Assembly (NCBI GenBank): GCA_965279515.1 | Contig: CBDIID010000003.1 | Location: forward strand, 480,001-544,000 | DNA from: Turneriella sp. | GTDB taxonomy: Bacteria; Spirochaetota; Leptospiria; Turneriellales; Turneriellaceae | DNA: 64,000 nucleotides | Direction of reading: 5' to 3' | In this document: in pieces, positions 1 through 64,000 of the stretch | Layout: every line of letters starts with the position of its first letter | How positions within the stretch are numbered: the first letter of the stretch is position 1 | The notes under the pieces: generated by a model | Told to the model about the DNA's origin: nothing | Database searches by the model: none | Seen by the model: the letters and a program-made list of their open reading frames with translations, nothing else | Program-made: the position numbers and the translations under genes

Positions 1-624
1 GGCATCTATAAACTCAATGCCATCCGCGGTAAAACGCCACTCGCGGTGATTATCCGCGGTGTGATCACAACTTTGCTCGGGCACATGGGCTATACCGTGA
101 CCGTCAAAGATTACCGCAACGTCGAAGAAGGCAAGCTCATGGTCGACCTCGAGAGCGAGTTCGCGGGTTATATCATTGGCAAGCATGGCCGCACGCTTGA
201 GGCGTTGCAGTTCATGACCAACCTCATCGTCGAAAAGATCACAGGCGAGCAGCCGAAAATCCTGCTCGATATCGAGAGCTACCGCGATCGCCGCGCACAA
301 CACCTCATGGAAATCGCGAAAAAGACGGGCGAATACGTTCTCAAAACCGGCAAGAGCCGCCTGCTCGACCCCTTGAACCCCTACGAGCGCCGCCTTGTAC
401 ACATGGCGCTGCAAGATAACGAGCATGTCAAAACCGAGTCTGAAGGTAACGGTGTTTACAAACGCGTGCGTGTGTTCCGCGTCGCGCAGAACCTGCCAAC
501 CGACCAGCAACCGGGCGACGCGCAGATCACGGACGAGAATATCGGCAATATTGCCTTTGAAGCCGGCCAGGACCCTGAAGGTGCCGAAGACATCGAGTTC
601 AAGGACGAAAACTTTAATCGCTGA
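1..624 (+). CDS. jag: Jag/EloR (KhpB) RNA-binding protein, KH + R3H domains; 5' end lies outside window
   Basis: KH motif IIGKHGRTLEALQ and R3H motif PYERRLVHMAL; frame open from base 1; upstream of mnmE. Confidence 0.9.
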   Translation, partial: GIYKLNAIRGKTPLAVIIRGVITTLLGHMGYTVTVKDYRNVEEGKLMVDLESEFAGYIIGKHGRTLEALQFMTNLIVEKITGEQPKILLDIESYRDRRAQHLMEIAKKTGEYVLKTGKSRLLDPLNPYERRLVHMALQDNEHVKTESEGNGVYKRVRVFRVAQNLPTDQQPGDAQITDENIGNIAFEAGQDPEGAEDIEFKDENFNR

Positions 625-649
625 GTCGCCTTCGGCGACCGCAAAATAA

Positions 650-2020
650 ATGGGTTCGCCCAGCGAGCCCATCTGCGCGCCGGCAACCTCTGCCGGCCGC
701 TCCGCCATTGCCATCATCCGTGCGAGTGGCGCGCCCCTCAAGGGCGAGAGCATTTTTCAAAAGCTCGGCGGTTCATTTAAAAGCAAAGACAATAAAATTG
801 CGGCGGATTTACCCGCGCGCAGAACCCACTACGGCCTCATGGGGTCTGGCTCCGAAACCATCGACGACGTTGTTTTTATTAAATTTGAAGGCTCTGCATC
901 GTTCACGGGCGAAGACAGTTTTGAGATCCATTGCCATGGTAATCCCCTCGTCATCCGCCAGATTCTGAACCTGCTCTATGGCCTCGGTTTCCGCGCGGCT
1001 GAAGGCGGCGAATTCACGCGCCGGGCCTACCTCAACGGCAAGCTCGACATCGACGCCGCGCAGGCGATCGCCGAAATCATCGAAGCGCGTAACGGCGAAA
1101 GTCTAAAGGCCGCGCGGCGCCTTAAATCGGGTACGTTTCGTTCAGGCATGCTGGCGCTGCGCTCGCAGCTGATGAATCTTCTCGCCGATCTCAACGCCGA
1201 GCTGGATTTTATCGACGAAGATATTTCTTTCGCAACACTCGAAACCAAACTCAAAATACTCGCCGAAGCCATTGCCACCGTCGGGAAACTCCGGCAAGAT
1301 GCAGAGCGTTTTGACTCGTTTAAGGAAGGCGTCAATATCGCCATCGTCGGCAAGCCCAATGCCGGCAAATCGTCGCTGATGAACCGGCTTTTGGGTGAAG
1401 AGCGCTCGATCGTGAGCGATATCGCCGGCACAACCCGCGACTATATCGAAGGCGAGCTGACAATTGCCGGCTTCAACGTACGCCTGTTTGACACGGCGGG
1501 CCTCAACGAAGCCAGCAGTGATCCCATTGAAAAACTGGGTATCGAACGCACACGCAGCCTCATGCTGCGCGCGCATATCTGCCTGCAGCTGATCGACGGC
1601 TCGACCCCTGCCTCTGATGAAAAAATCCCCGAAATCTCGCCGGAAGCCTCGTCTCTTCAGGTGATCAATAAATCTGATACCCTCGATGCGAGCCGCGGCA
1701 AGAATCCCGGAGATGGCACACTCTATATTTCAGCCAAAACAGGCGATGGCATCGCTGAACTTTTGTCCCGCATGGAAAAGCTCATCGCCAGCCGCGCGCC
1801 CTCCGCCGCCCTGCCTTTAAATCTCTGGCAGCGCCAGTTGCTCGCGCAAATTTCCGAGAATCTGACCGTGACGGCTGAAGGGCTAAAGGAGCGTGAGCTG
1901 CCTGAAGTGATTACGCATACAGTTCAGCTGGCCGTAGATAAAATCGCGGCGCTGACGGGTGAAATCACAAGCGAAGATATTTTAGGTCGGATTTTCAGCA
2001 GATTTTGTATTGGGAAATAG
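650..2020 (+). CDS. mnmE: tRNA modification GTPase MnmE/TrmE
   Basis: SFTGED, GKPNAGKSS, GTTRD, DTAG, NKSD motifs and C-terminal FSRFCIGK. Confidence 0.97.
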   Translation: MGSPSEPICAPATSAGRSAIAIIRASGAPLKGESIFQKLGGSFKSKDNKIAADLPARRTHYGLMGSGSETIDDVVFIKFEGSASFTGEDSFEIHCHGNPLVIRQILNLLYGLGFRAAEGGEFTRRAYLNGKLDIDAAQAIAEIIEARNGESLKAARRLKSGTFRSGMLALRSQLMNLLADLNAELDFIDEDISFATLETKLKILAEAIATVGKLRQDAERFDSFKEGVNIAIVGKPNAGKSSLMNRLLGEERSIVSDIAGTTRDYIEGELTIAGFNVRLFDTAGLNEASSDPIEKLGIERTRSLMLRAHICLQLIDGSTPASDEKIPEISPEASSLQVINKSDTLDASRGKNPGDGTLYISAKTGDGIAELLSRMEKLIASRAPSAALPLNLWQRQLLAQISENLTVTAEGLKERELPEVITHTVQLAVDKIAALTGEITSEDILGRIFSRFCIGK

Positions 2021-2053
2021 CCCCACCCTAGCCCTCCCCTTATAGGGGAGGGA
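2021..2053. repeat. Left half of a REP-like palindromic element interrupted by the prophage
   Basis: CCCCACCCTAGCCCTCCCCTTATAGGGGAGGGA is internally palindromic and an imperfect inverted copy of 39179..39218. Confidence 0.8.
2048..2053. repeat. 6-bp target site duplication, left copy (GAGGGA)
   Basis: Immediately precedes terminal TGT at 2054; identical to 39164..39169. Confidence 0.9.
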
Positions 2054-2103
2054 TGTTTGCACGCGAGATAATTGCGGGAAAAAAGCGAAATAATGCGACA
2101 AAT
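2054..2103 (+). repeat. Left terminal inverted repeat / putative transposase-binding end
   Basis: Aligns by hand to reverse complement of 39113..39163 at about 36 of 51 positions with one gap (shared AAAAAGC and TG.GACAAAT). Confidence 0.8.
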
Positions 2104-2122
2104 GACGATCTCCTTAAAGGCA

Positions 2123-2920
2123 TCAAAAATTACTGATCAGAAGCTCTTTTGCGTCCGTTGATCCCTTGCCAGAAACCGTATACTTCGTCGAAACTTCAAC
2201 CATTTTGAAGCCTGCAAAAGCCTTCCGAATCGGTTGAACATCGTTGATTGAGAGCAGGAATTTGCCCTTGATCGTCGCCAAAAGTGTCGCCATTTTGCCG
2301 AAGTCGGCTCGCGAAAACATGCCTTTGCCGTAGTCATTCTCGCCAAAATAATAAGGCGGATCGATGTAGAAAAGCGTTGTTGTGCGATCGTAACGACGGA
2401 TGAAATCATCGTAGCAAAGGCACTCGATAACCACACCAGAAAGCCGCGTGTGCAGCTCTTCAAGAATCGGGCCGAGCTTCGTGATATCAAACCGCCCTGA
2501 TGCGCCTGGCGTCACGCCGAAACTGCGGCCGGCAACTTTGCCGCCGAACGATGTCCGCTGCAGGTAAATGAACTTGGCAGCCTTCTCCAGATCGGTCAGC
2601 GTATCAGACCGCGTCTTGCACAGCCGCTCGAATTCAGGTCGTGAAGTGATCTGGAATTTCAGCATGTCCAGAAAGGCAACATAGTGTCGCTGCAGCACGC
2701 GGAATAGATTCGCGACCTCGAGGTTGAAGTCGTTGATGACCTCGGACTTCGGTGAAGACTGCCGGCGCAGAAAGATGCCACCCATACCGACGAATGGCTC
2801 AGCATAGGTCGTATGCTTCAACGCGTCGATGATTGGAATGATCACCTTTGCCAGCTGGCGTTTACCGCCCAGGTATGGTGCGGCGGGTTTTGTGGGTTTG
2901 ATCGGTCTTTTGATAGGCAT
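2123..2920 (-). CDS. Dam-like (D12 class) N6-adenine DNA methyltransferase
   Basis: PYLGGK, YAEPFVGMGGIF, INDFN and catalytic DPPY motifs. Confidence 0.92.
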   Translation of the reverse strand: MPIKRPIKPTKPAAPYLGGKRQLAKVIIPIIDALKHTTYAEPFVGMGGIFLRRQSSPKSEVINDFNLEVANLFRVLQRHYVAFLDMLKFQITSRPEFERLCKTRSDTLTDLEKAAKFIYLQRTSFGGKVAGRSFGVTPGASGRFDITKLGPILEELHTRLSGVVIECLCYDDFIRRYDRTTTLFYIDPPYYFGENDYGKGMFSRADFGKMATLLATIKGKFLLSINDVQPIRKAFAGFKMVEVSTKYTVSGKGSTDAKELLISNF

Positions 2921-2931
2921 ATTTTATCAAG

Positions 2932-3123
2932 CTACTCCGGCAGAGGTTCCGGCTCGGGCAATGGCCAAACCGGCGTTCGAATTACGATACGCTGATCTTC
3001 TTCAGCGTGCTCACGATTCCAGAGTTCAACAGAGAGCTGGGCACGCTGCAAAAGGCTCTTGCTTTCTTCATCCGAACACTCGATAATGTTCTCGTAGGTA
3101 TCGCTTTTGATTACTATTTTCAT
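2932..3123 (-). CDS. Small hypothetical protein, possible tail fibre assembly protein
   Basis: AGGAG SD; directly downstream of tail fibre gene. Confidence 0.55.
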   Translation of the reverse strand: MKIVIKSDTYENIIECSDEESKSLLQRAQLSVELWNREHAEEDQRIVIRTPVWPLPEPEPLPE

Positions 3124-3132
3124 GGTTTTCTC

Positions 3133-4512
3133 CTATGGTACGAAACGCTTAACGTATGCCGCAAAGCAAACGCCGAGAGCTCTCGGATCTGTAGTTTTTC
3201 CCGTTCTTGGTGTTCCGTTAACGCCATCTGATATCGCATCCTTTGCCCATATTGCATTCGGATATGACGATCCCGATGACCCTGTGTCTGATATACCTGA
3301 CAAACCTCCGGTTGTACCAACGCGAGAAAGTGTGCTGCCACCATTATCATGCCAATGTCCTTCTAATCTATCCCGTCTCGGCAGACCCTCAATGACCTCG
3401 CCATCAGCATCATTGATGGCCACGAGAGCCTGCCCTTTGATCTGGTAGTGGCGCGCTTTGGCCGCCTCACCCTGAATGCGATGCGGATAGATCTCGATCG
3501 TGCGCGTGACTGATGAAGATCCCGCATTCGAACCGACGTTCGGAATGTCGACAGCACGCGTGAGCGGATCGAGGCCGATGACCGGATAATCGCCGGCAGC
3601 GATCGTGCCTATGGCCACCGGAATGTTAATGCAGAACCATCCTGAGTAAGATCCGAAAAACAGGTTCGCTTCGGCCAAGGCAGCGATCATCTTCAGCTCT
3701 GGCGTCAGGTTATCCAGGATGAGCGTCGCAACGTTTGAATTACGGCTCCAGCTGACGACATCGAACGCGTCCTTTTGGTCCGGCGTGCCAGGCTTATATC
3801 TGGCCTTTTTGGCGCGAAGGTGCGGCACATAGTCAGGATAATTTACCGCTTCGAGAACTGCGTCTGGATTCGTGAGCGGAAACCATGGGTTGACCGCCGA
3901 AACTGCCTGAAAATAATCGAGCGGCTTGATTTCTCCAACAACCATGAACTGTTCGATGGCCGTGAGGCGCACGGTTAAGTCCGCGAAGCTACCTGCAGGT
4001 GCGCTGCCCAGCTCGTCGATGCGGTTGATCTGCGCCTGCAGTGCCGCGTAGGTACGTAGATCTGTGCTGAGCGTACGCGCGCCGCTGGCCATCGTGACGA
4101 TGCGCAGAGGAATATCGCCCGTGATTGGGGCCGAGGTGCGCGCGATGAGCTCGAAAGAGTTTTCGCGGCGCGTTGAGACTTGGCCGTTTGACAGCGGCTG
4201 GTTCTCTTCGATCTCTGTGAACTTGTGGCGGGCGACGACGTAGTTCGTGCCTTCGGCGAGCGTGAGTTGCGCTGTCTGCGTCGGGAAATAGACCAGCTGG
4301 CCGTCGCTGTTGAAGGCGAGCAATTCTGCCACGTCGACCTTGAGTGCCGTGCCTGAAACCGTGACAGCGCCACCACGCACAACGCCGGTACCGAACACCT
4401 CTTTCCAACGATTGATGATCTCGTCGCTGATCGCACTCTGCTCTCCGCGGAAATCTTCCGCGAAGATCTTTAACCCATGATCTGGGTAAATGAATCCTGA
4501 TATTTTTGACAT
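3133..4512 (-). CDS. Tail fibre / receptor-binding protein
   Basis: Follows baseplate genes; collar-like C-terminus (DRLEGHWH...GTPRTGKTTDPR). Confidence 0.75.
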   Translation of the reverse strand: MSKISGFIYPDHGLKIFAEDFRGEQSAISDEIINRWKEVFGTGVVRGGAVTVSGTALKVDVAELLAFNSDGQLVYFPTQTAQLTLAEGTNYVVARHKFTEIEENQPLSNGQVSTRRENSFELIARTSAPITGDIPLRIVTMASGARTLSTDLRTYAALQAQINRIDELGSAPAGSFADLTVRLTAIEQFMVVGEIKPLDYFQAVSAVNPWFPLTNPDAVLEAVNYPDYVPHLRAKKARYKPGTPDQKDAFDVVSWSRNSNVATLILDNLTPELKMIAALAEANLFFGSYSGWFCINIPVAIGTIAAGDYPVIGLDPLTRAVDIPNVGSNAGSSSVTRTIEIYPHRIQGEAAKARHYQIKGQALVAINDADGEVIEGLPRRDRLEGHWHDNGGSTLSRVGTTGGLSGISDTGSSGSSYPNAIWAKDAISDGVNGTPRTGKTTDPRALGVCFAAYVKRFVP

Positions 4513-5228
4513 TAGTTGTACCTCTCTGTTTTGTACACCTCCGGGATTAAGCGCGGCAATATATATGTGTTGATGCCTATCTCTGAAATTCCTACTTGAA
4601 AAGCCGTAATTTTTTCGCGTTTCTCGAATATGATCGGCTCGTTGCCGCCATAGTTGGCACGCTCGATCGCGCGCACAAATTCGGAACGCTGCACGCCTGA
4701 CTGAGCACTGAGGTCAGGCAGAACTATCCAGTAAACAAAAGCGAGGTAGAGTGCGTCGTGCGGCAATGCGGCCGCGACATTCAGAGCCCAAAATATGGGG
4801 GGATTGTTTTCGTCGGGCGCGATCACCGTTTCGCCAACGGTAAAGGCATTGCCGTCGTTCGTGAGGGCTTCAATGATTTCGGGAATAACGCCGAGGTAAA
4901 CGTACGCGAGCGCCTTGAGCGTGCCTTTGACGGCGCCGGAGCGGCGGCTTTGGCGCACGGAAATAAGCCGCGCGCGGTAGTCGGGATCTGTCTCGCCGGG
5001 ATTGCGCCTGACGCGATAGCTCTCGCCATGTTTGTCCAGAGAATCGCCGACTGCAGTTCTCAGAAACGGCGCGTCGTAGAGTTCGTTCGCCATGCCGATC
5101 AGAACATTCGGCAACGGTATGCCGAGCGTCTTCAGGACGCGTGCCCAGACCGACGTTTCTTTCAGCGCGAGAATGCGCTTCGGCAAGTGCTGCCAGATCC
5201 ATTTCGTGAATGAATAGCTGAAGCGCAT
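4512..5228 (-). CDS. Baseplate wedge protein (gpI/gp48 position)
   Basis: TAVGDSLDKHGE..RRNPGETDPDYRARL motif; follows baseplate J. Confidence 0.7.
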   Translation of the reverse strand: MRFSYSFTKWIWQHLPKRILALKETSVWARVLKTLGIPLPNVLIGMANELYDAPFLRTAVGDSLDKHGESYRVRRNPGETDPDYRARLISVRQSRRSGAVKGTLKALAYVYLGVIPEIIEALTNDGNAFTVGETVIAPDENNPPIFWALNVAAALPHDALYLAFVYWIVLPDLSAQSGVQRSEFVRAIERANYGGNEPIIFEKREKITAFQVGISEIGINTYILPRLIPEVYKTERYN

Positions 5229-6346
5229 CAGGTGTCAGCGAACTCCTCTTTTGTCCAGGTGACGGTACCGAGAACCGCGACCTGATCAGACGGTACCGTC
5301 ACGTTCGCCGAAGGCGCCGTGATCTTCGCGTCTTTCATGCCGCCGGCGATGAGACCGGCTTCAATGACGGACAGGATGATATCACCGCCAGCCGGCAGGC
5401 GCGTGAAGTAGCCGTTCACGATCGCTTCAAGGAACTCATCGGTCGGTTCGCCGACTTCAGGGTCGAACCAGACGTCGATCGTCATGTTCTGAACATACGG
5501 TGACGGCAGTGCGGCTATGACATGAAACGCGCCTGCAGGATCGAGAGCGTCGTTGTTGAAATGATCTTCGACCGCATCGAGAACTTCTTCGGATGCCGGG
5601 CCGCCGATACCAACGACGAGAATGCCGACGGTACCGCGGCCGTCGTAACGCGGAATGATGATCGCCTGCTGTACGCCGGCGATCGTTTCGGCTTCTGACT
5701 TGAACCAGGCCATCGTGCCGATCGCGACGCCTTCGCGTTTGTCTTTGAGGCGTGAGCGCGCGGCTTCGAGAGATTCTTCGTCGGCGCCGCCGGTTGCTGC
5801 AGAAAGGTTATAGCAGACATCGATGCCATCGATATCGGTTTCAACGACCGTGATCGTCATCGCCGGCACGTTGTGCCCTGGTCCGGTTTGGATGGCGCGC
5901 GCGAGCAACGGTACCGTGTAGGTTTCGTTGTCGTCGATCGTGGTGTCGGGAGTTATCGCACCGGCTTCGAGCAGATCGAAGATGAAGCCGTCTTCGCCTG
6001 GCGTCTTCACAAGCGCGCCTTGCGGAATTGGCTTTGCTTCATCGGGTAGCTCTGACGCGCCCACGCGAACCGTGACAGTGGCAAACGATGGCTCTTTGAA
6101 GGTGAGACCTTCTTCAGCCAGGTGGCGCGCTAGGGCGTAACGATCGGAAGAGTCTGGCCAGATCGAGTCGAAAACATTCTTCACGATCTCGTTGATAAAA
6201 TGCGTAACCGCAAAAGACAAGCCGTTGACGATGCGCATCCACACCGAATTTGAATTCAGGTTCGAGAGACGTTTCAGTTTGTCGTCTGCAGTGGCGGCGG
6301 TGATGATCGTCGCGCGGACTTCGTCGTGTGTTACGGTGGTTTTCAT
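5228..6346 (-). CDS. Baseplate J / gp47-like protein
   Basis: GGADEESLEAARSR and PRYDGRGTV motifs. Confidence 0.9.
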   Translation of the reverse strand: MKTTVTHDEVRATIITAATADDKLKRLSNLNSNSVWMRIVNGLSFAVTHFINEIVKNVFDSIWPDSSDRYALARHLAEEGLTFKEPSFATVTVRVGASELPDEAKPIPQGALVKTPGEDGFIFDLLEAGAITPDTTIDDNETYTVPLLARAIQTGPGHNVPAMTITVVETDIDGIDVCYNLSAATGGADEESLEAARSRLKDKREGVAIGTMAWFKSEAETIAGVQQAIIIPRYDGRGTVGILVVGIGGPASEEVLDAVEDHFNNDALDPAGAFHVIAALPSPYVQNMTIDVWFDPEVGEPTDEFLEAIVNGYFTRLPAGGDIILSVIEAGLIAGGMKDAKITAPSANVTVPSDQVAVLGTVTWTKEEFADT

Positions 6347-6723
6347 AGTATAAAATTCTCCACAACCTGCTCATCGATCGTCTTAAAGGTAGCTTGAAAA
6401 TGCGGAGTGCCGGCGACGTCGGTGGCGATGATATCGATCGGCATCGGCTTTACCCGCGGATCTGACGCGAGCTGGTCTTCGTACTTGCGGGCGGTCTCGA
6501 TGAGACCCAGATCGTCGGTCGGTACCTGGCGCGGTATGAGCGCGCCTTCCCACGGGTTGAAGACGTCGTCGCATGGGTGCTGCGAAAGGCCCGAGCGGAG
6601 ATCTTGCTTCAGGCAGGTCATGCCCTGGGCAAGTTTGAAGTCGCCGATGGCCGGATCGATGACGACCTCGTGCGAGTCATCGACCGCGATATCGCTCCCA
6701 AGTAATTCTGCGCCTGCTGCCAT
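6343..6723 (-). CDS. Baseplate protein (gpW/gp46-like)
   Basis: GDFKLAQGMTCLKQDL and DPRV motifs; synteny. Confidence 0.65.
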   Translation of the reverse strand: MAAGAELLGSDIAVDDSHEVVIDPAIGDFKLAQGMTCLKQDLRSGLSQHPCDDVFNPWEGALIPRQVPTDDLGLIETARKYEDQLASDPRVKPMPIDIIATDVAGTPHFQATFKTIDEQVVENFIL

Positions 6724-7308
6724 CTATTCAACCTTGTTCTTGCTTGAAAGCAGCGTTGCTGGAATCGTTGGCACGACAGCGTCTGAGAGCGGCGGCGTAA
6801 CAGTGAGACCCCATGCAACTGTCGTCTGCAGTAAAGTGATGATCTGCTGCAGCAATGTTAGGAGCTCATCGCCGCGCACCATCTTCTGCGCGCCAGTGCC
6901 GAGCTGGGTGCCGGCCCCCGTGATCTTCACGCGGCCGTCGGCGCCGACTTTGATATCGAAGCCGGAGTCGCTCATGTCGATCGATAGCGAACCAGCCGGC
7001 GAGCTTTTGAGGATAATCTTTTTGATCTTCGAGCAGGCGACGATGTACGCCTGATTTTTGAAGTCGAGAGAATAGAGGCAGAGAACGTGGCTGTCGTCTG
7101 CCGGTACCACGACCAGGTTCGAGTCGCCCACGACGTTCAGGAAAACGCGATCGAGCTTTGCGCCGCCGGTGGATGGCAGCACTTCGCAGGTGTGCTTTGC
7201 TTCGTCGACGGTACCGCGCTTTACGCGGCCGATGAACGGCGCCGGAGAGCCGAACATTTTGATGATCTGCTTCAGGCTCTCCGTTGGGCCTTTGTCTTCT
7301 CTGATCAT
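6724..7308 (-). CDS. Baseplate spike (gpV/gp45-like)
   Basis: OB-fold-like N-terminus, beta-repeat C-terminus; synteny. Confidence 0.65.
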   Translation of the reverse strand: MIREDKGPTESLKQIIKMFGSPAPFIGRVKRGTVDEAKHTCEVLPSTGGAKLDRVFLNVVGDSNLVVVPADDSHVLCLYSLDFKNQAYIVACSKIKKIILKSSPAGSLSIDMSDSGFDIKVGADGRVKITGAGTQLGTGAQKMVRGDELLTLLQQIITLLQTTVAWGLTVTPPLSDAVVPTIPATLLSSKNKVE

Positions 7309-8402
7309 CAGCTCGCCGCCCTCGTCGGCTTGAAGCGAGCCGTGACCTGGTTGATAATCTGGTTGATGTCGACGATGGCCTGCGGTACCGGAACTGGAAT
7401 GATGTCACGGCGGAAACCGCTGGTGTCGAAAGTTACTTCAGTCTGCCGTATTGTTTGCACGGTCGGCTTTTCATCCTTCATCTTGATAGAACAATACTGT
7501 CCGGCCCTCACGTAGGGATGGCCGAAGGTTTTAAAATTTCCGTTGTATCCGCCGGAGTTTAGTTGAATAAATAACTCTTTTGCGCGTGAATAGCAGGCAT
7601 TGCCATCACCTAAGCCATCGACGTAATAGACTCGTTCTTCGCCGGGCGCATTCTTGTATGCCAAACCTTTCAAAAGGTAATGAGACGCCTGGACATAGCT
7701 GCCGACTTTGTGCTCGGAACAGACCGTAACCTTCTTCACGACATTACCAGCACCGAACTGTAGGTTGCTCTCGATGATGTTCACGCCTTCCGCATATTCT
7801 GGGTATGCGTCACCAGCTATAACAGCTTCACTATGATGGATGAAGTAGAGTTTTTTTCTCGAGAAATAGGCGAGAAAGCCATGATCGTTTGCGAGCTTCT
7901 GAACCGCTGCTCGGATCGTCATGTTAAAGGGCTTACCTAGCGATGTAAAATGACAGGCAGTAAAATCTATCCGCCGCAGCTTTGCGACCCGACTGATGAT
8001 TGCATCTTCTGCGACCGTGCCACGCAGAATGTGGCGTAAAATCTCATAGATGGTCTTTTGTGAATATCGGATCTGGCCGGTGACATATTTTTGTCGCAGG
8101 TCGTAGAAGAGATCAGCGCAGTGGATCTCATTCGGCGACTGCGGAGAGACCTCGGTAACCTTGCCGTAGAATTCGGCGTTCAGACCGTACTCTTCATAGC
8201 CGAGTTCGATGATCACCTCATCGTTTTTCTTGATATCTTTTCTGTAAATCTGCGGCATGATGAGCGTCGCAGTGTCCATGTGGTCGTCGATCGACGTCTT
8301 GATTTTTACGGAACCGACCTCGCGGTACGGATTGCCGGCGATAGTAATCTTAGCGATCAAACTGTACACTGAGGTTCCTCCGCATGTCAGCTGCTGCGTC
8401 AA
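7308..8402 (-). CDS. Baseplate hub (gpD/gp44-like)
   Basis: IELGY..EFYGKV and GYNGNFKTFGHP motifs; synteny. Confidence 0.75.
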   Translation of the reverse strand: MTQQLTCGGTSVYSLIAKITIAGNPYREVGSVKIKTSIDDHMDTATLIMPQIYRKDIKKNDEVIIELGYEEYGLNAEFYGKVTEVSPQSPNEIHCADLFYDLRQKYVTGQIRYSQKTIYEILRHILRGTVAEDAIISRVAKLRRIDFTACHFTSLGKPFNMTIRAAVQKLANDHGFLAYFSRKKLYFIHHSEAVIAGDAYPEYAEGVNIIESNLQFGAGNVVKKVTVCSEHKVGSYVQASHYLLKGLAYKNAPGEERVYYVDGLGDGNACYSRAKELFIQLNSGGYNGNFKTFGHPYVRAGQYCSIKMKDEKPTVQTIRQTEVTFDTSGFRRDIIPVPVPQAIVDINQIINQVTARFKPTRAAS

Positions 8403-8742
8403 ACTCGAGTTTGGTCACCAACGCTGGTATAAGATAAGTGGTGCCGGGGATCAATGCCGGAGGAAAATCATTGGCCTGATCGATACGGACATAAAACTGT
8501 CTGATGCCGTAATACTTCTCAGCTAGATCTTGGCTCGTTTCACCTGATACCGCAACGTGCAGTGTGTCTTGCATCAGCGGATCAGGAATTGCCAGCTTCG
8601 TATTTGGTGCGAGCGTAAAGATATCGGGACCGATGGCGTTTTCATTGTGCGAATATAGATAGGCATACAGATCATGTCGAAAGTAAAAAAGAACTGCAAC
8701 GCGTAGAAGAGAATCTCCGGATCGGCTCGTGTAGTATTTCAC
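8350..8742 (-). CDS. Tail protein with two LysM-like (gpX-like) repeats
   Basis: YTSRSGDSLLRVA and HVAVSGETSQDLAEKYYG repeats. Confidence 0.7.
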   Translation of the reverse strand: MKYYTSRSGDSLLRVAVLFYFRHDLYAYLYSHNENAIGPDIFTLAPNTKLAIPDPLMQDTLHVAVSGETSQDLAEKYYGIRQFYVRIDQANDFPPALIPGTTYLIPALVTKLEFDAAADMRRNLSVQFDR

Positions 8743-9278
8743 AAACCCACCAGTCCGCGCAACTTATTCACGGCGTTGTCTTTCGTTTGAATCTCGCGGC
8801 GCGTAGCGTTGTCAGATAGTGCTTCAAACTTAAACGTCATAACGCTTTGAAAGCCTTTCTTTGGAGGGGCTTCAAAGTTTTGAATGGCTACCTGCTTGAT
8901 CCCGAATTTTTCAGTATAAGGACATATGATCTGAACAGAGTGATTTTTCTGCCAAATAGCAACCAACAGATCAAGCTGATTTAGTAGACTCTTATTGTTT
9001 TTCGCGGCAAAAACGCCTTCGATGCTCACGTCATAATCTGGTCTGGATATCTGTTCTTTGACTGTGCTTTCACCACCAGGGATGTCTGTGATGATGATAT
9101 TTTTCCTGGCTTTGACGGAGATCGTCGTGTTGCTTGGCAGTTTAACGCCATCGAGCTTGATCGGATAAACCGATCGAGTGAGCAGGCTGAACGGAGACGG
9201 TAAAGAATCACCGCCAGAGAACGTGGCCAGATCTCCTGGCGCCGAGAGTACATCACCGCCGACGTCAACGAGTCCCAT
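8739..9278 (-). CDS. Tail tube initiator-like protein (DUF6046-like)
   Basis: KNIIIT..GESTVKE motif; directly after tape measure gene. Confidence 0.6.
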   Translation of the reverse strand: MGLVDVGGDVLSAPGDLATFSGGDSLPSPFSLLTRSVYPIKLDGVKLPSNTTISVKARKNIIITDIPGGESTVKEQISRPDYDVSIEGVFAAKNNKSLLNQLDLLVAIWQKNHSVQIICPYTEKFGIKQVAIQNFEAPPKKGFQSVMTFKFEALSDNATRREIQTKDNAVNKLRGLVGL

Positions 9279-11752
9279 TACGCCGGCTCCGCTTTGTCCA
9301 GGATGTCGAGGAACTGATCGGCGAGCTGCCGCGCGAACTCTTCGCGGCTCAGGCCCCTGCCTGCCAGCGTCAGATAGATATTGCCGAAGATTGATCCGGC
9401 TGAAATTCTACCACCGGCACCGCCGGTCAGCTTTTCCATGAGCGGCGAATCGGTTTTGATTGTCTGCGCCTGGCGTTGTACGAACTTCTCTGTCGCGTCG
9501 GTGTCGCGCCCCTGAATCTCTACGCCCTGGTTGAAGGTGTTCACCAGGGCTTTGCCTCGGGCCTTCAGGTTAGAGAGCGGGCCTTCCTTCGCGTCTGATG
9601 ACGGCAGAAAGCGGGTGATGCTGGCGGCGAGGTCTTTGATTTCTACATCGGTAAAAACCTTGCCCTTGCGGATGCCCTCGGCGAAAGTTTTTGCGAGAGC
9701 CATGCCCTTTTCTTCGATCTTGTTGAGCTCCGATTTGCTGCCGAGCTTTTCAGCCAGGTCGACTTTGCCAACGTCGAGCGCGTCCTGAATTTTGCCCTGC
9801 AGGTCGGTCAGCGCCGAGATCTGATTTTCCATCGCCGCTTTTGACGCGGCACTGGCCATCGGCTGTGCGGCTTTGAGCGCATCGATGCGCTGCTTGATTT
9901 CGTCGAGGCCGGAAGAGACTTTGCCGCGGGCGTCCTCTTGCCCCTTGAGTTTCTCTACTGCATCGCTCTGCAGTTTGATCTGCTGCGTCAGCTTCTGGTA
10001 TTCCGGTAGTTTTGTCTGGCCGGCCTTTTCAAGAATGTCTTGTTTCTTCTTCAGCTCTTCGAGCTGGGTGTTCGCCTTCTTCAGATCCATCGCCAGCTGA
10101 TCGCCGGCGGTGATTTTGAAGCCAAAGACCGACTTGATGATCTCCCAGTTGTCGACGATTTTCTTGATGAGATTAATGAGCGGTTCGTATGCACCCCAGA
10201 TAGAAAAGCCCGCACTCTTAGCGACCTTCTCGGAATCGATCAGGTGGGCTTTGAGATCATCCCAGTAAACGATCAGCGCCATGATGCCTGTGATTAACGC
10301 GAAGATCGGGTTGATCGACATGACCGCGTTTAATCCTATCTGCGCGATTTTCAGAACGCCGGCTTTAATCGCAGCAAAGCTGAAGCCGTTACCGAGCAGC
10401 TGCACACCGATCGCGTAGGCTTTCGAGGCACTGCCCGCGAGACCCGAGGCCAGGGCATTCTGATACATGAGCAAATTGTAGATTCGCATCGCAGCACCGT
10501 AAGCCATAACGGTACCACCGACGACACTTACAGCCACCGCTAGACCGCCCAGATTAGAGAGCAGGCTCGCGAGTGCCGGGCTTTGCTGCGCGGCCTTCTG
10601 TATCCAGACGAACAGGTCGGCAATTTTACCGGCGAGCGGCGCGATGAAAGAATCGCCGAAGCCTTTCGCTATGAGATCTTTGAATGCTTTCCACCCGGCG
10701 CCCACGCGGGCGACCTGCTGCGAGAGGTTCAGCAGGTTTTCTTTTGAAGCCTCGTTGACAAACTTCATGTTCCCGGCTTTGTTGAGATCCTGAATCGTCT
10801 TGATTTCAGAGCCCAGCTCTTTATAGGCGGGCAGCATTTCTTTGATGAAGCCGACAGCCTCTTCGCTGCCGAATGCCTTTTTGATCTTATCAAGCTCTGT
10901 GAGATCGAGCGTGTCGCCGAAACGTGCGCGAAGTTGCGCGAGCAGCTTTGGCATGTCGCTGAGTTTGCCGTTGGCGTCGACCGCGCGCAATCCGAGTTTG
11001 CCGAAACCTTCGGCGATATTTACCAGGAACGCACGATACGAAGTACCGGCAACGCCGGCCTGCATGGTGTTCTGCAGTCGGCCGAGAACGACACTCTGCT
11101 CTTCGAGCGGAATGCCAAGCGAAGCAGCCGATGCGCCGAGCGATTGCATCGCCTGCTGCATTTTTGCGCCGTCGGTTTTATAGACGTTGGCCGAGTAGCT
11201 GATGGTGTTTGCGAAAAGGGCGGCGAAGTTCTCGTCGTTGAGACCCTTGTACATTTTCTTAAACTGAGCGTGGGCGACGCCGAAGAGGTCAGAAAGTCCG
11301 GCGAAGTCACCCTTCGTCGCCAGAGCCAGCTTTGCGATCTGTTCGCTGATGCCGGCGAGCTGTCCAGGATCAAGGCTCGATACTGCGGATTTAATATCGT
11401 AGATACCGGTGAGGAAAGTTTCTTTCGCGATGCCGTATTCAGAAGCCATCACTCGGGTCGACTGCGAGATCTTGTCGGTCTCCTGGGCAGTGATGCCCAG
11501 CGAGCGGATGTTGGCCTCGAGCTTCGAGGACTCCATACGCGCGGCAATGAGTCCGCTGGCAAGCACCAGGCCCGAGCCCAGCACGGCGCCACCGATTTTC
11601 AGGCTCTTCATGCTCGCTTCGAACATGGCGAGATCATCGGCGCGGCCTTTGAGTTGGTTTCTGAAATCGTTGAGCTTGCCTTTGATGCCATCCATTTTTT
11701 CGGACAGCATATCCTTGAGAGTGAGAACGGCACCGAGCTTGAAATAATCCAT
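9278..11752 (-). CDS. Tail tape measure protein
   Basis: 824-aa helical Ala/Gly-rich protein with TP901-like core (AGTSYRAFL) and hydrophobic segments. Confidence 0.92.
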   Translation of the reverse strand: MDYFKLGAVLTLKDMLSEKMDGIKGKLNDFRNQLKGRADDLAMFEASMKSLKIGGAVLGSGLVLASGLIAARMESSKLEANIRSLGITAQETDKISQSTRVMASEYGIAKETFLTGIYDIKSAVSSLDPGQLAGISEQIAKLALATKGDFAGLSDLFGVAHAQFKKMYKGLNDENFAALFANTISYSANVYKTDGAKMQQAMQSLGASAASLGIPLEEQSVVLGRLQNTMQAGVAGTSYRAFLVNIAEGFGKLGLRAVDANGKLSDMPKLLAQLRARFGDTLDLTELDKIKKAFGSEEAVGFIKEMLPAYKELGSEIKTIQDLNKAGNMKFVNEASKENLLNLSQQVARVGAGWKAFKDLIAKGFGDSFIAPLAGKIADLFVWIQKAAQQSPALASLLSNLGGLAVAVSVVGGTVMAYGAAMRIYNLLMYQNALASGLAGSASKAYAIGVQLLGNGFSFAAIKAGVLKIAQIGLNAVMSINPIFALITGIMALIVYWDDLKAHLIDSEKVAKSAGFSIWGAYEPLINLIKKIVDNWEIIKSVFGFKITAGDQLAMDLKKANTQLEELKKKQDILEKAGQTKLPEYQKLTQQIKLQSDAVEKLKGQEDARGKVSSGLDEIKQRIDALKAAQPMASAASKAAMENQISALTDLQGKIQDALDVGKVDLAEKLGSKSELNKIEEKGMALAKTFAEGIRKGKVFTDVEIKDLAASITRFLPSSDAKEGPLSNLKARGKALVNTFNQGVEIQGRDTDATEKFVQRQAQTIKTDSPLMEKLTGGAGGRISAGSIFGNIYLTLAGRGLSREEFARQLADQFLDILDKAEPA

Positions 11753-11761
11753 CAGCCGGCC

Positions 11762-11956
11762 TCACTCAGAATTGAAAGAGCGCGCGATGGCGTTGGCCAT
11801 GTTGCGTTCAAGGCGATCTTCGAGCCATTTGCAGTCGACGATCGCCCGGTTGTAGTTTTCAATGGACATTCTTTTTGGATCGAGGCGCAGGTAGTACCGT
11901 ATAAGTATATCCCCGCCAAACCCCCGATCCAGTTCACCTTCTCTGACCTCTATAGC
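11762..11956 (-). CDS. -1 frameshift extension of tail assembly chaperone (GT-like), 64 aa; not in ORF track
   Basis: A AAA AAG at 11956..11962; -1 frame reads AIEVREGELDRGFGGDILIRYYLRLDPKRMSIENYNRAIVDCKWLEDRLERNMANAIARSFNSE*. Confidence 0.8.
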   Translation of the reverse strand, partial: AIEVREGELDRGFGGDILIRYYLRLDPKRMSIENYNRAIVDCKWLEDRLERNMANAIARSFNSE

Positions 11957-12330
11957 TTTTTTACTTTGGCCTTGGTGGTGACGTTGGCGATCTCAATCAG
12001 CTGCTCGCTGATGGGAATGCACATCGCCCATTCTTGCTGCGCGAGCTCATTGAAGCTGAGAACGTCGGGATAGAGCACCGTGCGGCGGCAGATCTCGCGC
12101 GAGCTTTCAGGCCCGCTGATTTCTTTGCGCGTCGCAGAGGTGAAGTCCGATTCCTTCGGTGTACGGAAGACCCCGTTGAATTCGCGATCGCCGGAAATAC
12201 GGATAGAGATCTGGTGGATCTCGCCGTGCTTCTTTTTCCAGGCTTCGATCTGGTCGCCCAGATCTTCGAGCGGCAGCTCGCCGATTCCCGGCAGCTGCTT
12301 CGGCTCAGTGGCTGATTTTGTTTCTTTCAT
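11950..12330 (-). CDS. Tail assembly chaperone (G-like)
   Basis: IEAWKKKHGEI motif; between tube and tape measure genes; ends VKKL over a slippery site. Confidence 0.85.
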   Translation of the reverse strand: MKETKSATEPKQLPGIGELPLEDLGDQIEAWKKKHGEIHQISIRISGDREFNGVFRTPKESDFTSATRKEISGPESSREICRRTVLYPDVLSFNELAQQEWAMCIPISEQLIEIANVTTKAKVKKL

Positions 12331-12343
12331 GTTGCATTACTCC

Positions 12344-12757
12344 TTATGCTTTTGTTTTCTGGACTGGCCCTACGACCTTGAACGGCAGATCGTGAATGAA
12401 ACGCTTGTCCTTGTTCTTGCCGTTGAAACCGTCTTCGGTGAATTTGATCTGCGATAGAATGTGCGTCAGCGTGGGCAGATCTGAACTCGACTCGATGATG
12501 ATGAACGGCAGGGGCGGCATCTTCAACAGGTCGTAGCCAAACGCCACGGCGAAATCGAGGATGTTCATGTACTCCTGACCGGAAACCTTGAGCGAACCTT
12601 CGCCCGTTGTTTCGCCCTGGCCCCAGGCACTCGGTTGACCTTCGTTGTCCGTAAAGACTTCGATCTCTGTTTTCAGCTTATAGCTGACTTCCTCGGCATT
12701 GACGAGCGTGCGCCCGCCGAGGATTGCTTTCGTGTTTTTCCAGCTGTATTCTTCCAT
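12344..12757 (-). CDS. Tail tube protein
   Basis: EYSW N-terminus, 137 aa, follows sheath gene. Confidence 0.8.
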   Translation of the reverse strand: MEEYSWKNTKAILGGRTLVNAEEVSYKLKTEIEVFTDNEGQPSAWGQGETTGEGSLKVSGQEYMNILDFAVAFGYDLLKMPPLPFIIIESSSDLPTLTHILSQIKFTEDGFNGKNKDKRFIHDLPFKVVGPVQKTKA

Positions 12758-12769
12758 GGTTTACCTGCC

Positions 12770-14206
12770 TTACATCGTTGCCACATCGAGCTCGATGTCT
12801 TCCATCGTGCCGATCGGCTTGAACTTGATTTTCCCCACGACCTTCTTCGTGGTCGCGACGTCCTGTTTCGGGTCGAGATAGGTTGTGTGCGAATCGATTT
12901 CGCGGTCCCCCTTCTTCTCCATGCTTTCGGAAATCGCGTTGTTGATCTCCGTTGCGAGCGCGGGAATGCCACCGATGCCGGCGTCGGGATGCGACGGGCT
13001 TTCGAGGAACTTCATGATACGACGGCGCACCACGCGGCAGATCTTATCAGCCGCGCGCAATACCTGGATACGCGTGAAGTCAGAGGTATCCACAGCCATC
13101 GTGCTGCCGTGGCTGAAGTAGAAGCCTGCATAGTCTTCGTACTGCAGAGCGACGATGTAGCCGTTTTCGGAGAGCAGATCGAGCCACGATTTCGGATCTT
13201 CGTCCCGGTTCGATAGCGCTTCATAATCTTCGATCGCGCTTACCGTCAGGAAAGCGAACCGATCGACGAAGCCAGGAGATTCGTGGACACGCGCGGCTGA
13301 AAGTTTCGCACCGAGCACTGTGCCCAGGTTGCGCACTTCACCGGTGCCGATGTATGTGCCGCGGTTGACAACGACCTGCACGCGTGCGTGGCGAAAACTT
13401 TTCGCCTCGTTGATGCGGGCCATTGCCCATTCGTCGACGGTTTCTTCGTCTTCGATATCGCGCGCTGTGGCCTCCATGATAAAGGTCACGCGGTGCTTGT
13501 ACTTCGTGATCCACTCATCGGCGAGCGCGCCGACAGAAGTCCAGAAGCTTGCCACCGATGCGCCGAGCACATGGATGAAGCGGATCTGGTGCGCCTGCTT
13601 TGCAGCGCGGATCGCGGTCAGCGTGTTGTTGACCGAAGCCGTGGGGCCGAAGCATTCAAACTCGTAGGTATCTCCGGCAACGAACGAGGTACTCGGTGTG
13701 CCGCCATTGGTGAACGCGATCGTTACGCCGGCAGCGAGAGAGATCGGAGAAGCAGATGCCGGGGTCGTGAGCTCCGCACTCCAGGTCTTGCCGCCATCAG
13801 ACGACTTACGGTAGGTGGCCGTCGCCGATGCGCCGCCGAGAATAATCTCGACGATGAACTTGCGCGTGCCGGTTACCGTGCCAGCGGTCGCATGCGTTGC
13901 GGTTCCGGTACCGGTGTGTTCGACATCGCCAATGGAACCCGCGACATCGCTGACCGGGCGGCAGAAGTAGAACGGCGGCGGGGTCTGACCTTTGGCTTCG
14001 GAGAACTCTTCGAAGTGCTGCTTAGCCGCGGCGAGCAGTGGGCCAGAGATCAGCAGGTTTTTCGCATCGAAGTACGAGCCGGCGGTGAGGATGGTGTTCG
14101 CATCACCGCCTTCGGCTGCACCGACTTTCAGCTGGATGCCGTCTTCGCCCTTCGGTGCGGCGCCGATGCCGCCGTCGATCAGATTGGTTTTTACATCTCC
14201 GGTCAT
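12770..14206 (-). CDS. Tail sheath protein (DUF2586-like)
   Basis: DVKTNLIDGGIG start, RAADKICRVVR and KPIGTMEDIEL end. Confidence 0.85.
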   Translation of the reverse strand: MTGDVKTNLIDGGIGAAPKGEDGIQLKVGAAEGGDANTILTAGSYFDAKNLLISGPLLAAAKQHFEEFSEAKGQTPPPFYFCRPVSDVAGSIGDVEHTGTGTATHATAGTVTGTRKFIVEIILGGASATATYRKSSDGGKTWSAELTTPASASPISLAAGVTIAFTNGGTPSTSFVAGDTYEFECFGPTASVNNTLTAIRAAKQAHQIRFIHVLGASVASFWTSVGALADEWITKYKHRVTFIMEATARDIEDEETVDEWAMARINEAKSFRHARVQVVVNRGTYIGTGEVRNLGTVLGAKLSAARVHESPGFVDRFAFLTVSAIEDYEALSNRDEDPKSWLDLLSENGYIVALQYEDYAGFYFSHGSTMAVDTSDFTRIQVLRAADKICRVVRRRIMKFLESPSHPDAGIGGIPALATEINNAISESMEKKGDREIDSHTTYLDPKQDVATTKKVVGKIKFKPIGTMEDIELDVATM

Positions 14207-14493
14207 TTCTTACCTGCCTTGGGTTTTCTTTCCCCGAATTTTCCGCCGCCGAATTTCTCCAGCGCGGCTTTGAAATCTGCTTCGTTGATTTCTGCGTCCC
14301 AGTCTGCCTTGCGGTCGGCGCATGCGCCGCGCGCGAGCGGGTAATCCGCTCCCAGCTCTGTGACCCAGAACTGCCAGTTCTTGATCGGCTTTTTCGCGGC
14401 TGCAGATTCTGCCACCGGTTCAACGGGCTTCGACTTCGCCGAGCCCTCGCCTTTGCCCGATGCTTCGGGTTCTTTAGGAATTTTTTCGCTCAT
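14203..14493 (-). CDS. Hypothetical phage protein
   Basis: Translationally coupled (ATGA overlaps) between neighbours. Confidence 0.6.
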   Translation of the reverse strand: MSEKIPKEPEASGKGEGSAKSKPVEPVAESAAAKKPIKNWQFWVTELGADYPLARGACADRKADWDAEINEADFKAALEKFGGGKFGERKPKAGKK

Positions 14494-15029
14494 GTGGTTA
14501 CTCCAATGTCAATTTGATCTGCAGCCGGTAAGAGAGGAACATGCTCACTTTTGTATTTGTTTTCGATAAATTTAAGCCGGATAACGACCTTGTAGAAGTC
14601 GTCGTTTTCGTCTTCGACGATGTCGCCGCCGAGGAACTCCACCTCGACGCTCTCGCCTTCAGAGTTTTTGATGCGATCGTTCAGACCGACATGGGCTTCA
14701 GCCTGGTCTGAGAGCGTCGCCTTGATAATTTCGCTCGCGAGATCTTTCAACCAGAAGTCGATCTGGAACTCATAGTGCATGCGCACGCGGGATTTTTTCA
14801 GCGTGACGAAGTTCTGACGCACTGTGCGCTCACCGTAGCTCTCGTCGGGCACAGGTGTTGATGAAGGCGTGCGGATCACTACGAGCCTGTCGCGTATCGC
14901 CGAGGCGTATTGCTTCGGCATGAATTCGAGAATGTCTGAACGCTCGAAGGCCTTGCCATCGAGGCCCATAGCCATAAGCATCGCGATCAGATACTCGTAC
15001 TTTAAATCGAGCTTCACCTGATCGCTCAC
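14490..15029 (-). CDS. Probable tail terminator / completion protein
   Basis: Synteny between neck and sheath genes. Confidence 0.5.
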   Translation of the reverse strand: MSDQVKLDLKYEYLIAMLMAMGLDGKAFERSDILEFMPKQYASAIRDRLVVIRTPSSTPVPDESYGERTVRQNFVTLKKSRVRMHYEFQIDFWLKDLASEIIKATLSDQAEAHVGLNDRIKNSEGESVEVEFLGGDIVEDENDDFYKVVIRLKFIENKYKSEHVPLLPAADQIDIGVTT

Positions 15030-15490
15030 GGGAAAACCTCACGCATCGTGTTGACCATGTCGGCGCGGCGTTCTTCTTCAGTCTCTTTCGCTGCCGGCGC
15101 CAGGTGTGGACGCGCCTTGATTTTTTTCTTCTCGAAACCGAACTCAAGCGCGCGCGCCTGCGGGTGGTTAGAGCCGACCGCATACTCAGCATCGCCGACC
15201 TTCTGATCAGCGAACGAGTTCACGTAGTTACCAGATGGGTGCGAACCTTTGCGGCTGCGTACGCCGCTGATCAGCTTCTTGTTCGAGCCGCCAGCCTTGG
15301 CTTTGCGTGCCGCATACTTCGGGTCGAGAGCCGGCCAGTTCGCGGGCTGACTGTGAATTTTTTTCACGACTGCAGCGCGTAGAATCTTTGCACTGCGCGC
15401 GACGGCTTTATCAGCCTGGCGGTGAATGCGGCCAGGTAGTTCGACCATCTTCTTGAGCGCTTCGTCGAAGCCGACAATCTCAAGGCTCAC
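15026..15490 (-). CDS. Virion morphogenesis / neck protein (HK97 gp10 or Mu gpG-like)
   Basis: WPALDPKY and VGSNHPQARALEFG..IKARPHL motifs. Confidence 0.75.
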   Translation of the reverse strand: MSLEIVGFDEALKKMVELPGRIHRQADKAVARSAKILRAAVVKKIHSQPANWPALDPKYAARKAKAGGSNKKLISGVRSRKGSHPSGNYVNSFADQKVGDAEYAVGSNHPQARALEFGFEKKKIKARPHLAPAAKETEEERRADMVNTMREVFP

Positions 15491-15872
15491 GCTGCACCTC
15501 CAGAACCGTGAAGGTTGCGCCAGGCTTGATTGTCTGCTCGTCGGGTTTGATGAGCTTGCACGCGAAACCGCCGACGGGTTTTTTGTCGGTACCGAGACGG
15601 CCGTTGACGATGATCTTGTCTTCGCCGACGATCGTGAGGCCTGCGCGTTTCACGAAGGTAACACGATAGCGCTCAGGCGTTTGCCCGCCGCCCTGCGTCT
15701 GGTCGACGATTACGGGCAGGCAGCGCAGACGCACCGAATCGATGAAGATGTAGTCGTATTCCCGTTTCGGCGAGGCGTTGATTCCCGTTTCCGAACCTTT
15801 ATTCTTGCCTATGATGACGCTGTTGTGAGCCAGCACGTTGAACTTGGCTTTGATGAACTCTGCCGAGATCAT
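15480..15872 (-). CDS. Putative head closure protein
   Basis: Synteny and gene coupling. Confidence 0.5.
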   Translation of the reverse strand: MISAEFIKAKFNVLAHNSVIIGKNKGSETGINASPKREYDYIFIDSVRLRCLPVIVDQTQGGGQTPERYRVTFVKRAGLTIVGEDKIIVNGRLGTDKKPVGGFACKLIKPDEQTIKPGATFTVLEVQREP

Positions 15873-16315
15873 GGCGCGAGAACTCCCCCGAACTCGACAT
15901 CGGCGCTCCAGGGCGCCACGAGCCGTTCGGCTTTTGCGAGAAGGTTCTGTATCGTCTCGTCTTGCTCGTCTGCGCTTGCCCGCGCGACGCGAATGCTCAT
16001 CCCGTCGAAGCTGATAGATTCTTCGCCGGTACTGGCGCGACGCCAGGCTTCGGGTAGTATTTCAACAAGCGCGAGGGAGATCTCTGCGCGCGTGAGTTTC
16101 TTTTTCATCACTTCATCGGCATCGGATTCTCCTGCGGCTTCGTAATTCGCAGCACCGACCCAGTCGGTCAGACGCTGCTCGGCTTCCCAGATATAGCCCT
16201 CAAGAAACTCATCGAGCGCAGTTTTATCGCCGTCGACTTTCGTCGCGTCGTCGATGCCCCAGAAGCCGGCGTCAAAGCCGAGCTTCTTGATGTCTGCTGC
16301 GCTCGCGAGTGCCAT
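15869..16315 (-). CDS. Putative head-tail adaptor
   Basis: Helical 148-aa protein downstream of capsid gene. Confidence 0.55.
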   Translation of the reverse strand: MALASAADIKKLGFDAGFWGIDDATKVDGDKTALDEFLEGYIWEAEQRLTDWVGAANYEAAGESDADEVMKKKLTRAEISLALVEILPEAWRRASTGEESISFDGMSIRVARASADEQDETIQNLLAKAERLVAPWSADVEFGGVLAP

Positions 16316-16318
16316 GGG

Positions 16319-16750
16319 TTATTTGTTCGCCAGTGCCTCGAGTTCGTCGCGGTGATCTTCCAGGCTGATCATCGCATCCATAGCGCGGGCAACGTCCTTT
16401 TCCTTGATCGCCGCTTTTGCTTCAGCCAATGCCGCTTTCATCGCGGCGGCGGTTTCAGGTTTCAGATCTTTGTGCTCGGCGAGATCGCTGGCCTCTTCGA
16501 GAGCCGATTCGGCTTCTGCCAGAATCACCTTCGCCTCTTTGTCTGAGTATTTGCGATGACCGGGCGCAGGCGTCTTGTCGTCTTCGACGAGGACGAGTTC
16601 GCCAGAGCGGATCTTCTCCCGAACGAATTCGGAATCTTTCACCTTGATGATCTCGCCCTTACCTGGGGTCTTCGCGCCGATTCTTTGACCTTCAGGGTCT
16701 ACGAATTTGAGACCCTGATTGTCGAGACGGGGATGCAGTTTAACTTTCAT
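16319..16750 (-). CDS. Hypothetical phage protein
   Basis: Directly after major capsid gene with plausible SD. Confidence 0.6.
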   Translation of the reverse strand: MKVKLHPRLDNQGLKFVDPEGQRIGAKTPGKGEIIKVKDSEFVREKIRSGELVLVEDDKTPAPGHRKYSDKEAKVILAEAESALEEASDLAEHKDLKPETAAAMKAALAEAKAAIKEKDVARAMDAMISLEDHRDELEALANK

Positions 16751-16760
16751 GCATTGCCCC

Positions 16761-17801
16761 TTATGGTGAGATGTCGAGGTACGCCGACGCGCCGGTGAAG
16801 AGCTTGTTGAAGCCCACGACTTTGCTGATCACAGTTTTTTCGAACTGACGATCGATCAGCTTGTCTGTCTCAACGAGCGATGCGCCTTTTTCTTCGAGCA
16901 CTTCGAGCGAAGATTTCGGATCGATCGCGAGAATGACGTCAGCACCGAGGCCGCTGTTGATGCGCAGCTTGTTGCCGAAGACAGTTTGCGGAACGCCGTC
17001 TTTCAGCCATGGTGCCGCGATCAGAGCATCTTTGAACTCTGCCAGGCTCATGACCTTTTTCATGGTCGCTTTGTCGGCGAGCAGCATGCCAGGCTCGAAA
17101 CCTTCTTCGAAGGCCAACTCGAGCGTCAGCATATCGGCATAGGTGAGCGTGCCTGAAAGGGCGATGCCTACGTCGCTGGCTGGGTTGGTGTTGCCGTCGC
17201 CGTTGACGAGAACGGCCAGACCTTCAGAGACCATCTTGCGGCCGAGCTTTGTACCGATCGCCTGCAGTGTTACTGCCAGAACGTTCGCCTTGGTGCGACG
17301 CAGAGCTTCATAGCTCGATTCGATCTGCATGCCGATTTTGAGAAGGTTGATTGCTTTCTCTTTGGTCTTGCCGATGACTTTCGAGAAGATCGCGCCTTCT
17401 GCAGTGCGCTTGTAGTCGACGTCGCTGGTGGACATGTCGAATTCGATGCCTTCGTACTTACCGCTGTCGACTTGGGTGGTCGTTGCCGCGATTTCGTCGA
17501 TCGTCGCTTCAAACTTACCGCGGCCGAGACCGAGGCGCACGTTGCGCGAAACGAATTCAGGAAAGAGGATCGAGCTCCCCGAAGTTTTGAAAAAATCGGA
17601 AACGAGGCTGGCATTGCCTTTGCCTACGTTGATTTTTTGGTGCATCAGCTGACGCTCGAAAGCGTCGAGCTTCGACAGCTTCGAGCCTTTGTACTCTTCG
17701 CTGGGATCGAGTTTTTCGAGATGTTCTGTGAGCGTGCGGTTCGCCTGAGTCGCTTCGCCGTAAATGCCCTTATCGAGCTTAAGTTCTTCAAATTTTGCCA
17801 T
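16761..17801 (-). CDS. Major capsid protein (start corrected to MAKFEEL)
   Basis: AGGAG SD before ATG at 17801; LFPEFV, AEGA and KIGMQIESSYEALRR are HK97-fold-type motifs. Confidence 0.85.
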   Translation of the reverse strand: MAKFEELKLDKGIYGEATQANRTLTEHLEKLDPSEEYKGSKLSKLDAFERQLMHQKINVGKGNASLVSDFFKTSGSSILFPEFVSRNVRLGLGRGKFEATIDEIAATTTQVDSGKYEGIEFDMSTSDVDYKRTAEGAIFSKVIGKTKEKAINLLKIGMQIESSYEALRRTKANVLAVTLQAIGTKLGRKMVSEGLAVLVNGDGNTNPASDVGIALSGTLTYADMLTLELAFEEGFEPGMLLADKATMKKVMSLAEFKDALIAAPWLKDGVPQTVFGNKLRINSGLGADVILAIDPKSSLEVLEEKGASLVETDKLIDRQFEKTVISKVVGFNKLFTGASAYLDISP

Positions 17802-17818
17802 TGTTTTCTCCTGTGATT

Positions 17819-18184
17819 TTAAAGCACGATCGTGACTTCTGTGTCTGTCGTGTTGACGTTGAGTACGTGGAACGCTTTGCCGTTGGTGCCATCGACGCGC
17901 ACCGCACCGCTGCCCGCGCATTCCAGCAGGGACGAAGGTACCGCCGGTGCTGTGCTCGTGTATTTGAGCGTACGAACGCAACGCCCGAAATTGACCGTGC
18001 AGACATCCGCCTCGATGGTTTCAACGATGCCGGTGAGCGGATCGTCCGCAGCAGCGAGCACGACTGTTTCGTTAGCACTGATCTTGATCGGCTTACCTTC
18101 GTCCGTGCCTTTGACGAGAGTTGAGTGTTTCATTGTTACCGGTGTGCCTTCACCGGCAGATTTGTTAGTTACGGGAAATGACAT
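17819..18184 (-). CDS. Capsid decoration / cement protein
   Basis: 121-aa beta-rich protein between protease and capsid genes. Confidence 0.6.
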   Translation of the reverse strand: MSFPVTNKSAGEGTPVTMKHSTLVKGTDEGKPIKISANETVVLAAADDPLTGIVETIEADVCTVNFGRCVRTLKYTSTAPAVPSSLLECAGSGAVRVDGTNGKAFHVLNVNTTDTEVTIVL

Positions 18185-18196
18185 GTGTTACCTGCC

Positions 18197-18640
18197 TTAT
18201 TTGATTTGGAAGTTTTCGACGTCGTCGTCTGAACTGCTCGCTGATTGTTGATTACCTTCGGTCGTTACCGAAGATTGCCGATCGTTGGCTGGGTGCAGCT
18301 GATCTGCACGGGTCTTGTAGTCCGCGGCCAGTGCCTTCACCGTTTCGATGGGTGCCGTTTGCAGAGACTTAATGATCTCTTCAGATGCTTTGCCTTCTCC
18401 CGCGCACAGGCGGTAGAATTTTTCGGCGTCGTCGCGCAGCGCTTTCTCGTGCTGCTCGCCGAGCTCGGCTTTCGGTTTGAGTTCGGCGATCTCTTGCGTG
18501 AGCGCTTCGTTCACACGGCTGACGTCAGCCATCAATGCGTCGAATTGCGCCTGCGAGATTTCCACCTCTTCAACCCCTTTGGCGAAAAGACCCTCGGTTT
18601 TCATGCCGAGCTTCTCGCAGAATTGTTTTTTCAATTTCAC
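18197..18640 (-). CDS. Nested in-frame scaffold protein (Mu gpZ-like), 147 aa
   Basis: AGGAGG (18649..18654), 8 nt spacer, in-frame GTG at 18640. Confidence 0.65.
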   Translation of the reverse strand: MKLKKQFCEKLGMKTEGLFAKGVEEVEISQAQFDALMADVSRVNEALTQEIAELKPKAELGEQHEKALRDDAEKFYRLCAGEGKASEEIIKSLQTAPIETVKALAADYKTRADQLHPANDRQSSVTTEGNQQSASSSDDDVENFQIK

Positions 18641-19357
18641 GTTCGTTTCCTCCTGAGCGTGTAGTTCTTCATTTTTTGATACGTTGTTTTCTGCCGAAGA
18701 ATCTTCGGCCGGTTGAAACCAGTGGCGTGCCAGGCGTTGCTTGGCGTTCGGGTCGCCGCCCTGGTATACGAGAGAGAACTCGTCGTAGCTGGTGATCTCG
18801 GTGACGTCGATCGTCACGAGTTTGTTGTCAACTTCGGCGCCGAGCTTGTACCAGAAATTTTCTAGATCGGGATGAGACTTCTGGAATTTAAAGCGAATGC
18901 CTACAGATCCGCTGTGGATTGCCGGCGGTCTCATTTTCAAACCGGCGGCGATGCGGGGGCTTACTATTTTGTCGATCTTCAACTCAACGTCGATACCGTT
19001 GGGCTCTTCAGTTTCAGACCAGATCGATTCACTGACAACGCCGAGCCACTGGTTCACGTCGCGGTCGTGGTTGGGGTAAACGGTTTGGTGCAAGAGTAGC
19101 TTTACACTTTTTTTGAGAACATCACCGAGCGAGAAGTTCAGCCAGTAGCCAGGGATCACGACTTTAGAAAGAGCACGGAAGCGAGGATAGATATAATTCT
19201 CGTCTTCCTTCATCTCCGTCGGCGCACCTTCGGCGGGTGCGAGCAACTTCGCGGCGCTGTTTATGCAGACGCCTTCGAAGCTGTTCTTGCGCAGCATTAC
19301 GGTGAGCTCGCCGTCGACGAGCGTGACCATGTTACCTTTGCTTTTCATTCTTATCAT
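18197..19357 (-). CDS. Prohead protease with C-terminal scaffold
   Basis: NHDRDV..LG and HSGSVG protease-like motifs; coiled-coil C-terminus. Confidence 0.75.
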   Translation of the reverse strand: MIRMKSKGNMVTLVDGELTVMLRKNSFEGVCINSAAKLLAPAEGAPTEMKEDENYIYPRFRALSKVVIPGYWLNFSLGDVLKKSVKLLLHQTVYPNHDRDVNQWLGVVSESIWSETEEPNGIDVELKIDKIVSPRIAAGLKMRPPAIHSGSVGIRFKFQKSHPDLENFWYKLGAEVDNKLVTIDVTEITSYDEFSLVYQGGDPNAKQRLARHWFQPAEDSSAENNVSKNEELHAQEETNVKLKKQFCEKLGMKTEGLFAKGVEEVEISQAQFDALMADVSRVNEALTQEIAELKPKAELGEQHEKALRDDAEKFYRLCAGEGKASEEIIKSLQTAPIETVKALAADYKTRADQLHPANDRQSSVTTEGNQQSASSSDDDVENFQIK

Positions 19358-20439
19358 GTGAGATCCTCAAAGTCTGCCGTTGCGGCGTTGGGTATGTTGC
19401 GGATGAAGGATGTGCCTTCGGGGTAGATCTTGAACTTCACGCCTTCGAGGCTGCGCTCAAGCGTGATCTCGAAATAACCGAACTCGTCGCTGATGACGCT
19501 GCGCGGGTGTGGCAACAGGCTGATGCCTTTGGTGGCCACGACCTGAATCTCGCGGCCTGGAAGCGGATCGCCGGTACCGTCTTTCAGATAACCGGAGACG
19601 ACGCAGATCTGCGGATCGGCGAGCGAAGGTGCGGCGACCGCAGCGTTGAGCGTGCACGAAGTGATCGTCGGCCGCGCGGTACCGTCGAGCGAGCGCAGCA
19701 CGATGCCGATGCGCACCCACGACTTTTGCGCGAGCGGCGGCAGATCGGTGAGCGCCGACGCCTGATCATAGCTGCGGTCTGAATTTACCCAGGCGCCGCC
19801 ATCGTAAAATTTCGCGACACCGTCGATAATCCAGAAGTAGCGGATGCCGGTTTGCGCCGGAGCGCTCACCGACTGCAGCAGCTCTTCGGCTTCAGTGATC
19901 AGCACCGGCGGTGTGAGCAGGTAGAGATTCGCGTCGTCGTAGTATTGCACCGGGCCGTTCAGCTCGAAGCGAATGATCTGCACCGTGTCGGCAGAATCAG
20001 TGAGCACGAGTTTGACGTAGCGGTAACGAACCGCGGTGAACGATTGGTTGATGTCGTCTTCGACATCGGGGATGTTGACGATCTCGTCGAAGTCTATACC
20101 GTCTTCTGAGAGATAAAGAATCGCCGACGCGGGCAATCCGCCTAACGCGAAGTCGAGTTTGAGACGGTTCAGCCATAACAGGCGACCGAGATCGATTTCG
20201 ATTTCGTGAGGCCCCGACACAACCGTAGACCAGTACGTCGCGGCGTCGCCATCGACCATGTGCGATGCCGGGTGATCGGCGTGTGCCGAAGTTGCCTCGA
20301 TAGATTTATTTAAAGCGAGATCGGTGCTCGTGTTCGCGAGCTCTTTGATGCGCGCGACTGCGGACGCAATTTCTACGCGCTCCGCATTAAAGCGAAACTC
20401 GTTAGAGCGGTCGAAAAGGTATGTGTGTCGTACTGACAT
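19354..20439 (-). CDS. Discoidin (F5/8 type C) domain protein with C-terminal beta-sandwich
   Basis: DLALNK..ATS, VDGDAATYWST, IEIDLG, SEDG, RYVKL motifs; C-terminal VSGYLKDGTGDPL..SDEFGYFEI. Confidence 0.75.
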   Translation of the reverse strand: MSVRHTYLFDRSNEFRFNAERVEIASAVARIKELANTSTDLALNKSIEATSAHADHPASHMVDGDAATYWSTVVSGPHEIEIDLGRLLWLNRLKLDFALGGLPASAILYLSEDGIDFDEIVNIPDVEDDINQSFTAVRYRYVKLVLTDSADTVQIIRFELNGPVQYYDDANLYLLTPPVLITEAEELLQSVSAPAQTGIRYFWIIDGVAKFYDGGAWVNSDRSYDQASALTDLPPLAQKSWVRIGIVLRSLDGTARPTITSCTLNAAVAAPSLADPQICVVSGYLKDGTGDPLPGREIQVVATKGISLLPHPRSVISDEFGYFEITLERSLEGVKFKIYPEGTSFIRNIPNAATADFEDLT

Positions 20440-20677
20440 TTTTTAATGCCACGTACGGTGATCAGACAGGTAGCAAGCGCGCTATTCCCGAGGTTTTGTG
20501 TTTTTTATGGTCTCGGGATTATGTCTCATGTTTAGAAAACTTTTTGGGCGCCTCTCAGAGGGCAAAAGCGCCGTTGATTTTCGTTGCGAAACGCGAAGTC
20601 GGGGGTTTCTGCTCCCCAGGAATGACACCCGGCTTAAAATGGCTAGAAATGCCCTTTGCGGGGATGAGTAAATCCGC

Positions 20678-20980
20678 TTATTGGTAGTAGAGTTCGCGGG
20701 CCAAGTCTCTGACATGCACCGGTAACTCTTCGAGCGGGTATTCGCCGCGCGCGATGCGGGCGAACTCGTTTCTCCAGGTGCGCGGTGTGCCACCGGTGAG
20801 AAGCCCCTCGAAATTCTTGCGGGCGAAGGTGCCGAGGTGCTGCACGAAGTAAGCGTCGAGAAATTTACTCTCGTCTTCGTTCATCTCGACCAGGTTCATG
20901 TCGAACTCTTCGCCCTGCAGCTGATCGCGGTTCACCAACTCGAAGTCGTTGACGAGTGTCTGCTCGCGCGCTTCGGTCAT
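20678..20980 (-). CDS. Putative immunity protein for the MuF toxin
   Basis: 100-aa acidic ORF coupled by ATGA to the MuF-toxin stop. Confidence 0.55.
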   Translation of the reverse strand: MTEAREQTLVNDFELVNRDQLQGEEFDMNLVEMNEDESKFLDAYFVQHLGTFARKNFEGLLTGGTPRTWRNEFARIARGEYPLEELPVHVRDLARELYYQ

Positions 20981-22401
20981 GGTACAACCTCGACATAAGT
21001 GTCTTCGTACTCGGCGAAGTTCTTTTTCTTAGGCCTGAACGAAGTGGCGATGCTCGACGACTTATCGTCGACCACGACCGCGAGATTCTCTTTCGTCTGG
21101 TAGAACATGGTTCTTGCTGCGCCCTTGTTATAGTAGACGAACAGTCGATCATAGTCGGTCAATACTTTTTTGGCCAGCGCCGCATAAGCCTTCGCGTTCT
21201 TCGGAGCGTCCGCTCCGGTGAACTCGTCCTTGTGCTTATCGAAGTGCGAGGCCAGCGCTTCGGGCTGTCCCCAGTCTGCGCCCTGGAAGGCGTTGATCTT
21301 CGAGGCGAACTCGCTCGGGTTCAGATCGTGAAAATCCTGCCAGCGCAGAAATGCTTGCTGGCGTTTGATCTGCCCCGTGGCTTCGTCGACCGTCGTGGCT
21401 TCGGGCATCTTCGGCTGCGTGAGTTCTTTTCCCGTGCGGGTCAAGATGCGCTCTTCGCGTCCGACGACCACCGTCGTGCGGCACCGTCCATGGTAAGGCG
21501 GCATGCGGCACGCGAGTGAAGCGATCACCTGCGGCGTCTTGCCTTGCGGCACCGTCTTCGGCCAGGGAAATTTTGACACGACGTCGGATGGCTCTGTGTC
21601 CAGGACATCCTGCACAAATTCGGCCATCGTTTCTACCCGTACTCTGCGGCCATTCATCTCGCGGCAAATTGCCGAAGTCTTCTGGTCGAGAATCGCGACG
21701 ATCTCCAGCTCTTGAAAGCCGAGCTCTTGCATCGACAGCACCTGCGAAAAGTTGCGCGCCTTGTTCACCGCGTTCGAGACAACCAGGCGGTAACGGCTCT
21801 GCGCTTCGTCTTCACCCAAAACCTTGCCGGCAGCTTTCGCTGCGGCGATGGCTTTGTCGCGAATCTCTTTCGCCGATGTACCTTTACCTTCGAGCTCGTC
21901 GAGCACGGCCTGCCGCATCTCGTCGCGGAAGTCGTTATAGACAGCGCCGTAGTCGTAACCCTGCGCCGCCTCGAACCACTTCATCGCTTTCGGCAGCTGC
22001 TGCGTCGCGGTTTTCTGCGCGGGCTTTACCCCGCTCGTCGCACCATCGACCCAGGCGTTGCGGATGTGATCGCGCACCGCGGCGGAAACCTCCGCCGGGA
22101 GTGTGTCTCTCATCTCGCCGTCGAGCCAGTCGAGTGCGGAATCGGCATCGCCTTTTGCAAGACGATCTTCGAGCCCGCGCACGATGCGCTCGACTTCTAC
22201 CTTGTACTGACCCAGCATCGCCGATTGAGCCGCGGCATCTTGCGCCGCAGCCTTCTCGGCTTCTTTGCGTTTCGTAACGTTGTCAATCGCCGGCTTGCCG
22301 TCCTCTGACGGTTTGCCGGTTTTGGCTAATCTGCTTTCCGGAAGGGAATCAGATTCGTGCCCCGTGCAGCCTTCGTGGTCGCACGGTGAAGTATTGCGGT
22401 C
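20977..22401 (-). CDS. MuF (phage head morphogenesis) domain with C-terminal predicted toxin; start uncertain (frameshift from portal at 22401, or ATG at 22218)
   Basis: MuF motifs AILDQKTSAICREMNG and MPPYHGRCRT; extension HFDKHKDEF...IATSFRP. Confidence 0.8.
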   Translation of the reverse strand, partial: DRNTSPCDHEGCTGHESDSLPESRLAKTGKPSEDGKPAIDNVTKRKEAEKAAAQDAAAQSAMLGQYKVEVERIVRGLEDRLAKGDADSALDWLDGEMRDTLPAEVSAAVRDHIRNAWVDGATSGVKPAQKTATQQLPKAMKWFEAAQGYDYGAVYNDFRDEMRQAVLDELEGKGTSAKEIRDKAIAAAKAAGKVLGEDEAQSRYRLVVSNAVNKARNFSQVLSMQELGFQELEIVAILDQKTSAICREMNGRRVRVETMAEFVQDVLDTEPSDVVSKFPWPKTVPQGKTPQVIASLACRMPPYHGRCRTTVVVGREERILTRTGKELTQPKMPEATTVDEATGQIKRQQAFLRWQDFHDLNPSEFASKINAFQGADWGQPEALASHFDKHKDEFTGADAPKNAKAYAALAKKVLTDYDRLFVYYNKGAARTMFYQTKENLAVVVDDKSSSIATSFRPKKKNFAEYEDTYVEVVP

Positions 22402-23693
22402 TTTTTTTTTAGCGCGCGCATCGTTGCTGCGGTCGCCTTTGTGCCGGTGGCCTTCTCGTAGCCGGCCTCGCGCGCGGCTTCGTCGGCAGAGATCCATCCG
22501 GCATCTTGTTTGAGCAGTATATTCAGCAGCTCAAAATTCTTAGCTTGCGCATCGGCAGCCGGGTCGAGCGAGCGCGATGGGTTGAATGTTACGGTGACTG
22601 CCTTTACGCGGAAACCTTTGAGCACCAGGTGCAGCCAATACACTTTCTCAAGGAAGCGTTTCAAAACGCGCTGACGCCCACGCAGTTTTGAAAGGAAACT
22701 CTCGTAGACGACGCCTGCATAGGTTTCGGTTGTTGAGTAACTGCGGCCGAGGAGCGACGGGTCCATGTCGATGCCAGAGGCGAGCTGCTCTTCACCGATC
22801 TGGAACAGATCAGCAGCACCGCGCGCGTCGCCGGTTACGCTTTTATGATCGATCGTGACGTCGTCGTAGCTGACGGCAACGCCTGACTTGGCAAAGTTTT
22901 CACGGAAGGATTTCGCAAAGTCCTCGAGATTCTTTTTAAGGCGGGCGGTGTATTCCCGCGGCGCTTCGTTATTGTTCGGCGCCGGTTTCTTCTTGGCATG
23001 GACGAACCCGAGCAGGCCGATTTTCCTGATGACTTCTTTGATGCGGTCGATGAAATCCTTTTGCGATTTTGCCGTATCGAGCGCGGCTATGAACGGGGGA
23101 ATTCCGTACGGGCTTTTCTCGTCGCGCTGCAGCGGAATATACATGTACTGATGTTCGTTGAGTTCGACATCCTCGCCGATGCCCGTTTGGAAAGGAGCCC
23201 AGTCGCCGCGGTCATTGCGTTTGAAGCGAACTTCTTTCACCGGCACGAGCTCGACTTTGCGAATGCCAGAGAAGTCGCCTTCTGGAATCGCCTCAGCAGA
23301 AAGCGCGCCGCGGATTGTTACCTGGCGGAGAATAGCATCGACGAGGGAATCGATTCCGGCAGCCGGCTTGAAAGCTGTCTTTGCAAAATCCTTGAGCTCT
23401 TCGCGCGCCTTTACCGATTCGGCTTCAGAGAGGCCCTCGAAAGAGACCTGGTGTCCGGTATTCGCAAAGCTGATCGTACGCTCCACGGCCTGCGACAGAT
23501 CTGGCGTAGAAAGAACGAGCTTCTCTATTTCGTCTACGAGCTCGAACGGTACCGGCGGCGTCACAGAATCGAGCAGTTCACTGCGTTTGCGCTCTGGCGT
23601 CAGCTCGCGCTCCGACGGAATATCTACCGCAAAGGCTTGCTGCGCCGGCTCTTTGCGGCCGCGAGAGAATATATTTCCGAGGAAGCGAAACAT
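22326..23693 (-). CDS. Portal protein
   Basis: 455 aa after terminase; PYGIPPF and GWISADEAARE motifs. Confidence 0.85.
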   Translation of the reverse strand: MFRFLGNIFSRGRKEPAQQAFAVDIPSERELTPERKRSELLDSVTPPVPFELVDEIEKLVLSTPDLSQAVERTISFANTGHQVSFEGLSEAESVKAREELKDFAKTAFKPAAGIDSLVDAILRQVTIRGALSAEAIPEGDFSGIRKVELVPVKEVRFKRNDRGDWAPFQTGIGEDVELNEHQYMYIPLQRDEKSPYGIPPFIAALDTAKSQKDFIDRIKEVIRKIGLLGFVHAKKKPAPNNNEAPREYTARLKKNLEDFAKSFRENFAKSGVAVSYDDVTIDHKSVTGDARGAADLFQIGEEQLASGIDMDPSLLGRSYSTTETYAGVVYESFLSKLRGRQRVLKRFLEKVYWLHLVLKGFRVKAVTVTFNPSRSLDPAADAQAKNFELLNILLKQDAGWISADEAAREAGYEKATGTKATAATMRALKKKTAILHRATTKAARGTNLIPFRKAD

Positions 23694-23697
23694 CTTG

Positions 23698-25371
23698 TTA
23701 TGTGAGGCTCAGATAAATCGGGTCCACACCCGTGACGACATGCAACGGTGAAACTTCAGACGCGATGCGTGCGTAGTTTAATGCCATGCCGTAGTGATTC
23801 GGAACTTTTTTCTTGTAGTGAATTTCGTTGATACCGCCCTTATCGACACCCTCTTTGATGAGCATCTTAAGCTGTGACTTGAAAACTTCGTAGGCTGTAA
23901 TCTTGTCGGCGGGCATGCGCTTCGGGTCTGGTAATTCTATCCGCACATCACGCAGCGATTCCGTGGTTTCGTCCAGCGACTCGTCACGGTTCACAGTAAC
24001 ACGTGGCACGGCGAATTCGCCCTGGCCTTCTTCGCCGGTTTTGAGAGTGTCGCCTTTATAGTAATTGATGTAAACGCGTCCCTGAAAATGGCGGGCGATA
24101 TTTTTCGCGAGCGTCTTGTACGGCATCGCGTCGATGACGCCGCAGTATCCGCCGCGTTGCTCGACCGCGTCGATGATGGCTTTCTCATTGTCGGCCGGCA
24201 TTTCGATAAAGTCGGTAACGCGCAGGCGATTCTCGTGAGGCTGCATGAAGACGAGGTGGCATTTGTCGCCGACGTCCATACCCCAGAAGGTGAAACGCGT
24301 GTGAGAATCGGCCGAGTATAGTCTCTGCGCGGCGCGCAGCACGTCGTCGGTAATGGGCTTAGAGTTAACGGTGCTGAACGGCTGGCCGAGAATAGAGATA
24401 GAGAAGTTCTTTTTCTGGATCAATGTCGTAGCCGATTCGTACCGGCGCTTGATCTCAGCGGCAGAGATATGCTCGAACAGCAGGTGCGAAAGGTGCCGGC
24501 CGACAATATCCTTGGATCGCTTCGGAAATTCAGCGACCCAGACGCCCGTGCTCATGTTGAGTTTGCGCGAACACTTCACGCAGCCGATGTAGACGTTATT
24601 GCCTTTCGTAATGAGGCAATCAGGGAAGGTCTTGTCGGGAAAATTCCAGAATCCGCATCCGCATTTTACGCCGAAGAACCGGCTGTCAGATTCTTTAAAA
24701 TCAGCATCGATGCCAAAGTCATCCTCTGACGGTTGCGACAACTTGGTGATGGCTGGGTCGGATGAGTGAAGCAAACGGTCTTCGGCGAACTGCAGGTTCT
24801 CCTGATTCGACTCGTCGACTTCGTCCATTACGCCGTGATCGATCGAGATCGACTTCACCTTGCGCTTCGAAAAAACGCCACGAAAATAGATTGAGAATTT
24901 TCCGAATTGCTTGAGGCCGACATTGTCGGTCAGACTGGGCCCTTGCAGCGACGAAAGCAGCTCCGAGTTTTCAATAATCGGATTCGCTTTGTCCTGTACA
25001 TAATCAGCGATGTCTTCGTCTGTTGGAAAAAAGTAACTGGTGTTCGATCCGTATTTTACGCCGAGGTAAACGGATTTGAGAAACGCGTAGGTAGAGATCG
25101 CCATCTGAGCGGCTTTGCGATAAACTTCACGCGGCGGCTTCGGTTGCGTATAGATCTCGCGCAGCGGCTCGTGGTCCTTAAGACTGAACGGCTGCCAGGA
25201 GCGACCAACCTTGATGCGGATATTTTGCATCACCCATTCTAGCATGTTCGTCGCGCCGAAGTGCTTGCGCCCTTCGACGAGAAACTGCTCGAATTGCTCT
25301 TCGTTCTTCGCGGCCATGTCTTCAGGAAAGAACAGGACGAGTGCTAATATTAATGCGAGTATGCGTTTCAC
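23698..25371 (-). CDS. Terminase large subunit (GpA-like); alternative start at 25317
   Basis: KAAQMAIST Walker-A-like, MDEVDE Walker B, Cys cluster, nuclease GMDVG and NHY motifs. Confidence 0.85.
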   Translation of the reverse strand: MKRILALILALVLFFPEDMAAKNEEQFEQFLVEGRKHFGATNMLEWVMQNIRIKVGRSWQPFSLKDHEPLREIYTQPKPPREVYRKAAQMAISTYAFLKSVYLGVKYGSNTSYFFPTDEDIADYVQDKANPIIENSELLSSLQGPSLTDNVGLKQFGKFSIYFRGVFSKRKVKSISIDHGVMDEVDESNQENLQFAEDRLLHSSDPAITKLSQPSEDDFGIDADFKESDSRFFGVKCGCGFWNFPDKTFPDCLITKGNNVYIGCVKCSRKLNMSTGVWVAEFPKRSKDIVGRHLSHLLFEHISAAEIKRRYESATTLIQKKNFSISILGQPFSTVNSKPITDDVLRAAQRLYSADSHTRFTFWGMDVGDKCHLVFMQPHENRLRVTDFIEMPADNEKAIIDAVEQRGGYCGVIDAMPYKTLAKNIARHFQGRVYINYYKGDTLKTGEEGQGEFAVPRVTVNRDESLDETTESLRDVRIELPDPKRMPADKITAYEVFKSQLKMLIKEGVDKGGINEIHYKKKVPNHYGMALNYARIASEVSPLHVVTGVDPIYLSLT

Positions 25372-25904
25372 TTCTTTGCCTCCGATGCGCGTATTTGTTT
25401 AAGTTTTTCATGAAAGCGTTTTTCTACTTGCGACCAGCGCTGCTCAAGCAGCTTGCCGATTTTTTCGTCTTCCTGGAGAACAGAGAGCAGAGCCGTGACG
25501 GATTGCCGCGCGGTCTCTTCGCTGTCGCGGTCGGCACCGCTTTGTTCCAGGATAAATTTGCCCGCACCGATGAGAGAATAAATCGCACCATCGAGAGTCT
25601 TGGCCTGGAGCGAAGGAAGCTGCTGAACGAGTAGCTCTTTGGCCCTGCTGACCTCGCTGATAATTTCACGGCGGGCGCCGGCGATACTCTCGTCGATCTT
25701 ATCGTGGTGTGCGACTTCCGTTCTTTTGCAGCGTTCATCCCAGTTAAGGCCGCGAGCGTCTTTCTCTTGCGACCATTCGTGGACAGTCGCTTTGGATATC
25801 TTCGGGTACTCCCGCTTAAGAACGCGCACAACCTCGGAAAGATTCCGGCTGTCGTAGTAGATACGGAACGCGCGCTCTTTGACTTCATGGGTGTACCGGG
25901 GCAT
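25368..25904 (-). CDS. Terminase small subunit (HTH; start corrected to MPRYTH)
   Basis: N-terminal HTH (KISKATVHEW); directly upstream of large subunit. Confidence 0.7.
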   Translation of the reverse strand: MPRYTHEVKERAFRIYYDSRNLSEVVRVLKREYPKISKATVHEWSQEKDARGLNWDERCKRTEVAHHDKIDESIAGARREIISEVSRAKELLVQQLPSLQAKTLDGAIYSLIGAGKFILEQSGADRDSEETARQSVTALLSVLQEDEKIGKLLEQRWSQVEKRFHEKLKQIRASEAKK

Positions 25905-25909
25905 TGCAT

Positions 25910-26302
25910 TTATTTCGAGGTCGCGGCCCCCGCGGCAAAGCCCGCACCGATCAGCAAGGCCGCGGCGAGAGCGATCTCCCACCACTCGAACGATTTACCG
26001 AACGAGATCACCTTGCCTTCGGGGCTCATCTTGAATTTGTACTTGAGGTCGTGCACTTCGAGAAACAACACGTAGCTGCCGTCGGCGAGCTCCTGGCGTT
26101 TCGAGCGGTCTTCTTTGAGGTCGGCGGCTTCGATCTTTTCGAGGCGCTCGGCGTCTGCGATCAGCTGCGCCAGAACTTCTTTGCGCAGAATCGTGACTTG
26201 GCGTTCGCGGGGCGGAGGATTGAGAGGCGGCGCCGCCAGCAGTCCGGAGACTGAAACTGCCAGCAGCACCGCGAGGAGAATTTTTTTAAATGGGTGGTTC
26301 AT
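25910..26302 (-). CDS. Membrane protein, spanin-like candidate
   Basis: N-terminal signal/TM helix, helical middle, C-terminal TM helix. Confidence 0.5.
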   Translation of the reverse strand: MNHPFKKILLAVLLAVSVSGLLAAPPLNPPPRERQVTILRKEVLAQLIADAERLEKIEAADLKEDRSKRQELADGSYVLFLEVHDLKYKFKMSPEGKVISFGKSFEWWEIALAAALLIGAGFAAGAATSK

Positions 26303-26472
26303 TGTTTGAGCGCCTTCTTGGCCTCTTCGATATACGGGCGGTCGATGTGCTCGTGCAGCTTCTCAGTGTCGATATCGCCGAGCTTGCCGTTAGAACAAGC
26401 CGCGCGGCCGCCGAAGTATGTGGCCACGAGCACCGCAACTGCGATGCCCAGGTATTTAATCTTTGTGATCAC
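26299..26472 (-). CDS. Small membrane or lipoprotein (57 aa)
   Basis: GTGA coupling with upstream stop; hydrophobic stretch then GGRAAC. Confidence 0.5.
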   Translation of the reverse strand: MITKIKYLGIAVAVLVATYFGGRAACSNGKLGDIDTEKLHEHIDRPYIEEAKKALKQ

Positions 26473-26915
26473 GGGATGCCGCCTTCGTTCGGCGCGGGCG
26501 GTTTGGCCTTGGGTGTGAAACGATCTTTGACTGCGCGGTAGAGCTCTGCCAACGTAGGCCCGCAAAGGATCAACACGCCCGAGAGCGGCAGTACTTCACC
26601 GCCGAGGCCCAAGAGATCGACAACAGGCGTCGTCACGCGGATGGAAATCATCAGCAACATAAAGCCAATAATGCGAAGCAGATTCGAGAATCGCCAGAAC
26701 GACACGAAGTCGTCGGCGTCAGCTGTGGTACCATTGCCGCGGATCGCTTCGAGAATCATCGGGCCGGCAAAAAGCACGATGCCCGCAACGGGCAATGCCT
26801 GGCCAAAGATGCCCAGCATGGTGAGTGCCGGTGTGGCTACGAAGCCAGAAAGGATAATCAGAAAAACGCCGAGCAGGCGGAAGAGATTGGTGATGCGAAA
26901 GAGTGGTTTATTCAT
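26469..26915 (-). CDS. Multi-TM holin-like protein with internal duplication
   Basis: About four hydrophobic segments in two similar halves; basic C-tail. Confidence 0.55.
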   Translation of the reverse strand: MNKPLFRITNLFRLLGVFLIILSGFVATPALTMLGIFGQALPVAGIVLFAGPMILEAIRGNGTTADADDFVSFWRFSNLLRIIGFMLLMISIRVTTPVVDLLGLGGEVLPLSGVLILCGPTLAELYRAVKDRFTPKAKPPAPNEGGIP

Positions 26916-26916
26916 G

Positions 26917-27108
26917 TTACCTCACACGCTTGTTGATCAGGAATTTTACATCTTCCCTGATTTCTTTGAGGATGCGCGCGTTGTTTTCGTTAGCAACTTC
27001 GAGTTTCACGATGCGAATCTCGATGTCTTTGCTGACGGTGAAGTAATAGACCAGCATCGATACGGCAAATACAGCCGCCTTGATATAGTCTTTCGCTTCA
27101 AACCGCAT
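26917..27108 (-). CDS. Small TM + coiled-coil protein (holin-like)
   Basis: One TM helix then heptad pattern; GGAG SD; first gene after the late leader. Confidence 0.55.
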   Translation of the reverse strand: MRFEAKDYIKAAVFAVSMLVYYFTVSKDIEIRIVKLEVANENNARILKEIREDVKFLINKRVR

Positions 27109-27128
27109 CGCATCTCCGTCGCAGTCCT

Positions 27129-27165
27129 AAAAATTGGTGAGCGCCCGTTGCCAGGCGCCCGCCAA
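27129..27165 (-). terminator. Intrinsic terminator-like hairpin in late leader
   Basis: Minus-strand TTGGCGGGCGCCTG-GCAA-CGGGCGCTCACCAA followed by TTTTT. Confidence 0.6.
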
Positions 27166-27210
27166 GGAGCTGCGCTTGTTCCCGTCCGGGTTACCGGTCG
27201 TGACAGTGCG

Positions 27211-27240
27211 GTTTTACAACATCGAAGGGGGGTGTGTCAA
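27211..27240 (-). promoter_or_regulatory. Candidate late promoter
   Basis: Perfect TTGACA (27235..27240), 18 nt, then weak -10 TAAAAC. Confidence 0.4.
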
Positions 27241-27258
27241 GGTCGTACTTGCCGACGA

Positions 27259-27510
27259 TTACGCAACTTGCCGATCTTTCATAAAAAAATTTTCATCAAA
27301 CAGGTCGAGTTGCTGCAGTTTGGAGCGCTTGAATGTGCGCGTCATGAAATTATCGAGAGCGGATTGCGTGATGACTTGCTTGCGGTTCGAATAGCGGTGT
27401 GCTTCGAGAAGACCCCAAGCGATATAATTTGTTACGGTGCGATGGCAGACGCCTAATTTTCTCGCAGTTTCAGGGACGGAAAACTTCTCTTCATCGAGAG
27501 CGGTCACCAT
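27259..27510 (-). CDS. Excisionase/MerR-type HTH DNA-binding protein
   Basis: FSVPETARKLGVCHRTVTNYIAWGLL. Confidence 0.8.
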   Translation of the reverse strand: MVTALDEEKFSVPETARKLGVCHRTVTNYIAWGLLEAHRYSNRKQVITQSALDNFMTRTFKRSKLQQLDLFDENFFMKDRQVA

Positions 27511-27579
27511 TGAGAACGAAGGTGCACAAAAAAACTCGCGCCGTCAAGGAATAATCCAGTTCGTTGCGACGCGGCAAAA

Positions 27580-28005
27580 TTATCTCAGGTCGAGAACGCC
27601 GCCCATGATTCTGAAATCAGAGTCTTCTCCCACGATCTCAAATTGCTTATAAGTGCCATCAGAAAATTTTACTGTCAGTTGACTGACACCAACTCCTTCG
27701 AACTTCATATTACAGTATCGACTATCTTTTCCTTTACCTAATTCCTTCATGAACCTTGTGTACGCGTCGATTAAGATAGCATCGCTTTCCTCTTCTGATT
27801 TGCGTTTCTTTTTGAGCGAATGTTTTGCGTCTTCCAAAATTTCTTCTTGGTTCAAAAACCCCTCGTAGATTTCTGTTTTTTTCTCGCAGACTGCTAAGAT
27901 GAATTTGCTGAGTGTAGCCGACGTTTCAATCGGAGACCTCCGATGAATGCTCGCCGTGATGGACACAGTAACCAATGCCGACGCGAAAAATATTGAAAGT
28001 TTCAT
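27580..28005 (-). CDS. AT-rich exported protein downstream of repressor
   Basis: GGAGG SD, signal-peptide-like N-terminus, visibly lower GC. Confidence 0.65.
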   Translation of the reverse strand: MKLSIFFASALVTVSITASIHRRSPIETSATLSKFILAVCEKKTEIYEGFLNQEEILEDAKHSLKKKRKSEEESDAILIDAYTRFMKELGKGKDSRYCNMKFEGVGVSQLTVKFSDGTYKQFEIVGEDSDFRIMGGVLDLR

Positions 28006-28018
28006 TTTTCCTCCATGC

Positions 28019-28777
28019 CTACTTATTATTTAGACGAATAACGCCAAGATACCGGCCGACGATCTTCGGGAAATCTGTGCCGGTGATATCGCGATCTGGG
28101 AAGTTCGGATTTTCTGCGCGCAATGTAAACCTGCCGTTGTCGCGCAAGAATCGTTTCAGCGTCGATGCCCCGTCAAGGCTGATCGCGACGATTTCTCCCG
28201 ATGCTACCGAAGCCGGATCTTCGACGAGACTCATGATCGCGAGATCGCCATCTAAAATGCCAGCGCCGATCATGGACTCGCCACGAACGCGAAGTGCGAA
28301 CACCGTGCCCTTGCGACGCAGAAGCTTCCTATGAACAGAGACCGATTCCTCTGCGTGCTCAATTGACTCCATGGGGTTGCCCGCTGCAATTCGGGCCACA
28401 ATAGGGATTTTTACAAAATCTTCATCGTTAGAGTCGTCTGCCTTTTGAATACGTACTAAGTTTTTTCTTCCCAAGAGCTCAATCAGCCGCTCGATCGTTT
28501 TGCGCTCGTCACCACCAAGGTCATCGAACGGACCCTGATCACCTCGGTGCACCGAATCACCAGCAGGACCGACCTTCATTTCGCCGTCCCCGGTGAGAAG
28601 CCAGTCTAAGTTTATATCGTACTTTTCGCGAATCTTAAGCATGACCGCTTGGGACAGGCCGGATCGCCCCTTAAGAACATCGGTGATATAGCCAGCCGTC
28701 ACATCCAAAGCGGCGGCAAAATCCTTTTGGGAAAGGCCTGCTTTATCGATTACTTGGCCGAGTCGCTCAGAAAGCAA
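28019..28777 (-). CDS. CI/LexA-like phage repressor (HTH + S24 peptidase)
   Basis: LSQKDFAAAL HTH, IAAG cleavage site, VRGESM and TLKR catalytic motifs. Confidence 0.93.
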   Translation of the reverse strand: MLSERLGQVIDKAGLSQKDFAAALDVTAGYITDVLKGRSGLSQAVMLKIREKYDINLDWLLTGDGEMKVGPAGDSVHRGDQGPFDDLGGDERKTIERLIELLGRKNLVRIQKADDSNDEDFVKIPIVARIAAGNPMESIEHAEESVSVHRKLLRRKGTVFALRVRGESMIGAGILDGDLAIMSLVEDPASVASGEIVAISLDGASTLKRFLRDNGRFTLRAENPNFPDRDITGTDFPKIVGRYLGVIRLNNK

Positions 28778-28795
28778 GCTCTACCGCCTTGAAAT

Positions 28796-28846
28796 ACGAT
28801 AAAATCTTATTTTTTATTTGACGATAAGTTTTAATCTTATTACCTT
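28796..28846 (+). promoter_or_regulatory. Early promoter with putative repressor operators
   Basis: TTGACG (28818)-17 nt-TACCTT (28841); ACGATAA and AATCTTATT each occur twice across it. Confidence 0.6.
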
Positions 28847-28849
28847 GCC

Positions 28850-28942
28850 TCGGTTGCTGCTGCTGCTAATCGAGTGCACGTCGTGCACTCGAACGCGGCG
28901 GCAACACCGACCCGGCCACGAGGCCAAGCTACAAGGCCGGGT
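28850..28942 (+). ncRNA. Structured 5' leader or small RNA candidate (two hairpins)
   Basis: Perfect 11-bp-arm palindrome 28870..28892 inside a longer GU-containing stem; second stem ACCCGGCC/GGCCGGGT. Confidence 0.45.
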
Positions 28943-28973
28943 AAAGTATAAATGAGAGCAAGGTAGGGGGATT

Positions 28974-29567
28974 ATGTCACATAGCGAATCGCCAGTTAAT
29001 CTGGTTTCAAAAGCACGAAATCGGGCTGCTCAGACTCTAAGGGCTTTAGCCAATGCTCTAAGCCCCGCTTTAGAAACAGGTCTTTTAACAACTCTGGCGA
29101 CGATATGCCGGGATGTAAGAAAACTGGAAAAACAGATCTTCGATCTGCAAAATAGGTTTGGATCGCTTCATCGGAATGTTCACTCATCAGGCGATTATTC
29201 GCCACGAAGCGCACCTTCACCTGTTGAAGAAGAGATAAATTCAACAATCGAAGAATGTATCCTCCAAACTCGCGGAAGTCGTGGCGCGAGCATCGACCGC
29301 AAAACTTCTGCGGTGCGCAGGGAAATCCAGAACAGCAACGCGGGCATCCAATCATCAAAGGCCCTTTGCAATGCACGCACCAAGTCGGCGCATGGTGATC
29401 GTCGTAGTACTCGCTCGACTTATCGCAATCGAGACACAAAGCATAACGTGACGGGCTCTCCAGTGGGCTCAGTCGCATCGAAAACAAATCGGATTTCTTC
29501 ACCTTCACGAAACGGACTATTAGAGGCCAGCCTCAAAGTGGCAAACAAAAAAGGAGACCACACATGA
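28974..29567 (+). CDS. Possible first early ORF, overlapping an antisense gene
   Basis: G-rich SD and ATGA coupling to next gene, but Ser/Arg-rich C-half. Confidence 0.4.
   Translation: MSHSESPVNLVSKARNRAAQTLRALANALSPALETGLLTTLATICRDVRKLEKQIFDLQNRFGSLHRNVHSSGDYSPRSAPSPVEEEINSTIEECILQTRGSRGASIDRKTSAVRREIQNSNAGIQSSKALCNARTKSAHGDRRSTRSTYRNRDTKHNVTGSPVGSVASKTNRISSPSRNGLLEASLKVANKKGDHT
28996..29508 (-). CDS. Multi-CxxC zinc-ribbon protein
   Basis: CLDC, CVHC, CPRC and CGRC pairs. Confidence 0.6.
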   Translation of the reverse strand: MKVKKSDLFSMRLSPLESPSRYALCLDCDKSSEYYDDHHAPTWCVHCKGPLMIGCPRCCSGFPCAPQKFCGRCSRHDFREFGGYILRLLNLSLLQQVKVRFVANNRLMSEHSDEAIQTYFADRRSVFPVFLHPGISSPELLKDLFLKRGLEHWLKPLESEQPDFVLLKPD

Positions 29568-29854
29568 TTTCAACTACCGCCGACGCGCGCAAGGTTTTCA
29601 CCTGGCGCGACATACCGGTGAAGAGCCTACAATCCGTACGAGCGCGGCTGATAAAAAAATACGGCACGCTTTCACAGGCCGCTGCTGATCTGCGCATCCA
29701 TTATGTGCGACTCAGCCACGCCGTGAACGGACGGGAGTACCTGATATGGGTAATCACTATCCTTCAACGCGATCTCGAACTCACCGATCACCAGGTACTC
29801 ATGCTTTGGCCGCTGCTCAAAGCCTGGCCGAAAGAAGACCGGAGGGCAGCGTGA
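29564..29854 (+). CDS. Ner/Cro-like HTH regulator
   Basis: AGGAG SD; TLSQAAADLRIHYVRLSHAVNG. Confidence 0.7.
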   Translation: MISTTADARKVFTWRDIPVKSLQSVRARLIKKYGTLSQAAADLRIHYVRLSHAVNGREYLIWVITILQRDLELTDHQVLMLWPLLKAWPKEDRRAA

Positions 29855-30051
29855 CTCCTGAGATCATAGCAAAACTCGGCATGCTCTCATTCAATGAGGG
29901 CTGCGGCACTCTCACACCTGGCGAGAAAGCGGAGCTTGATCTAGTAAGCAAGGTAGATTGGGAATTGAGTCCCGCGGCGAGTGCATACCTAAATGCTTTC
30001 ATGCTGCAAGCTTACCGGCTCGGCGAGCTCGTCGCGCGAGGTGAAGCGTGA
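29851..30051 (+). CDS. Small early hypothetical protein
   Basis: GGAGG SD and GTGA coupling. Confidence 0.5.
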   Translation: MTPEIIAKLGMLSFNEGCGTLTPGEKAELDLVSKVDWELSPAASAYLNAFMLQAYRLGELVARGEA

Positions 30052-30242
30052 AAGAATCAACGCGCGCCTACGTGCTCGGCATGTCGATCGGCGGATTCTT
30101 CGGAGCGATCGTCGGCATGTTCTTTGTCGGCATCGTTCTCGGCGTCAGAATCGGCGCCTACGTTCACACCAAACTCGACGACCGCGGCCAGATCGTGCCA
30201 CGCACTTCTCAACAATGCAACATCAATGGAGGTTTTAAGTGA
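30048..30242 (+). CDS. Small single-TM early protein
   Basis: Gly-rich hydrophobic helix; coupled. Confidence 0.55.
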   Translation: MKESTRAYVLGMSIGGFFGAIVGMFFVGIVLGVRIGAYVHTKLDDRGQIVPRTSQQCNINGGFK

Positions 30243-30469
30243 AGGCAATTAAAGTCGAACTCAACAAGAAAGGCGAGTTCAATCTCAACGGGATCATCTT
30301 CTCCACCTGCGGCAAGCTCGCCGGAGAAACGGTGCGGATCAAACGGTGCGCGAAGAAGGTGCTGCTCGCGTACGGCAAAGAAGAGGTCAGCGCGATTCTG
30401 CCGGTCGGGTTTGCGAAGAGCATGGCGGTATACGCAAATATGGAGGTGCGCGATGCAAGCGCCAACTAA
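30239..30469 (+). CDS. Small early hypothetical protein
   Basis: GGAGG SD; coupled. Confidence 0.55.
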   Translation: MKAIKVELNKKGEFNLNGIIFSTCGKLAGETVRIKRCAKKVLLAYGKEEVSAILPVGFAKSMAVYANMEVRDASAN

Positions 30470-30659
30470 TCCCTGGAAAATGGCGGATCTGGTGCCCAAA
30501 GAAGGCTCGGTGTTTATCCCCGGATTCACGCCAGAGAAGACAAGGCCGGTTACAATATTCACGAGCAACGATTTCACTTATGAAATCGGCCGAAGCACCA
30601 ACGGCCGAGTCACTGCGCTTTTTCACCGTAATTTAAAAACAGGAGAGGCAAAACTATGA
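30453..30659 (+). CDS. Small early hypothetical protein
   Basis: GGAGG SD before ATG at 30453. Confidence 0.5.
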   Translation: MQAPTNPWKMADLVPKEGSVFIPGFTPEKTRPVTIFTSNDFTYEIGRSTNGRVTALFHRNLKTGEAKL

Positions 30660-31318
30660 GACACATTTTACAACGCAAGCCCTGGCAATCCCAGCGCGAC
30701 AACCACCTGCACCCGAACGGTTCGTGCGGGCCGACGGCGACCATCAACGCACTGCATGCGGTCGGCCTCGAAATGCCGCGCGAAGACTTCGACCAGGAAG
30801 AAGACTTCTTCACCGACTGGCTGGAAAGACCCGAAGCCGTCGCCTACATGCTCACGCATTATCCGTTCGCCAAAGGAAGTACGCTACGCCCGCGCCATTT
30901 CGGAGAGATCTTAGCCTGGGGGGTGAACCAGATCATGAAGCCTGTCGTCGGCGCTGATGTGGCATTCCGCAAGGCACGTTCGATCACCGAAATGGCGCAG
31001 GCAATTTTTCGCGACCAGCCGGTGATCGTCAGCTGCAACTTCACCAGCGCCGGACACTTCATCTGCCTGGCGGGTGTAGAGATCGCGGATGATACCCCGA
31101 GCCTCGAAACGCTGACAGAAGATCAGATTCTTGCCTTCTTCGCTGACGACAGCTGGGGCGACTACAATGTGAACTACAAGAGCCGCGCCGGCGACAACGT
31201 TCGCTACACCATGCGCCTGATGCGCGAACTGATGAAGGGCGGCGACGGTTTCAAGTGGACCTCGAACCTGATCTCTAACCCGGCACACGACAAGGGCGGT
31301 TATGTTCCTGCTGCGTAA
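30656..31318 (+). CDS. C39-like cysteine peptidase
   Basis: SQRDN..SCGPT, GHFICLAG and DDSWG (Cys-His-Asp). Confidence 0.8.
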   Translation: MRHILQRKPWQSQRDNHLHPNGSCGPTATINALHAVGLEMPREDFDQEEDFFTDWLERPEAVAYMLTHYPFAKGSTLRPRHFGEILAWGVNQIMKPVVGADVAFRKARSITEMAQAIFRDQPVIVSCNFTSAGHFICLAGVEIADDTPSLETLTEDQILAFFADDSWGDYNVNYKSRAGDNVRYTMRLMRELMKGGDGFKWTSNLISNPAHDKGGYVPAA

Positions 31319-31451
31319 GTTTTTCAGCGCAGCGAAGCGCATGCTCGAATCACTCTCCGAGCAGTTCGAACCGGAATCGCCTGCCGACCGCGAGCTGCGC
31401 GAGGCCCGCGCTTCGCTCGTCGGCGAACGCGTGAGGAGGTCTCGCAAGTGA
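31302..31451 (+). CDS. 49-aa hypothetical protein; not in ORF track
   Basis: Fills the gap and is coupled to the next gene. Confidence 0.45.
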   Translation: MFLLRKFFSAAKRMLESLSEQFEPESPADRELREARASLVGERVRRSRK

Positions 31452-31675
31452 ACCACCTCTGCACCCTGATCCGTTGGTTTCTCGACAACCCGACTGCCGC
31501 ATATTTCGGCCGTGAGGTTTCGCAGAAAACCGGCATCAGTGAGCGCAACTGCTACCGATACCTGGGCTTTCTCACCGAGGAAGGCATTCTCGTCAAAGAG
31601 GCCCGGGCTTACAGATTCAACGCAAAACTCGCGGCCAAATTATACCGCGAAATAAAATTAATGCCGCAAGGCTAA
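31448..31675 (+). CDS. Winged-helix DNA-binding protein
   Basis: REVSQKTGISERNCYRYLGFLTEEGIL. Confidence 0.75.
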   Translation: MNHLCTLIRWFLDNPTAAYFGREVSQKTGISERNCYRYLGFLTEEGILVKEARAYRFNAKLAAKLYREIKLMPQG

Positions 31676-31684
31676 GAGGAAATT

Positions 31685-32506
31685 ATGGCGAAAAAAAATA
31701 CAGAAAACCAAATGGCAGAACTCAACATAGAGAACATGCCGAAGTCGGTGACCGATCCGGAAACGGGCCTTAAGGTCAAGGTCACCAAAGAAATGATCAT
31801 GGTTTTGATGAACGCCGAGCGCGTCATCACGACCAACATGGAGCAGCTGGCGCTCGCGCTCAAAACGATCCGCGACGATAAGCTATATCTGCTCTACGAA
31901 ATCGGCAGCATGGGCGAATACCTGGAGAAGCGGTTTTCTTTTTCAGAACGCTTCGGCTACAGCCTTCTGAAATTCGCCGACGTCTTCGGCGACAGTAAGC
32001 ATTTTTCAGAGATCATGCACCAGCCGCGCCGGCTGCTCGAACTGGCCTCGAAAGACGACAACCTGGCGAAGCAGCTGAAAGACGGCGAGGTCACGATGCC
32101 CGACGGTACCAGGCTCTCGCTCAAAGAGCTGAAAAAGGAATTCGCCAACGAACTGGTTTCTGAGCTCGAACGGACAAAATCTGATCTAAAGGCGACGAAA
32201 AAAGAAGCGCGCGAAAACAAGCAGCTGGCGGAAGAACAAGGCAAAACGCTCGCGCACTACGAAGACTCACTGGCCGAAGGCAACTTCAAGAAGATCACGA
32301 AGAAGAAAGAGGTCATGGCGGAGCTCTTCGCGATCGATGCGCAAGCGGCCGACATGGTTAAGCGCCTCGACTCCATCGAATCCGAAGAGCCCGAGGTCGT
32401 TTCGCAGCTCGTCAAAACCCTGACCGGCGTGCTCGCCGGATTCTCGCAGGTGCAGAACAAGCACATGCACCTCATTCTATCGGTGACACCTGACTCGAAG
32501 AACTGA
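31685..32506 (+). CDS. Coiled-coil protein upstream of transposase (DUF3102-like position)
   Basis: GAGGA SD; synteny of Mu-like early operons. Confidence 0.6.
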   Translation: MAKKNTENQMAELNIENMPKSVTDPETGLKVKVTKEMIMVLMNAERVITTNMEQLALALKTIRDDKLYLLYEIGSMGEYLEKRFSFSERFGYSLLKFADVFGDSKHFSEIMHQPRRLLELASKDDNLAKQLKDGEVTMPDGTRLSLKELKKEFANELVSELERTKSDLKATKKEARENKQLAEEQGKTLAHYEDSLAEGNFKKITKKKEVMAELFAIDAQAADMVKRLDSIESEEPEVVSQLVKTLTGVLAGFSQVQNKHMHLILSVTPDSKN

Positions 32507-32512
32507 GGCAAC

Positions 32513-34177
32513 ATGCACAAGTTGCCGACAGAGATCTTGAAACACGTAAAGGCCGCACACGCCGCCGCTACTCATTCGGAGAAGCGCGCTGTGCTCGGCA
32601 AATACGCGAATATGTACGCCACTAGCCCGGCGACGCTATACCGCAAAATCAAAGAACTCGACAAGGCGCCAACGGTCAGATTGCGGCGGTCCGATTACCT
32701 GAAACCACGAGTGGCAGACAAAGCCGTCTTCGAAAAGGACATGCAGGTCATCGCGGGCATAATGCGCGCACCGAGCCGCGAAGGCCAGGGCGAATTCTTG
32801 GCGGCAGAAACCGCACTCGACTTGGCGATCTCCGAAGAGTTGATCTCCAAAGAATACAACGTGCACACGGTCACTCGATGGCTGTCACGCATGGGCATGA
32901 GCCGCCGCGGCTTCCAGACAGAAAAGAAAGCTGTCAAACTTACGGCAGAGCATTCAAACCATGTCTGCCTCGTTGACGCCACGGTTTCGAGGCTCTACTA
33001 TCTGAGCACCACCGGCAAGGTTATTGCCGACTCTTCGATTGCGCGCGACCGCTCGCACGCCGACGATCGCATCAAGCGTCTGGGCCTGAAGAAGATCTGG
33101 CTCTACGTCGCAGTCGATCTTTATTCGAAAGCCTGGTGGTGCCGCGGCTTTGCTGATCTTCACCTCGGGGAAAACGCGGCCGACTATTTCGAATTTTTCC
33201 GCGAATTATTTCTGCCAAAACAGGGCGTCCCGATGCACGGCGTGCCGCGCGTCATTTACTCCGACCCCGGCTCTTCTCTCAAAGGCAAAATGATCGGTCG
33301 CATGTGCGACTACCTCGGCATCAAACTGATTCACCACATGCCACACCATCCGCGCGCGAAAGGGCCGGTCGAAGCGCGCATTCATGCCATACAACGCCAG
33401 GGCGAAGCGCTGCTCGCGCTGCTGCCCAAAGAAGAACGCCCGGCCGACATCGAAGCCTATAACTCTTTCATGCAAGACTTCGCGCGCAAGCACAACGCCA
33501 AATCTGGCGCATGGACTAAGTGGCATCAGAATACGGTCGGCTTAACTACGGTCTCCGAAAGCGACATAATACAATCTGTGGCGGAGCCCTTCACGCGCCT
33601 CATCGACGTGTGGGGATGTATCTCCGTCAACGCCGTTCAGTACGAGGTCGTCGATGGCCAAGAACTCATCGGTCAGCGTGTCGACGTCTGGCGCCGGCTG
33701 AACGGTAGCCTGGTGGTGCAGAGCGTCGATGGCCGGCTCTTTGCCGTGAAAGAAACCGGACCTGTCGAAGTCATCGCTGACGGTACCGACTACCACGGTT
33801 TCAAAAAGACCGAAGGCGAGGCGAACCGCGAGCTGGCAATCCTAGAGAGTAAAAAGTTCCACCGCACCATCTCGCGCGGAGCCGTGGCCCCAAAGAAACA
33901 GCAGGTACTTCACATTCCCGCGGCCGGCACGCCGCTGCAGAAAAACTCTGCGGTACCGCTGGAAGCTTACGAGGACAGCCAGTCGGCCTGGTTGTTTCTT
34001 GCGGAATACACCGGCTACGCCCGCGCCGAACTCTCTGACGAGACCCGCGACAAGATCGATAAATTCTTCGAGATCCTTCTGGGTATGACCCCGCCCGTGA
34101 TTCGCGGCGAAGATCTGATGCGCATCGCCAATTCTCTTAAAAATGATATCGTAAAGGAGCAAAAAAAACATGGATAA
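32513..34177 (+). CDS. DDE transposase (MuA-like)
   Basis: LVDAT / YSDPG / AKGPVE catalytic triad; N-terminal HTH and RRSD. Confidence 0.9.
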   Translation: MHKLPTEILKHVKAAHAAATHSEKRAVLGKYANMYATSPATLYRKIKELDKAPTVRLRRSDYLKPRVADKAVFEKDMQVIAGIMRAPSREGQGEFLAAETALDLAISEELISKEYNVHTVTRWLSRMGMSRRGFQTEKKAVKLTAEHSNHVCLVDATVSRLYYLSTTGKVIADSSIARDRSHADDRIKRLGLKKIWLYVAVDLYSKAWWCRGFADLHLGENAADYFEFFRELFLPKQGVPMHGVPRVIYSDPGSSLKGKMIGRMCDYLGIKLIHHMPHHPRAKGPVEARIHAIQRQGEALLALLPKEERPADIEAYNSFMQDFARKHNAKSGAWTKWHQNTVGLTTVSESDIIQSVAEPFTRLIDVWGCISVNAVQYEVVDGQELIGQRVDVWRRLNGSLVVQSVDGRLFAVKETGPVEVIADGTDYHGFKKTEGEANRELAILESKKFHRTISRGAVAPKKQQVLHIPAAGTPLQKNSAVPLEAYEDSQSAWLFLAEYTGYARAELSDETRDKIDKFFEILLGMTPPVIRGEDLMRIANSLKNDIVKEQKKHG

Positions 34178-35144
34178 GAAACAAGATTTTAGCGCGCTTG
34201 ATAAACTCGGCCTAATCGCCACGAAGTCGTTCGTGACGGCGAACCGCAAGATCAGGAACGCTGTAAAAAACGACACGATGCTGGCGGTGTATGCGACGCC
34301 TGGCATGGGGAAGACAACGATCAACCGCATCACGATCGGCCAGCTCAAAGAGTCGAGCCGGTACGTGGTAACGGAGATTCTCGCGTTCAACGAGTACCAC
34401 AACATCATCGGCTCGATTATCGACCGCATGATCGACGACATGGCGCATGAGAAACCGCGCTATAGTCTGATGGCGCGCATCGAACAGTTCAAGCGCGTGT
34501 TGATGGACACGGTCAAAAAAGGCAAGAAGGTCGTGCTCGTCATCGACGAAGCCCACAGGCTCAGCCGCGACACGCTCTACGGATTGAAGATGATCCACGA
34601 AATCGGGCACAGCTTCGGCCGTGAAAACCTGTTCAGCATCATCTTCTTCGGCCAGCCGCATTTCGCGCAGCTGATCCGCCCGCGTGAGCTCAACCTGCGC
34701 ATCGACCGCCACGAAGTCGAGCCGCTGTCAATGGCAGAGGCCGAAGAATACTTCCGCATGCGCAAGGCGAAGCTCAGCGAGAAGTCGCTGCAGAAAATCG
34801 TGCGCCGCGCGGGCCTCACGCCGCTCGGTCTCAAGCGCGCATGCAACGTACTGCTGGAGATCTCCGGCGGCGATCGCATCACCGACGAAGCGGTACGCCA
34901 GTACACCTCAGGCGATTTCTCCAAGGCACTTTCGAGCATGGGCCTGACGCTCAACCAGCTGGCGGGATTGATTCACCAGCAGACCGGCGAGCGCTACGAC
35001 AAGTCGACGCTCAGCAAAGTCATCAACGGCAACTACGACGGCAAGAAGGGCGAGGAGCTCAGCGACACGATCGGCGACATCCTCGCGCAACGCACAGAGC
35101 AGCCCGCCGGCAAAGGCAAATCGCAGATGAAGATCGCATCTTAA
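34170..35144 (+). CDS. Transposition AAA ATPase (MuB/ExeA-like) with C-terminal HTH
   Basis: TPGMGKT Walker A, VIDEAH Walker B, C-terminal DKSTLSKVING. Confidence 0.9.
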   Translation: MDKKQDFSALDKLGLIATKSFVTANRKIRNAVKNDTMLAVYATPGMGKTTINRITIGQLKESSRYVVTEILAFNEYHNIIGSIIDRMIDDMAHEKPRYSLMARIEQFKRVLMDTVKKGKKVVLVIDEAHRLSRDTLYGLKMIHEIGHSFGRENLFSIIFFGQPHFAQLIRPRELNLRIDRHEVEPLSMAEAEEYFRMRKAKLSEKSLQKIVRRAGLTPLGLKRACNVLLEISGGDRITDEAVRQYTSGDFSKALSSMGLTLNQLAGLIHQQTGERYDKSTLSKVINGNYDGKKGEELSDTIGDILAQRTEQPAGKGKSQMKIAS

Positions 35145-35160
35145 AAACCAACAGGAGGCA

Positions 35161-35304
35161 ATGAAGATGAAGAAAAAAACACCGGCCAAGAAAAGGCCAG
35201 CAGCACCGAAGGCCGTGATCGTGAAGAGCAACGAGGACGTTGTCGTCATGAAGAGCGCGCCGAAGGTTAAGAAAACCAAAGCGAAACGTGGGGGTTCCAA
35301 ATGA
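35161..35304 (+). CDS. 47-aa Lys-rich protein; not in ORF track
   Basis: AGGAGG SD; 15 Lys + 2 Arg; ATGA coupling to gam. Confidence 0.7.
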   Translation: MKMKKKTPAKKRPAAPKAVIVKSNEDVVVMKSAPKVKKTKAKRGGSK

Positions 35305-35852
35305 GACTCGCCACGGATTTACCGAATAACCGGTACGAGAACAAACAGGAGCTCGAGACCGCAATGAAACTACTCGGCGATCTTAACCGTGAGAAGAAGC
35401 GCCTCGAAACCGAGGCGAACGACAAGATCCAAGCAATTCAGGAACGCCTGGGGAAAGCCCTGGAACCACTAGACGCGCGGATCGTGCACATCGCCGACGG
35501 GATCAAATACTTCTGCGACGAAAATCGCGATAAGCTCTTCGGTACCGAGAAGACCCTCGAGCTGGTCACAGGCACATGCAGCTACCGCTCCGGTAAAAAT
35601 TCCGTCGACGGCAAGGGCATGGAGAAACTGATCCAGAAGGTAATTCAGGACGGCAAACTCACGAAGCCAGTGAACTCATTGCAGGCAAGGCTGATGAAGC
35701 TTTTCCTGAACATGAAGATCACAGCCGACAAAGAGCTGATCTTGAAATACCCGAAGCTCGCCAAAAAGCTCGGTTACAAAATCAAAAAAGGCGACGAACT
35801 TCTCTACGTTAAACCCTCACAGGTCGACGCTGAGATCGAAGTAGCTGCGTAA
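35301..35852 (+). CDS. gam: Mu Gam-like host-nuclease inhibitor
   Basis: Coiled coil then FCDENRDKLF..KTLELVTGTCSYR. Confidence 0.85.
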   Translation: MRLATDLPNNRYENKQELETAMKLLGDLNREKKRLETEANDKIQAIQERLGKALEPLDARIVHIADGIKYFCDENRDKLFGTEKTLELVTGTCSYRSGKNSVDGKGMEKLIQKVIQDGKLTKPVNSLQARLMKLFLNMKITADKELILKYPKLAKKLGYKIKKGDELLYVKPSQVDAEIEVAA

Positions 35853-35857
35853 GGTTT

Positions 35858-36274
35858 ATGGCTGCGCTTGCCAACAAATCTTCGAAGCAACTTCGCGCAA
35901 TCTATGGCCTGGCGAAAAGCCTGGGCATGGACTCCGAGCTGCTGCACGATACCGTATTTTCTCTGACGAAACGAGCGAGCCTCGCCGACCTCACAAAGGG
36001 TGAGGCGACGCTCGTCGTTAAAACGCTCCTCAAGCATAAGAACCCCACGGCGCTACAACGCGCGAAGGGCAACGTCATCCAACTGGTGACACCTCGCCAG
36101 GTCGAAACGATCCAGGCGCTGGCGGCAAAGATGCTGTGGGGCGATTCTCAGATTGATGCGCTTGCAACGCGTATGTATAAACAACCTTTCCGACGCCTGC
36201 GCGTCAACCAGGCGCAGGGCCTTATCGAGGGCATGAAATCGATACTCGAACGAAAAGGAACGGTAGCATCATGA
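35858..36274 (+). CDS. GemA/DUF1018-like regulatory protein
   Basis: IYGLAKSLGMD..SLADLT..QAQGLIEGMK. Confidence 0.8.
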   Translation: MAALANKSSKQLRAIYGLAKSLGMDSELLHDTVFSLTKRASLADLTKGEATLVVKTLLKHKNPTALQRAKGNVIQLVTPRQVETIQALAAKMLWGDSQIDALATRMYKQPFRRLRVNQAQGLIEGMKSILERKGTVAS

Positions 36275-36390
36275 ATAAAAAAATGTGGGATTATCTTGCT
36301 GAAGACTACGAAAACCCGGAGGATCAATTTAACGCGTTTTTCGACTTAGCAGATAAGCGAAAAGCCAGAGCAAGGCGGCGCCGTAAATGA
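36271..36390 (+). CDS. 39-aa hypothetical protein; not in ORF track
   Basis: ATGA coupling at both ends. Confidence 0.5.
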   Translation: MNKKMWDYLAEDYENPEDQFNAFFDLADKRKARARRRRK

Positions 36391-36722
36391 CGGCCATCAT
36401 CGATTCAGTAGATCTCGGGGCCGGGCCGATTTATTCGGCCCGGATCGTGGGCCTTACGGTCTCCGAAGCCGATTTCCTGAAGTCGCTCTGCGACACAGTA
36501 AAGCGCGATCAGATGGAACTTCCGCAGCACTCGAACCACGAAGTGATTCTCGATGCGGCGATGAAGCTCTGCGACCAATTCGGCAAAGACGATCCAGAAT
36601 ACACGACCGCGGCCGTACGCTTAGCCGCGCTATCGCTGCAGGCAGTGCGCCTGGCTGCGCTGTCACTGCGGATCGCAACCGAAGGCGAAGAGGCGTTCGA
36701 TATCTCCAGGGGGCGCGAATGA
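36387..36722 (+). CDS. Hypothetical protein with tandem AVRLAALSL repeat
   Basis: Coupled ORF in early operon. Confidence 0.6.
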   Translation: MTAIIDSVDLGAGPIYSARIVGLTVSEADFLKSLCDTVKRDQMELPQHSNHEVILDAAMKLCDQFGKDDPEYTTAAVRLAALSLQAVRLAALSLRIATEGEEAFDISRGRE

Positions 36723-37204
36723 AAAAATCCGCATTCATTTCCGATTGCGGCAAGTATCGATATGTACTCCACAGAAAGTGGGGCATCGATGAGAAAAACT
36801 TCGTCGCTTTCGTTATGCTGAACCCGAGCACTGCTGATGCTCGCGTCGACGATCCGACAATTCGCCGATGTATAGATTTCTCTCAGCGGTGGGGTTTCGA
36901 CGCGCTGGCGGTGGTTAATCTATTCGCATTTCGTGCAACTGATCCACGAGATCTTCGTAAAACCGACGATCCTATCGGACCAAAGAACGATGATTTTCTA
37001 CAGACAATTACCCGGTCTGCGAAAATGACAATCGCCGCTTGGGGCACCAAGGGTAATTTCATGGATCGAGACCAGAGTTGCGGAAAGTTTCTGCCTTTCC
37101 TGTATTGCCTCGAACTCACGAAGGATGAAATGCCAAAGCATCCGCTCTACGTGAAGAAAGACACGAGGCCGCAGCCCTTCGGCAGAATCGGGGGTAAGTT
37201 ATGA
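36719..37204 (+). CDS. DUF1643 family protein
   Basis: CGKYRY, MLNPSTAD..DDPTIRRC, NLFA.RATDP, AAWG, PKHPLY. Confidence 0.9.
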   Translation: MKKSAFISDCGKYRYVLHRKWGIDEKNFVAFVMLNPSTADARVDDPTIRRCIDFSQRWGFDALAVVNLFAFRATDPRDLRKTDDPIGPKNDDFLQTITRSAKMTIAAWGTKGNFMDRDQSCGKFLPFLYCLELTKDEMPKHPLYVKKDTRPQPFGRIGGKL

Positions 37205-37413
37205 AAACCTTCAAAGGCAGAATCAGCATCCAACGCCGCGACATGATCCAGGTAAACTCGCCGTTCAAAATCGAAGCGATCGGCCTGCCCGAAGCGCTGC
37301 TGGAACTCTTCCGCCGCGAAGGACAACGCGGCGCGATCATGGGATTTTCGATCACGGACATCAATCTGAAAAAGGCACGCGCGAAGTTTCTCAAAGAGGA
37401 GTACAACAAGTGA
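37201..37413 (+). CDS. Small hypothetical protein
   Basis: Coupled ORF. Confidence 0.55.
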   Translation: MKTFKGRISIQRRDMIQVNSPFKIEAIGLPEALLELFRREGQRGAIMGFSITDINLKKARAKFLKEEYNK

Positions 37414-37568
37414 GCTACCATTCAGATCAATGGGATGTATGCCCCGAATGCGGATCGGATGATATCTACGCTTCTGAGGATACCGATAGTGCGGACGACA
37501 CCGACCTTTACCAGTTTTGCGAAAGCTGCGGTCACACAGATCTTGAGGATATCGACGATGAGTATTGA
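37410..37568 (+). CDS. 52-aa highly acidic zinc-ribbon protein; not in ORF track
   Basis: GAGGAG SD, GTGA coupling; CPEC and CESC; 18 D/E, no K/R. Confidence 0.7.
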   Translation: MSYHSDQWDVCPECGSDDIYASEDTDSADDTDLYQFCESCGHTDLEDIDDEY

Positions 37569-37770
37569 GAAGAAACCGCGCCGCCGCGGGCCAATGCCTG
37601 GCGAGCAGCGCTGCAAGCCGGGAGAAAAAAAGCGCATCGACGAATGGTGGGAACGCCTGAAGAAGAAACACGCTGGCAAATCCCGCCTGAAGAAATCCAT
37701 CAAGCCACCGATCTTTCTGAATTTCCCAGAGCTACGCAAGAAGAGAGCAGCGAAGGCTGGTGAAGAATGA
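37558..37770 (+). CDS. Small basic protein (start corrected to MSIEKK)
   Basis: GAGGA SD; Lys/Arg-rich. Confidence 0.55.
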   Translation: MSIEKKPRRRGPMPGEQRCKPGEKKRIDEWWERLKKKHAGKSRLKKSIKPPIFLNFPELRKKRAAKAGEE

Positions 37771-37985
37771 GACAGATCAGCGGCACAATTAAAGCCAACG
37801 CCACGCGCTCCCGCAACGGCGCCAAGTGGAACGAGATCACGATCGACGTCGACGGCAAAGGCGAGCGCGACTACATCCACAAGGCAACGATCCGCGGCGT
37901 GAAGGCATACGCCGATGCGCGCGGCGCTGACCAGGTGCAGGATCTGGTCGGAACCACGATCACACTGGAGTTCGAAGAGAAATGA
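37767..37985 (+). CDS. Small hypothetical protein
   Basis: Coupled ORF. Confidence 0.55.
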   Translation: MRQISGTIKANATRSRNGAKWNEITIDVDGKGERDYIHKATIRGVKAYADARGADQVQDLVGTTITLEFEEK

Positions 37986-38149
37986 AGATCCTCTGCACCC
38001 GTTGTGGTAACGCGTTCAGCAACGCATCCGGCCCGTGCTGCGGCAATTGCGGCCAAAATAGCCGATCAATACTTGAGCGGTTATCCACGAGGATTTCGAC
38101 CGAGTTTTGGATCTTACGATCAAAGGTGCGTACATGGCTAAGCCGATAG
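37982..38149 (+). CDS. 55-aa zinc-finger-like protein; not in ORF track
   Basis: CTRC...CGNC; ATGA coupling. Confidence 0.5.
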   Translation: MKILCTRCGNAFSNASGPCCGNCGQNSRSILERLSTRISTEFWILRSKVRTWLSR

Positions 38150-38382
38150 AGATCCTGGGCGCCGAAGGCTACGCCGAGCTCCGCGAGCAGGCCAGGGAAG
38201 CAATCAACGATGCGCTGATCCTGATCCAGGGGAATAATAGCAACTACGAGTGCAACGGCAGGCTGCGCATCCGCAGCATCCCGACGCACATCGAGTACGA
38301 ATTCGACGGCGTTCCCTTTAAGGCGTTCCTGGCCTCGCGCTCTCCAGATGAGACGGCAGGCGCAGCACCATCACGGCGGTAA
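38134..38382 (+). CDS. Hypothetical protein
   Basis: AAGGTG SD; in operon. Confidence 0.5.
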   Translation: MAKPIEILGAEGYAELREQAREAINDALILIQGNNSNYECNGRLRIRSIPTHIEYEFDGVPFKAFLASRSPDETAGAAPSRR

Positions 38383-38384
38383 CA

Positions 38385-38606
38385 ATGGGGATCCAGGCGA
38401 AACTCTTCGAGGATCTGCAGGAGAATAAAGCCATCGCCGCGCGGCACAAGCAAGCCGTCGCCGATCGTGAGGTTGCGCGGTGGTTGATGCGAGCTTTCGA
38501 CGACGAGCGCGATGAAATAGTCGACCTCATGCAGTATGACAACATGACGCTTTACGAAGCAATAAAATTCTGTATGGAGAATCCACGCGACGAGGACTGC
38601 TGGTGA
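38385..38606 (+). CDS. Hypothetical protein
   Basis: In operon; acidic and helical. Confidence 0.55.
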   Translation: MGIQAKLFEDLQENKAIAARHKQAVADREVARWLMRAFDDERDEIVDLMQYDNMTLYEAIKFCMENPRDEDCW

Positions 38607-38974
38607 ATACCGACGAACCTGAATTCACCGGTGTCGGGTTGAAGGTTTTACAGGAGGAAGAAGCCAGAGACCGTCGCCATCCATTCAACAGCTTCACATT
38701 TATCGGCCCTTGGGAATGCTGGTCTTGCCTCTGGCATTCCTTTCTGCCGACCGTTGGGGAATTTCTCCGGACCTGCGAATGGGCGAAGTCCTATGTATGG
38801 GGATCTGGTGGATACCCAGAGAAGCATCGCAAGGAGCATTACGATCACGCGCGCTGCATATGGTGCGGCGCCGGCTCCGCGAGGCTTATTGATTCTCTCC
38901 AGGGCAAGAAGAACAGGGGGAGCATCCCTCATGATCGTTTAACTCGCAAATCAAAGCAGGTCGTCGTTCGGTAA
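38603..38974 (+). CDS. Cys/Trp-rich hypothetical protein, last phage gene
   Basis: CWSC and CIWC; GTGA coupling. Confidence 0.5.
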   Translation: MNTDEPEFTGVGLKVLQEEEARDRRHPFNSFTFIGPWECWSCLWHSFLPTVGEFLRTCEWAKSYVWGSGGYPEKHRKEHYDHARCIWCGAGSARLIDSLQGKKNRGSIPHDRLTRKSKQVVVR

Positions 38975-39112
38975 TATGCCCGATTTCAGAATAAAAGGAA
39001 ACGGTTCTTCTGCCACCAGCAGACAAAACGTCTCGTTTCCTGTCGACGCCAGCCGTCAAGTCTCGACAAAAACATGTCAAAAATAGCCGATTTTCCTCGG
39101 TTTCCGTTCGAT

Positions 39113-39163
39113 ATTTGTCTCATTTAATTAGCTTTTTGTCTGTAACTATATCGAGGGGGGACA
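39113..39163 (-). repeat. Right terminal inverted repeat
   Basis: Reverse complement TGTCCCCCCTCGATATAGTTACAGACAAAAAGCTAATTAAATGAGACAAAT aligns to the left end. Confidence 0.8.
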
Positions 39164-39218
39164 GAGGGAAACTCCATGTTCCCCTCTCCCTATAAGGGAG
39201 AAGGGCCGGGGGTGTGGG
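39164..39218. repeat. Right target duplication (GAGGGA) plus right half of the REP-like element
   Basis: CCCCTCTCCCTATAAGGGAGAAGGG palindrome; inverted relative to 2021..2053. Confidence 0.8.
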
Positions 39219-39900
39219 TTCTACTCCCAAATATCGCTGAGCCAATGCGTACGTGCGTCGCTCCCTCTGCAATGGCATACTCGTAATCACCGGACATCCC
39301 CATCGAAAGCATGCCCTGGTAGCCGGTAAAAATGCGCCGCGCCTGCAGTTTTTCAGAAAGGTCACGCAGAGTCGCAAAAGCCGAGCGGATCGTCTTCTCG
39401 TCCGTGGTATTTTCAGCCATCGTCATGAGACCCAGCACATCAATCGACGGGCAGCGTGCCACCATATCAATCAGGGCATCAAAGTCGGCAATGGCGACTC
39501 CGGACTTGTTCGCCTCGTGGCTGCAGTTGACCTGGATCAAAGTGCGTATTTTCTCACCCAATGCGCCAAACTGCTGCTGCAGTTTTTCGGCCAGCGAATT
39601 GCGGTCCAGCGAATGCAGGATCACATCAGAGGTCAGGAGTTTTACCTTATTCGTCTGCAATTGCCCAATCAGGTGCCAGTGGATGCCGCTGATACGCGCA
39701 CCCTTTTGTTTGTCGACGAGCTCGCCAATGCGGTTCTCGGCAAAATCTTTTTGTCCCAGCGTCGCGATCTCTTCGACCTGGGTGACGGGATGGGTTTTCG
39801 AGACCGCTATCAAATGCACATCTTCGGCTGCGCGCCCTGCTTTGGCACAGGCCGCGGCGATGCTTTCCAGCACACGGTGGTAGTTATCGTGAAGGCTCAA
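39190..39900 (-). CDS. yggS: PLP homeostasis protein YggS
   Basis: LIAVSKT, WHLIGQLQTNK, LSMGMSGDY, VRIGSAIFG. Confidence 0.95.
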   Translation of the reverse strand: MSLHDNYHRVLESIAAACAKAGRAAEDVHLIAVSKTHPVTQVEEIATLGQKDFAENRIGELVDKQKGARISGIHWHLIGQLQTNKVKLLTSDVILHSLDRNSLAEKLQQQFGALGEKIRTLIQVNCSHEANKSGVAIADFDALIDMVARCPSIDVLGLMTMAENTTDEKTIRSAFATLRDLSEKLQARRIFTGYQGMLSMGMSGDYEYAIAEGATHVRIGSAIFGSRTHTPGPSPL

Positions 39901-41393
39901 GGACCCGCAAACCCCGGGGTTGCCACAACGCCGTCTGCCGCGAGGCTACCCTGGTAACCCGTATTGATATTCGATGCATCGTAACCCGCATCCGCGGTAC
40001 TCGTTTGCACCAAGGTCGCGCAATCCGCTACGGGTGTACTAATCGCGTTCAGGCGGAGCGAGCGCTTCGGCAAACCCGCGCCACCGTTCGATGAGGCGGC
40101 ATTCCAGTTATTATAGGCGCATGCCATGGAATGTATGGTATTTCCAGATGCATCTTTGATTGTCATGGCACTCTCGCCGCCATTCGCCAGCGAAATGCCG
40201 CTGGTTTGAAAATCCAGCTTTTTAAATGCCTTGGCGGTGCTTTTGCCGACGGTCAGCACACCATTGGCCTTGATGGTCGTGCAGATCGGAAAGGATATTT
40301 CATTGCTGCTGCTGCCAACACCACCGAAACGCCAGCCGGTGAGAATCACGTCAAAGCTGTTCTTATTATAGATTTCAAAAAACTCATCGTCAGTGACGGC
40401 GGTGGCCGTACTGTCTTCGCTGCCCTGCCAGAGAAACTCGCTGTAATAGATCGTGTTTGCCGCAACACCTGTTGTCGGCCTGCAACCGGCGAAGGGATCA
40501 TACCAGGTCGAATAATCCGGAATATCATAGACGCTGCCGGCTTTGTCATACGGCCCTTCTGCGAGAAGTTTGACATTGATTTCAATGCGCGGCGACACCA
40601 GGTCAGGTTCAATCGGGCGCTTCCAGCCCGAGGAAGCAACATCGAAACGATCTTCGGAATCAGCTGCGGTTTTCATGGCATTGAAGTGCACGGCGAAATA
40701 TGCGTAATACCGGTCACCATCCTGGACCGGGTGGTTGAGGCTGTTAAAGAGATTATAGTCCAGGATATACGACGAAGCGTAACCTTTGCCGTCGGTAGCG
40801 TAAACCTGCAAAGTGTATGTCGTCAGGTTTTTATTAAAATACCGTATGGGGTGCGCGTTCACTCCGCATTCAAACTTATTGTAATTGGGATTTCCCTGGA
40901 AGGGATTGCGGATGCACTGCCAGACATCGGCGTCCGGAAAACCCGCCGGGTCAGCGGGTTTTGTCGACGGATAGGTATGGCCCTCATCGGCAATCAGGGT
41001 CGGATAATACGAGTTAAAATCCGCATCGTACCCAAAATGTCCTGGCTCGTTGGTGAATCCCAATGAATCGACTTTTTCATTTTTGAAAATCAGGCCATCC
41101 TCACACTTCTTGCGGTCGGCCGCGGCGGTACAACTCAGGCTATAATCTTTTTTCTTGAAGAGATAGAGGGAGATCATGCTCTGCTCGGTAAAACGCGAAT
41201 CGCCGGAGATGCCCCGGTTCGAGAGGTTGGCAACGATTTGACCGGCGGCCGTCTGTTGCACGGCGCCCTGGTTCGGCGGTTCAGACCCATTCGAGCCCGC
41301 CTTGCAATAAAATGCACCGCCAAGCAAAAAGCAAACGAATGCAATGCGGAGTAACCCCACACCGCAGCCCATCCGCCGCTGATAAAACGGCAA
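39897..41393 (-). CDS. Probable lipoprotein with lamin-tail domain
   Basis: Hydrophobic leader ending AFYC; EFFEIYN..LTGW..SLANGG motifs. Confidence 0.65.
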   Translation of the reverse strand: MPFYQRRMGCGVGLLRIAFVCFLLGGAFYCKAGSNGSEPPNQGAVQQTAAGQIVANLSNRGISGDSRFTEQSMISLYLFKKKDYSLSCTAAADRKKCEDGLIFKNEKVDSLGFTNEPGHFGYDADFNSYYPTLIADEGHTYPSTKPADPAGFPDADVWQCIRNPFQGNPNYNKFECGVNAHPIRYFNKNLTTYTLQVYATDGKGYASSYILDYNLFNSLNHPVQDGDRYYAYFAVHFNAMKTAADSEDRFDVASSGWKRPIEPDLVSPRIEINVKLLAEGPYDKAGSVYDIPDYSTWYDPFAGCRPTTGVAANTIYYSEFLWQGSEDSTATAVTDDEFFEIYNKNSFDVILTGWRFGGVGSSSNEISFPICTTIKANGVLTVGKSTAKAFKKLDFQTSGISLANGGESAMTIKDASGNTIHSMACAYNNWNAASSNGGAGLPKRSLRLNAISTPVADCATLVQTSTADAGYDASNINTGYQGSLAADGVVATPGFAGP

Positions 41394-41480
41394 TCACTTT
41401 ACCGTAACTGTCCCGGGGAAAATCCCGCACCCCCATTTTGCGAAGCATTGACGCGGTGTGTCAAAAGCCTGCCCTGCCTT

Positions 41481-41918
41481 ATGAATGAAACTATGTTTAC
41501 TATAGCCCAAGCAGCACCTGTACCGGTAACAACCCCCGGCGCTGCACCAGCGGCAGCCCCGGGTGCAGCACCCGCCGCAGGCTCTGCAACAACAGCAGCG
41601 CCTGGTACAGCAGCAAAACCCGCACAGGGTGGCGACATGTCGAGCGCACTTTCGAGCTTCGCACTTCCCGTGCTGATGATCGTGGTATTTTATTTCCTGC
41701 TGATTCGTCCCCAGCAAAAGCGTGAAAAAGAGAAACAAAAACAACTCAAGGCCATGGAAAAAGGCGACCGCGTACTGACAGCGGGCGGCATCTACGGCAC
41801 TGTTGTTGGCGTGAAGCCTGAAGAGAACCTCGCGATCATTAAAATCGCTGACGACGTCAAAGTCGAAGTGGCGATCTCAACGCTGAACGGCGTTATCAAC
41901 AAAGCTTCGGCAGCCTGA
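41481..41918 (+). CDS. yajC: Preprotein translocase subunit YajC (start uncertain)
   Basis: FYFLLIRPQQK and GDRVLTAGGIYG. Confidence 0.92.
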   Translation: MNETMFTIAQAAPVPVTTPGAAPAAAPGAAPAAGSATTAAPGTAAKPAQGGDMSSALSSFALPVLMIVVFYFLLIRPQQKREKEKQKQLKAMEKGDRVLTAGGIYGTVVGVKPEENLAIIKIADDVKVEVAISTLNGVINKASAA

Positions 41919-41939
41919 TTTTCAGGCGGATAGCCTTAA

Positions 41940-42518
41940 GTGAAGCGCGCGCTGATCGTATTGAGTATTTTGTTGGCTATGGCTCAGGTGAGCTACGCCG
42001 TTTCCGCCCCAGATGACCTTATGTCAGGCGGAAACCCAGAGGCCTCGTACCTCACGCAAAATATCTTCGATGACGAAGCTCTCGAAAAGCCTGAGGTGAA
42101 ACCCGCAAAGCCGGCAGACGATTCTGCAAAACCTGCCGCCAAACCTGGCAAGAAAAAGAAAAAGGCTAAGAAAAAGAAGAAATCCGCAGCTAAGGAAACC
42201 ACTGCAAGCAGTGGTAGCTCCTATTCACCGGAAGAAGTTGCCCGCGCTTCGTATGCCTGGGCGCCTGAAACCGAGCCTGTCGTTATCTCCACTCTTGCCC
42301 CTGGCATGAAAGGTTTGCCGGTCAAAGATTCGGCAAGACCCGTGGCCGTTGCCATGAAGCCCGAAACCATCGATGAGAAGCCTTCGCCACAGGGTGGCGG
42401 CGGCTTCAAATTGCCGCAAATACCCCTGGCGCAGGTTTTAATTGTCGCCGGGTTTGTAATTTTGTTTCTGATCTACCGCTTCCGCGTGGGCAGACAAATA
42501 AAACGTAAAAGATATTAA
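41940..42518 (+). CDS. Exported Lys-rich protein with C-terminal TM anchor in the sec operon
   Basis: Signal peptide, poly-Lys tract, C-terminal TM plus basic tail. Confidence 0.7.
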   Translation: MKRALIVLSILLAMAQVSYAVSAPDDLMSGGNPEASYLTQNIFDDEALEKPEVKPAKPADDSAKPAAKPGKKKKKAKKKKKSAAKETTASSGSSYSPEEVARASYAWAPETEPVVISTLAPGMKGLPVKDSARPVAVAMKPETIDEKPSPQGGGGFKLPQIPLAQVLIVAGFVILFLIYRFRVGRQIKRKRY

Positions 42519-42527
42519 GGAATTCCC

Positions 42528-44417
42528 GTGAGTGCACAAGTTCGTTTCTTTTTGATCGTGATTGTTGTGGGGTTATCGGTCGCCCTGATTTGGCCGAATA
42601 TCGGCGAGCGTACGATTCGGCTCTATGCCAATGAGACGCTGCCCGACCCCAAGCGCGAAGAAATTCTTCAGCGCGCTGAAAAGTATGTGGCCGATAACTA
42701 CAAGGGCAAGTACAAGACAGAACGCAAAACCGGCAAGCCGATCGGCAACCCAAAAGCCGCCGACGAAGCTTATCTCAGCATCACAGGCAAATTTGTACAG
42801 ACCGCATTTTTAAACGAACTCGGTCGCCTCGAGGGCATCGACGCCAGCCGTGTCGCGCTCGAACCAATGTGGGTCGAAGAAAACCTTAAGGCAAAACCCT
42901 TTAAACTGGGCCTCGACCTCCAGGGCGGTATGAACCTCGTGCTCGAGGGCGACTTTAAGAAACTCGAAGAGCAGCTCAAACGCCAGTACCCACCCGAGCT
43001 TGTGACACAGACCCAGAAGCAAATGGAAGCGGAAAAAGATCCGGAAAAAAAGAAAACCCTGCAGAATAAACTCGAAGAAATCAAGAATGCCTTTGATTTC
43101 ACACCGCAGCGCCGCAAACAGGATGTTGAAGGCGCCAAAGAAATCTTAAGCTCGCGTATCAATGCCAGCGGTGTTTCAGAGCCGCTCATCCGTCTCCAGG
43201 GCAATGAGCAAATCGAAATCTCGCTCCCCGGTGTTGCGAACCCCGACCAGGCGAAAAAACTCATCGCTTCGACCGCGCGCGTCGCCTACCACCTGCATGA
43301 CCCGGCGGGCGATGCAGGCCGTCTGACGCAGGAAGCCAACCGCGAATTCCCGGATTTCCTCAAGCAGGACACTGAGTTCAAGAAGCAGGAGTTTATCCGC
43401 AAGCTTGAAGCCAAACTCAAATTCCCGAAAAATTTAGGTGTCTATCTCTATTATGATAAAAAGGCCAATACGCGGGGTGTCGGCGAATGGCAGCCACGCG
43501 AGTTTATGGTGCTGGAAAACCAGCCCGTCTTAACCGGTGACGCGATGAGCCGCACGGTCTATGCAACGGTTGACCCTGAAAAGGGCCAGAACATTGTCAG
43601 CTTCGAGCTGACAGCCGCAGGCACAGACACGTTTGCCAAAGTTACTTCTGAAAATAAAGGTAAACTTTTAGCCATCCTCATCGATAGCCGCATACGCTCG
43701 GCGCCGCAGATCAATGAACCGATCTTGGGTGGCCGCGGACAGATCAGCGGTAACTTCACAGGCCAGGAAGCGAACGACCTCGCGCTCATCATTAAAGAAG
43801 GAGCGCTACCCGTTCCGATGACGATCGTCGAAGAACGCTCTGTTGGGCCGACACTCGGACAGGAAGCTATCGATGCCGGGGTGAAGGCGATCCTCATTGG
43901 TTTTATGCTGGTTTTTGCTTATATGCTGCTGTATTATCACGGCGCCGGGTTTGTGGCCAGCCTATCGCTGCTCATCAACCTTTTGCTCATGTCGGCGATC
44001 TTTGCGCTGATGGACTTTACCATCACGCTGCCGGGTCTTGCCGGGGTGGTACTCACCATGGGTATGGCGGTCGACTCGAACGTTATTATCTATGAGCGTA
44101 TCCGCGAAGAACTCGCGCGCGGTAAATCGGTGAAACTCGCCGTGGCGGCGGGTTTTGAGCGCGCGACGCTGACGATCATCGACAGTAACCTCACAACACT
44201 CATTGCCGCAATCATTCTGGCATCGAAACTGGGTGTTGGCCCGATCAAAGGCTTCGGTGTAACGCTGTTCGTGGGTATCGTGACAACGCTCTTCACAGCG
44301 CTCATTGTCACGCGCGCCGTTATGGAATGGCTTGCGTACACGATCGAAATTAAATCGCTCTCGATAGGTTTCGGTAAACACCGCAAAGCCTCTAAACTTT
44401 CGGCAGGTAAAGTATGA
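42528..44417 (+). CDS. secD: Protein translocase subunit SecD
   Basis: LGLDLQGG, VGPTLG, GMAVDSNVIIYERIREE. Confidence 0.96.
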   Translation: MSAQVRFFLIVIVVGLSVALIWPNIGERTIRLYANETLPDPKREEILQRAEKYVADNYKGKYKTERKTGKPIGNPKAADEAYLSITGKFVQTAFLNELGRLEGIDASRVALEPMWVEENLKAKPFKLGLDLQGGMNLVLEGDFKKLEEQLKRQYPPELVTQTQKQMEAEKDPEKKKTLQNKLEEIKNAFDFTPQRRKQDVEGAKEILSSRINASGVSEPLIRLQGNEQIEISLPGVANPDQAKKLIASTARVAYHLHDPAGDAGRLTQEANREFPDFLKQDTEFKKQEFIRKLEAKLKFPKNLGVYLYYDKKANTRGVGEWQPREFMVLENQPVLTGDAMSRTVYATVDPEKGQNIVSFELTAAGTDTFAKVTSENKGKLLAILIDSRIRSAPQINEPILGGRGQISGNFTGQEANDLALIIKEGALPVPMTIVEERSVGPTLGQEAIDAGVKAILIGFMLVFAYMLLYYHGAGFVASLSLLINLLLMSAIFALMDFTITLPGLAGVVLTMGMAVDSNVIIYERIREELARGKSVKLAVAAGFERATLTIIDSNLTTLIAAIILASKLGVGPIKGFGVTLFVGIVTTLFTALIVTRAVMEWLAYTIEIKSLSIGFGKHRKASKLSAGKV

Positions 44418-45367
44418 ATTTCCACGTAATGCGTTTTAAATGGTTTAACCTGAGCTTTTCGACGATCCTGCTTGTCGGCCTTTTGGTCGTTACATTCCAG
44501 AAGTTCGGTGGCTTCGCGCTGAGCATTGATTTTGCCGGTGGTATCAAACTCGAACTCAAAAAAGCCGAGGGTCTCACCGCTGAATCACTCCGCACCTTTC
44601 TTGAAAAAGAACAAATCAGCGCCACGGTGCAGCTTGTCGACAAGGCATCGGGCGATCGCATGAAGATTGAAATCGGCGGCAAAGCGCAACAAGACCTGAC
44701 ACAACGTGCAGAGAATACGCGCAAAGAACTCGAAGCCGCTGGTTACCCTGTAAACGCCATCGATTACACCAAATATCTGATCCAGACAAAACTTTTGCCT
44801 GCGAAAGCCGCGAAGATTGATTTCTCTGCGGCAGAACAGGTCGGGCCGACGATCGGTAAATACCTGCAAACGAATGCGCTCTATCTCGTGGGGATTGCCC
44901 TCTTGCTGATCACGATCTATGTCGCGTTCCGCTTTCGTTTGAATTTTGCCTTAGGCGCCCTTATCGCATCGGTGCACGACCTCATCATCACGGTCGGCGT
45001 GATTGGAGTTTTCCAGATACCCCTCTCGGTACCGGTCGTCGCCGCGCTGCTGACCATCCTCGGTTATTCCATCAACGATACAATTGTGATCTTTGACCGT
45101 ATCCGCGAGAATATCCATGGCCAGGAAGAGCTCGGAATCGAACACGTGGTCGATAAATCGATCATGCAGTCGCTCACGCGGACGATCAATACCACGGGAA
45201 CGACGCTCATCTCTATCATACCCATCTATCTTTTTGGCGACGACAGCCTCAAAGACCTCGCGAAGGTATTGATTTTCGGAATTCTGATCGGTACATATTC
45301 TTCTAACTTTGTCGCAGCCCCGATTGTCGTGATCTGGGATAACCTTATGAAACGGAGGGCAGCATGA
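44414..45367 (+). CDS. secF: Protein translocase subunit SecF
   Basis: IDFAGG and GYSINDTIVIFDRIRE. Confidence 0.96.
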   Translation: MNFHVMRFKWFNLSFSTILLVGLLVVTFQKFGGFALSIDFAGGIKLELKKAEGLTAESLRTFLEKEQISATVQLVDKASGDRMKIEIGGKAQQDLTQRAENTRKELEAAGYPVNAIDYTKYLIQTKLLPAKAAKIDFSAAEQVGPTIGKYLQTNALYLVGIALLLITIYVAFRFRLNFALGALIASVHDLIITVGVIGVFQIPLSVPVVAALLTILGYSINDTIVIFDRIRENIHGQEELGIEHVVDKSIMQSLTRTINTTGTTLISIIPIYLFGDDSLKDLAKVLIFGILIGTYSSNFVAAPIVVIWDNLMKRRAA

Positions 45368-46491
45368 AACTGGCCGTCGCAAAAGAAACTATTACCGGTG
45401 AAAAGCGTGTCGCGCTGATTCCGGAGAGCATTAAGAAACTCAAAGCCAAAGGATTTACCATTGCCGTGGAGCACGGCGCGGGTGCAGGCTCTTTCATTTC
45501 CGACAAGGATTTTGAAGAGGCTGGTGCAGAACTCGTCAGCGCCGCCGACCTTAAATCGGCAGACGCCATTCTCAAGGTTCGCCCGCCCTCAACACAGGAA
45601 ATCGATTCTTATAAAGACGGCGGCTGGATTTTTGCAACACTCGACCCGATCAATAAAGCAGAAAATATCGCGGCGTATGAGAAGAAAAAGTCCACGGCCT
45701 TCGCCATGGAATTCATCCCCCGCATCACGCTCGCGCAATCGATGGACGTATTGAGCTCCATGGCATCGATCGCCGGTTACCGCGCCGTGCTGATGGCATC
45801 ACAGGAATTCGATCGCTTCTTTCCGATGCTCATGACTGCAGCCGGCACAATTTCACCCGCAAAAGCCTTTGTGCTGGGCGCCGGCGTCGCCGGTCTTCAG
45901 GCCATCGCCACGGCGAAACGCCTGGGTGCGGTCGTTGAGGCCTTTGACGTACGCGCGGCGGCCGCTGAACAGGTGGAAAGTCTAGGCGCCAAATTCGTGA
46001 AAATGGAAATTACCGAAAACCTGCAGGACGAACAGGGTTATGCGAAAGAAGCATCTCCTGAATTTATCGCCCGGCAGAAAGAACTGCTGCATAAACATAT
46101 CGCAAAATCAGATATTGTTATTACCACGGCGGCCATTTTCGGAAAAAAAGCACCGATCCTTATCGAAGATTATATGGTGAAGAGCATGAAACCAGGTTCG
46201 GTGATCATCGACCTCGCATCAGAAACCGGTGGTAACTGCACGCTGACAAAACACGGCGAGACGGTGGAAGTGGACGGCGTGAGAATTTTCGCCCCCGCGA
46301 ATATCACATCGACGATGGCAAGCGCGGCAAGCCGCATGCTCTCGAAAAACATGGAAAACCTGCTCGTGTATCTTTTCGAAAACGGTGCCCTGGCGCGCGA
46401 TTTTGCGACGGATGAAATTCTAAAGCGCAGCGTCATCACACGCGAAGGCGTGCTGGTTTCTGAAATCGTCAAAAAGGCAACCGGTAAATAG
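45364..46491 (+). CDS. pntA: NAD(P) transhydrogenase alpha subunit, part 1
   Basis: EKRVALIP, PRITLAQSMDVLSS, GAGVAGLQA. Confidence 0.93.
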   Translation: MKLAVAKETITGEKRVALIPESIKKLKAKGFTIAVEHGAGAGSFISDKDFEEAGAELVSAADLKSADAILKVRPPSTQEIDSYKDGGWIFATLDPINKAENIAAYEKKKSTAFAMEFIPRITLAQSMDVLSSMASIAGYRAVLMASQEFDRFFPMLMTAAGTISPAKAFVLGAGVAGLQAIATAKRLGAVVEAFDVRAAAAEQVESLGAKFVKMEITENLQDEQGYAKEASPEFIARQKELLHKHIAKSDIVITTAAIFGKKAPILIEDYMVKSMKPGSVIIDLASETGGNCTLTKHGETVEVDGVRIFAPANITSTMASAASRMLSKNMENLLVYLFENGALARDFATDEILKRSVITREGVLVSEIVKKATGK

Positions 46492-46499
46492 GAGAAAAC

Positions 46500-46820
46500 A
46501 TGGATATCTTAGCTCCCCTCTACATTTTTATCCTCGCGGCCTTCGTGGGTTACAATGTCATCCACAAAGTTCCGCCCCTGCTCCACACGCCGCTGATGTC
46601 GGCCACCAACGCGATTTCGGCGATCTCTGTCGTCGGAGCGATTATCGTCGCGGGCATGGAACACTCAGGCGGTGATTCACCGACCCTCGCCATCATTATG
46701 GCGGTCGTGGCAGTTGCTGCTGCGATGACAAACGTGGTCGGCGGATTTTTGATCACCGACCGCATGCTGAGAATGTTCAAAAAAGATAAGCCTGCAGCAA
46801 CTGAAGAAGGCAAAAAATGA
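46500..46820 (+). CDS. pntA: NAD(P) transhydrogenase alpha subunit, part 2 (membrane)
   Basis: LHTPLMSATNAIS and GGFLITDRML. Confidence 0.93.
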   Translation: MDILAPLYIFILAAFVGYNVIHKVPPLLHTPLMSATNAISAISVVGAIIVAGMEHSGGDSPTLAIIMAVVAVAAAMTNVVGGFLITDRMLRMFKKDKPAATEEGKK

Positions 46821-48253
46821 TCGATAACTACGTAAGAAAACTTTTCACTTCATTCGCCGGCGATCAGGAAATCCGCCTGATCATCGGTATCGCCTACCTG
46901 GTTGCATCGGTATTCTTTATCATGGGCCTCAAGTTCATGAGCTCGCCGCGCACCGCGCGCCGCGGTATGTTTATGGCTGAGGCCGGTATGGCGCTCGCGA
47001 TCGTGACAACGCTGCTCGACCAGGAAATTATCAGCCTCGAATGGATCATTATTGGTCTCTTCATCGGCTCGATCGCCGGCTATATCATGGCAATCTATAC
47101 GCCGATGACGGCGATGCCGCAACGGACTGCGCTTTCACACGCTTTCGGCGCCTTGGCCGCGATGCTCGTCGGTGTGACCAAATATTATACAGGCCACGTC
47201 AAAGGCGACGATCACGGTGTGATGATTGCTATTGGCCTTGAAGTGCTTTTGGGTGCGATGACATTCACCGGCTCGATGATTGCCTTCGGAAAATTGCAGG
47301 GCACCCTACCGGGAGCCCCCATCCAGTACAAGGGCCAGAACATTATCAATTTTGTCATTATCGGCGTACTCGTTGGGTCGTTTGGCTATCTGGTTTATAA
47401 TCCGGGCGCCTCGATGTTGTTCTATGTCCTCGCGGGAGTTTCGCTCGTTTTCGGTGTCAGTTTGGTACTGCCCATCGGTGCGGCGGATATGCCGGTGGTC
47501 ATGTCACTCCTTAACGCGTATGCGGGTCTTGCCGGTTGCGCGACAGGTTTTGCGCTCAATAACAATGTTCTCATTATTGCAGGTGCTCTCGACGGCGCGT
47601 CAGGGGTCATCCTTTCGATTATCATGACCAAAGCGATGAACCGCTCCATGACCAATGTTCTTTTTGGTGGCTTTGGTGCTGTTGCCGAAGTTGCGGAAGC
47701 CCGTGAAATGAAAGGCACTATTAAGAGCCAGTCAGCCGAAGAAGCGGCCTCGATTCTTGACATTGCCGACAGGGTGATCATCGTTCCGGGTTACGGTATG
47801 GCCGTCTCCCAGGCGCAGCATAGCTGTAAGAAACTCGTGGATTACCTCATTAAAAAAGGTAAGACCGTGCGTTTTGCCATCCACCCTGTTGCCGGCCGTA
47901 TGCCGGGTCACATGAACGTTCTGCTCGCCGAGGCGGGTGTCGACTATGACCTGCTCTGCGATATGGAGTCGATCAACGACGATTTCGGCACCACCGATGT
48001 TTCGATCGTCATCGGCGCCAACGACGTTGTGAACCCTGCCGCGAAAGACGATAAGGCGAGCCCGATCTATGGCATGCCGATTCTGAACGTCGATGCGTCG
48101 CGTACCGTCATGGTACTCAAGCGCGGTATGAACCCTGGTTTTTCGGGAATTGAAAACGAGCTCTTCTACAAAGACAATTGCGTCATGGTTTTTGGTGATG
48201 CGAAGAAGACCCTCGACGGTTTCGTCGCGGGTCTTGTCGAGCTCGACCAGTAG
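46817..48253 (+). CDS. pntB: NAD(P) transhydrogenase beta subunit
   Basis: HPVAGRMPGHMNVLLAEA and GANDVVNP. Confidence 0.96.
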   Translation: MIDNYVRKLFTSFAGDQEIRLIIGIAYLVASVFFIMGLKFMSSPRTARRGMFMAEAGMALAIVTTLLDQEIISLEWIIIGLFIGSIAGYIMAIYTPMTAMPQRTALSHAFGALAAMLVGVTKYYTGHVKGDDHGVMIAIGLEVLLGAMTFTGSMIAFGKLQGTLPGAPIQYKGQNIINFVIIGVLVGSFGYLVYNPGASMLFYVLAGVSLVFGVSLVLPIGAADMPVVMSLLNAYAGLAGCATGFALNNNVLIIAGALDGASGVILSIIMTKAMNRSMTNVLFGGFGAVAEVAEAREMKGTIKSQSAEEAASILDIADRVIIVPGYGMAVSQAQHSCKKLVDYLIKKGKTVRFAIHPVAGRMPGHMNVLLAEAGVDYDLLCDMESINDDFGTTDVSIVIGANDVVNPAAKDDKASPIYGMPILNVDASRTVMVLKRGMNPGFSGIENELFYKDNCVMVFGDAKKTLDGFVAGLVELDQ

Positions 48254-48333
48254 GAGCCAATTGCAGCAGACCGCTCTTGCGGTCTGGCGTTTCTTCGAAA
48301 CGCTAGCCTACGGGCGACTGCGATTGGCTCGTA

Positions 48334-49383
48334 TCAAACCCACGCCATCGTCGGCGGTATAAACTCAGAAAGCGGTGCAGGGATAATTTCCCCGCCCGCT
48401 TCGAGAGCTTTACTCAGCCGCACGTGGCAGTGCTCGAGAAACAAGACAAAATCCGGCTGGTCGATTAAGAGCTGAATCTCAGCAACGGCATGCAGTTTAT
48501 CGAGCCCCTTCGCCAGCAGCGAATGCGCACCGAGTAGATTCGGTACCGTAAAAATCTTGTAGAAGGCCATCGCCACCTGGATCATTGCGTGAAAAAAAAT
48601 CCGCAGTGAACCCGGTGGCATCTCATGCCAGAACATCTCCCACACCTCGTGCGCTTCCCAGTAGCGGCGTTCGTGAAAGGCCAGCCAGCCGAGCTTGAAG
48701 CCCAGCGGCCAGGCTGCAAGGTCGCGTTTTTTCTCTACCCGTTTTCGGAATTCATCGGGGCTGATATCCTCAAAGCGTTCACCCAGAACTTGCGAGAACT
48801 TTTCAAACACAACCGGTAAAGCCGGGGCGGCAATGAAATCGGCCATGCGGGTCATTGGTAAAGTGAGGCCGCAGGATTGAATGGCGCGGAAATCATTCAG
48901 TTCGTTCGCAGCATTCAGCGAAATGCCATGGTAAATGAAGTTTTTTTTCAAACCGAGGCCGATAAAAGCGATTTTTCCCCGATCTGTGAATATACCGCTC
49001 GCCCCCGGTGAAAAGTTCACAGCGATATTCATATCGAGCAGTGTTTCCGCAAGCGCGGCTTCGAGCACGCGCACGAATCTCTCGAGTCCGCCTTCCACGG
49101 CCTTTAACGGAAAAGTAAAATAGACCACGAGCTGGCCCGGGTTATGCAAGGTGACAGATCCACCGCGGCGGGCGGGCTGCAGCTTCACCGAAGGGTCGAG
49201 AATGTGGCCGGCTTCGGTTTTAAGGCCTGTGGTATAGACGAGCGGGTGTTCGAGGCCCCAGATGTGCGCGGTGTCTTCGGCGGAATCGGCGATGGTTTTT
49301 TCCATGAGTGCCACGGCTTCGGCATACGCGATAGATCCTATAAATTCGGAATGGATTTTAAGTGGAAATTTAAGAACGTTCAA
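48334..49383 (-). CDS. lipB: Octanoyltransferase LipB fused to a C-terminal DUF309-like domain
   Basis: EHPLVYTTG, RGGSVTLHNPGQLV, KIAFIG, HGISLN; C-terminal YWEAHEVWE..IQVA. Confidence 0.85.
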   Translation of the reverse strand: MNVLKFPLKIHSEFIGSIAYAEAVALMEKTIADSAEDTAHIWGLEHPLVYTTGLKTEAGHILDPSVKLQPARRGGSVTLHNPGQLVVYFTFPLKAVEGGLERFVRVLEAALAETLLDMNIAVNFSPGASGIFTDRGKIAFIGLGLKKNFIYHGISLNAANELNDFRAIQSCGLTLPMTRMADFIAAPALPVVFEKFSQVLGERFEDISPDEFRKRVEKKRDLAAWPLGFKLGWLAFHERRYWEAHEVWEMFWHEMPPGSLRIFFHAMIQVAMAFYKIFTVPNLLGAHSLLAKGLDKLHAVAEIQLLIDQPDFVLFLEHCHVRLSKALEAGGEIIPAPLSEFIPPTMAWV

Positions 49384-49447
49384 CTCCCTGCCTGTCCGGA
49401 TTAGGAACGCAGGGAGTCAAATAGTTCAAAGCAAACGTTCAGAGATT

Positions 49448-49510
49448 TACCAAGGCGACACGGTGAGCACGGGGTTCTTCCGCCGTGTTCTCCGTGCGCG
49501 CCGTGGTTAG
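49448..49510. repeat. Imperfect intergenic palindrome (REP-like)
   Basis: ACCAAGGCGACACGGTGAGCACGG paired with CCGTGTTCTCCGTGCGCGCCGTGGT. Confidence 0.55.
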
Positions 49511-49578
49511 CCGTTTCTGTGGCCTTCGGCCAGCGGCTCGCCATCCATGGCGCCGCCGGCCCTGCGACATCCCTGTCG

Positions 49579-49947
49579 CTAGGCAGCTTGCTTGACGAAC
49601 TCGGGGTCTGGCCGACGCTTGAGGTCAGACACCGTGATCGCCCGTGCGATCAGCTTGAACGTCGAGCGTGTTTTACCGTCGGGGGTTTTCCAGCGGCGCT
49701 GGGTCAGCGTTCCCATGAGCACAATCTCCATGCCTTTTTTCAGGCGCGGCGCATTGTAGTCGGCGAGCCTTTCCCATGCCTCGACGTCGATAAAATTCGA
49801 TGTCGACCCTGCGTCATCGGTCTTATTCGCTGTGTTGTACGCGAACGGGAAGTTCATGACGAGCTTACCGGTTGTTGTGGTTTTGAGCACGGGGTCCTTG
49901 ACGAGACGGCCCACGAACTGCTGGATATTCATTCGACTGTTAAACAT
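49579..49947 (-). CDS. ssb: Single-stranded DNA-binding protein (short form)
   Basis: VGRLVKDP, FIDVEAW..LA, LKKG, DGKTRS. Confidence 0.88.
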   Translation of the reverse strand: MFNSRMNIQQFVGRLVKDPVLKTTTTGKLVMNFPFAYNTANKTDDAGSTSNFIDVEAWERLADYNAPRLKKGMEIVLMGTLTQRRWKTPDGKTRSTFKLIARAITVSDLKRRPDPEFVKQAA

Positions 49948-50107
49948 TTTTTCCTCTTGTTACACATTTTAGTTTGAGGGATTTCCCTCTATATATTAAA
50001 TACCAGCGAAGGCCGGTTTTTTCTCATATTCCTGCAAAAAAAAGGTGCCTTTGCGGTTCTGCGTTTTCTTGCCAAAAACGGCTAATAGGTGTATATTCAC
50101 GGTGAAA

Positions 50108-50356
50108 ATGGCGCACAATCTCGTGCTCTACCACTACGACGGCTGCGGTCCCTGCCGGCGCGTGAAAGATACTCTGAAAGAGTTGGGACTCAATATTGAA
50201 TGGCGCGACATACACCAAAGCGAAGCAGCCTTGAACGAACTTTTAACCGTGGGCAAATTGCAACAGGTACCCTGCCTTTTCATTGATGGCAAACCGCTAT
50301 ATGAATCCGCTGATATTATCCGCTGGTTGCGCGAGAATTACGGCAAGGCAGCATAA
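50108..50356 (+). CDS. Glutaredoxin (dithiol, CGPC)
   Basis: CGPC and QVPCLFIDG..YESADII. Confidence 0.85.
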   Translation: MAHNLVLYHYDGCGPCRRVKDTLKELGLNIEWRDIHQSEAALNELLTVGKLQQVPCLFIDGKPLYESADIIRWLRENYGKAA

Positions 50357-50358
50357 CC

Positions 50359-50586
50359 ATGGTTGATCCGCAGGAAATCCACCGTCTGATCTTAGAGGCC
50401 TTGCCGGGCGCGACGGTTGAGGTTCTCGACCCCATGAACGACGGCGACCATCTGCAGGCGACAGTCATCTCTGATAAATTTGTGGGATTACCCCTCGTGA
50501 AGCAGCACAAGATCGTTATGGAAGCCCTGCGCGAGCCTCTGCAAGGCCGCCTGCACGCATTACAACTTAAGACAATGACACCATAA
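50359..50586 (+). CDS. bolA: BolA/IbaG family protein
   Basis: [22 protein letters not shown]. Confidence 0.9.
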
Positions 50587-50597
50587 AGCAGGAAAAA

Positions 50598-50909
50598 ATG
50601 ACAACAGAAGAAATGAAAGAAAAAATCGCACAGGATGTAAAAGAAAACCCCGTTGTGCTGTTTATGAAAGGCAACAAGGAATTCCCCCAGTGCGGTTTTT
50701 CGGCGCGCGTGGTGCAGATTCTGAACCAGCACGAGGCAAATTTTGTGACGCGCGACGTGCTGGCCGACCCGGTGCTGCGCGAGGCCATCAAACAATTCTC
50801 TGACTGGCCAACGCTGCCGCAACTCTACATCAAAGGCGAATTTGTCGGCGGCTGCGACATTGTAACAGAAATGGCGCAGAAGAACGAGCTCGCAGCGCTT
50901 TTGAAATAG
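50598..50909 (+). CDS. grxD: Monothiol glutaredoxin Grx4
   Basis: [19 protein letters not shown]. Confidence 0.95.
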
Positions 50910-50913
50910 GCCT

Positions 50914-52164
50914 GTGAACGCTTTGCTGCAAAAAAAGATCATCGCGGCATTGCCGCGCATCGAAGAGTGGCTGCATTCTTTAGAGCAAGATGTACCCTTG
51001 TTCATGTCTGCCGACATCCGCGACGCCGGGTTTAAGGTTGCCTCGATTGATGCCAACCTTTACCCCGCAGGCTTCAACAACCTGCATGAGGATTTCCATC
51101 CGCTGGCAGTGGAAAACCTGAGGGCAGGCCTTTTACACTATGGTGTGAAACCCGGCAGCCGCGTACTCATTATCAGCGAAGAGCATACACGCAACCTGTT
51201 CTACCTCGAAAACATTCATGTACTCAAATCCCTGATTGAAAAAGCCGGGTACACGGCAGATGTTGCTACTGCATTCGAACTTGAGGAAGAACTCTACAAG
51301 GACAACGCGGCGCATCTGCAGAGTGCACGCGGCAATGTCGTCAGCCTCATGAACCCTGTCTATGCGGCAACGCGTCTCGGCGACTATGCGGCCATCGTGA
51401 TGAACCATGATTCTTCTGCCGGTACCCCCGCCTGGATACAGAACGCCACAATTCCCGTATTGCCGGCATGGCAGGCGGGTTGGCATACACGCAGCAAGGC
51501 GCGGCATTTTGCCCATTATAAGCTGCTGATGAATGAGCTCGCCGGTATCGTCGGCGTCGATCCGTGGTTTTTCTCGCCGCTCGACGCGCATATCACGGGC
51601 GTCGACATCAATGCCGACGCTTCGCGCGCTGACATCGGCGCCAAGGCTGAAATCCTGCTGAAAGAAATTCAGGCAAAGTACGACGAGTACCAGATTCAGG
51701 AAAAGCCTTTTGTCTTTCTGAAATCCGACCACGGCACGTATGGCATGGCGATGTTGTCGTTCGATAACGCCGCGGAAATTCTCGACATCAACCGCAAAGA
51801 GAAGAACAAGCTCTTCAAGGGCAAAAGCTCGGTGGTTGTGAAAGACTATTTGCTGCAGGAAGGCGTGCCGACGATCGTGAAAGACGGTTCGTATTACGCC
51901 GAAAGCGTGATCATGCTTGCGAACAATCACTTCATTGGCAAATTTGCCCGTGTGAACGAACAAAAGGACGCACGTACCAGCCTCAACAGTACAGGCATGT
52001 ATTTCAAACCGCTGCCCCTTGCCGAATGCCAGAATGACGAAACGATCGTTGCCACGCTGATCACCCGCGTTGCCGGAATCGCCTTGCAGAGAGAGATCGG
52101 CGAATTGGTTACGCCCGAGGACAAGGACGTCCCGGGTCTGCGCGGCGCACGAAGCGCCTCTTAG
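50914..52164 (+). CDS. gshA: Divergent ATP-grasp-type glutamate-cysteine ligase
   Basis: SADIRDAGFK..DANLYPAGFNNL, EEHTRN, GTYGM, QEGV; adjacent to gshB. Confidence 0.85.
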   Translation: MNALLQKKIIAALPRIEEWLHSLEQDVPLFMSADIRDAGFKVASIDANLYPAGFNNLHEDFHPLAVENLRAGLLHYGVKPGSRVLIISEEHTRNLFYLENIHVLKSLIEKAGYTADVATAFELEEELYKDNAAHLQSARGNVVSLMNPVYAATRLGDYAAIVMNHDSSAGTPAWIQNATIPVLPAWQAGWHTRSKARHFAHYKLLMNELAGIVGVDPWFFSPLDAHITGVDINADASRADIGAKAEILLKEIQAKYDEYQIQEKPFVFLKSDHGTYGMAMLSFDNAAEILDINRKEKNKLFKGKSSVVVKDYLLQEGVPTIVKDGSYYAESVIMLANNHFIGKFARVNEQKDARTSLNSTGMYFKPLPLAECQNDETIVATLITRVAGIALQREIGELVTPEDKDVPGLRGARSAS

Positions 52165-52175
52165 CGCAGACCACG

Positions 52176-53108
52176 ATGAACCTTGCTTTTCTGATCGACC
52201 CGCCTGAATCTCTGCACATCGAGAAAGATACCTCGTTTGCGCTGATGCTCGAGGCGCAGAAACGCGGCCACAGTATTTACGTGCTTGAGCGCGGCGACCT
52301 CAGCCTCAGTGAGGGAGAATTAACCACACGGGCGCGCGCAGCCAATGTTGTCGATCATCCGGAACATCCTTTTACGTTATCCGCTCACCAAAACCACAGC
52401 GCCGACTTCTTTGATATTCTGTTTATCCGCACAGACCCTCCCTTTAATACAGATTATATTACCGACACCTGGCTGCTTTCGCAAGCCGGCAAGAAACCGG
52501 TGGTTCTGAACAGCCCGCATGGCCTGCGTACCATCAACGAGAAGATCTGGGCGGCGCAGTTTTCGGACTTCACGCCGACCACGCTCATTACCGCTGATAT
52601 TTCAGAGTATAAAGAATTTTTACACAAACACGAAACCGTTGTGGTAAAACCCACCGACGGTTTTGGCGGTTCGGCGGTTTTTATCGTCAAGGCCGGCGAC
52701 AAGAATGCGGCAGTCGTTTTTGAGACGTTGCAGAAGACAAGCCGCTATGTGATTGTGCAGGCTTATCTGCCGGCAGCCGTCGATGGCGACAAACGTATCC
52801 TGCTACTCAATGGCGAAATCTTAGGTGCTGTACTGCGCCACCACAGCGGCGAAGACCACCGCAACAATTTTGCGGCGGGCGGTAAGGCCCAGAAGGCACA
52901 CATCACCGCTACAGACAAGGCGATATGCGCGGCACTGAAACCCCACCTCAATCAACTGGGTATCTTTTTTGCTGGGATAGACATCATCGGGCGCAAGCTC
53001 ATCGAAGTCAACGTCACCTCGCCCACGTGCCTCAGGGAAATGCAGCGCTTTTATACTGAAAATCTTGCAGAGAAGGTCATCATCGCCGCTGAGAAAAAAG
53101 CGGCTTAA
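52176..53108 (+). CDS. gshB: Glutathione synthetase
   Basis: KDTS, RTDPPF, NEK, GDKRI, EVNVTSPT. Confidence 0.95.
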   Translation: MNLAFLIDPPESLHIEKDTSFALMLEAQKRGHSIYVLERGDLSLSEGELTTRARAANVVDHPEHPFTLSAHQNHSADFFDILFIRTDPPFNTDYITDTWLLSQAGKKPVVLNSPHGLRTINEKIWAAQFSDFTPTTLITADISEYKEFLHKHETVVVKPTDGFGGSAVFIVKAGDKNAAVVFETLQKTSRYVIVQAYLPAAVDGDKRILLLNGEILGAVLRHHSGEDHRNNFAAGGKAQKAHITATDKAICAALKPHLNQLGIFFAGIDIIGRKLIEVNVTSPTCLREMQRFYTENLAEKVIIAAEKKAA

Positions 53109-53114
53109 GGAAAT

Positions 53115-54035
53115 ATGAACGCTATTGAAATAAACGGACTCAAAAAGACTTATGGGGGCAAATTTGAAGCCCTGAAAGGCGTCGATCTCAACGTCACGGA
53201 GGGAGACTTCTTCGCCCTGCTCGGCCCCAACGGCGCGGGTAAATCGACGCTCATCGGCATTCTCGCCTCGCTCGTCATCAAGACCCAGGGGCTCGTCAAG
53301 ATAATGGGCGTCGATATCGACAAAGACAGTGCGCGCGCCAAATCGTTCCTCGGCCTGGTGCCGCAAGAGTTCAACCTCAACATTTTTGAGCCGCCGATGC
53401 AGATTCTCGTGAATCAGGCCGGCTATTATGGCATTCCGGTCAGCATCGCTAAAAAGCGCGCAGAAAAATACCTCACGCAGCTCGGCATCATGGATAAGGC
53501 CGAAACGCCGACGCGTATGCTCTCGGGCGGCATGAAACGCCGGCTGATGATCGCGCGCGCGCTCATCCACGAGCCGGCTATCCTCATCCTCGACGAGCCG
53601 ACGGCGGGTGTCGATATCGAACTCAGGAAACTGATTTGGAATTTCCTCGTCGAACGCAATGAGGCGGGTACGACGATTATTCTCACCACGCATTATCTCG
53701 AAGAGGCCGAAAATTTATGCCGCAATATCGCCATCATCGACAACGGCACCATCATCGCCAACACGCAGATGAAGAAGTTGTTATCGAAACTCGACCAGCA
53801 GACTTATCTCGTCGATCTCACCAAAGCCACTAAAAAAGCGCCTGCTTTGAAACACTTCACGGCGACGCGCGTCGACGACTACACGCTGGAGATTCCCGTG
53901 AAACGCGGGCAGCCCATGAATGCACTGTTCGCAGAATTCGCCACAAAAAAAATTGCGGTAGCAAACATCCGTGAAAAAACCAACAGGCTGGAGCAATTGT
54001 TCCTCGACCTCACAGGTAAGGCGAAAGTAGCATGA
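53115..54035 (+). CDS. ABC transporter ATP-binding protein (YadG-like)
   Basis: GPNGAGKS, LSGGMKRR, LDEPTAGVD. Confidence 0.93.
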   Translation: MNAIEINGLKKTYGGKFEALKGVDLNVTEGDFFALLGPNGAGKSTLIGILASLVIKTQGLVKIMGVDIDKDSARAKSFLGLVPQEFNLNIFEPPMQILVNQAGYYGIPVSIAKKRAEKYLTQLGIMDKAETPTRMLSGGMKRRLMIARALIHEPAILILDEPTAGVDIELRKLIWNFLVERNEAGTTIILTTHYLEEAENLCRNIAIIDNGTIIANTQMKKLLSKLDQQTYLVDLTKATKKAPALKHFTATRVDDYTLEIPVKRGQPMNALFAEFATKKIAVANIREKTNRLEQLFLDLTGKAKVA

Positions 54036-54808
54036 GCCGCGCTGATTTTATTGGCTTCTACACAATTCTCCGCAAGGAATACATCCGCATTGTGCGCATC
54101 TGGTCGCAGACGCTGTTGCCGCCAGTGATGAATGTCGCTCTCTACCTTTTGATCTTCGGCGCCTTCATGGGCACGCGCATCGGCAAGGTCGGAGAGAACT
54201 CGTATGCGAGCTTTATCATTCCGGGCCTGATTCTCATGGCGGTGATAACCAACGCCTACGGCAATGTCTCGACTTCATTCTTCAGTGCAAAATTCCAGAA
54301 GAACATCGAAGAGATTCTTGTCTCACCGATTCCCGAATGGCTGATCGTCTTGGGCTTCACGTTCGGCGGTATCATCCGCGGCACACTGGTTGCGCTTTGC
54401 GTCTTCCTCGTGGTGTTGATAGCCCCCGGCATCCAGCTCAAACTGCAGAATCCCGTGTTTGCTATCCTGCTTCTTTTTCTCACCGCATCGTTCTTCTCGC
54501 TTGCCGGACTCTTAAACGCGATGTTTGCGAAGAAGTTCGACGACGTCAGTTTCATACCGACGTTCGTACTGACGCCGCTGACCTACCTCGGCGGTATTTT
54601 TTACCCGCTTTCGAGCCTGCCTGAGCTTTGGCAAAAGATCGCAGCAGCGAACCCCATTCAGCATATCGTCAGTGCCTTGCGTTATGCCTTTCTCGGCACC
54701 TCTGATCTGCCCTGGTGGCCGGCTGTGCTGTTTCTGGTTGCGGGCAACGCCGTGCTCTACCTCATCTGCCTGCGCTACCTGAAAAAAGGTCTTGGGATCA
54801 GAAACTAG
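54032..54808 (+). CDS. ABC-2 permease (YadH-like)
   Basis: RIWSQTLLPP and LTPLTYLGGIFY. Confidence 0.92.
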   Translation: MSRADFIGFYTILRKEYIRIVRIWSQTLLPPVMNVALYLLIFGAFMGTRIGKVGENSYASFIIPGLILMAVITNAYGNVSTSFFSAKFQKNIEEILVSPIPEWLIVLGFTFGGIIRGTLVALCVFLVVLIAPGIQLKLQNPVFAILLLFLTASFFSLAGLLNAMFAKKFDDVSFIPTFVLTPLTYLGGIFYPLSSLPELWQKIAAANPIQHIVSALRYAFLGTSDLPWWPAVLFLVAGNAVLYLICLRYLKKGLGIRN

Positions 54809-54841
54809 ATGACAGGCCGCCGGGGCGGCTCGCGTTAGCCG

Positions 54842-55624
54842 ATGGAGATTCTGCGCTGGCAGGTTGGCAACACTCTCAAAAACTACGAGTATATTCTCTG
54901 CGATGCGCAGAAAAACGCCGTGTTGCTTGATCCACTCGACACGGCGGAAATTGCAAATTTGGTAGAGAGCCAGAAGCTCAAGGTCAAGGCGATCCTGATC
55001 TCGCACGAACACAATGACCATGCGGCAGAAGCCTTGCCCATGCAGCAAAAGTACGGCGTCCCCGTCTATACATCCCCCGCCAATATTTCCCTCATCAAAG
55101 CCAGGGCGACGGCCGTTGCCGATGGCGGCATGGTGCCGCTTACGGGCGAGCTCAAAATTAAACTGCATGTCACGCCGGGCCACACCGTGGGCCATGCGGC
55201 ATTCGAGGTGAATGGTTTTCTCTTCAGCGGGGATTGCCTCTTTCACGGCGGCTGCGGGCACTGCCGCCTGCCGGGCGCGAATGTCGAAGAGCATTTCCGC
55301 ACATTTTCAGAGCGGCTCACGAAATTATCGCCCGACCTCATTATCATGCCGGGCCACTATTATGCCGCGCGTAACCTCGATTTCAGCCTGCATGTCGAGC
55401 CGCAGAATGCCCGTGCGCGCGCGCTGCGCGCAAAACTCATAACCGAGCAAGACGAACTCGGCCATGAAACGACGCTGAAACAGGAAAAAGAATATAATCC
55501 GTTCATGCGTTTAACGAGCCGTCAGCTACGTGCGCGCGTCGCCGAGCTGACGGGGCGCAACCTCGCCGAGGCCAACGATTTAGCGGTATTTACTGAGCTT
55601 CGCTCGCTGCGCGATAAATGGTAA
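54842..55624 (+). CDS. gloB: Hydroxyacylglutathione hydrolase (glyoxalase II)
   Basis: SHEHNDH, PGHT, FSGDCLF, EKEYNPF, LRSLRDKW. Confidence 0.88.
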   Translation: MEILRWQVGNTLKNYEYILCDAQKNAVLLDPLDTAEIANLVESQKLKVKAILISHEHNDHAAEALPMQQKYGVPVYTSPANISLIKARATAVADGGMVPLTGELKIKLHVTPGHTVGHAAFEVNGFLFSGDCLFHGGCGHCRLPGANVEEHFRTFSERLTKLSPDLIIMPGHYYAARNLDFSLHVEPQNARARALRAKLITEQDELGHETTLKQEKEYNPFMRLTSRQLRARVAELTGRNLAEANDLAVFTELRSLRDKW

Positions 55625-55655
55625 CATTTCAGGTTAGCGGATTGGGACCGGTTTA

Positions 55656-56195
55656 ATGGAGCTCCCCGCTATGCCCGTCCGCTTTGTTTTGTTATGGATT
55701 TCAGCGCTCTGCGTTGCACCCGCAGACGCGCAGAAATTTATAGAAATCGAACATAAGCCGGGTTGGTCTAACCTGGGCAATACATCGACCCTCCGCCGCA
55801 GCGACGGGCTTTTCGCAGAATCAAACTCGTTTGGCATTGCCGATATACGTCCGCTGGTTAGCGAAAACTCCACTGCCCTTACGCATGCACAGACATCCGC
55901 GGAGCAAAACCGCATTGCCAGCATCTGGTTCTGGTCAACGGTGCCCGTCGGCTTCGGCGCCCGGCTGGCAACGTATCCGCTCGTTGAACTCGATGTCATT
56001 ACCCGCCAAACAGGCTGGATTATCTTCGGTTCAGGCATTGCGGTCAGCCTCATCGGCGCGGTTATCTCGCTGCACTATTTCAACAATGCAAAATTCTCGA
56101 TGTACCTGGGCATCAAGGAATACAACCACCCGACTTCAGTCAGCGAACCGCGAGCCTCTGCGTATTTCGGCGGCCTGACCTTTCGGTTGCGTTAG
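55656..56195 (+). CDS. Hypothetical exported or membrane protein
   Basis: Signal peptide and TM segment. Confidence 0.55.
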   Translation: MELPAMPVRFVLLWISALCVAPADAQKFIEIEHKPGWSNLGNTSTLRRSDGLFAESNSFGIADIRPLVSENSTALTHAQTSAEQNRIASIWFWSTVPVGFGARLATYPLVELDVITRQTGWIIFGSGIAVSLIGAVISLHYFNNAKFSMYLGIKEYNHPTSVSEPRASAYFGGLTFRLR

Positions 56196-56201
56196 TTATG
56201 T

Positions 56202-57671
56202 TTAGCTAGGCGCTTTCCAGCCGCCGAACTGGCTTTCGAGAAAGGTGCCGACGGCCATCGCGACATGGTCGTTGAAATGGTTCGCCACGACCTGTATTCC
56301 CGTTGGCAGGCCATTTTTATCAAAACCCATCGGCACCTGCGTGACGGGCAGCTCGAGTACGTTAAAAAGCGCGGTATAGACGAAGTCGAGGGGCCTGAGC
56401 AGTGGCATGTTGTGCCGCGGAGCCGTCGTGGTATACGTCGGGCAAAGGAACACACCATCTTCGCCTAAAAGATCGGTGAAATATGTTCTGAGCTCGGCGA
56501 CATGGCCGAGATAGTGCGCTTTCATCTGCTGCGGCATGTCGGCCAATTCTTCAATCAGGGCCAAAGCGTTTGCGGGCAGGGAGAAATCCGACTCGCCAAA
56601 AAAACTCTTCGCAAGTTCAAGACCAAAGTTCACTTTTTTGCCGGCACTCAAAAGTTCGTCGAATGAGGATTTACTGCCGCCTGCCATGCGTGTCGCCCAG
56701 AGCTGCAGTGCTTCACCCATGTACTTATGTTTGGCTTCGGCGACCGGGCGTTCCGTGATCTGGCTTAGACGCGCAACAGCCGCGCGCACCGCTTCTTTCA
56801 TTTCTTTCTGCACCGGCGTCGCATAGAGAAAGGGCAGCTGCTCCTGGTAAAAAACGCGCAGCTTGCTGATCTTGACATCCGCTGGATTTTTGAGCTCCGC
56901 CGTGACTGTGCCCGAATCAATGCCGTCGGGCCCCGCGAGAATTTTCACGAGCGGATAGAGATCTTCGGCGCGGCGCGTGAGCGGCCCCGAGGCCAGAAGT
57001 TTGACGCCATCGCCGTCGGGAAAGGGAAACTGGCCGCTACCCGGCACAAGGCCGCCTGTGGGTTTGTGCCCGAAGATACCATTGAAGAAGGCCGGCAGGC
57101 GGATCGAGCCGCCGATATCGGCACCGAGCCCCAGGGGCGAGGCGCCGCTGCCGATGATGGCGCCCTCACCGCCCGAGCTGCCCCCGGCGATATGTTTTGT
57201 GCTGTAGGCATTGTTGGTGCGGCCATAGACCTGGTTATTCGATTCCATCCACATGCCGAGCTCAGAAAGATTGGTAAAACCAAGGGGAATGAGGCCAGCT
57301 GCTTTGAGGCGCGCGACGGCCGTGGCGTCTTTTTCCGCAATGAAATCGCGGCGCGAGACCTGCCCGCCACTCTGCACCTCGCCAGCGAAGGCAAAATTTT
57401 CTTTGAGTGTGCAGGGCACGCCGAGATAGGGCGGCAGGTCGCTTTCACCCTTTGCAATACGGCTGTCGGCGATGCGGGCATCTTCGCGCGCTGCGGCAAA
57501 CCGCTGGTTCACGACTGCATTGAGGCGGGGATTAACCGCCTGAATAAGCTCAATATGTGCTTCGACAAGGTCAACCGAGCTTACCGCGCGGCTGCGTATG
57601 AGTTCAGCCATCTTGAGGCCTGAAAGGCCGGAATATTTGGTGCCCGTGAGGCTCTCTGTAGCGGTTGGCAT
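56202..57671 (-). CDS. Amidase-signature family enzyme (FAAH2-like)
   Basis: GGSSGGEG and DIGGSIRLPA. Confidence 0.92.
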   Translation of the reverse strand: MPTATESLTGTKYSGLSGLKMAELIRSRAVSSVDLVEAHIELIQAVNPRLNAVVNQRFAAAREDARIADSRIAKGESDLPPYLGVPCTLKENFAFAGEVQSGGQVSRRDFIAEKDATAVARLKAAGLIPLGFTNLSELGMWMESNNQVYGRTNNAYSTKHIAGGSSGGEGAIIGSGASPLGLGADIGGSIRLPAFFNGIFGHKPTGGLVPGSGQFPFPDGDGVKLLASGPLTRRAEDLYPLVKILAGPDGIDSGTVTAELKNPADVKISKLRVFYQEQLPFLYATPVQKEMKEAVRAAVARLSQITERPVAEAKHKYMGEALQLWATRMAGGSKSSFDELLSAGKKVNFGLELAKSFFGESDFSLPANALALIEELADMPQQMKAHYLGHVAELRTYFTDLLGEDGVFLCPTYTTTAPRHNMPLLRPLDFVYTALFNVLELPVTQVPMGFDKNGLPTGIQVVANHFNDHVAMAVGTFLESQFGGWKAPS

Positions 57672-57824
57672 GTGCTGAACCGGTATCCGGCTACAGAAGT
57701 TCAAGTGATTTACACCCTGTATAAAACGTCTGTTTTGGCTTGGGTTCCGGGGCAAAACAATTTGCGGTCGGGAGTTATTAGTTTATATATATTCGCTCCA
57801 ACGGACTAATGTAAAGTATAACGA

Positions 57825-58562
57825 ATGAAATCAGCGGACGCCATTTTTGCCAAAATCTCAGGGGAGAAAGCCCCGCGCCTCGCCGGTGTCATCGCGGCGA
57901 CCAGGGCCGCTTTTGCCGACGCGCAGGTCGTGTTCTCGTCCAGCATGTCGCTCGAAGACCAGGCCATCACCCATATAATCGCCACGGAAAAACTGCCGGT
58001 ACGCGTTTTCACGCTCGATACCGGTCGCCATTTTCCAGAGACCTACCGCACGCTCGAATCGACGCGCGAACGTTACGGCCTCGACATCGAAGTTTATTTC
58101 CCCGAAAATACTGCAGTAGAAAAGCTGATGCGCGCCAAGGGCGCTTACAGCTTTTACCAAAGCGTCGAAGCGCGGCAAGAATGCTGCGGCATCCGCAAAG
58201 TCGAGCCGCTGCACCGCGCTTTGAAGGCAGTTGGGCTGAGCAATGCGAAGCCGGCCGACCTGTGGATTACCGGCATCCGCCGCGTGCATTCCCCCGACCG
58301 CAAAAATCTGCCCTACTTTGAAATCGACCATACCAACAATATTGTCAAATTCCATCCATTGCTCGATTGGACTGACGCCGAGCTCAAGTCGTTCGTCTCC
58401 GAAAACAATATTCCCTATAACCGTCTGCAAGACAAAGGTTTCCTCTCAATCGGCTGCGAACCATGCACGCGCGCGGTAGCGCCGGGCGGCGACATGCGCT
58501 CCGGCCGCTGGTGGTGGGAAGATCCCGATAAAAAGGAATGTGGCCTCCACGTGCACAAATAA
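57825..58562 (+). CDS. cysH: APS/PAPS reductase with 4Fe-4S (APS-type) motifs
   Basis: LDTG, ECCGIRKVEPL, SIGCEPCT, ECGLH. Confidence 0.93.
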   Translation: MKSADAIFAKISGEKAPRLAGVIAATRAAFADAQVVFSSSMSLEDQAITHIIATEKLPVRVFTLDTGRHFPETYRTLESTRERYGLDIEVYFPENTAVEKLMRAKGAYSFYQSVEARQECCGIRKVEPLHRALKAVGLSNAKPADLWITGIRRVHSPDRKNLPYFEIDHTNNIVKFHPLLDWTDAELKSFVSENNIPYNRLQDKGFLSIGCEPCTRAVAPGGDMRSGRWWWEDPDKKECGLHVHK

Positions 58563-59473
58563 TGACAATTTCCGCTGAGCAACGAACACACCTCGATTAT
58601 CTCGAGTCTGAGGCGGTGATGATTCTACGCGAAGTCGCCGGCCAGTTCGAGCGACCCGCCCTGCTTTTCTCCGGTGGTAAGGATTCGATTGCGATTGTAA
58701 AACTCGCCGAGAAGGCATTCCGCCCTGCAAAATTTCCCTTCCCATTAGTGCATGTCGATACGGGCCACAATTTTGATGAAGTCATAAAATACCGCGACGA
58801 CATGGTGAAGTCGATCGGCGAGCGGCTCATTGTTGCCAGCGTCGAGGATAGCATACGCCGCGGCACTGCAGCTGAAGAGAAGGGAAAATTCCCCAGCCGC
58901 AATGCGATTCAGGCTGTGACGTTGCTCGAAGCCATCGCCGAGCACCGCTTTGACTGCTGCATCGGCGGTGCGCGCCGCGACGAAGAAAAGGCGCGCGCAA
59001 AAGAACGCATTTTTTCGGTGCGCGACGAATTCGGCGGCTGGGATCCGAAAAACCAGCGCCCTGAACTCTGGCACCTCTACAACGGCAGCATCCACCACGG
59101 CGAGAACGTGCGCGTGTTTCCGCTCTCCAACTGGACAGAACTGGATGTCTGGCTTTACCTGAAGCGTGAGAGGGTCGAATTGCCTTCGATCTATTTTTCG
59201 CATGACCGGGAGATCATCCCTTACATGGGCCAGATTTTCCCCATATCGAAATTCGTCGCCGTCGACGCGGCCGATAAGCTTGAAATCAAAAAGGTGCGTT
59301 TCCGCACGGTGGGCGACATGACCTGTACTGCCGCGATGGAATCCGAAGCGTCCGACATCGACGCGATCATCGAAGAAGTCATGACGACACGCAGCGCCGA
59401 GCGCGGCGCCCGCCTCGACGACAAACGCAGCGAAGCCGCAATGGAAGAGCGCAAAAAGACAGGGTATTTCTAA
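58562..59473 (+). CDS. cysD: Sulfate adenylyltransferase subunit 2
   Basis: FSGGKDS, GGARRDEEKARAKER, MEERKKTGYF. Confidence 0.96.
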   Translation: MTISAEQRTHLDYLESEAVMILREVAGQFERPALLFSGGKDSIAIVKLAEKAFRPAKFPFPLVHVDTGHNFDEVIKYRDDMVKSIGERLIVASVEDSIRRGTAAEEKGKFPSRNAIQAVTLLEAIAEHRFDCCIGGARRDEEKARAKERIFSVRDEFGGWDPKNQRPELWHLYNGSIHHGENVRVFPLSNWTELDVWLYLKRERVELPSIYFSHDREIIPYMGQIFPISKFVAVDAADKLEIKKVRFRTVGDMTCTAAMESEASDIDAIIEEVMTTRSAERGARLDDKRSEAAMEERKKTGYF

Positions 59474-60726
59474 TGGATTTAATGCGCGTCTTTACCTGCG
59501 GCTCAGTCGACGACGGTAAGAGTACCCTCATCGGCCGCCTGCTCTACGATTCGAAATCGATCTTCCGTGAGCATCTGGACCACATTGAAGGTAAGGACCG
59601 CGTCGGCGACGGCGAGCTCAACCTCGCACTCCTCACCGACGGCCTCAAGGCTGAGCGCGAACAGGGCATCACGATCGACGTCGCCTACAAGTATTTCTCC
59701 ACACCGGTGCGCAAATTCATCATCGCGGATACACCGGGCCATGTACAATACACGCGCAACATGGTCACCGGGGCGTCCCTTGCCGACACGGCGATTATCC
59801 TCATCGATGCGCGCCAGGGTATCCTCGAGCAAACGCGCCGCCACAGTTTTATTTCACACCTGTTGCGTGTGCCCCACCTCATCGTCTGCGTCAATAAGAT
59901 GGATCTCGTCGGTTTCAGCGCCGAACGTTTTCAGGAAATTGAGCGGGATTTCCAGGTGATGGCGGCGAATCTTTCATTTAAGAAAACTACGCTCATTCCG
60001 ATTTCAGCGCTCAAGGGCGACAACATTGTAAATGCTTCCTCAGCGATGCCTTGGTATACAGGCAAACCGCTGCTCAAAATCCTGGAAGAAAGCGAGGTTT
60101 TGGGAAAAACCGCGCAGGGCACGCGCTTCACTGTCCAATACGTGCTGCGCCCGCAGTCGACTGACCTGCATGATTTCCGCGGCTTCGCCGGAGTTCTGCG
60201 TTCGGGTATACTCAAAACAGGCGACAAGATTACCGTCGAACCTGCCGGAACTGAAGCCACGATTACAGCATTACATTTTTCAGGTCGCAAAGTTTCTGAA
60301 GTTCTCGCAGGCGACTCGGCCGTTATCGAACTCGACCGCGATATTGACATCAGCCGCGGTGACATCTTTGTTAAGGCGGATGAAACACCGGCGAAGACAA
60401 CGTTAGTCAAAGCACAGCTCACGCACCTCGATACGCAGAATCTGAAACTCAATTACGCTTATTACCTGCTCTCCGGCACGCGCAAGGTCAAGGCGATGGT
60501 GAAGTCGATCGATAAGAAGCTCGATCTCGCCTCGCTCGAATTCAAGGCTACTGAAGGAGCACCTTCAATTCAGCTGAACGAGATCGCTGAAGTCACGATC
60601 AAAACTGCCGCCCCCCTGCTCTTCGACCGCTATGAGGATAACTGGACAACGGGCGCTGGCGTGCTCATCGATTCACAGACGAATATGACCTCAGCTGCAA
60701 TCATTCTGAAGGATGCGGCCGAATGA
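59473..60726 (+). CDS. cysN: Sulfate adenylyltransferase subunit 1
   Basis: GSVDDGKSTLIGRLL, EREQGITIDVAY, DTPGH. Confidence 0.96.
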   Translation: MDLMRVFTCGSVDDGKSTLIGRLLYDSKSIFREHLDHIEGKDRVGDGELNLALLTDGLKAEREQGITIDVAYKYFSTPVRKFIIADTPGHVQYTRNMVTGASLADTAIILIDARQGILEQTRRHSFISHLLRVPHLIVCVNKMDLVGFSAERFQEIERDFQVMAANLSFKKTTLIPISALKGDNIVNASSAMPWYTGKPLLKILEESEVLGKTAQGTRFTVQYVLRPQSTDLHDFRGFAGVLRSGILKTGDKITVEPAGTEATITALHFSGRKVSEVLAGDSAVIELDRDIDISRGDIFVKADETPAKTTLVKAQLTHLDTQNLKLNYAYYLLSGTRKVKAMVKSIDKKLDLASLEFKATEGAPSIQLNEIAEVTIKTAAPLLFDRYEDNWTTGAGVLIDSQTNMTSAAIILKDAAE

Positions 60727-61481
60727 CAGGCTCTGTCACCATCGCGGGTGCAGGCCCCGGCGAACTCGACCATTTGACGGTAGCGGTCCTCAAGGCGATC
60801 CGCGCGGCGGATGTCATTCTCTACGACGCTTTAATTCAGCCGTCCATCATCGCTGAGTTCCCCGCTGCAGCAGAAAAAATCTTTGTCGGCAAGCGCTGCG
60901 GCAACCATGCGTATACACAAACCATGATCGTCAGCGCAATGATTGAAAATGCCCTGATGGGTAAAAATGTGTTGCGCCTCAAAGGGGGAGATCCCTCTGT
61001 CTTTGCCCATCTCGCGAGTGAACTTACGGCACTCGAGAAACTCGAAATACCTGTCAAAATTCTGCCTGGCGTCAGCGCCATGCTGACGGCTGCGGCAGAG
61101 CTCAAGGTGCCGCTGACGACGCGCGAAACCAACCGCCATATCTGGGTCACCGACGGCCATTCATCAGAACTCGAAAAATACGGCGAACAGATGGCGGCCT
61201 TTCCCGGAACTTTGGTTTTTTACATGGGTGCGGGCAGAACTGTTGAAATTACCTCACTCCTCATGTCATGGGGTATGCCCGAAAACAAAGCGGCGGCGCT
61301 CATTGAAAATGCCGGCGGAGAGAATGCGGTGCTCGCCCGTGGCACGGTCAGCGATTTTGCTTCGGAAAATCTTTGCCGTACAACCGAAGGGCCCGGCATC
61401 TTCCTGATCGGCGATGCGATCGCCCTTCCCGGCGCTGCAAGCGAAGCCGACGAATTCAAGGGCCATGCTGTTGCCCCTTAG
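60723..61481 (+). CDS. cobA: Uroporphyrinogen-III C-methyltransferase
   Basis: GAGPG, YDAL, RLKGGDP. Confidence 0.9.
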   Translation: MTGSVTIAGAGPGELDHLTVAVLKAIRAADVILYDALIQPSIIAEFPAAAEKIFVGKRCGNHAYTQTMIVSAMIENALMGKNVLRLKGGDPSVFAHLASELTALEKLEIPVKILPGVSAMLTAAAELKVPLTTRETNRHIWVTDGHSSELEKYGEQMAAFPGTLVFYMGAGRTVEITSLLMSWGMPENKAAALIENAGGENAVLARGTVSDFASENLCRTTEGPGIFLIGDAIALPGAASEADEFKGHAVAP

Positions 61482-62061
61482 TTTTGACCTGACCGACAAG
61501 AAGATACTGCTCGTGGGTGGCGGCAGGGCGGCGCTGGAAAAATTCGCCCAGCTCTCACGCACCCCGGCCCAGCTCATGATCATTTCACCGGTATTTAATT
61601 CTGATATGGAATCGGCGCTTATCGGACAGCATGCCGCCCACATCACAGTGGAAAGGCGGCCCTTTCACGCCGGCGACATTGCGGATTGTTTTATGGTATT
61701 TACGGCCGTCGATGACCGCGCTGTTTCTAAACAGATCTACGATCTCTGCAAGGCACAGAAAATCCTCATCAATAGCGCGGACGACAAGGAATACTGCGAT
61801 TTTTACACCAATGCAGTCATCGAGCGCGGCAGCGTGCAGCTATCGGTCTCGACGGGGGGCCGTTTTGCTGGCCTGGCGGCAATTCTGCGCCGCCATCTCG
61901 AAAGCCTTTTCCCGGCCGAACTCGATGCAGACTGGGAAAAGGTCTTCGCACTCCGCGAACGCGCGGTGGCTTTACAGAGTGTTACTGAAAAAAAATCCGT
62001 CATAACGAACATAGTTCAGGAAATCGAAGCGCGGTATTTTAAAAAAGAGGAAACAAAATGA
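61465..62061 (+). CDS. Precorrin-2 dehydrogenase / sirohydrochlorin ferrochelatase
   Basis: LLVGGG.AA, NSADD..CDF, VSTGG. Confidence 0.88.
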   Translation: MLLPLSFDLTDKKILLVGGGRAALEKFAQLSRTPAQLMIISPVFNSDMESALIGQHAAHITVERRPFHAGDIADCFMVFTAVDDRAVSKQIYDLCKAQKILINSADDKEYCDFYTNAVIERGSVQLSVSTGGRFAGLAAILRRHLESLFPAELDADWEKVFALRERAVALQSVTEKKSVITNIVQEIEARYFKKEETK

Positions 62062-63743
62062 GCGAGGCAAAGACAGAGTTATCTGAGGTTGAAGGCATTA
62101 AGGATGCTTCCGAAGGCCTGCGCGGCGGCATACAAGCGGGCCTCACCGACGGTACAGATAAGTTCAGCGAAGACGACAAACAGCTGCTCAAATTCCACGG
62201 CCTCTACCAGCAAAAGGACCGCGATAAAAAAGAAGAAGGCGCGCCTGAAAAAATCAACACCTTCATGCTGCGCGGCCGCATTCCCGGCGGTCGCCTGACC
62301 GCTGAACAATATCTTGCCTGGGATTATCTCGGCGAACGTTTCGGCGGCGGCGCGCTGCGCCTCACGACCCGCCAGTCGGTGCAGCTGCACGGCCTGGTAA
62401 AAGCTGACCTCAAAGATGTGATGCAGGAAATCCACCGCGTGGGACTCACTTCCTTGGGTGCCTGTGGCGACGTGGTGCGTAATGTCACCGAGGCCCTCAA
62501 CATCACCGGTAATCCGCTCTACAGCCAGCTCAGCTATTTTTCGCAGTTGTTATCCGACTATTTTAAATTCGAATCCACCTCGTATGTAGAGATCTGGCTC
62601 GACGACGTGCAACAGAACCCTGTCAAACAAGAACGCATCTACGGCAAAACCTACCTGCCGCGCAAGTTTAAGATCGCCGTCTGCCTGGCTGGCGAGAACG
62701 GCATCGATCTCTATGCCAACGACATGGGCTTTGCGGCGACGCATACCAATGGCAAAGTCGACGGCTTCTTTGTGTTTGTCGGCGGCGGCGGCGGCATGAC
62801 GCACAACAAACCCGAAACATTCCCACGCGCAGCAGACCTATTGGGATGGATTCCCGTGGATGCGCTTTTGCCGATCTCTACCGCAATCGTCACCGCGCAC
62901 CGCGATTTTGGCGACCGCACAAACCGCAAACATGCCCGCCTGAAATACGTGCTCGCCGACCGCGGTGTCGATTGGTTCCGCAATGAAGTCGAAAGCCGCG
63001 CCGCCATAAAGTTCAACACCGAGCGCGCGCTGCCGACATGGAAAATCCCCGAATACCACGGCTTCATCAAAAAGGCCGACGGTAAATATAATTTCGGTCT
63101 CTATATCATGAACGGCCGCATCAAGGACATCCCCGGTTACCGCCTGAAGACAGCGATTCAGCTCGTCGTGGCGCGGCTGGGTGTTTCTGTTCAACTAACC
63201 CCCGACCAGGATATGCTGTTTCTCGACATGGACGAAAAGCAGCGGCAAGAACTTGTGCACATCTTCAAGGCGCACGGCATCAACACCAACCGTCCGAACG
63301 CACTGTACCGCCGCGCACTCGCCTGTGTGTCGCTGCCGACCTGCGCGCTCGCGCTCACTGAAAGCGAACGGTATTTCCCGCACGTGATACGCGATATCAA
63401 CCGCCTGGTCGAAAAGCACAACCTCATGGACCGCGCACCGCTCGTGCGTATGACGGGTTGTCCCAACGGCTGCGGTCGCCCTTACTCGGCTGAGATCGGC
63501 ATCGTCGGCCAGCAGAACGGCGGCAAGTACGCGATCTTTCTCGGCGGCAACCACCGCGGCACCAAGGTCGGTGAGGCTGTACTGCAGAAGGTGCTGATGA
63601 CCGATCTGCCCGCGCACCTCGACAAGGCTTTCGCATTTTGGGCTAACGAAGGGCAACCCAAAGAACATTTTGGCGACTTTGTGAACCGCGTGGGTTTAGA
63701 TCGCGTACGCTCGCTCCTGGCACCGCCCGCCGAAGTGAACTAG
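62058..63743 (+). CDS. cysI: Sulfite reductase hemoprotein
   Basis: KFHGLYQQ, RLTTRQ, CGDVVRN, LPRKFK, CVSLPTC, GCPNGC. Confidence 0.92.
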   Translation: MSEAKTELSEVEGIKDASEGLRGGIQAGLTDGTDKFSEDDKQLLKFHGLYQQKDRDKKEEGAPEKINTFMLRGRIPGGRLTAEQYLAWDYLGERFGGGALRLTTRQSVQLHGLVKADLKDVMQEIHRVGLTSLGACGDVVRNVTEALNITGNPLYSQLSYFSQLLSDYFKFESTSYVEIWLDDVQQNPVKQERIYGKTYLPRKFKIAVCLAGENGIDLYANDMGFAATHTNGKVDGFFVFVGGGGGMTHNKPETFPRAADLLGWIPVDALLPISTAIVTAHRDFGDRTNRKHARLKYVLADRGVDWFRNEVESRAAIKFNTERALPTWKIPEYHGFIKKADGKYNFGLYIMNGRIKDIPGYRLKTAIQLVVARLGVSVQLTPDQDMLFLDMDEKQRQELVHIFKAHGINTNRPNALYRRALACVSLPTCALALTESERYFPHVIRDINRLVEKHNLMDRAPLVRMTGCPNGCGRPYSAEIGIVGQQNGGKYAIFLGGNHRGTKVGEAVLQKVLMTDLPAHLDKAFAFWANEGQPKEHFGDFVNRVGLDRVRSLLAPPAEVN

Positions 63744-63764
63744 CCTCTCGTAATTAAGAAAACT

Positions 63765-63860
63765 CCGCAAGTAACGCAAAGGGCGCAAAGTTTCGCGAAG
63801 TCAAGAGAGGCAATAAAACCAAGTTGACCTTCTTTGCGTAACTTTGCGTACTTTGCGGTG
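63765..63860. repeat. Intergenic inverted repeat built of CGCAAAG/CTTTGCG units (REP-like)
   Basis: Tandem CGCAA(A)G units followed by tandem CTTTGCG units between convergent genes. Confidence 0.65.
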
Positions 63861-63887
63861 AATATTGCGATCCATTAATTACAGTCT

Positions 63888-64000
63888 CTAAATTTTCTTT
63901 GGCGCCGCAGCGGCTTCGTGCTCGACCGGCAAGGCAATCGTGAAGCGGGTGCGGCCGGGTTTGCTGGCAAAGGCAAGGATGCCGTGGTGTTTTAATACCA
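63888..64000 (-). CDS. C-terminal end of a sensor histidine kinase (partial)
   Basis: VLKHHGILAFASKPGRTRFTIALP resembles the end of an HATPase domain. Confidence 0.7.
   Translation of the reverse strand, partial: VLKHHGILAFASKPGRTRFTIALPVEHEAAAAPKKI

Follow-up and report, generated by a model that had tools for sequence, protein, structure and literature searches.

A Mu-like prophage and its head module

The window (the whole 64-kb stretch of DNA analysed here) contains a 37.1-kb transposable prophage of the Mu type, whose ends read TG...CA and whose 6-bp target repeat is GAGGGA; scars of 6 bp have been reported for transposable prophages of Leptospira in the accessible text of PMC8705779. 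The prophage encodes a transposase, MuB-like and Gam-like proteins, a repressor, and head and contractile-tail proteins. Alternative candidate ends were also found (2103-39021). Its head module comprises the genes for the terminases, the portal, a MuF protein, a small ORF, a discoidin-domain protein, a protease and the capsid. The features concerned are:

2054-39163 (no strand assigned): Mu-like transposable prophage
20440-20677 (no strand assigned): non-coding gap at the prophage centre (midpoint 20608), 3' of the probable immunity gene
20678-20980 (minus strand): probable immunity protein, 100 aa, all-alpha and acidic, with an ATGA overlap with the toxin stop
20977-21363 (minus strand): toxin tip, whose fold, profile and conserved residues predict an RNase domain of the colicin D-like BECR type; H40/K43/H44, R84 and T107 are the candidate active-site residues (numbering of the 128-aa tip, 21363-20980)
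21472-22218 (minus strand): MuF helical region and MuF core, ending PPYHGRCRTT, with matches to PF04233, PHROG 9907 and BFVD minor capsid proteins
22219-22401 (minus strand): linker in the -1 frame, start-less, with a Cys/His-rich stretch followed by the first helix of the MuF region
22402-22410 (minus strand): putative A9 slip site, CTA AAA AAA AAG in the portal frame, containing the heptamers A_AAA_AAA and A_AAA_AAG
22326-23693 (minus strand): portal gene, 455 aa (PHROG 3753 portal, E 4e-103), its last ~25 codons lying after the slip site

No cultured phage was found whose portal is more than 31% identical to that of the window. A single-protein scan of viral contigs gave no match, and all matches in an ESM Atlas search were below 0.8.

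Several other elements of the prophage deserve mention. According to the available text of PMC8705779, the strong gyrase site of phage Mu is at its centre; at the place that matches the central gap of the window, several relatives have gaps of 200-270 nt. A 361-aa F5/8 type C (discoidin) gene (19354-20439, minus strand), whose product is perhaps a head decoration or adhesion protein, is flanked by the immunity gene and the head protease gene, here as well as in L093 and L096. The tail module ends with a DNA methyltransferase gene (2123-2920, minus strand), a position that we take to match that of mom in Mu. In the genome G000, the chromosome is accompanied by two small contigs, of 38,023 nt (C1) and 19,790 nt (C2), neither of which matched the prophage in blastn. 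A further contig of 23,613 nt, present at much higher depth in the sequencing runs X1, X3 and X4, shares two pieces with the window (22158-22181 and 22458-22478); these sit 2,294 nt apart in that contig and reflect either chance or a related element.

The portal–MuF junction

At the 3' end of the portal gene, the portal and MuF frames overlap by 205 nt, with the MuF frame at -1 and the A9 run inside the overlap. This run is the sole A/T run of at least nine in the window, and 89 such runs occur in the 4.9 Mb of the genome. The MuF frame is more than a chance reading, since its core matches PHROG 9907 ("minor head and DNA pilot", E 2e-41) and PF04233 (E 6e-6; at 27.3 bits it just misses the cut-off of 29.6); PF04233 is also matched in five of seven close MuF homologues. 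The first ATG of this frame (22218) is located 61 codons past the run and is preceded by a Shine-Dalgarno (SD) duplex of only -1.7 kcal/mol; the equivalent ATG in L093 and L096 likewise has no SD, and in L088 the first start in the MuF frame comes 198 codons past the run. In the 96 nt before ATG 22218, the changes seen in three relatives are distributed 5/5/12 over codon positions 1/2/3 of the MuF frame, which is coding-type conservation upstream of that start. Furthermore, natural single-ORF fusions of 883-908 aa can be aligned, over their linker and first helix, with the -1 frame after the A9 run, and the portal-linker-MuF-toxin product predicted in the window would measure ~905 aa. The initial annotation was thus incomplete, as it had missed the slip site, which falls beyond its coordinates, and had not seen that MuF has no good start. 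Very probably, the product that bears the toxin is a recoded portal-MuF-RNase fusion and not a free-standing MuF protein.

The conservation of this arrangement was followed in 172 portal-family loci (80 viral, 11 genomic, 80 metagenomic and the window). Counts rest on the 123 loci with a MuF hit, the 49 without one having been left out, and P0010, a repeat artefact, was excluded from all alignments. Among these 123 loci, 86 are single ORFs, 30 are split in the -1 direction, and seven are split in the +1 direction and carry no run. The -1 group consists of 25 loci with A9-10, two with A7 in the context A_AAA_AAG, and three (L101, L133 and L147) in which an ordinary ATGA overlap explains the -1 relation; a -1 overlap alone is therefore not proof of recoding.

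The toxin tip of the window is present in 30 loci, of which 24 are split in the -1 direction with A9-10 and none in the +1 direction; another five have A10 at this place within a single ORF, and the last lacks a run. Hence, a conserved A/T run of at least nine occupies the portal-MuF junction in 29 of 30 cases. The tip-bearing L006 is a plain fusion without the run, and L011 and L090 have the run and no tip. Six further loci were found via the tip: all six have A10 and the partner gene, and the -1 relation holds in five (the remaining one cannot be judged). In the 20 split loci of the first set, an X_XXY_YYZ heptamer always occurs in the upstream frame. Toxin-less relatives are mostly plain fusions without the run. 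In the nine run-bearing single-ORF loci, stops in both other frames arrive earlier than in the background (P 0.016 and 0.005, for loci that are kin).

These counts bear on an alternative in which the toxin-immunity pair is real and the MuF-toxin is mainly a separate protein of ~413 aa translated from ATG 22218, with the A run giving a minor fusion at most. Gene callers do report MuF proteins of 404-414 aa for the seven closest homologues, an ordinary ATGA overlap exists in three relatives, and in four of the 19 split loci an in-frame MuF start is preceded by an SD duplex at least as strong as -7 kcal/mol. We nevertheless consider such a protein an unlikely main product, because of the missing SD at 22218 and its equivalents, the coding-type conservation upstream of it, the distant first start of L088, and the retention of the run in nearly all tip loci.

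In L101 and L133, which belong to a second tip-bearing clade, the portal ends with CTG GAG CAA AAA TGA, with an SD and the ATGA overlap. The separate start of these two loci represents the same uncoupling of portal and MuF, and L102 and L156, of the same clade, use A9.

A second alternative explains the split by phase variation at the DNA level or by a homopolymer assembly error, the true gene being a plain fusion subject to slipped-strand switching. The five tip loci that are single ORFs with A10 agree with this idea, as does the fact that rare variants are dropped in contigs. We judge it highly improbable: the 24 split tip loci come from many assemblies and are all -1, with runs of nine or ten in differing phases, and an A10 identical in phase is found both in L033, which is split, and in L085, which is a single ORF. 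In addition, the A9 of the window is repeated without an indel in contigs of the runs X1, X3 and X4, which represent two samples of one study and are possibly the window's own source, and in a diverged relative from X5 the junction shows a difference of 3 nt with the frame kept; together, these contigs make an assembly error unlikely.

With regard to the recoding mechanism, no conserved hairpin or SD stimulator was found near the run in 19 split loci (hairpin searches and mononucleotide shuffles). In the window, the 60 nt on the 3' side have a structure z of 0.0 and the upstream duplex is +0.3 kcal/mol; a 3' structure z of -2 or lower is seen in only five of the 19 split loci, both A7 loci among them. 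The base next to the run also varies among loci. Since run length is conserved and neither the next base nor the 3' structure is, the extra base at A9 would most likely be gained by RNA polymerase slippage. Ribosomal -1 shifting may add to this, given the A_AAA_AAG heptamer, the single tRNA-Lys(UUU) of the host genome and the 3' hairpin signal of the A7 loci.

The origin of the slip sites was also considered. When loci were clustered at 90% portal identity, A9 or longer was found in 23 of 30 tip-bearing clusters versus five of 54 tip-less ones. In a quick portal tree, built from 116 loci in 84 clusters once MuF-less loci, truncated ones and portal fragments below 250 aa had been removed, the tips are concentrated in two clades, and on the five independent pairs the association between tip and run gives sign-test p values of 1 (A9 or longer) and 0.25 (any uncoupling). 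That slip sites arose together with toxin tips is accordingly not established, with only five independent pairs and no significant link.

The predicted toxin tip and its partner

Past the MuF motif PPYHGRCRTT (21501-21472, minus strand), the frame continues for 164 aa to the stop at 20977, in agreement with the extension of ~160 aa described initially. The sequence motifs quoted at that time are all on the minus strand (HFDKH at 21246-21232, IATSF at 21051-21037), except that FRPK had been given as the end of the protein; 17 residues follow it, so it lies near the end and not at it. In an AlphaFold2 model of MuF and tip, pLDDT is ~90 over the tip, which is composed of a pre-helix, a helix and a four-stranded sheet. 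Foldseek and VIA-align agree on the best structural match, CdiA-CT O32:H37 (8ey4_A), with colicin D next. For 8ey4_A, Z is 8.1 (rmsd 2.4, 84 aligned residues) and the Foldseek probability is 1.00 (E 0.012); for colicin D, Z is 7.7 (rmsd 2.3, 88 aligned). These scores are modest, a Z of 8.1 being only at the edge of the range for unrelated folds and the Foldseek E-values exceeding 0.001.

Sequence comparison points in the same direction. Phmmer with the tip alone found no relative in the PDB; a profile of 23 tip relatives matches 8ey4_A by sequence (E 0.0028) and aligns the H..KH..EF motif and the Thr of strand 4, from which residue equivalence between the two proteins is deduced. Of 25 tips, 23 have H44 and 22 have T or S at position 107. 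According to the accessible portions of PMC5512222 and of a bioRxiv preprint (10.64898/2026.08.28.747851), colicin D-like BECR RNases have an active-site layout of His and Ser/Thr. Pfam, where Colicin D and PBECR1-5 were considered, assigns no family to the window tip; among 25 tip members, it detects PBECR3 in one (E 2e-4) and PBECR2 weakly in another. The resemblance to colicin D-like RNase tips noted in the initial annotation is thus upheld by the fold, the H..KH..EF motif and the profile match. The modelled colicin D-like BECR RNase fold of the tip is supported, and the tip would accordingly be expected to act as an RNase.

The tip shares several traits with both CdiA-CT O32:H37 and the colicin D tRNase, namely the fold, the H..KH..EF helix and the strand-4 Thr, and differs from them in its ~24% identity, its extra N-terminal helices and its portal-MuF carrier. 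The colicin-like BECR group is described in the same preprint, and a need for EF-Tu has been reported for O32:H37 (10.64898/2026.09.18.752725, accessible text). In a search of 401 genomes of the phylum, the tip family was found in 14, with 16 matches, two of which (L192 and L194) end Rhs-like proteins and are followed by other downstream genes. The His is replaced in the tips of L092, L190 and L191. In L190, L191 and L195, which are prophages in genomes of the same class, A10, the -1 layout and the partner are kept and the tip has KR instead of KH; such tips are possibly inactive or re-wired.

The small ORF coupled to the tip, described initially as acidic and of 100 aa, is as reported: it extends from 20980 to 20678 with an ATGA overlap and contains 20 D+E versus 11 K+R. 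It also has its own SD, GAGGT, 7 nt before the ATG. The protein belongs to PHROG 9741, annotated as of unknown function, and has a conserved C-terminal end, W..I..G.YPLE.LP.HVR..A..LYY. Two fold searches gave a best Z of 5.7, with no clear match and none among solved immunity proteins. Upstream of the gene, one promoter-like site was found where 0.5 is expected, which is within chance. The gene itself is part of the late head operon, and the immunity of lysogens proposed in the initial annotation is so far unsupported.

Homologues of the MuF-toxin and of the partner are conserved in the same order. Of the 30 tip loci, 28 have the partner behind the tip (28 of the 28 testable, the other two being cut by a contig end), whereas it follows none of the 93 MuF proteins without this tip; the tip and partner profiles were derived from 18-25 of the loci later counted, and L001-L004 were left out of one partner count as own, duplicate or portal-less sequences. 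Two isolated occurrences were also seen. In L004 (648-1345, genome G003), an orphan 134-aa tip and its partner, without MuF or portal, adjoin a DEAD-box helicase gene, and in L180 (genome G004) a second tip end and partner lie at the start of a contig.

Prediction of the complex between tip and partner, which had been proposed as a check of the pair, came out in its favour, with a score of 0.68 versus 0.01 for the best control. This mark is attained by 116 of 157 solved complexes and by two of 215 mismatched pairs, and can be lifted by likeness to solved toxin-immunity complexes. Contact agreement between runs was at least 52% and partner pLDDT at least 77, with one of the three runs scoring 0.23. 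In the model, D12, E24 and E25 of the partner contact H40, K43, R84 and T107 of the tip; this would put acidic residues into the predicted active site, an arrangement to be expected if the immunity protein acts by plugging it.

The tip is also exchangeable. HExxH peptidase-like tips, each with a small Cys-rich partner, are carried by the same portal family in L005, L097 and L122. A third tip type is present in L101, L102, L116, L133 and L156, three of which have their own partner, and presumably it is PBECR-like. In L138, a tip of 370 aa is followed by its own downstream gene, and many MuF proteins of this portal family have no tip. Tip and partner diverge faster than the portal and MuF core (in L007, for example, identities are 50% for the portal, 55% for the MuF core and 28% for the tip), and the closest relatives all retain the present tip, at 70-83% identity. 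The tip is therefore not invariant: BECR, HExxH and third-type tips are swapped on one carrier family, each with a downstream gene, as the word polymorphic in the initial annotation implied.

The general traits of MuF polymorphic toxins (Jamet et al., 2017; PMC5576092, in its accessible text) are a MuF gene right past the portal gene of a temperate phage, a variable C-terminal toxin common to other toxin systems, and a small downstream ORF of less than 150 aa. Here, MuF is N-terminal to the tip and its gene lies directly past the portal in a prophage, homologues of the tip are found in other toxin systems (8ey4_A and the Rhs-like L192 and L194), and a small predicted cognate ORF follows directly. 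Relatives with other tip/partner pairs place the locus among the MuF polymorphic toxin-immunity pairs, a class that it fits on fold, motif, gene pairing, variability and complex model. The tip and its 100-aa partner are in all likelihood a toxin-immunity pair.

Another reading gives the tip a role as an RNase or RNA-binding module in the phage's own programme (lysis-lysogeny choice, or cleavage of mRNA or defence RNAs), with the partner tuning it, instead of a weapon against competitors. Such a role has been proposed for phage BECR domains (PMC5512222) and a part in the lysogeny decision is allowed by PMC5576092, in both cases in the text available; moreover, a kill of translation at entry harms the phage itself, and some relatives have lost the His. 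We regard it as improbable, since among solved structures the nearest is that of a CDI toxin, Rhs-like proteins can end in the same tip, the dedicated partner is always present and the two also form an orphan cassette in L004.

A proposed recoded carrier for a virion toxin

In the mechanism that we propose, most transcripts (or ribosomes) would reach the portal stop and give the 455-aa portal, and a fraction would gain one base at A9 and give the portal-linker-MuF-RNase protein. The partner, translated right behind the toxin, would bind the RNase pocket and protect the virion-producing cell. The portal is the ring by which phage DNA passes into and out of the head; some of its subunits would then hold the MuF-toxin at this exit, within the head. 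From there, the toxin would probably be cut free and enter the next cell with the DNA, where it would cleave RNA, tRNA being the likeliest class, and stall translation. No cleavage site for its release from the portal was identified. Of this scheme, the layout of the sequence, the conserved run and frame, the fold, the strict pairing of the genes and the exchange of tips are direct observations, from which slippage and its mechanism, binding, RNase activity, packaging, release and delivery are inferred. Given a toxin-immunity pair and a recoded fusion, delivery of the toxin by the virion is likely, and for the explanation as a whole, that is a MuF toxin-immunity pair whose toxin is reached by recoding and carried on the portal, the balance of the evidence is modestly in favour.

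The covalent tie to the portal, which would hinder ejection unless it is cut, also suits a different function, that of a toxin-antitoxin-like maintenance or abortive module acting in the producer or lysogen, with a portal-bound toxin that is never delivered; the orphan cassette without MuF in L004 agrees with it. This is quite improbable, as the tip can be reached only via late-gene expression and MuF proteins are known portal-bound head components (SPP1 gp7; PMC5576092, accessible text).

If the virion toxin is indeed made from the recoded portal, slippage could be a dosing device: as an optional covalent extension of the portal, it would ensure that only some subunits bring an RNase to the DNA exit. 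As the link between tip and run is not significant on five independent pairs, we put this idea forward as a hypothesis, and a rather doubtful one. If true, it would mean that a need to ration the toxin is what preserves the slip site, and that tips (RNase, peptidase-like and others) are swapped together with their immunity genes on a recoded carrier.

Several elements of the system are already known, namely MuF toxins, portal-MuF single-gene fusions (PMC7302621) and portal/MuF-PBECR fusions (PMC5512222), the latter two described in the available portions of these articles. As in these fusions, which may or may not include a BECR domain, portal and MuF can form one chain here; whereas the known fusions are constitutive, the putative slip site of the window would make the extension optional, so that one gene would give two portal forms. 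The MuF toxins of PMC5576092, in its accessible part, are stand-alone genes mostly of siphophages of Firmicutes; in contrast, the present case concerns a Mu-like phage of a spirochaete, with a contractile tail and a toxin that would be reached by slippage from the portal. Neither "frameshift" nor "Spirochaet" occurs in the main text of PMC5576092. The transposable prophages of Leptospiraceae (PMC8705779, available text) are another of the closest known systems; "frameshift" and "toxin" have no occurrence in the main text of that article.

The closest parallel in recoding is the tau/gamma slippage of dnaX, in which, according to the accessible text of PMC5009743 and PMC3711429, a run of A9-10 also provides two subunit lengths for one oligomer. 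The two states of dnaX described there are a single ORF in Thermus thermophilus and a two-ORF form in Chlorobi, with nearby stops in both other frames in the Thermus gene (PMC5009743). Both dnaX and, as predicted, portal-MuF either make the long product by default, with stops nearby, or make it only after a slip. They differ in that the oligomer would here be a phage portal and the optional part a toxin. The word "portal" does not occur in PMC3711429 (one supplement lay outside the search) or in the first 300,000 characters of PMC5009743. In the open literature, no paper on portal-MuF recoding was found; an earlier report may exist in subscription papers. What would be new here is a polymorphic toxin system on a recoded portal carrier.

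The packaging and delivery of MuF toxins has been a standing question since 2017. If one slip site ties the toxin to the portal, it offers a clean test, as the run would set the dose and can be interrupted with the portal protein untouched, and the junction peptide would be a unique marker in virions. The portal-MuF pair would also join the short list of recoded phage structural genes, and portal-MuF-toxin proteins would be truncated in databases. For phages of spirochaetes, the system would further contribute one new family of RNase tips and one of immunity proteins, although a toxin-immunity pair by itself would be an ordinary addition to its class.

The linker itself has one further trait: its Cys/His-rich stretch (~22340-22400 of the window, minus strand, MuF frame), directly past the slip site, is possibly a metal site. 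A Cys/His-rich portal-MuF linker recurs in many relatives, split or fused (L011, L014, L090, L097 and L131).
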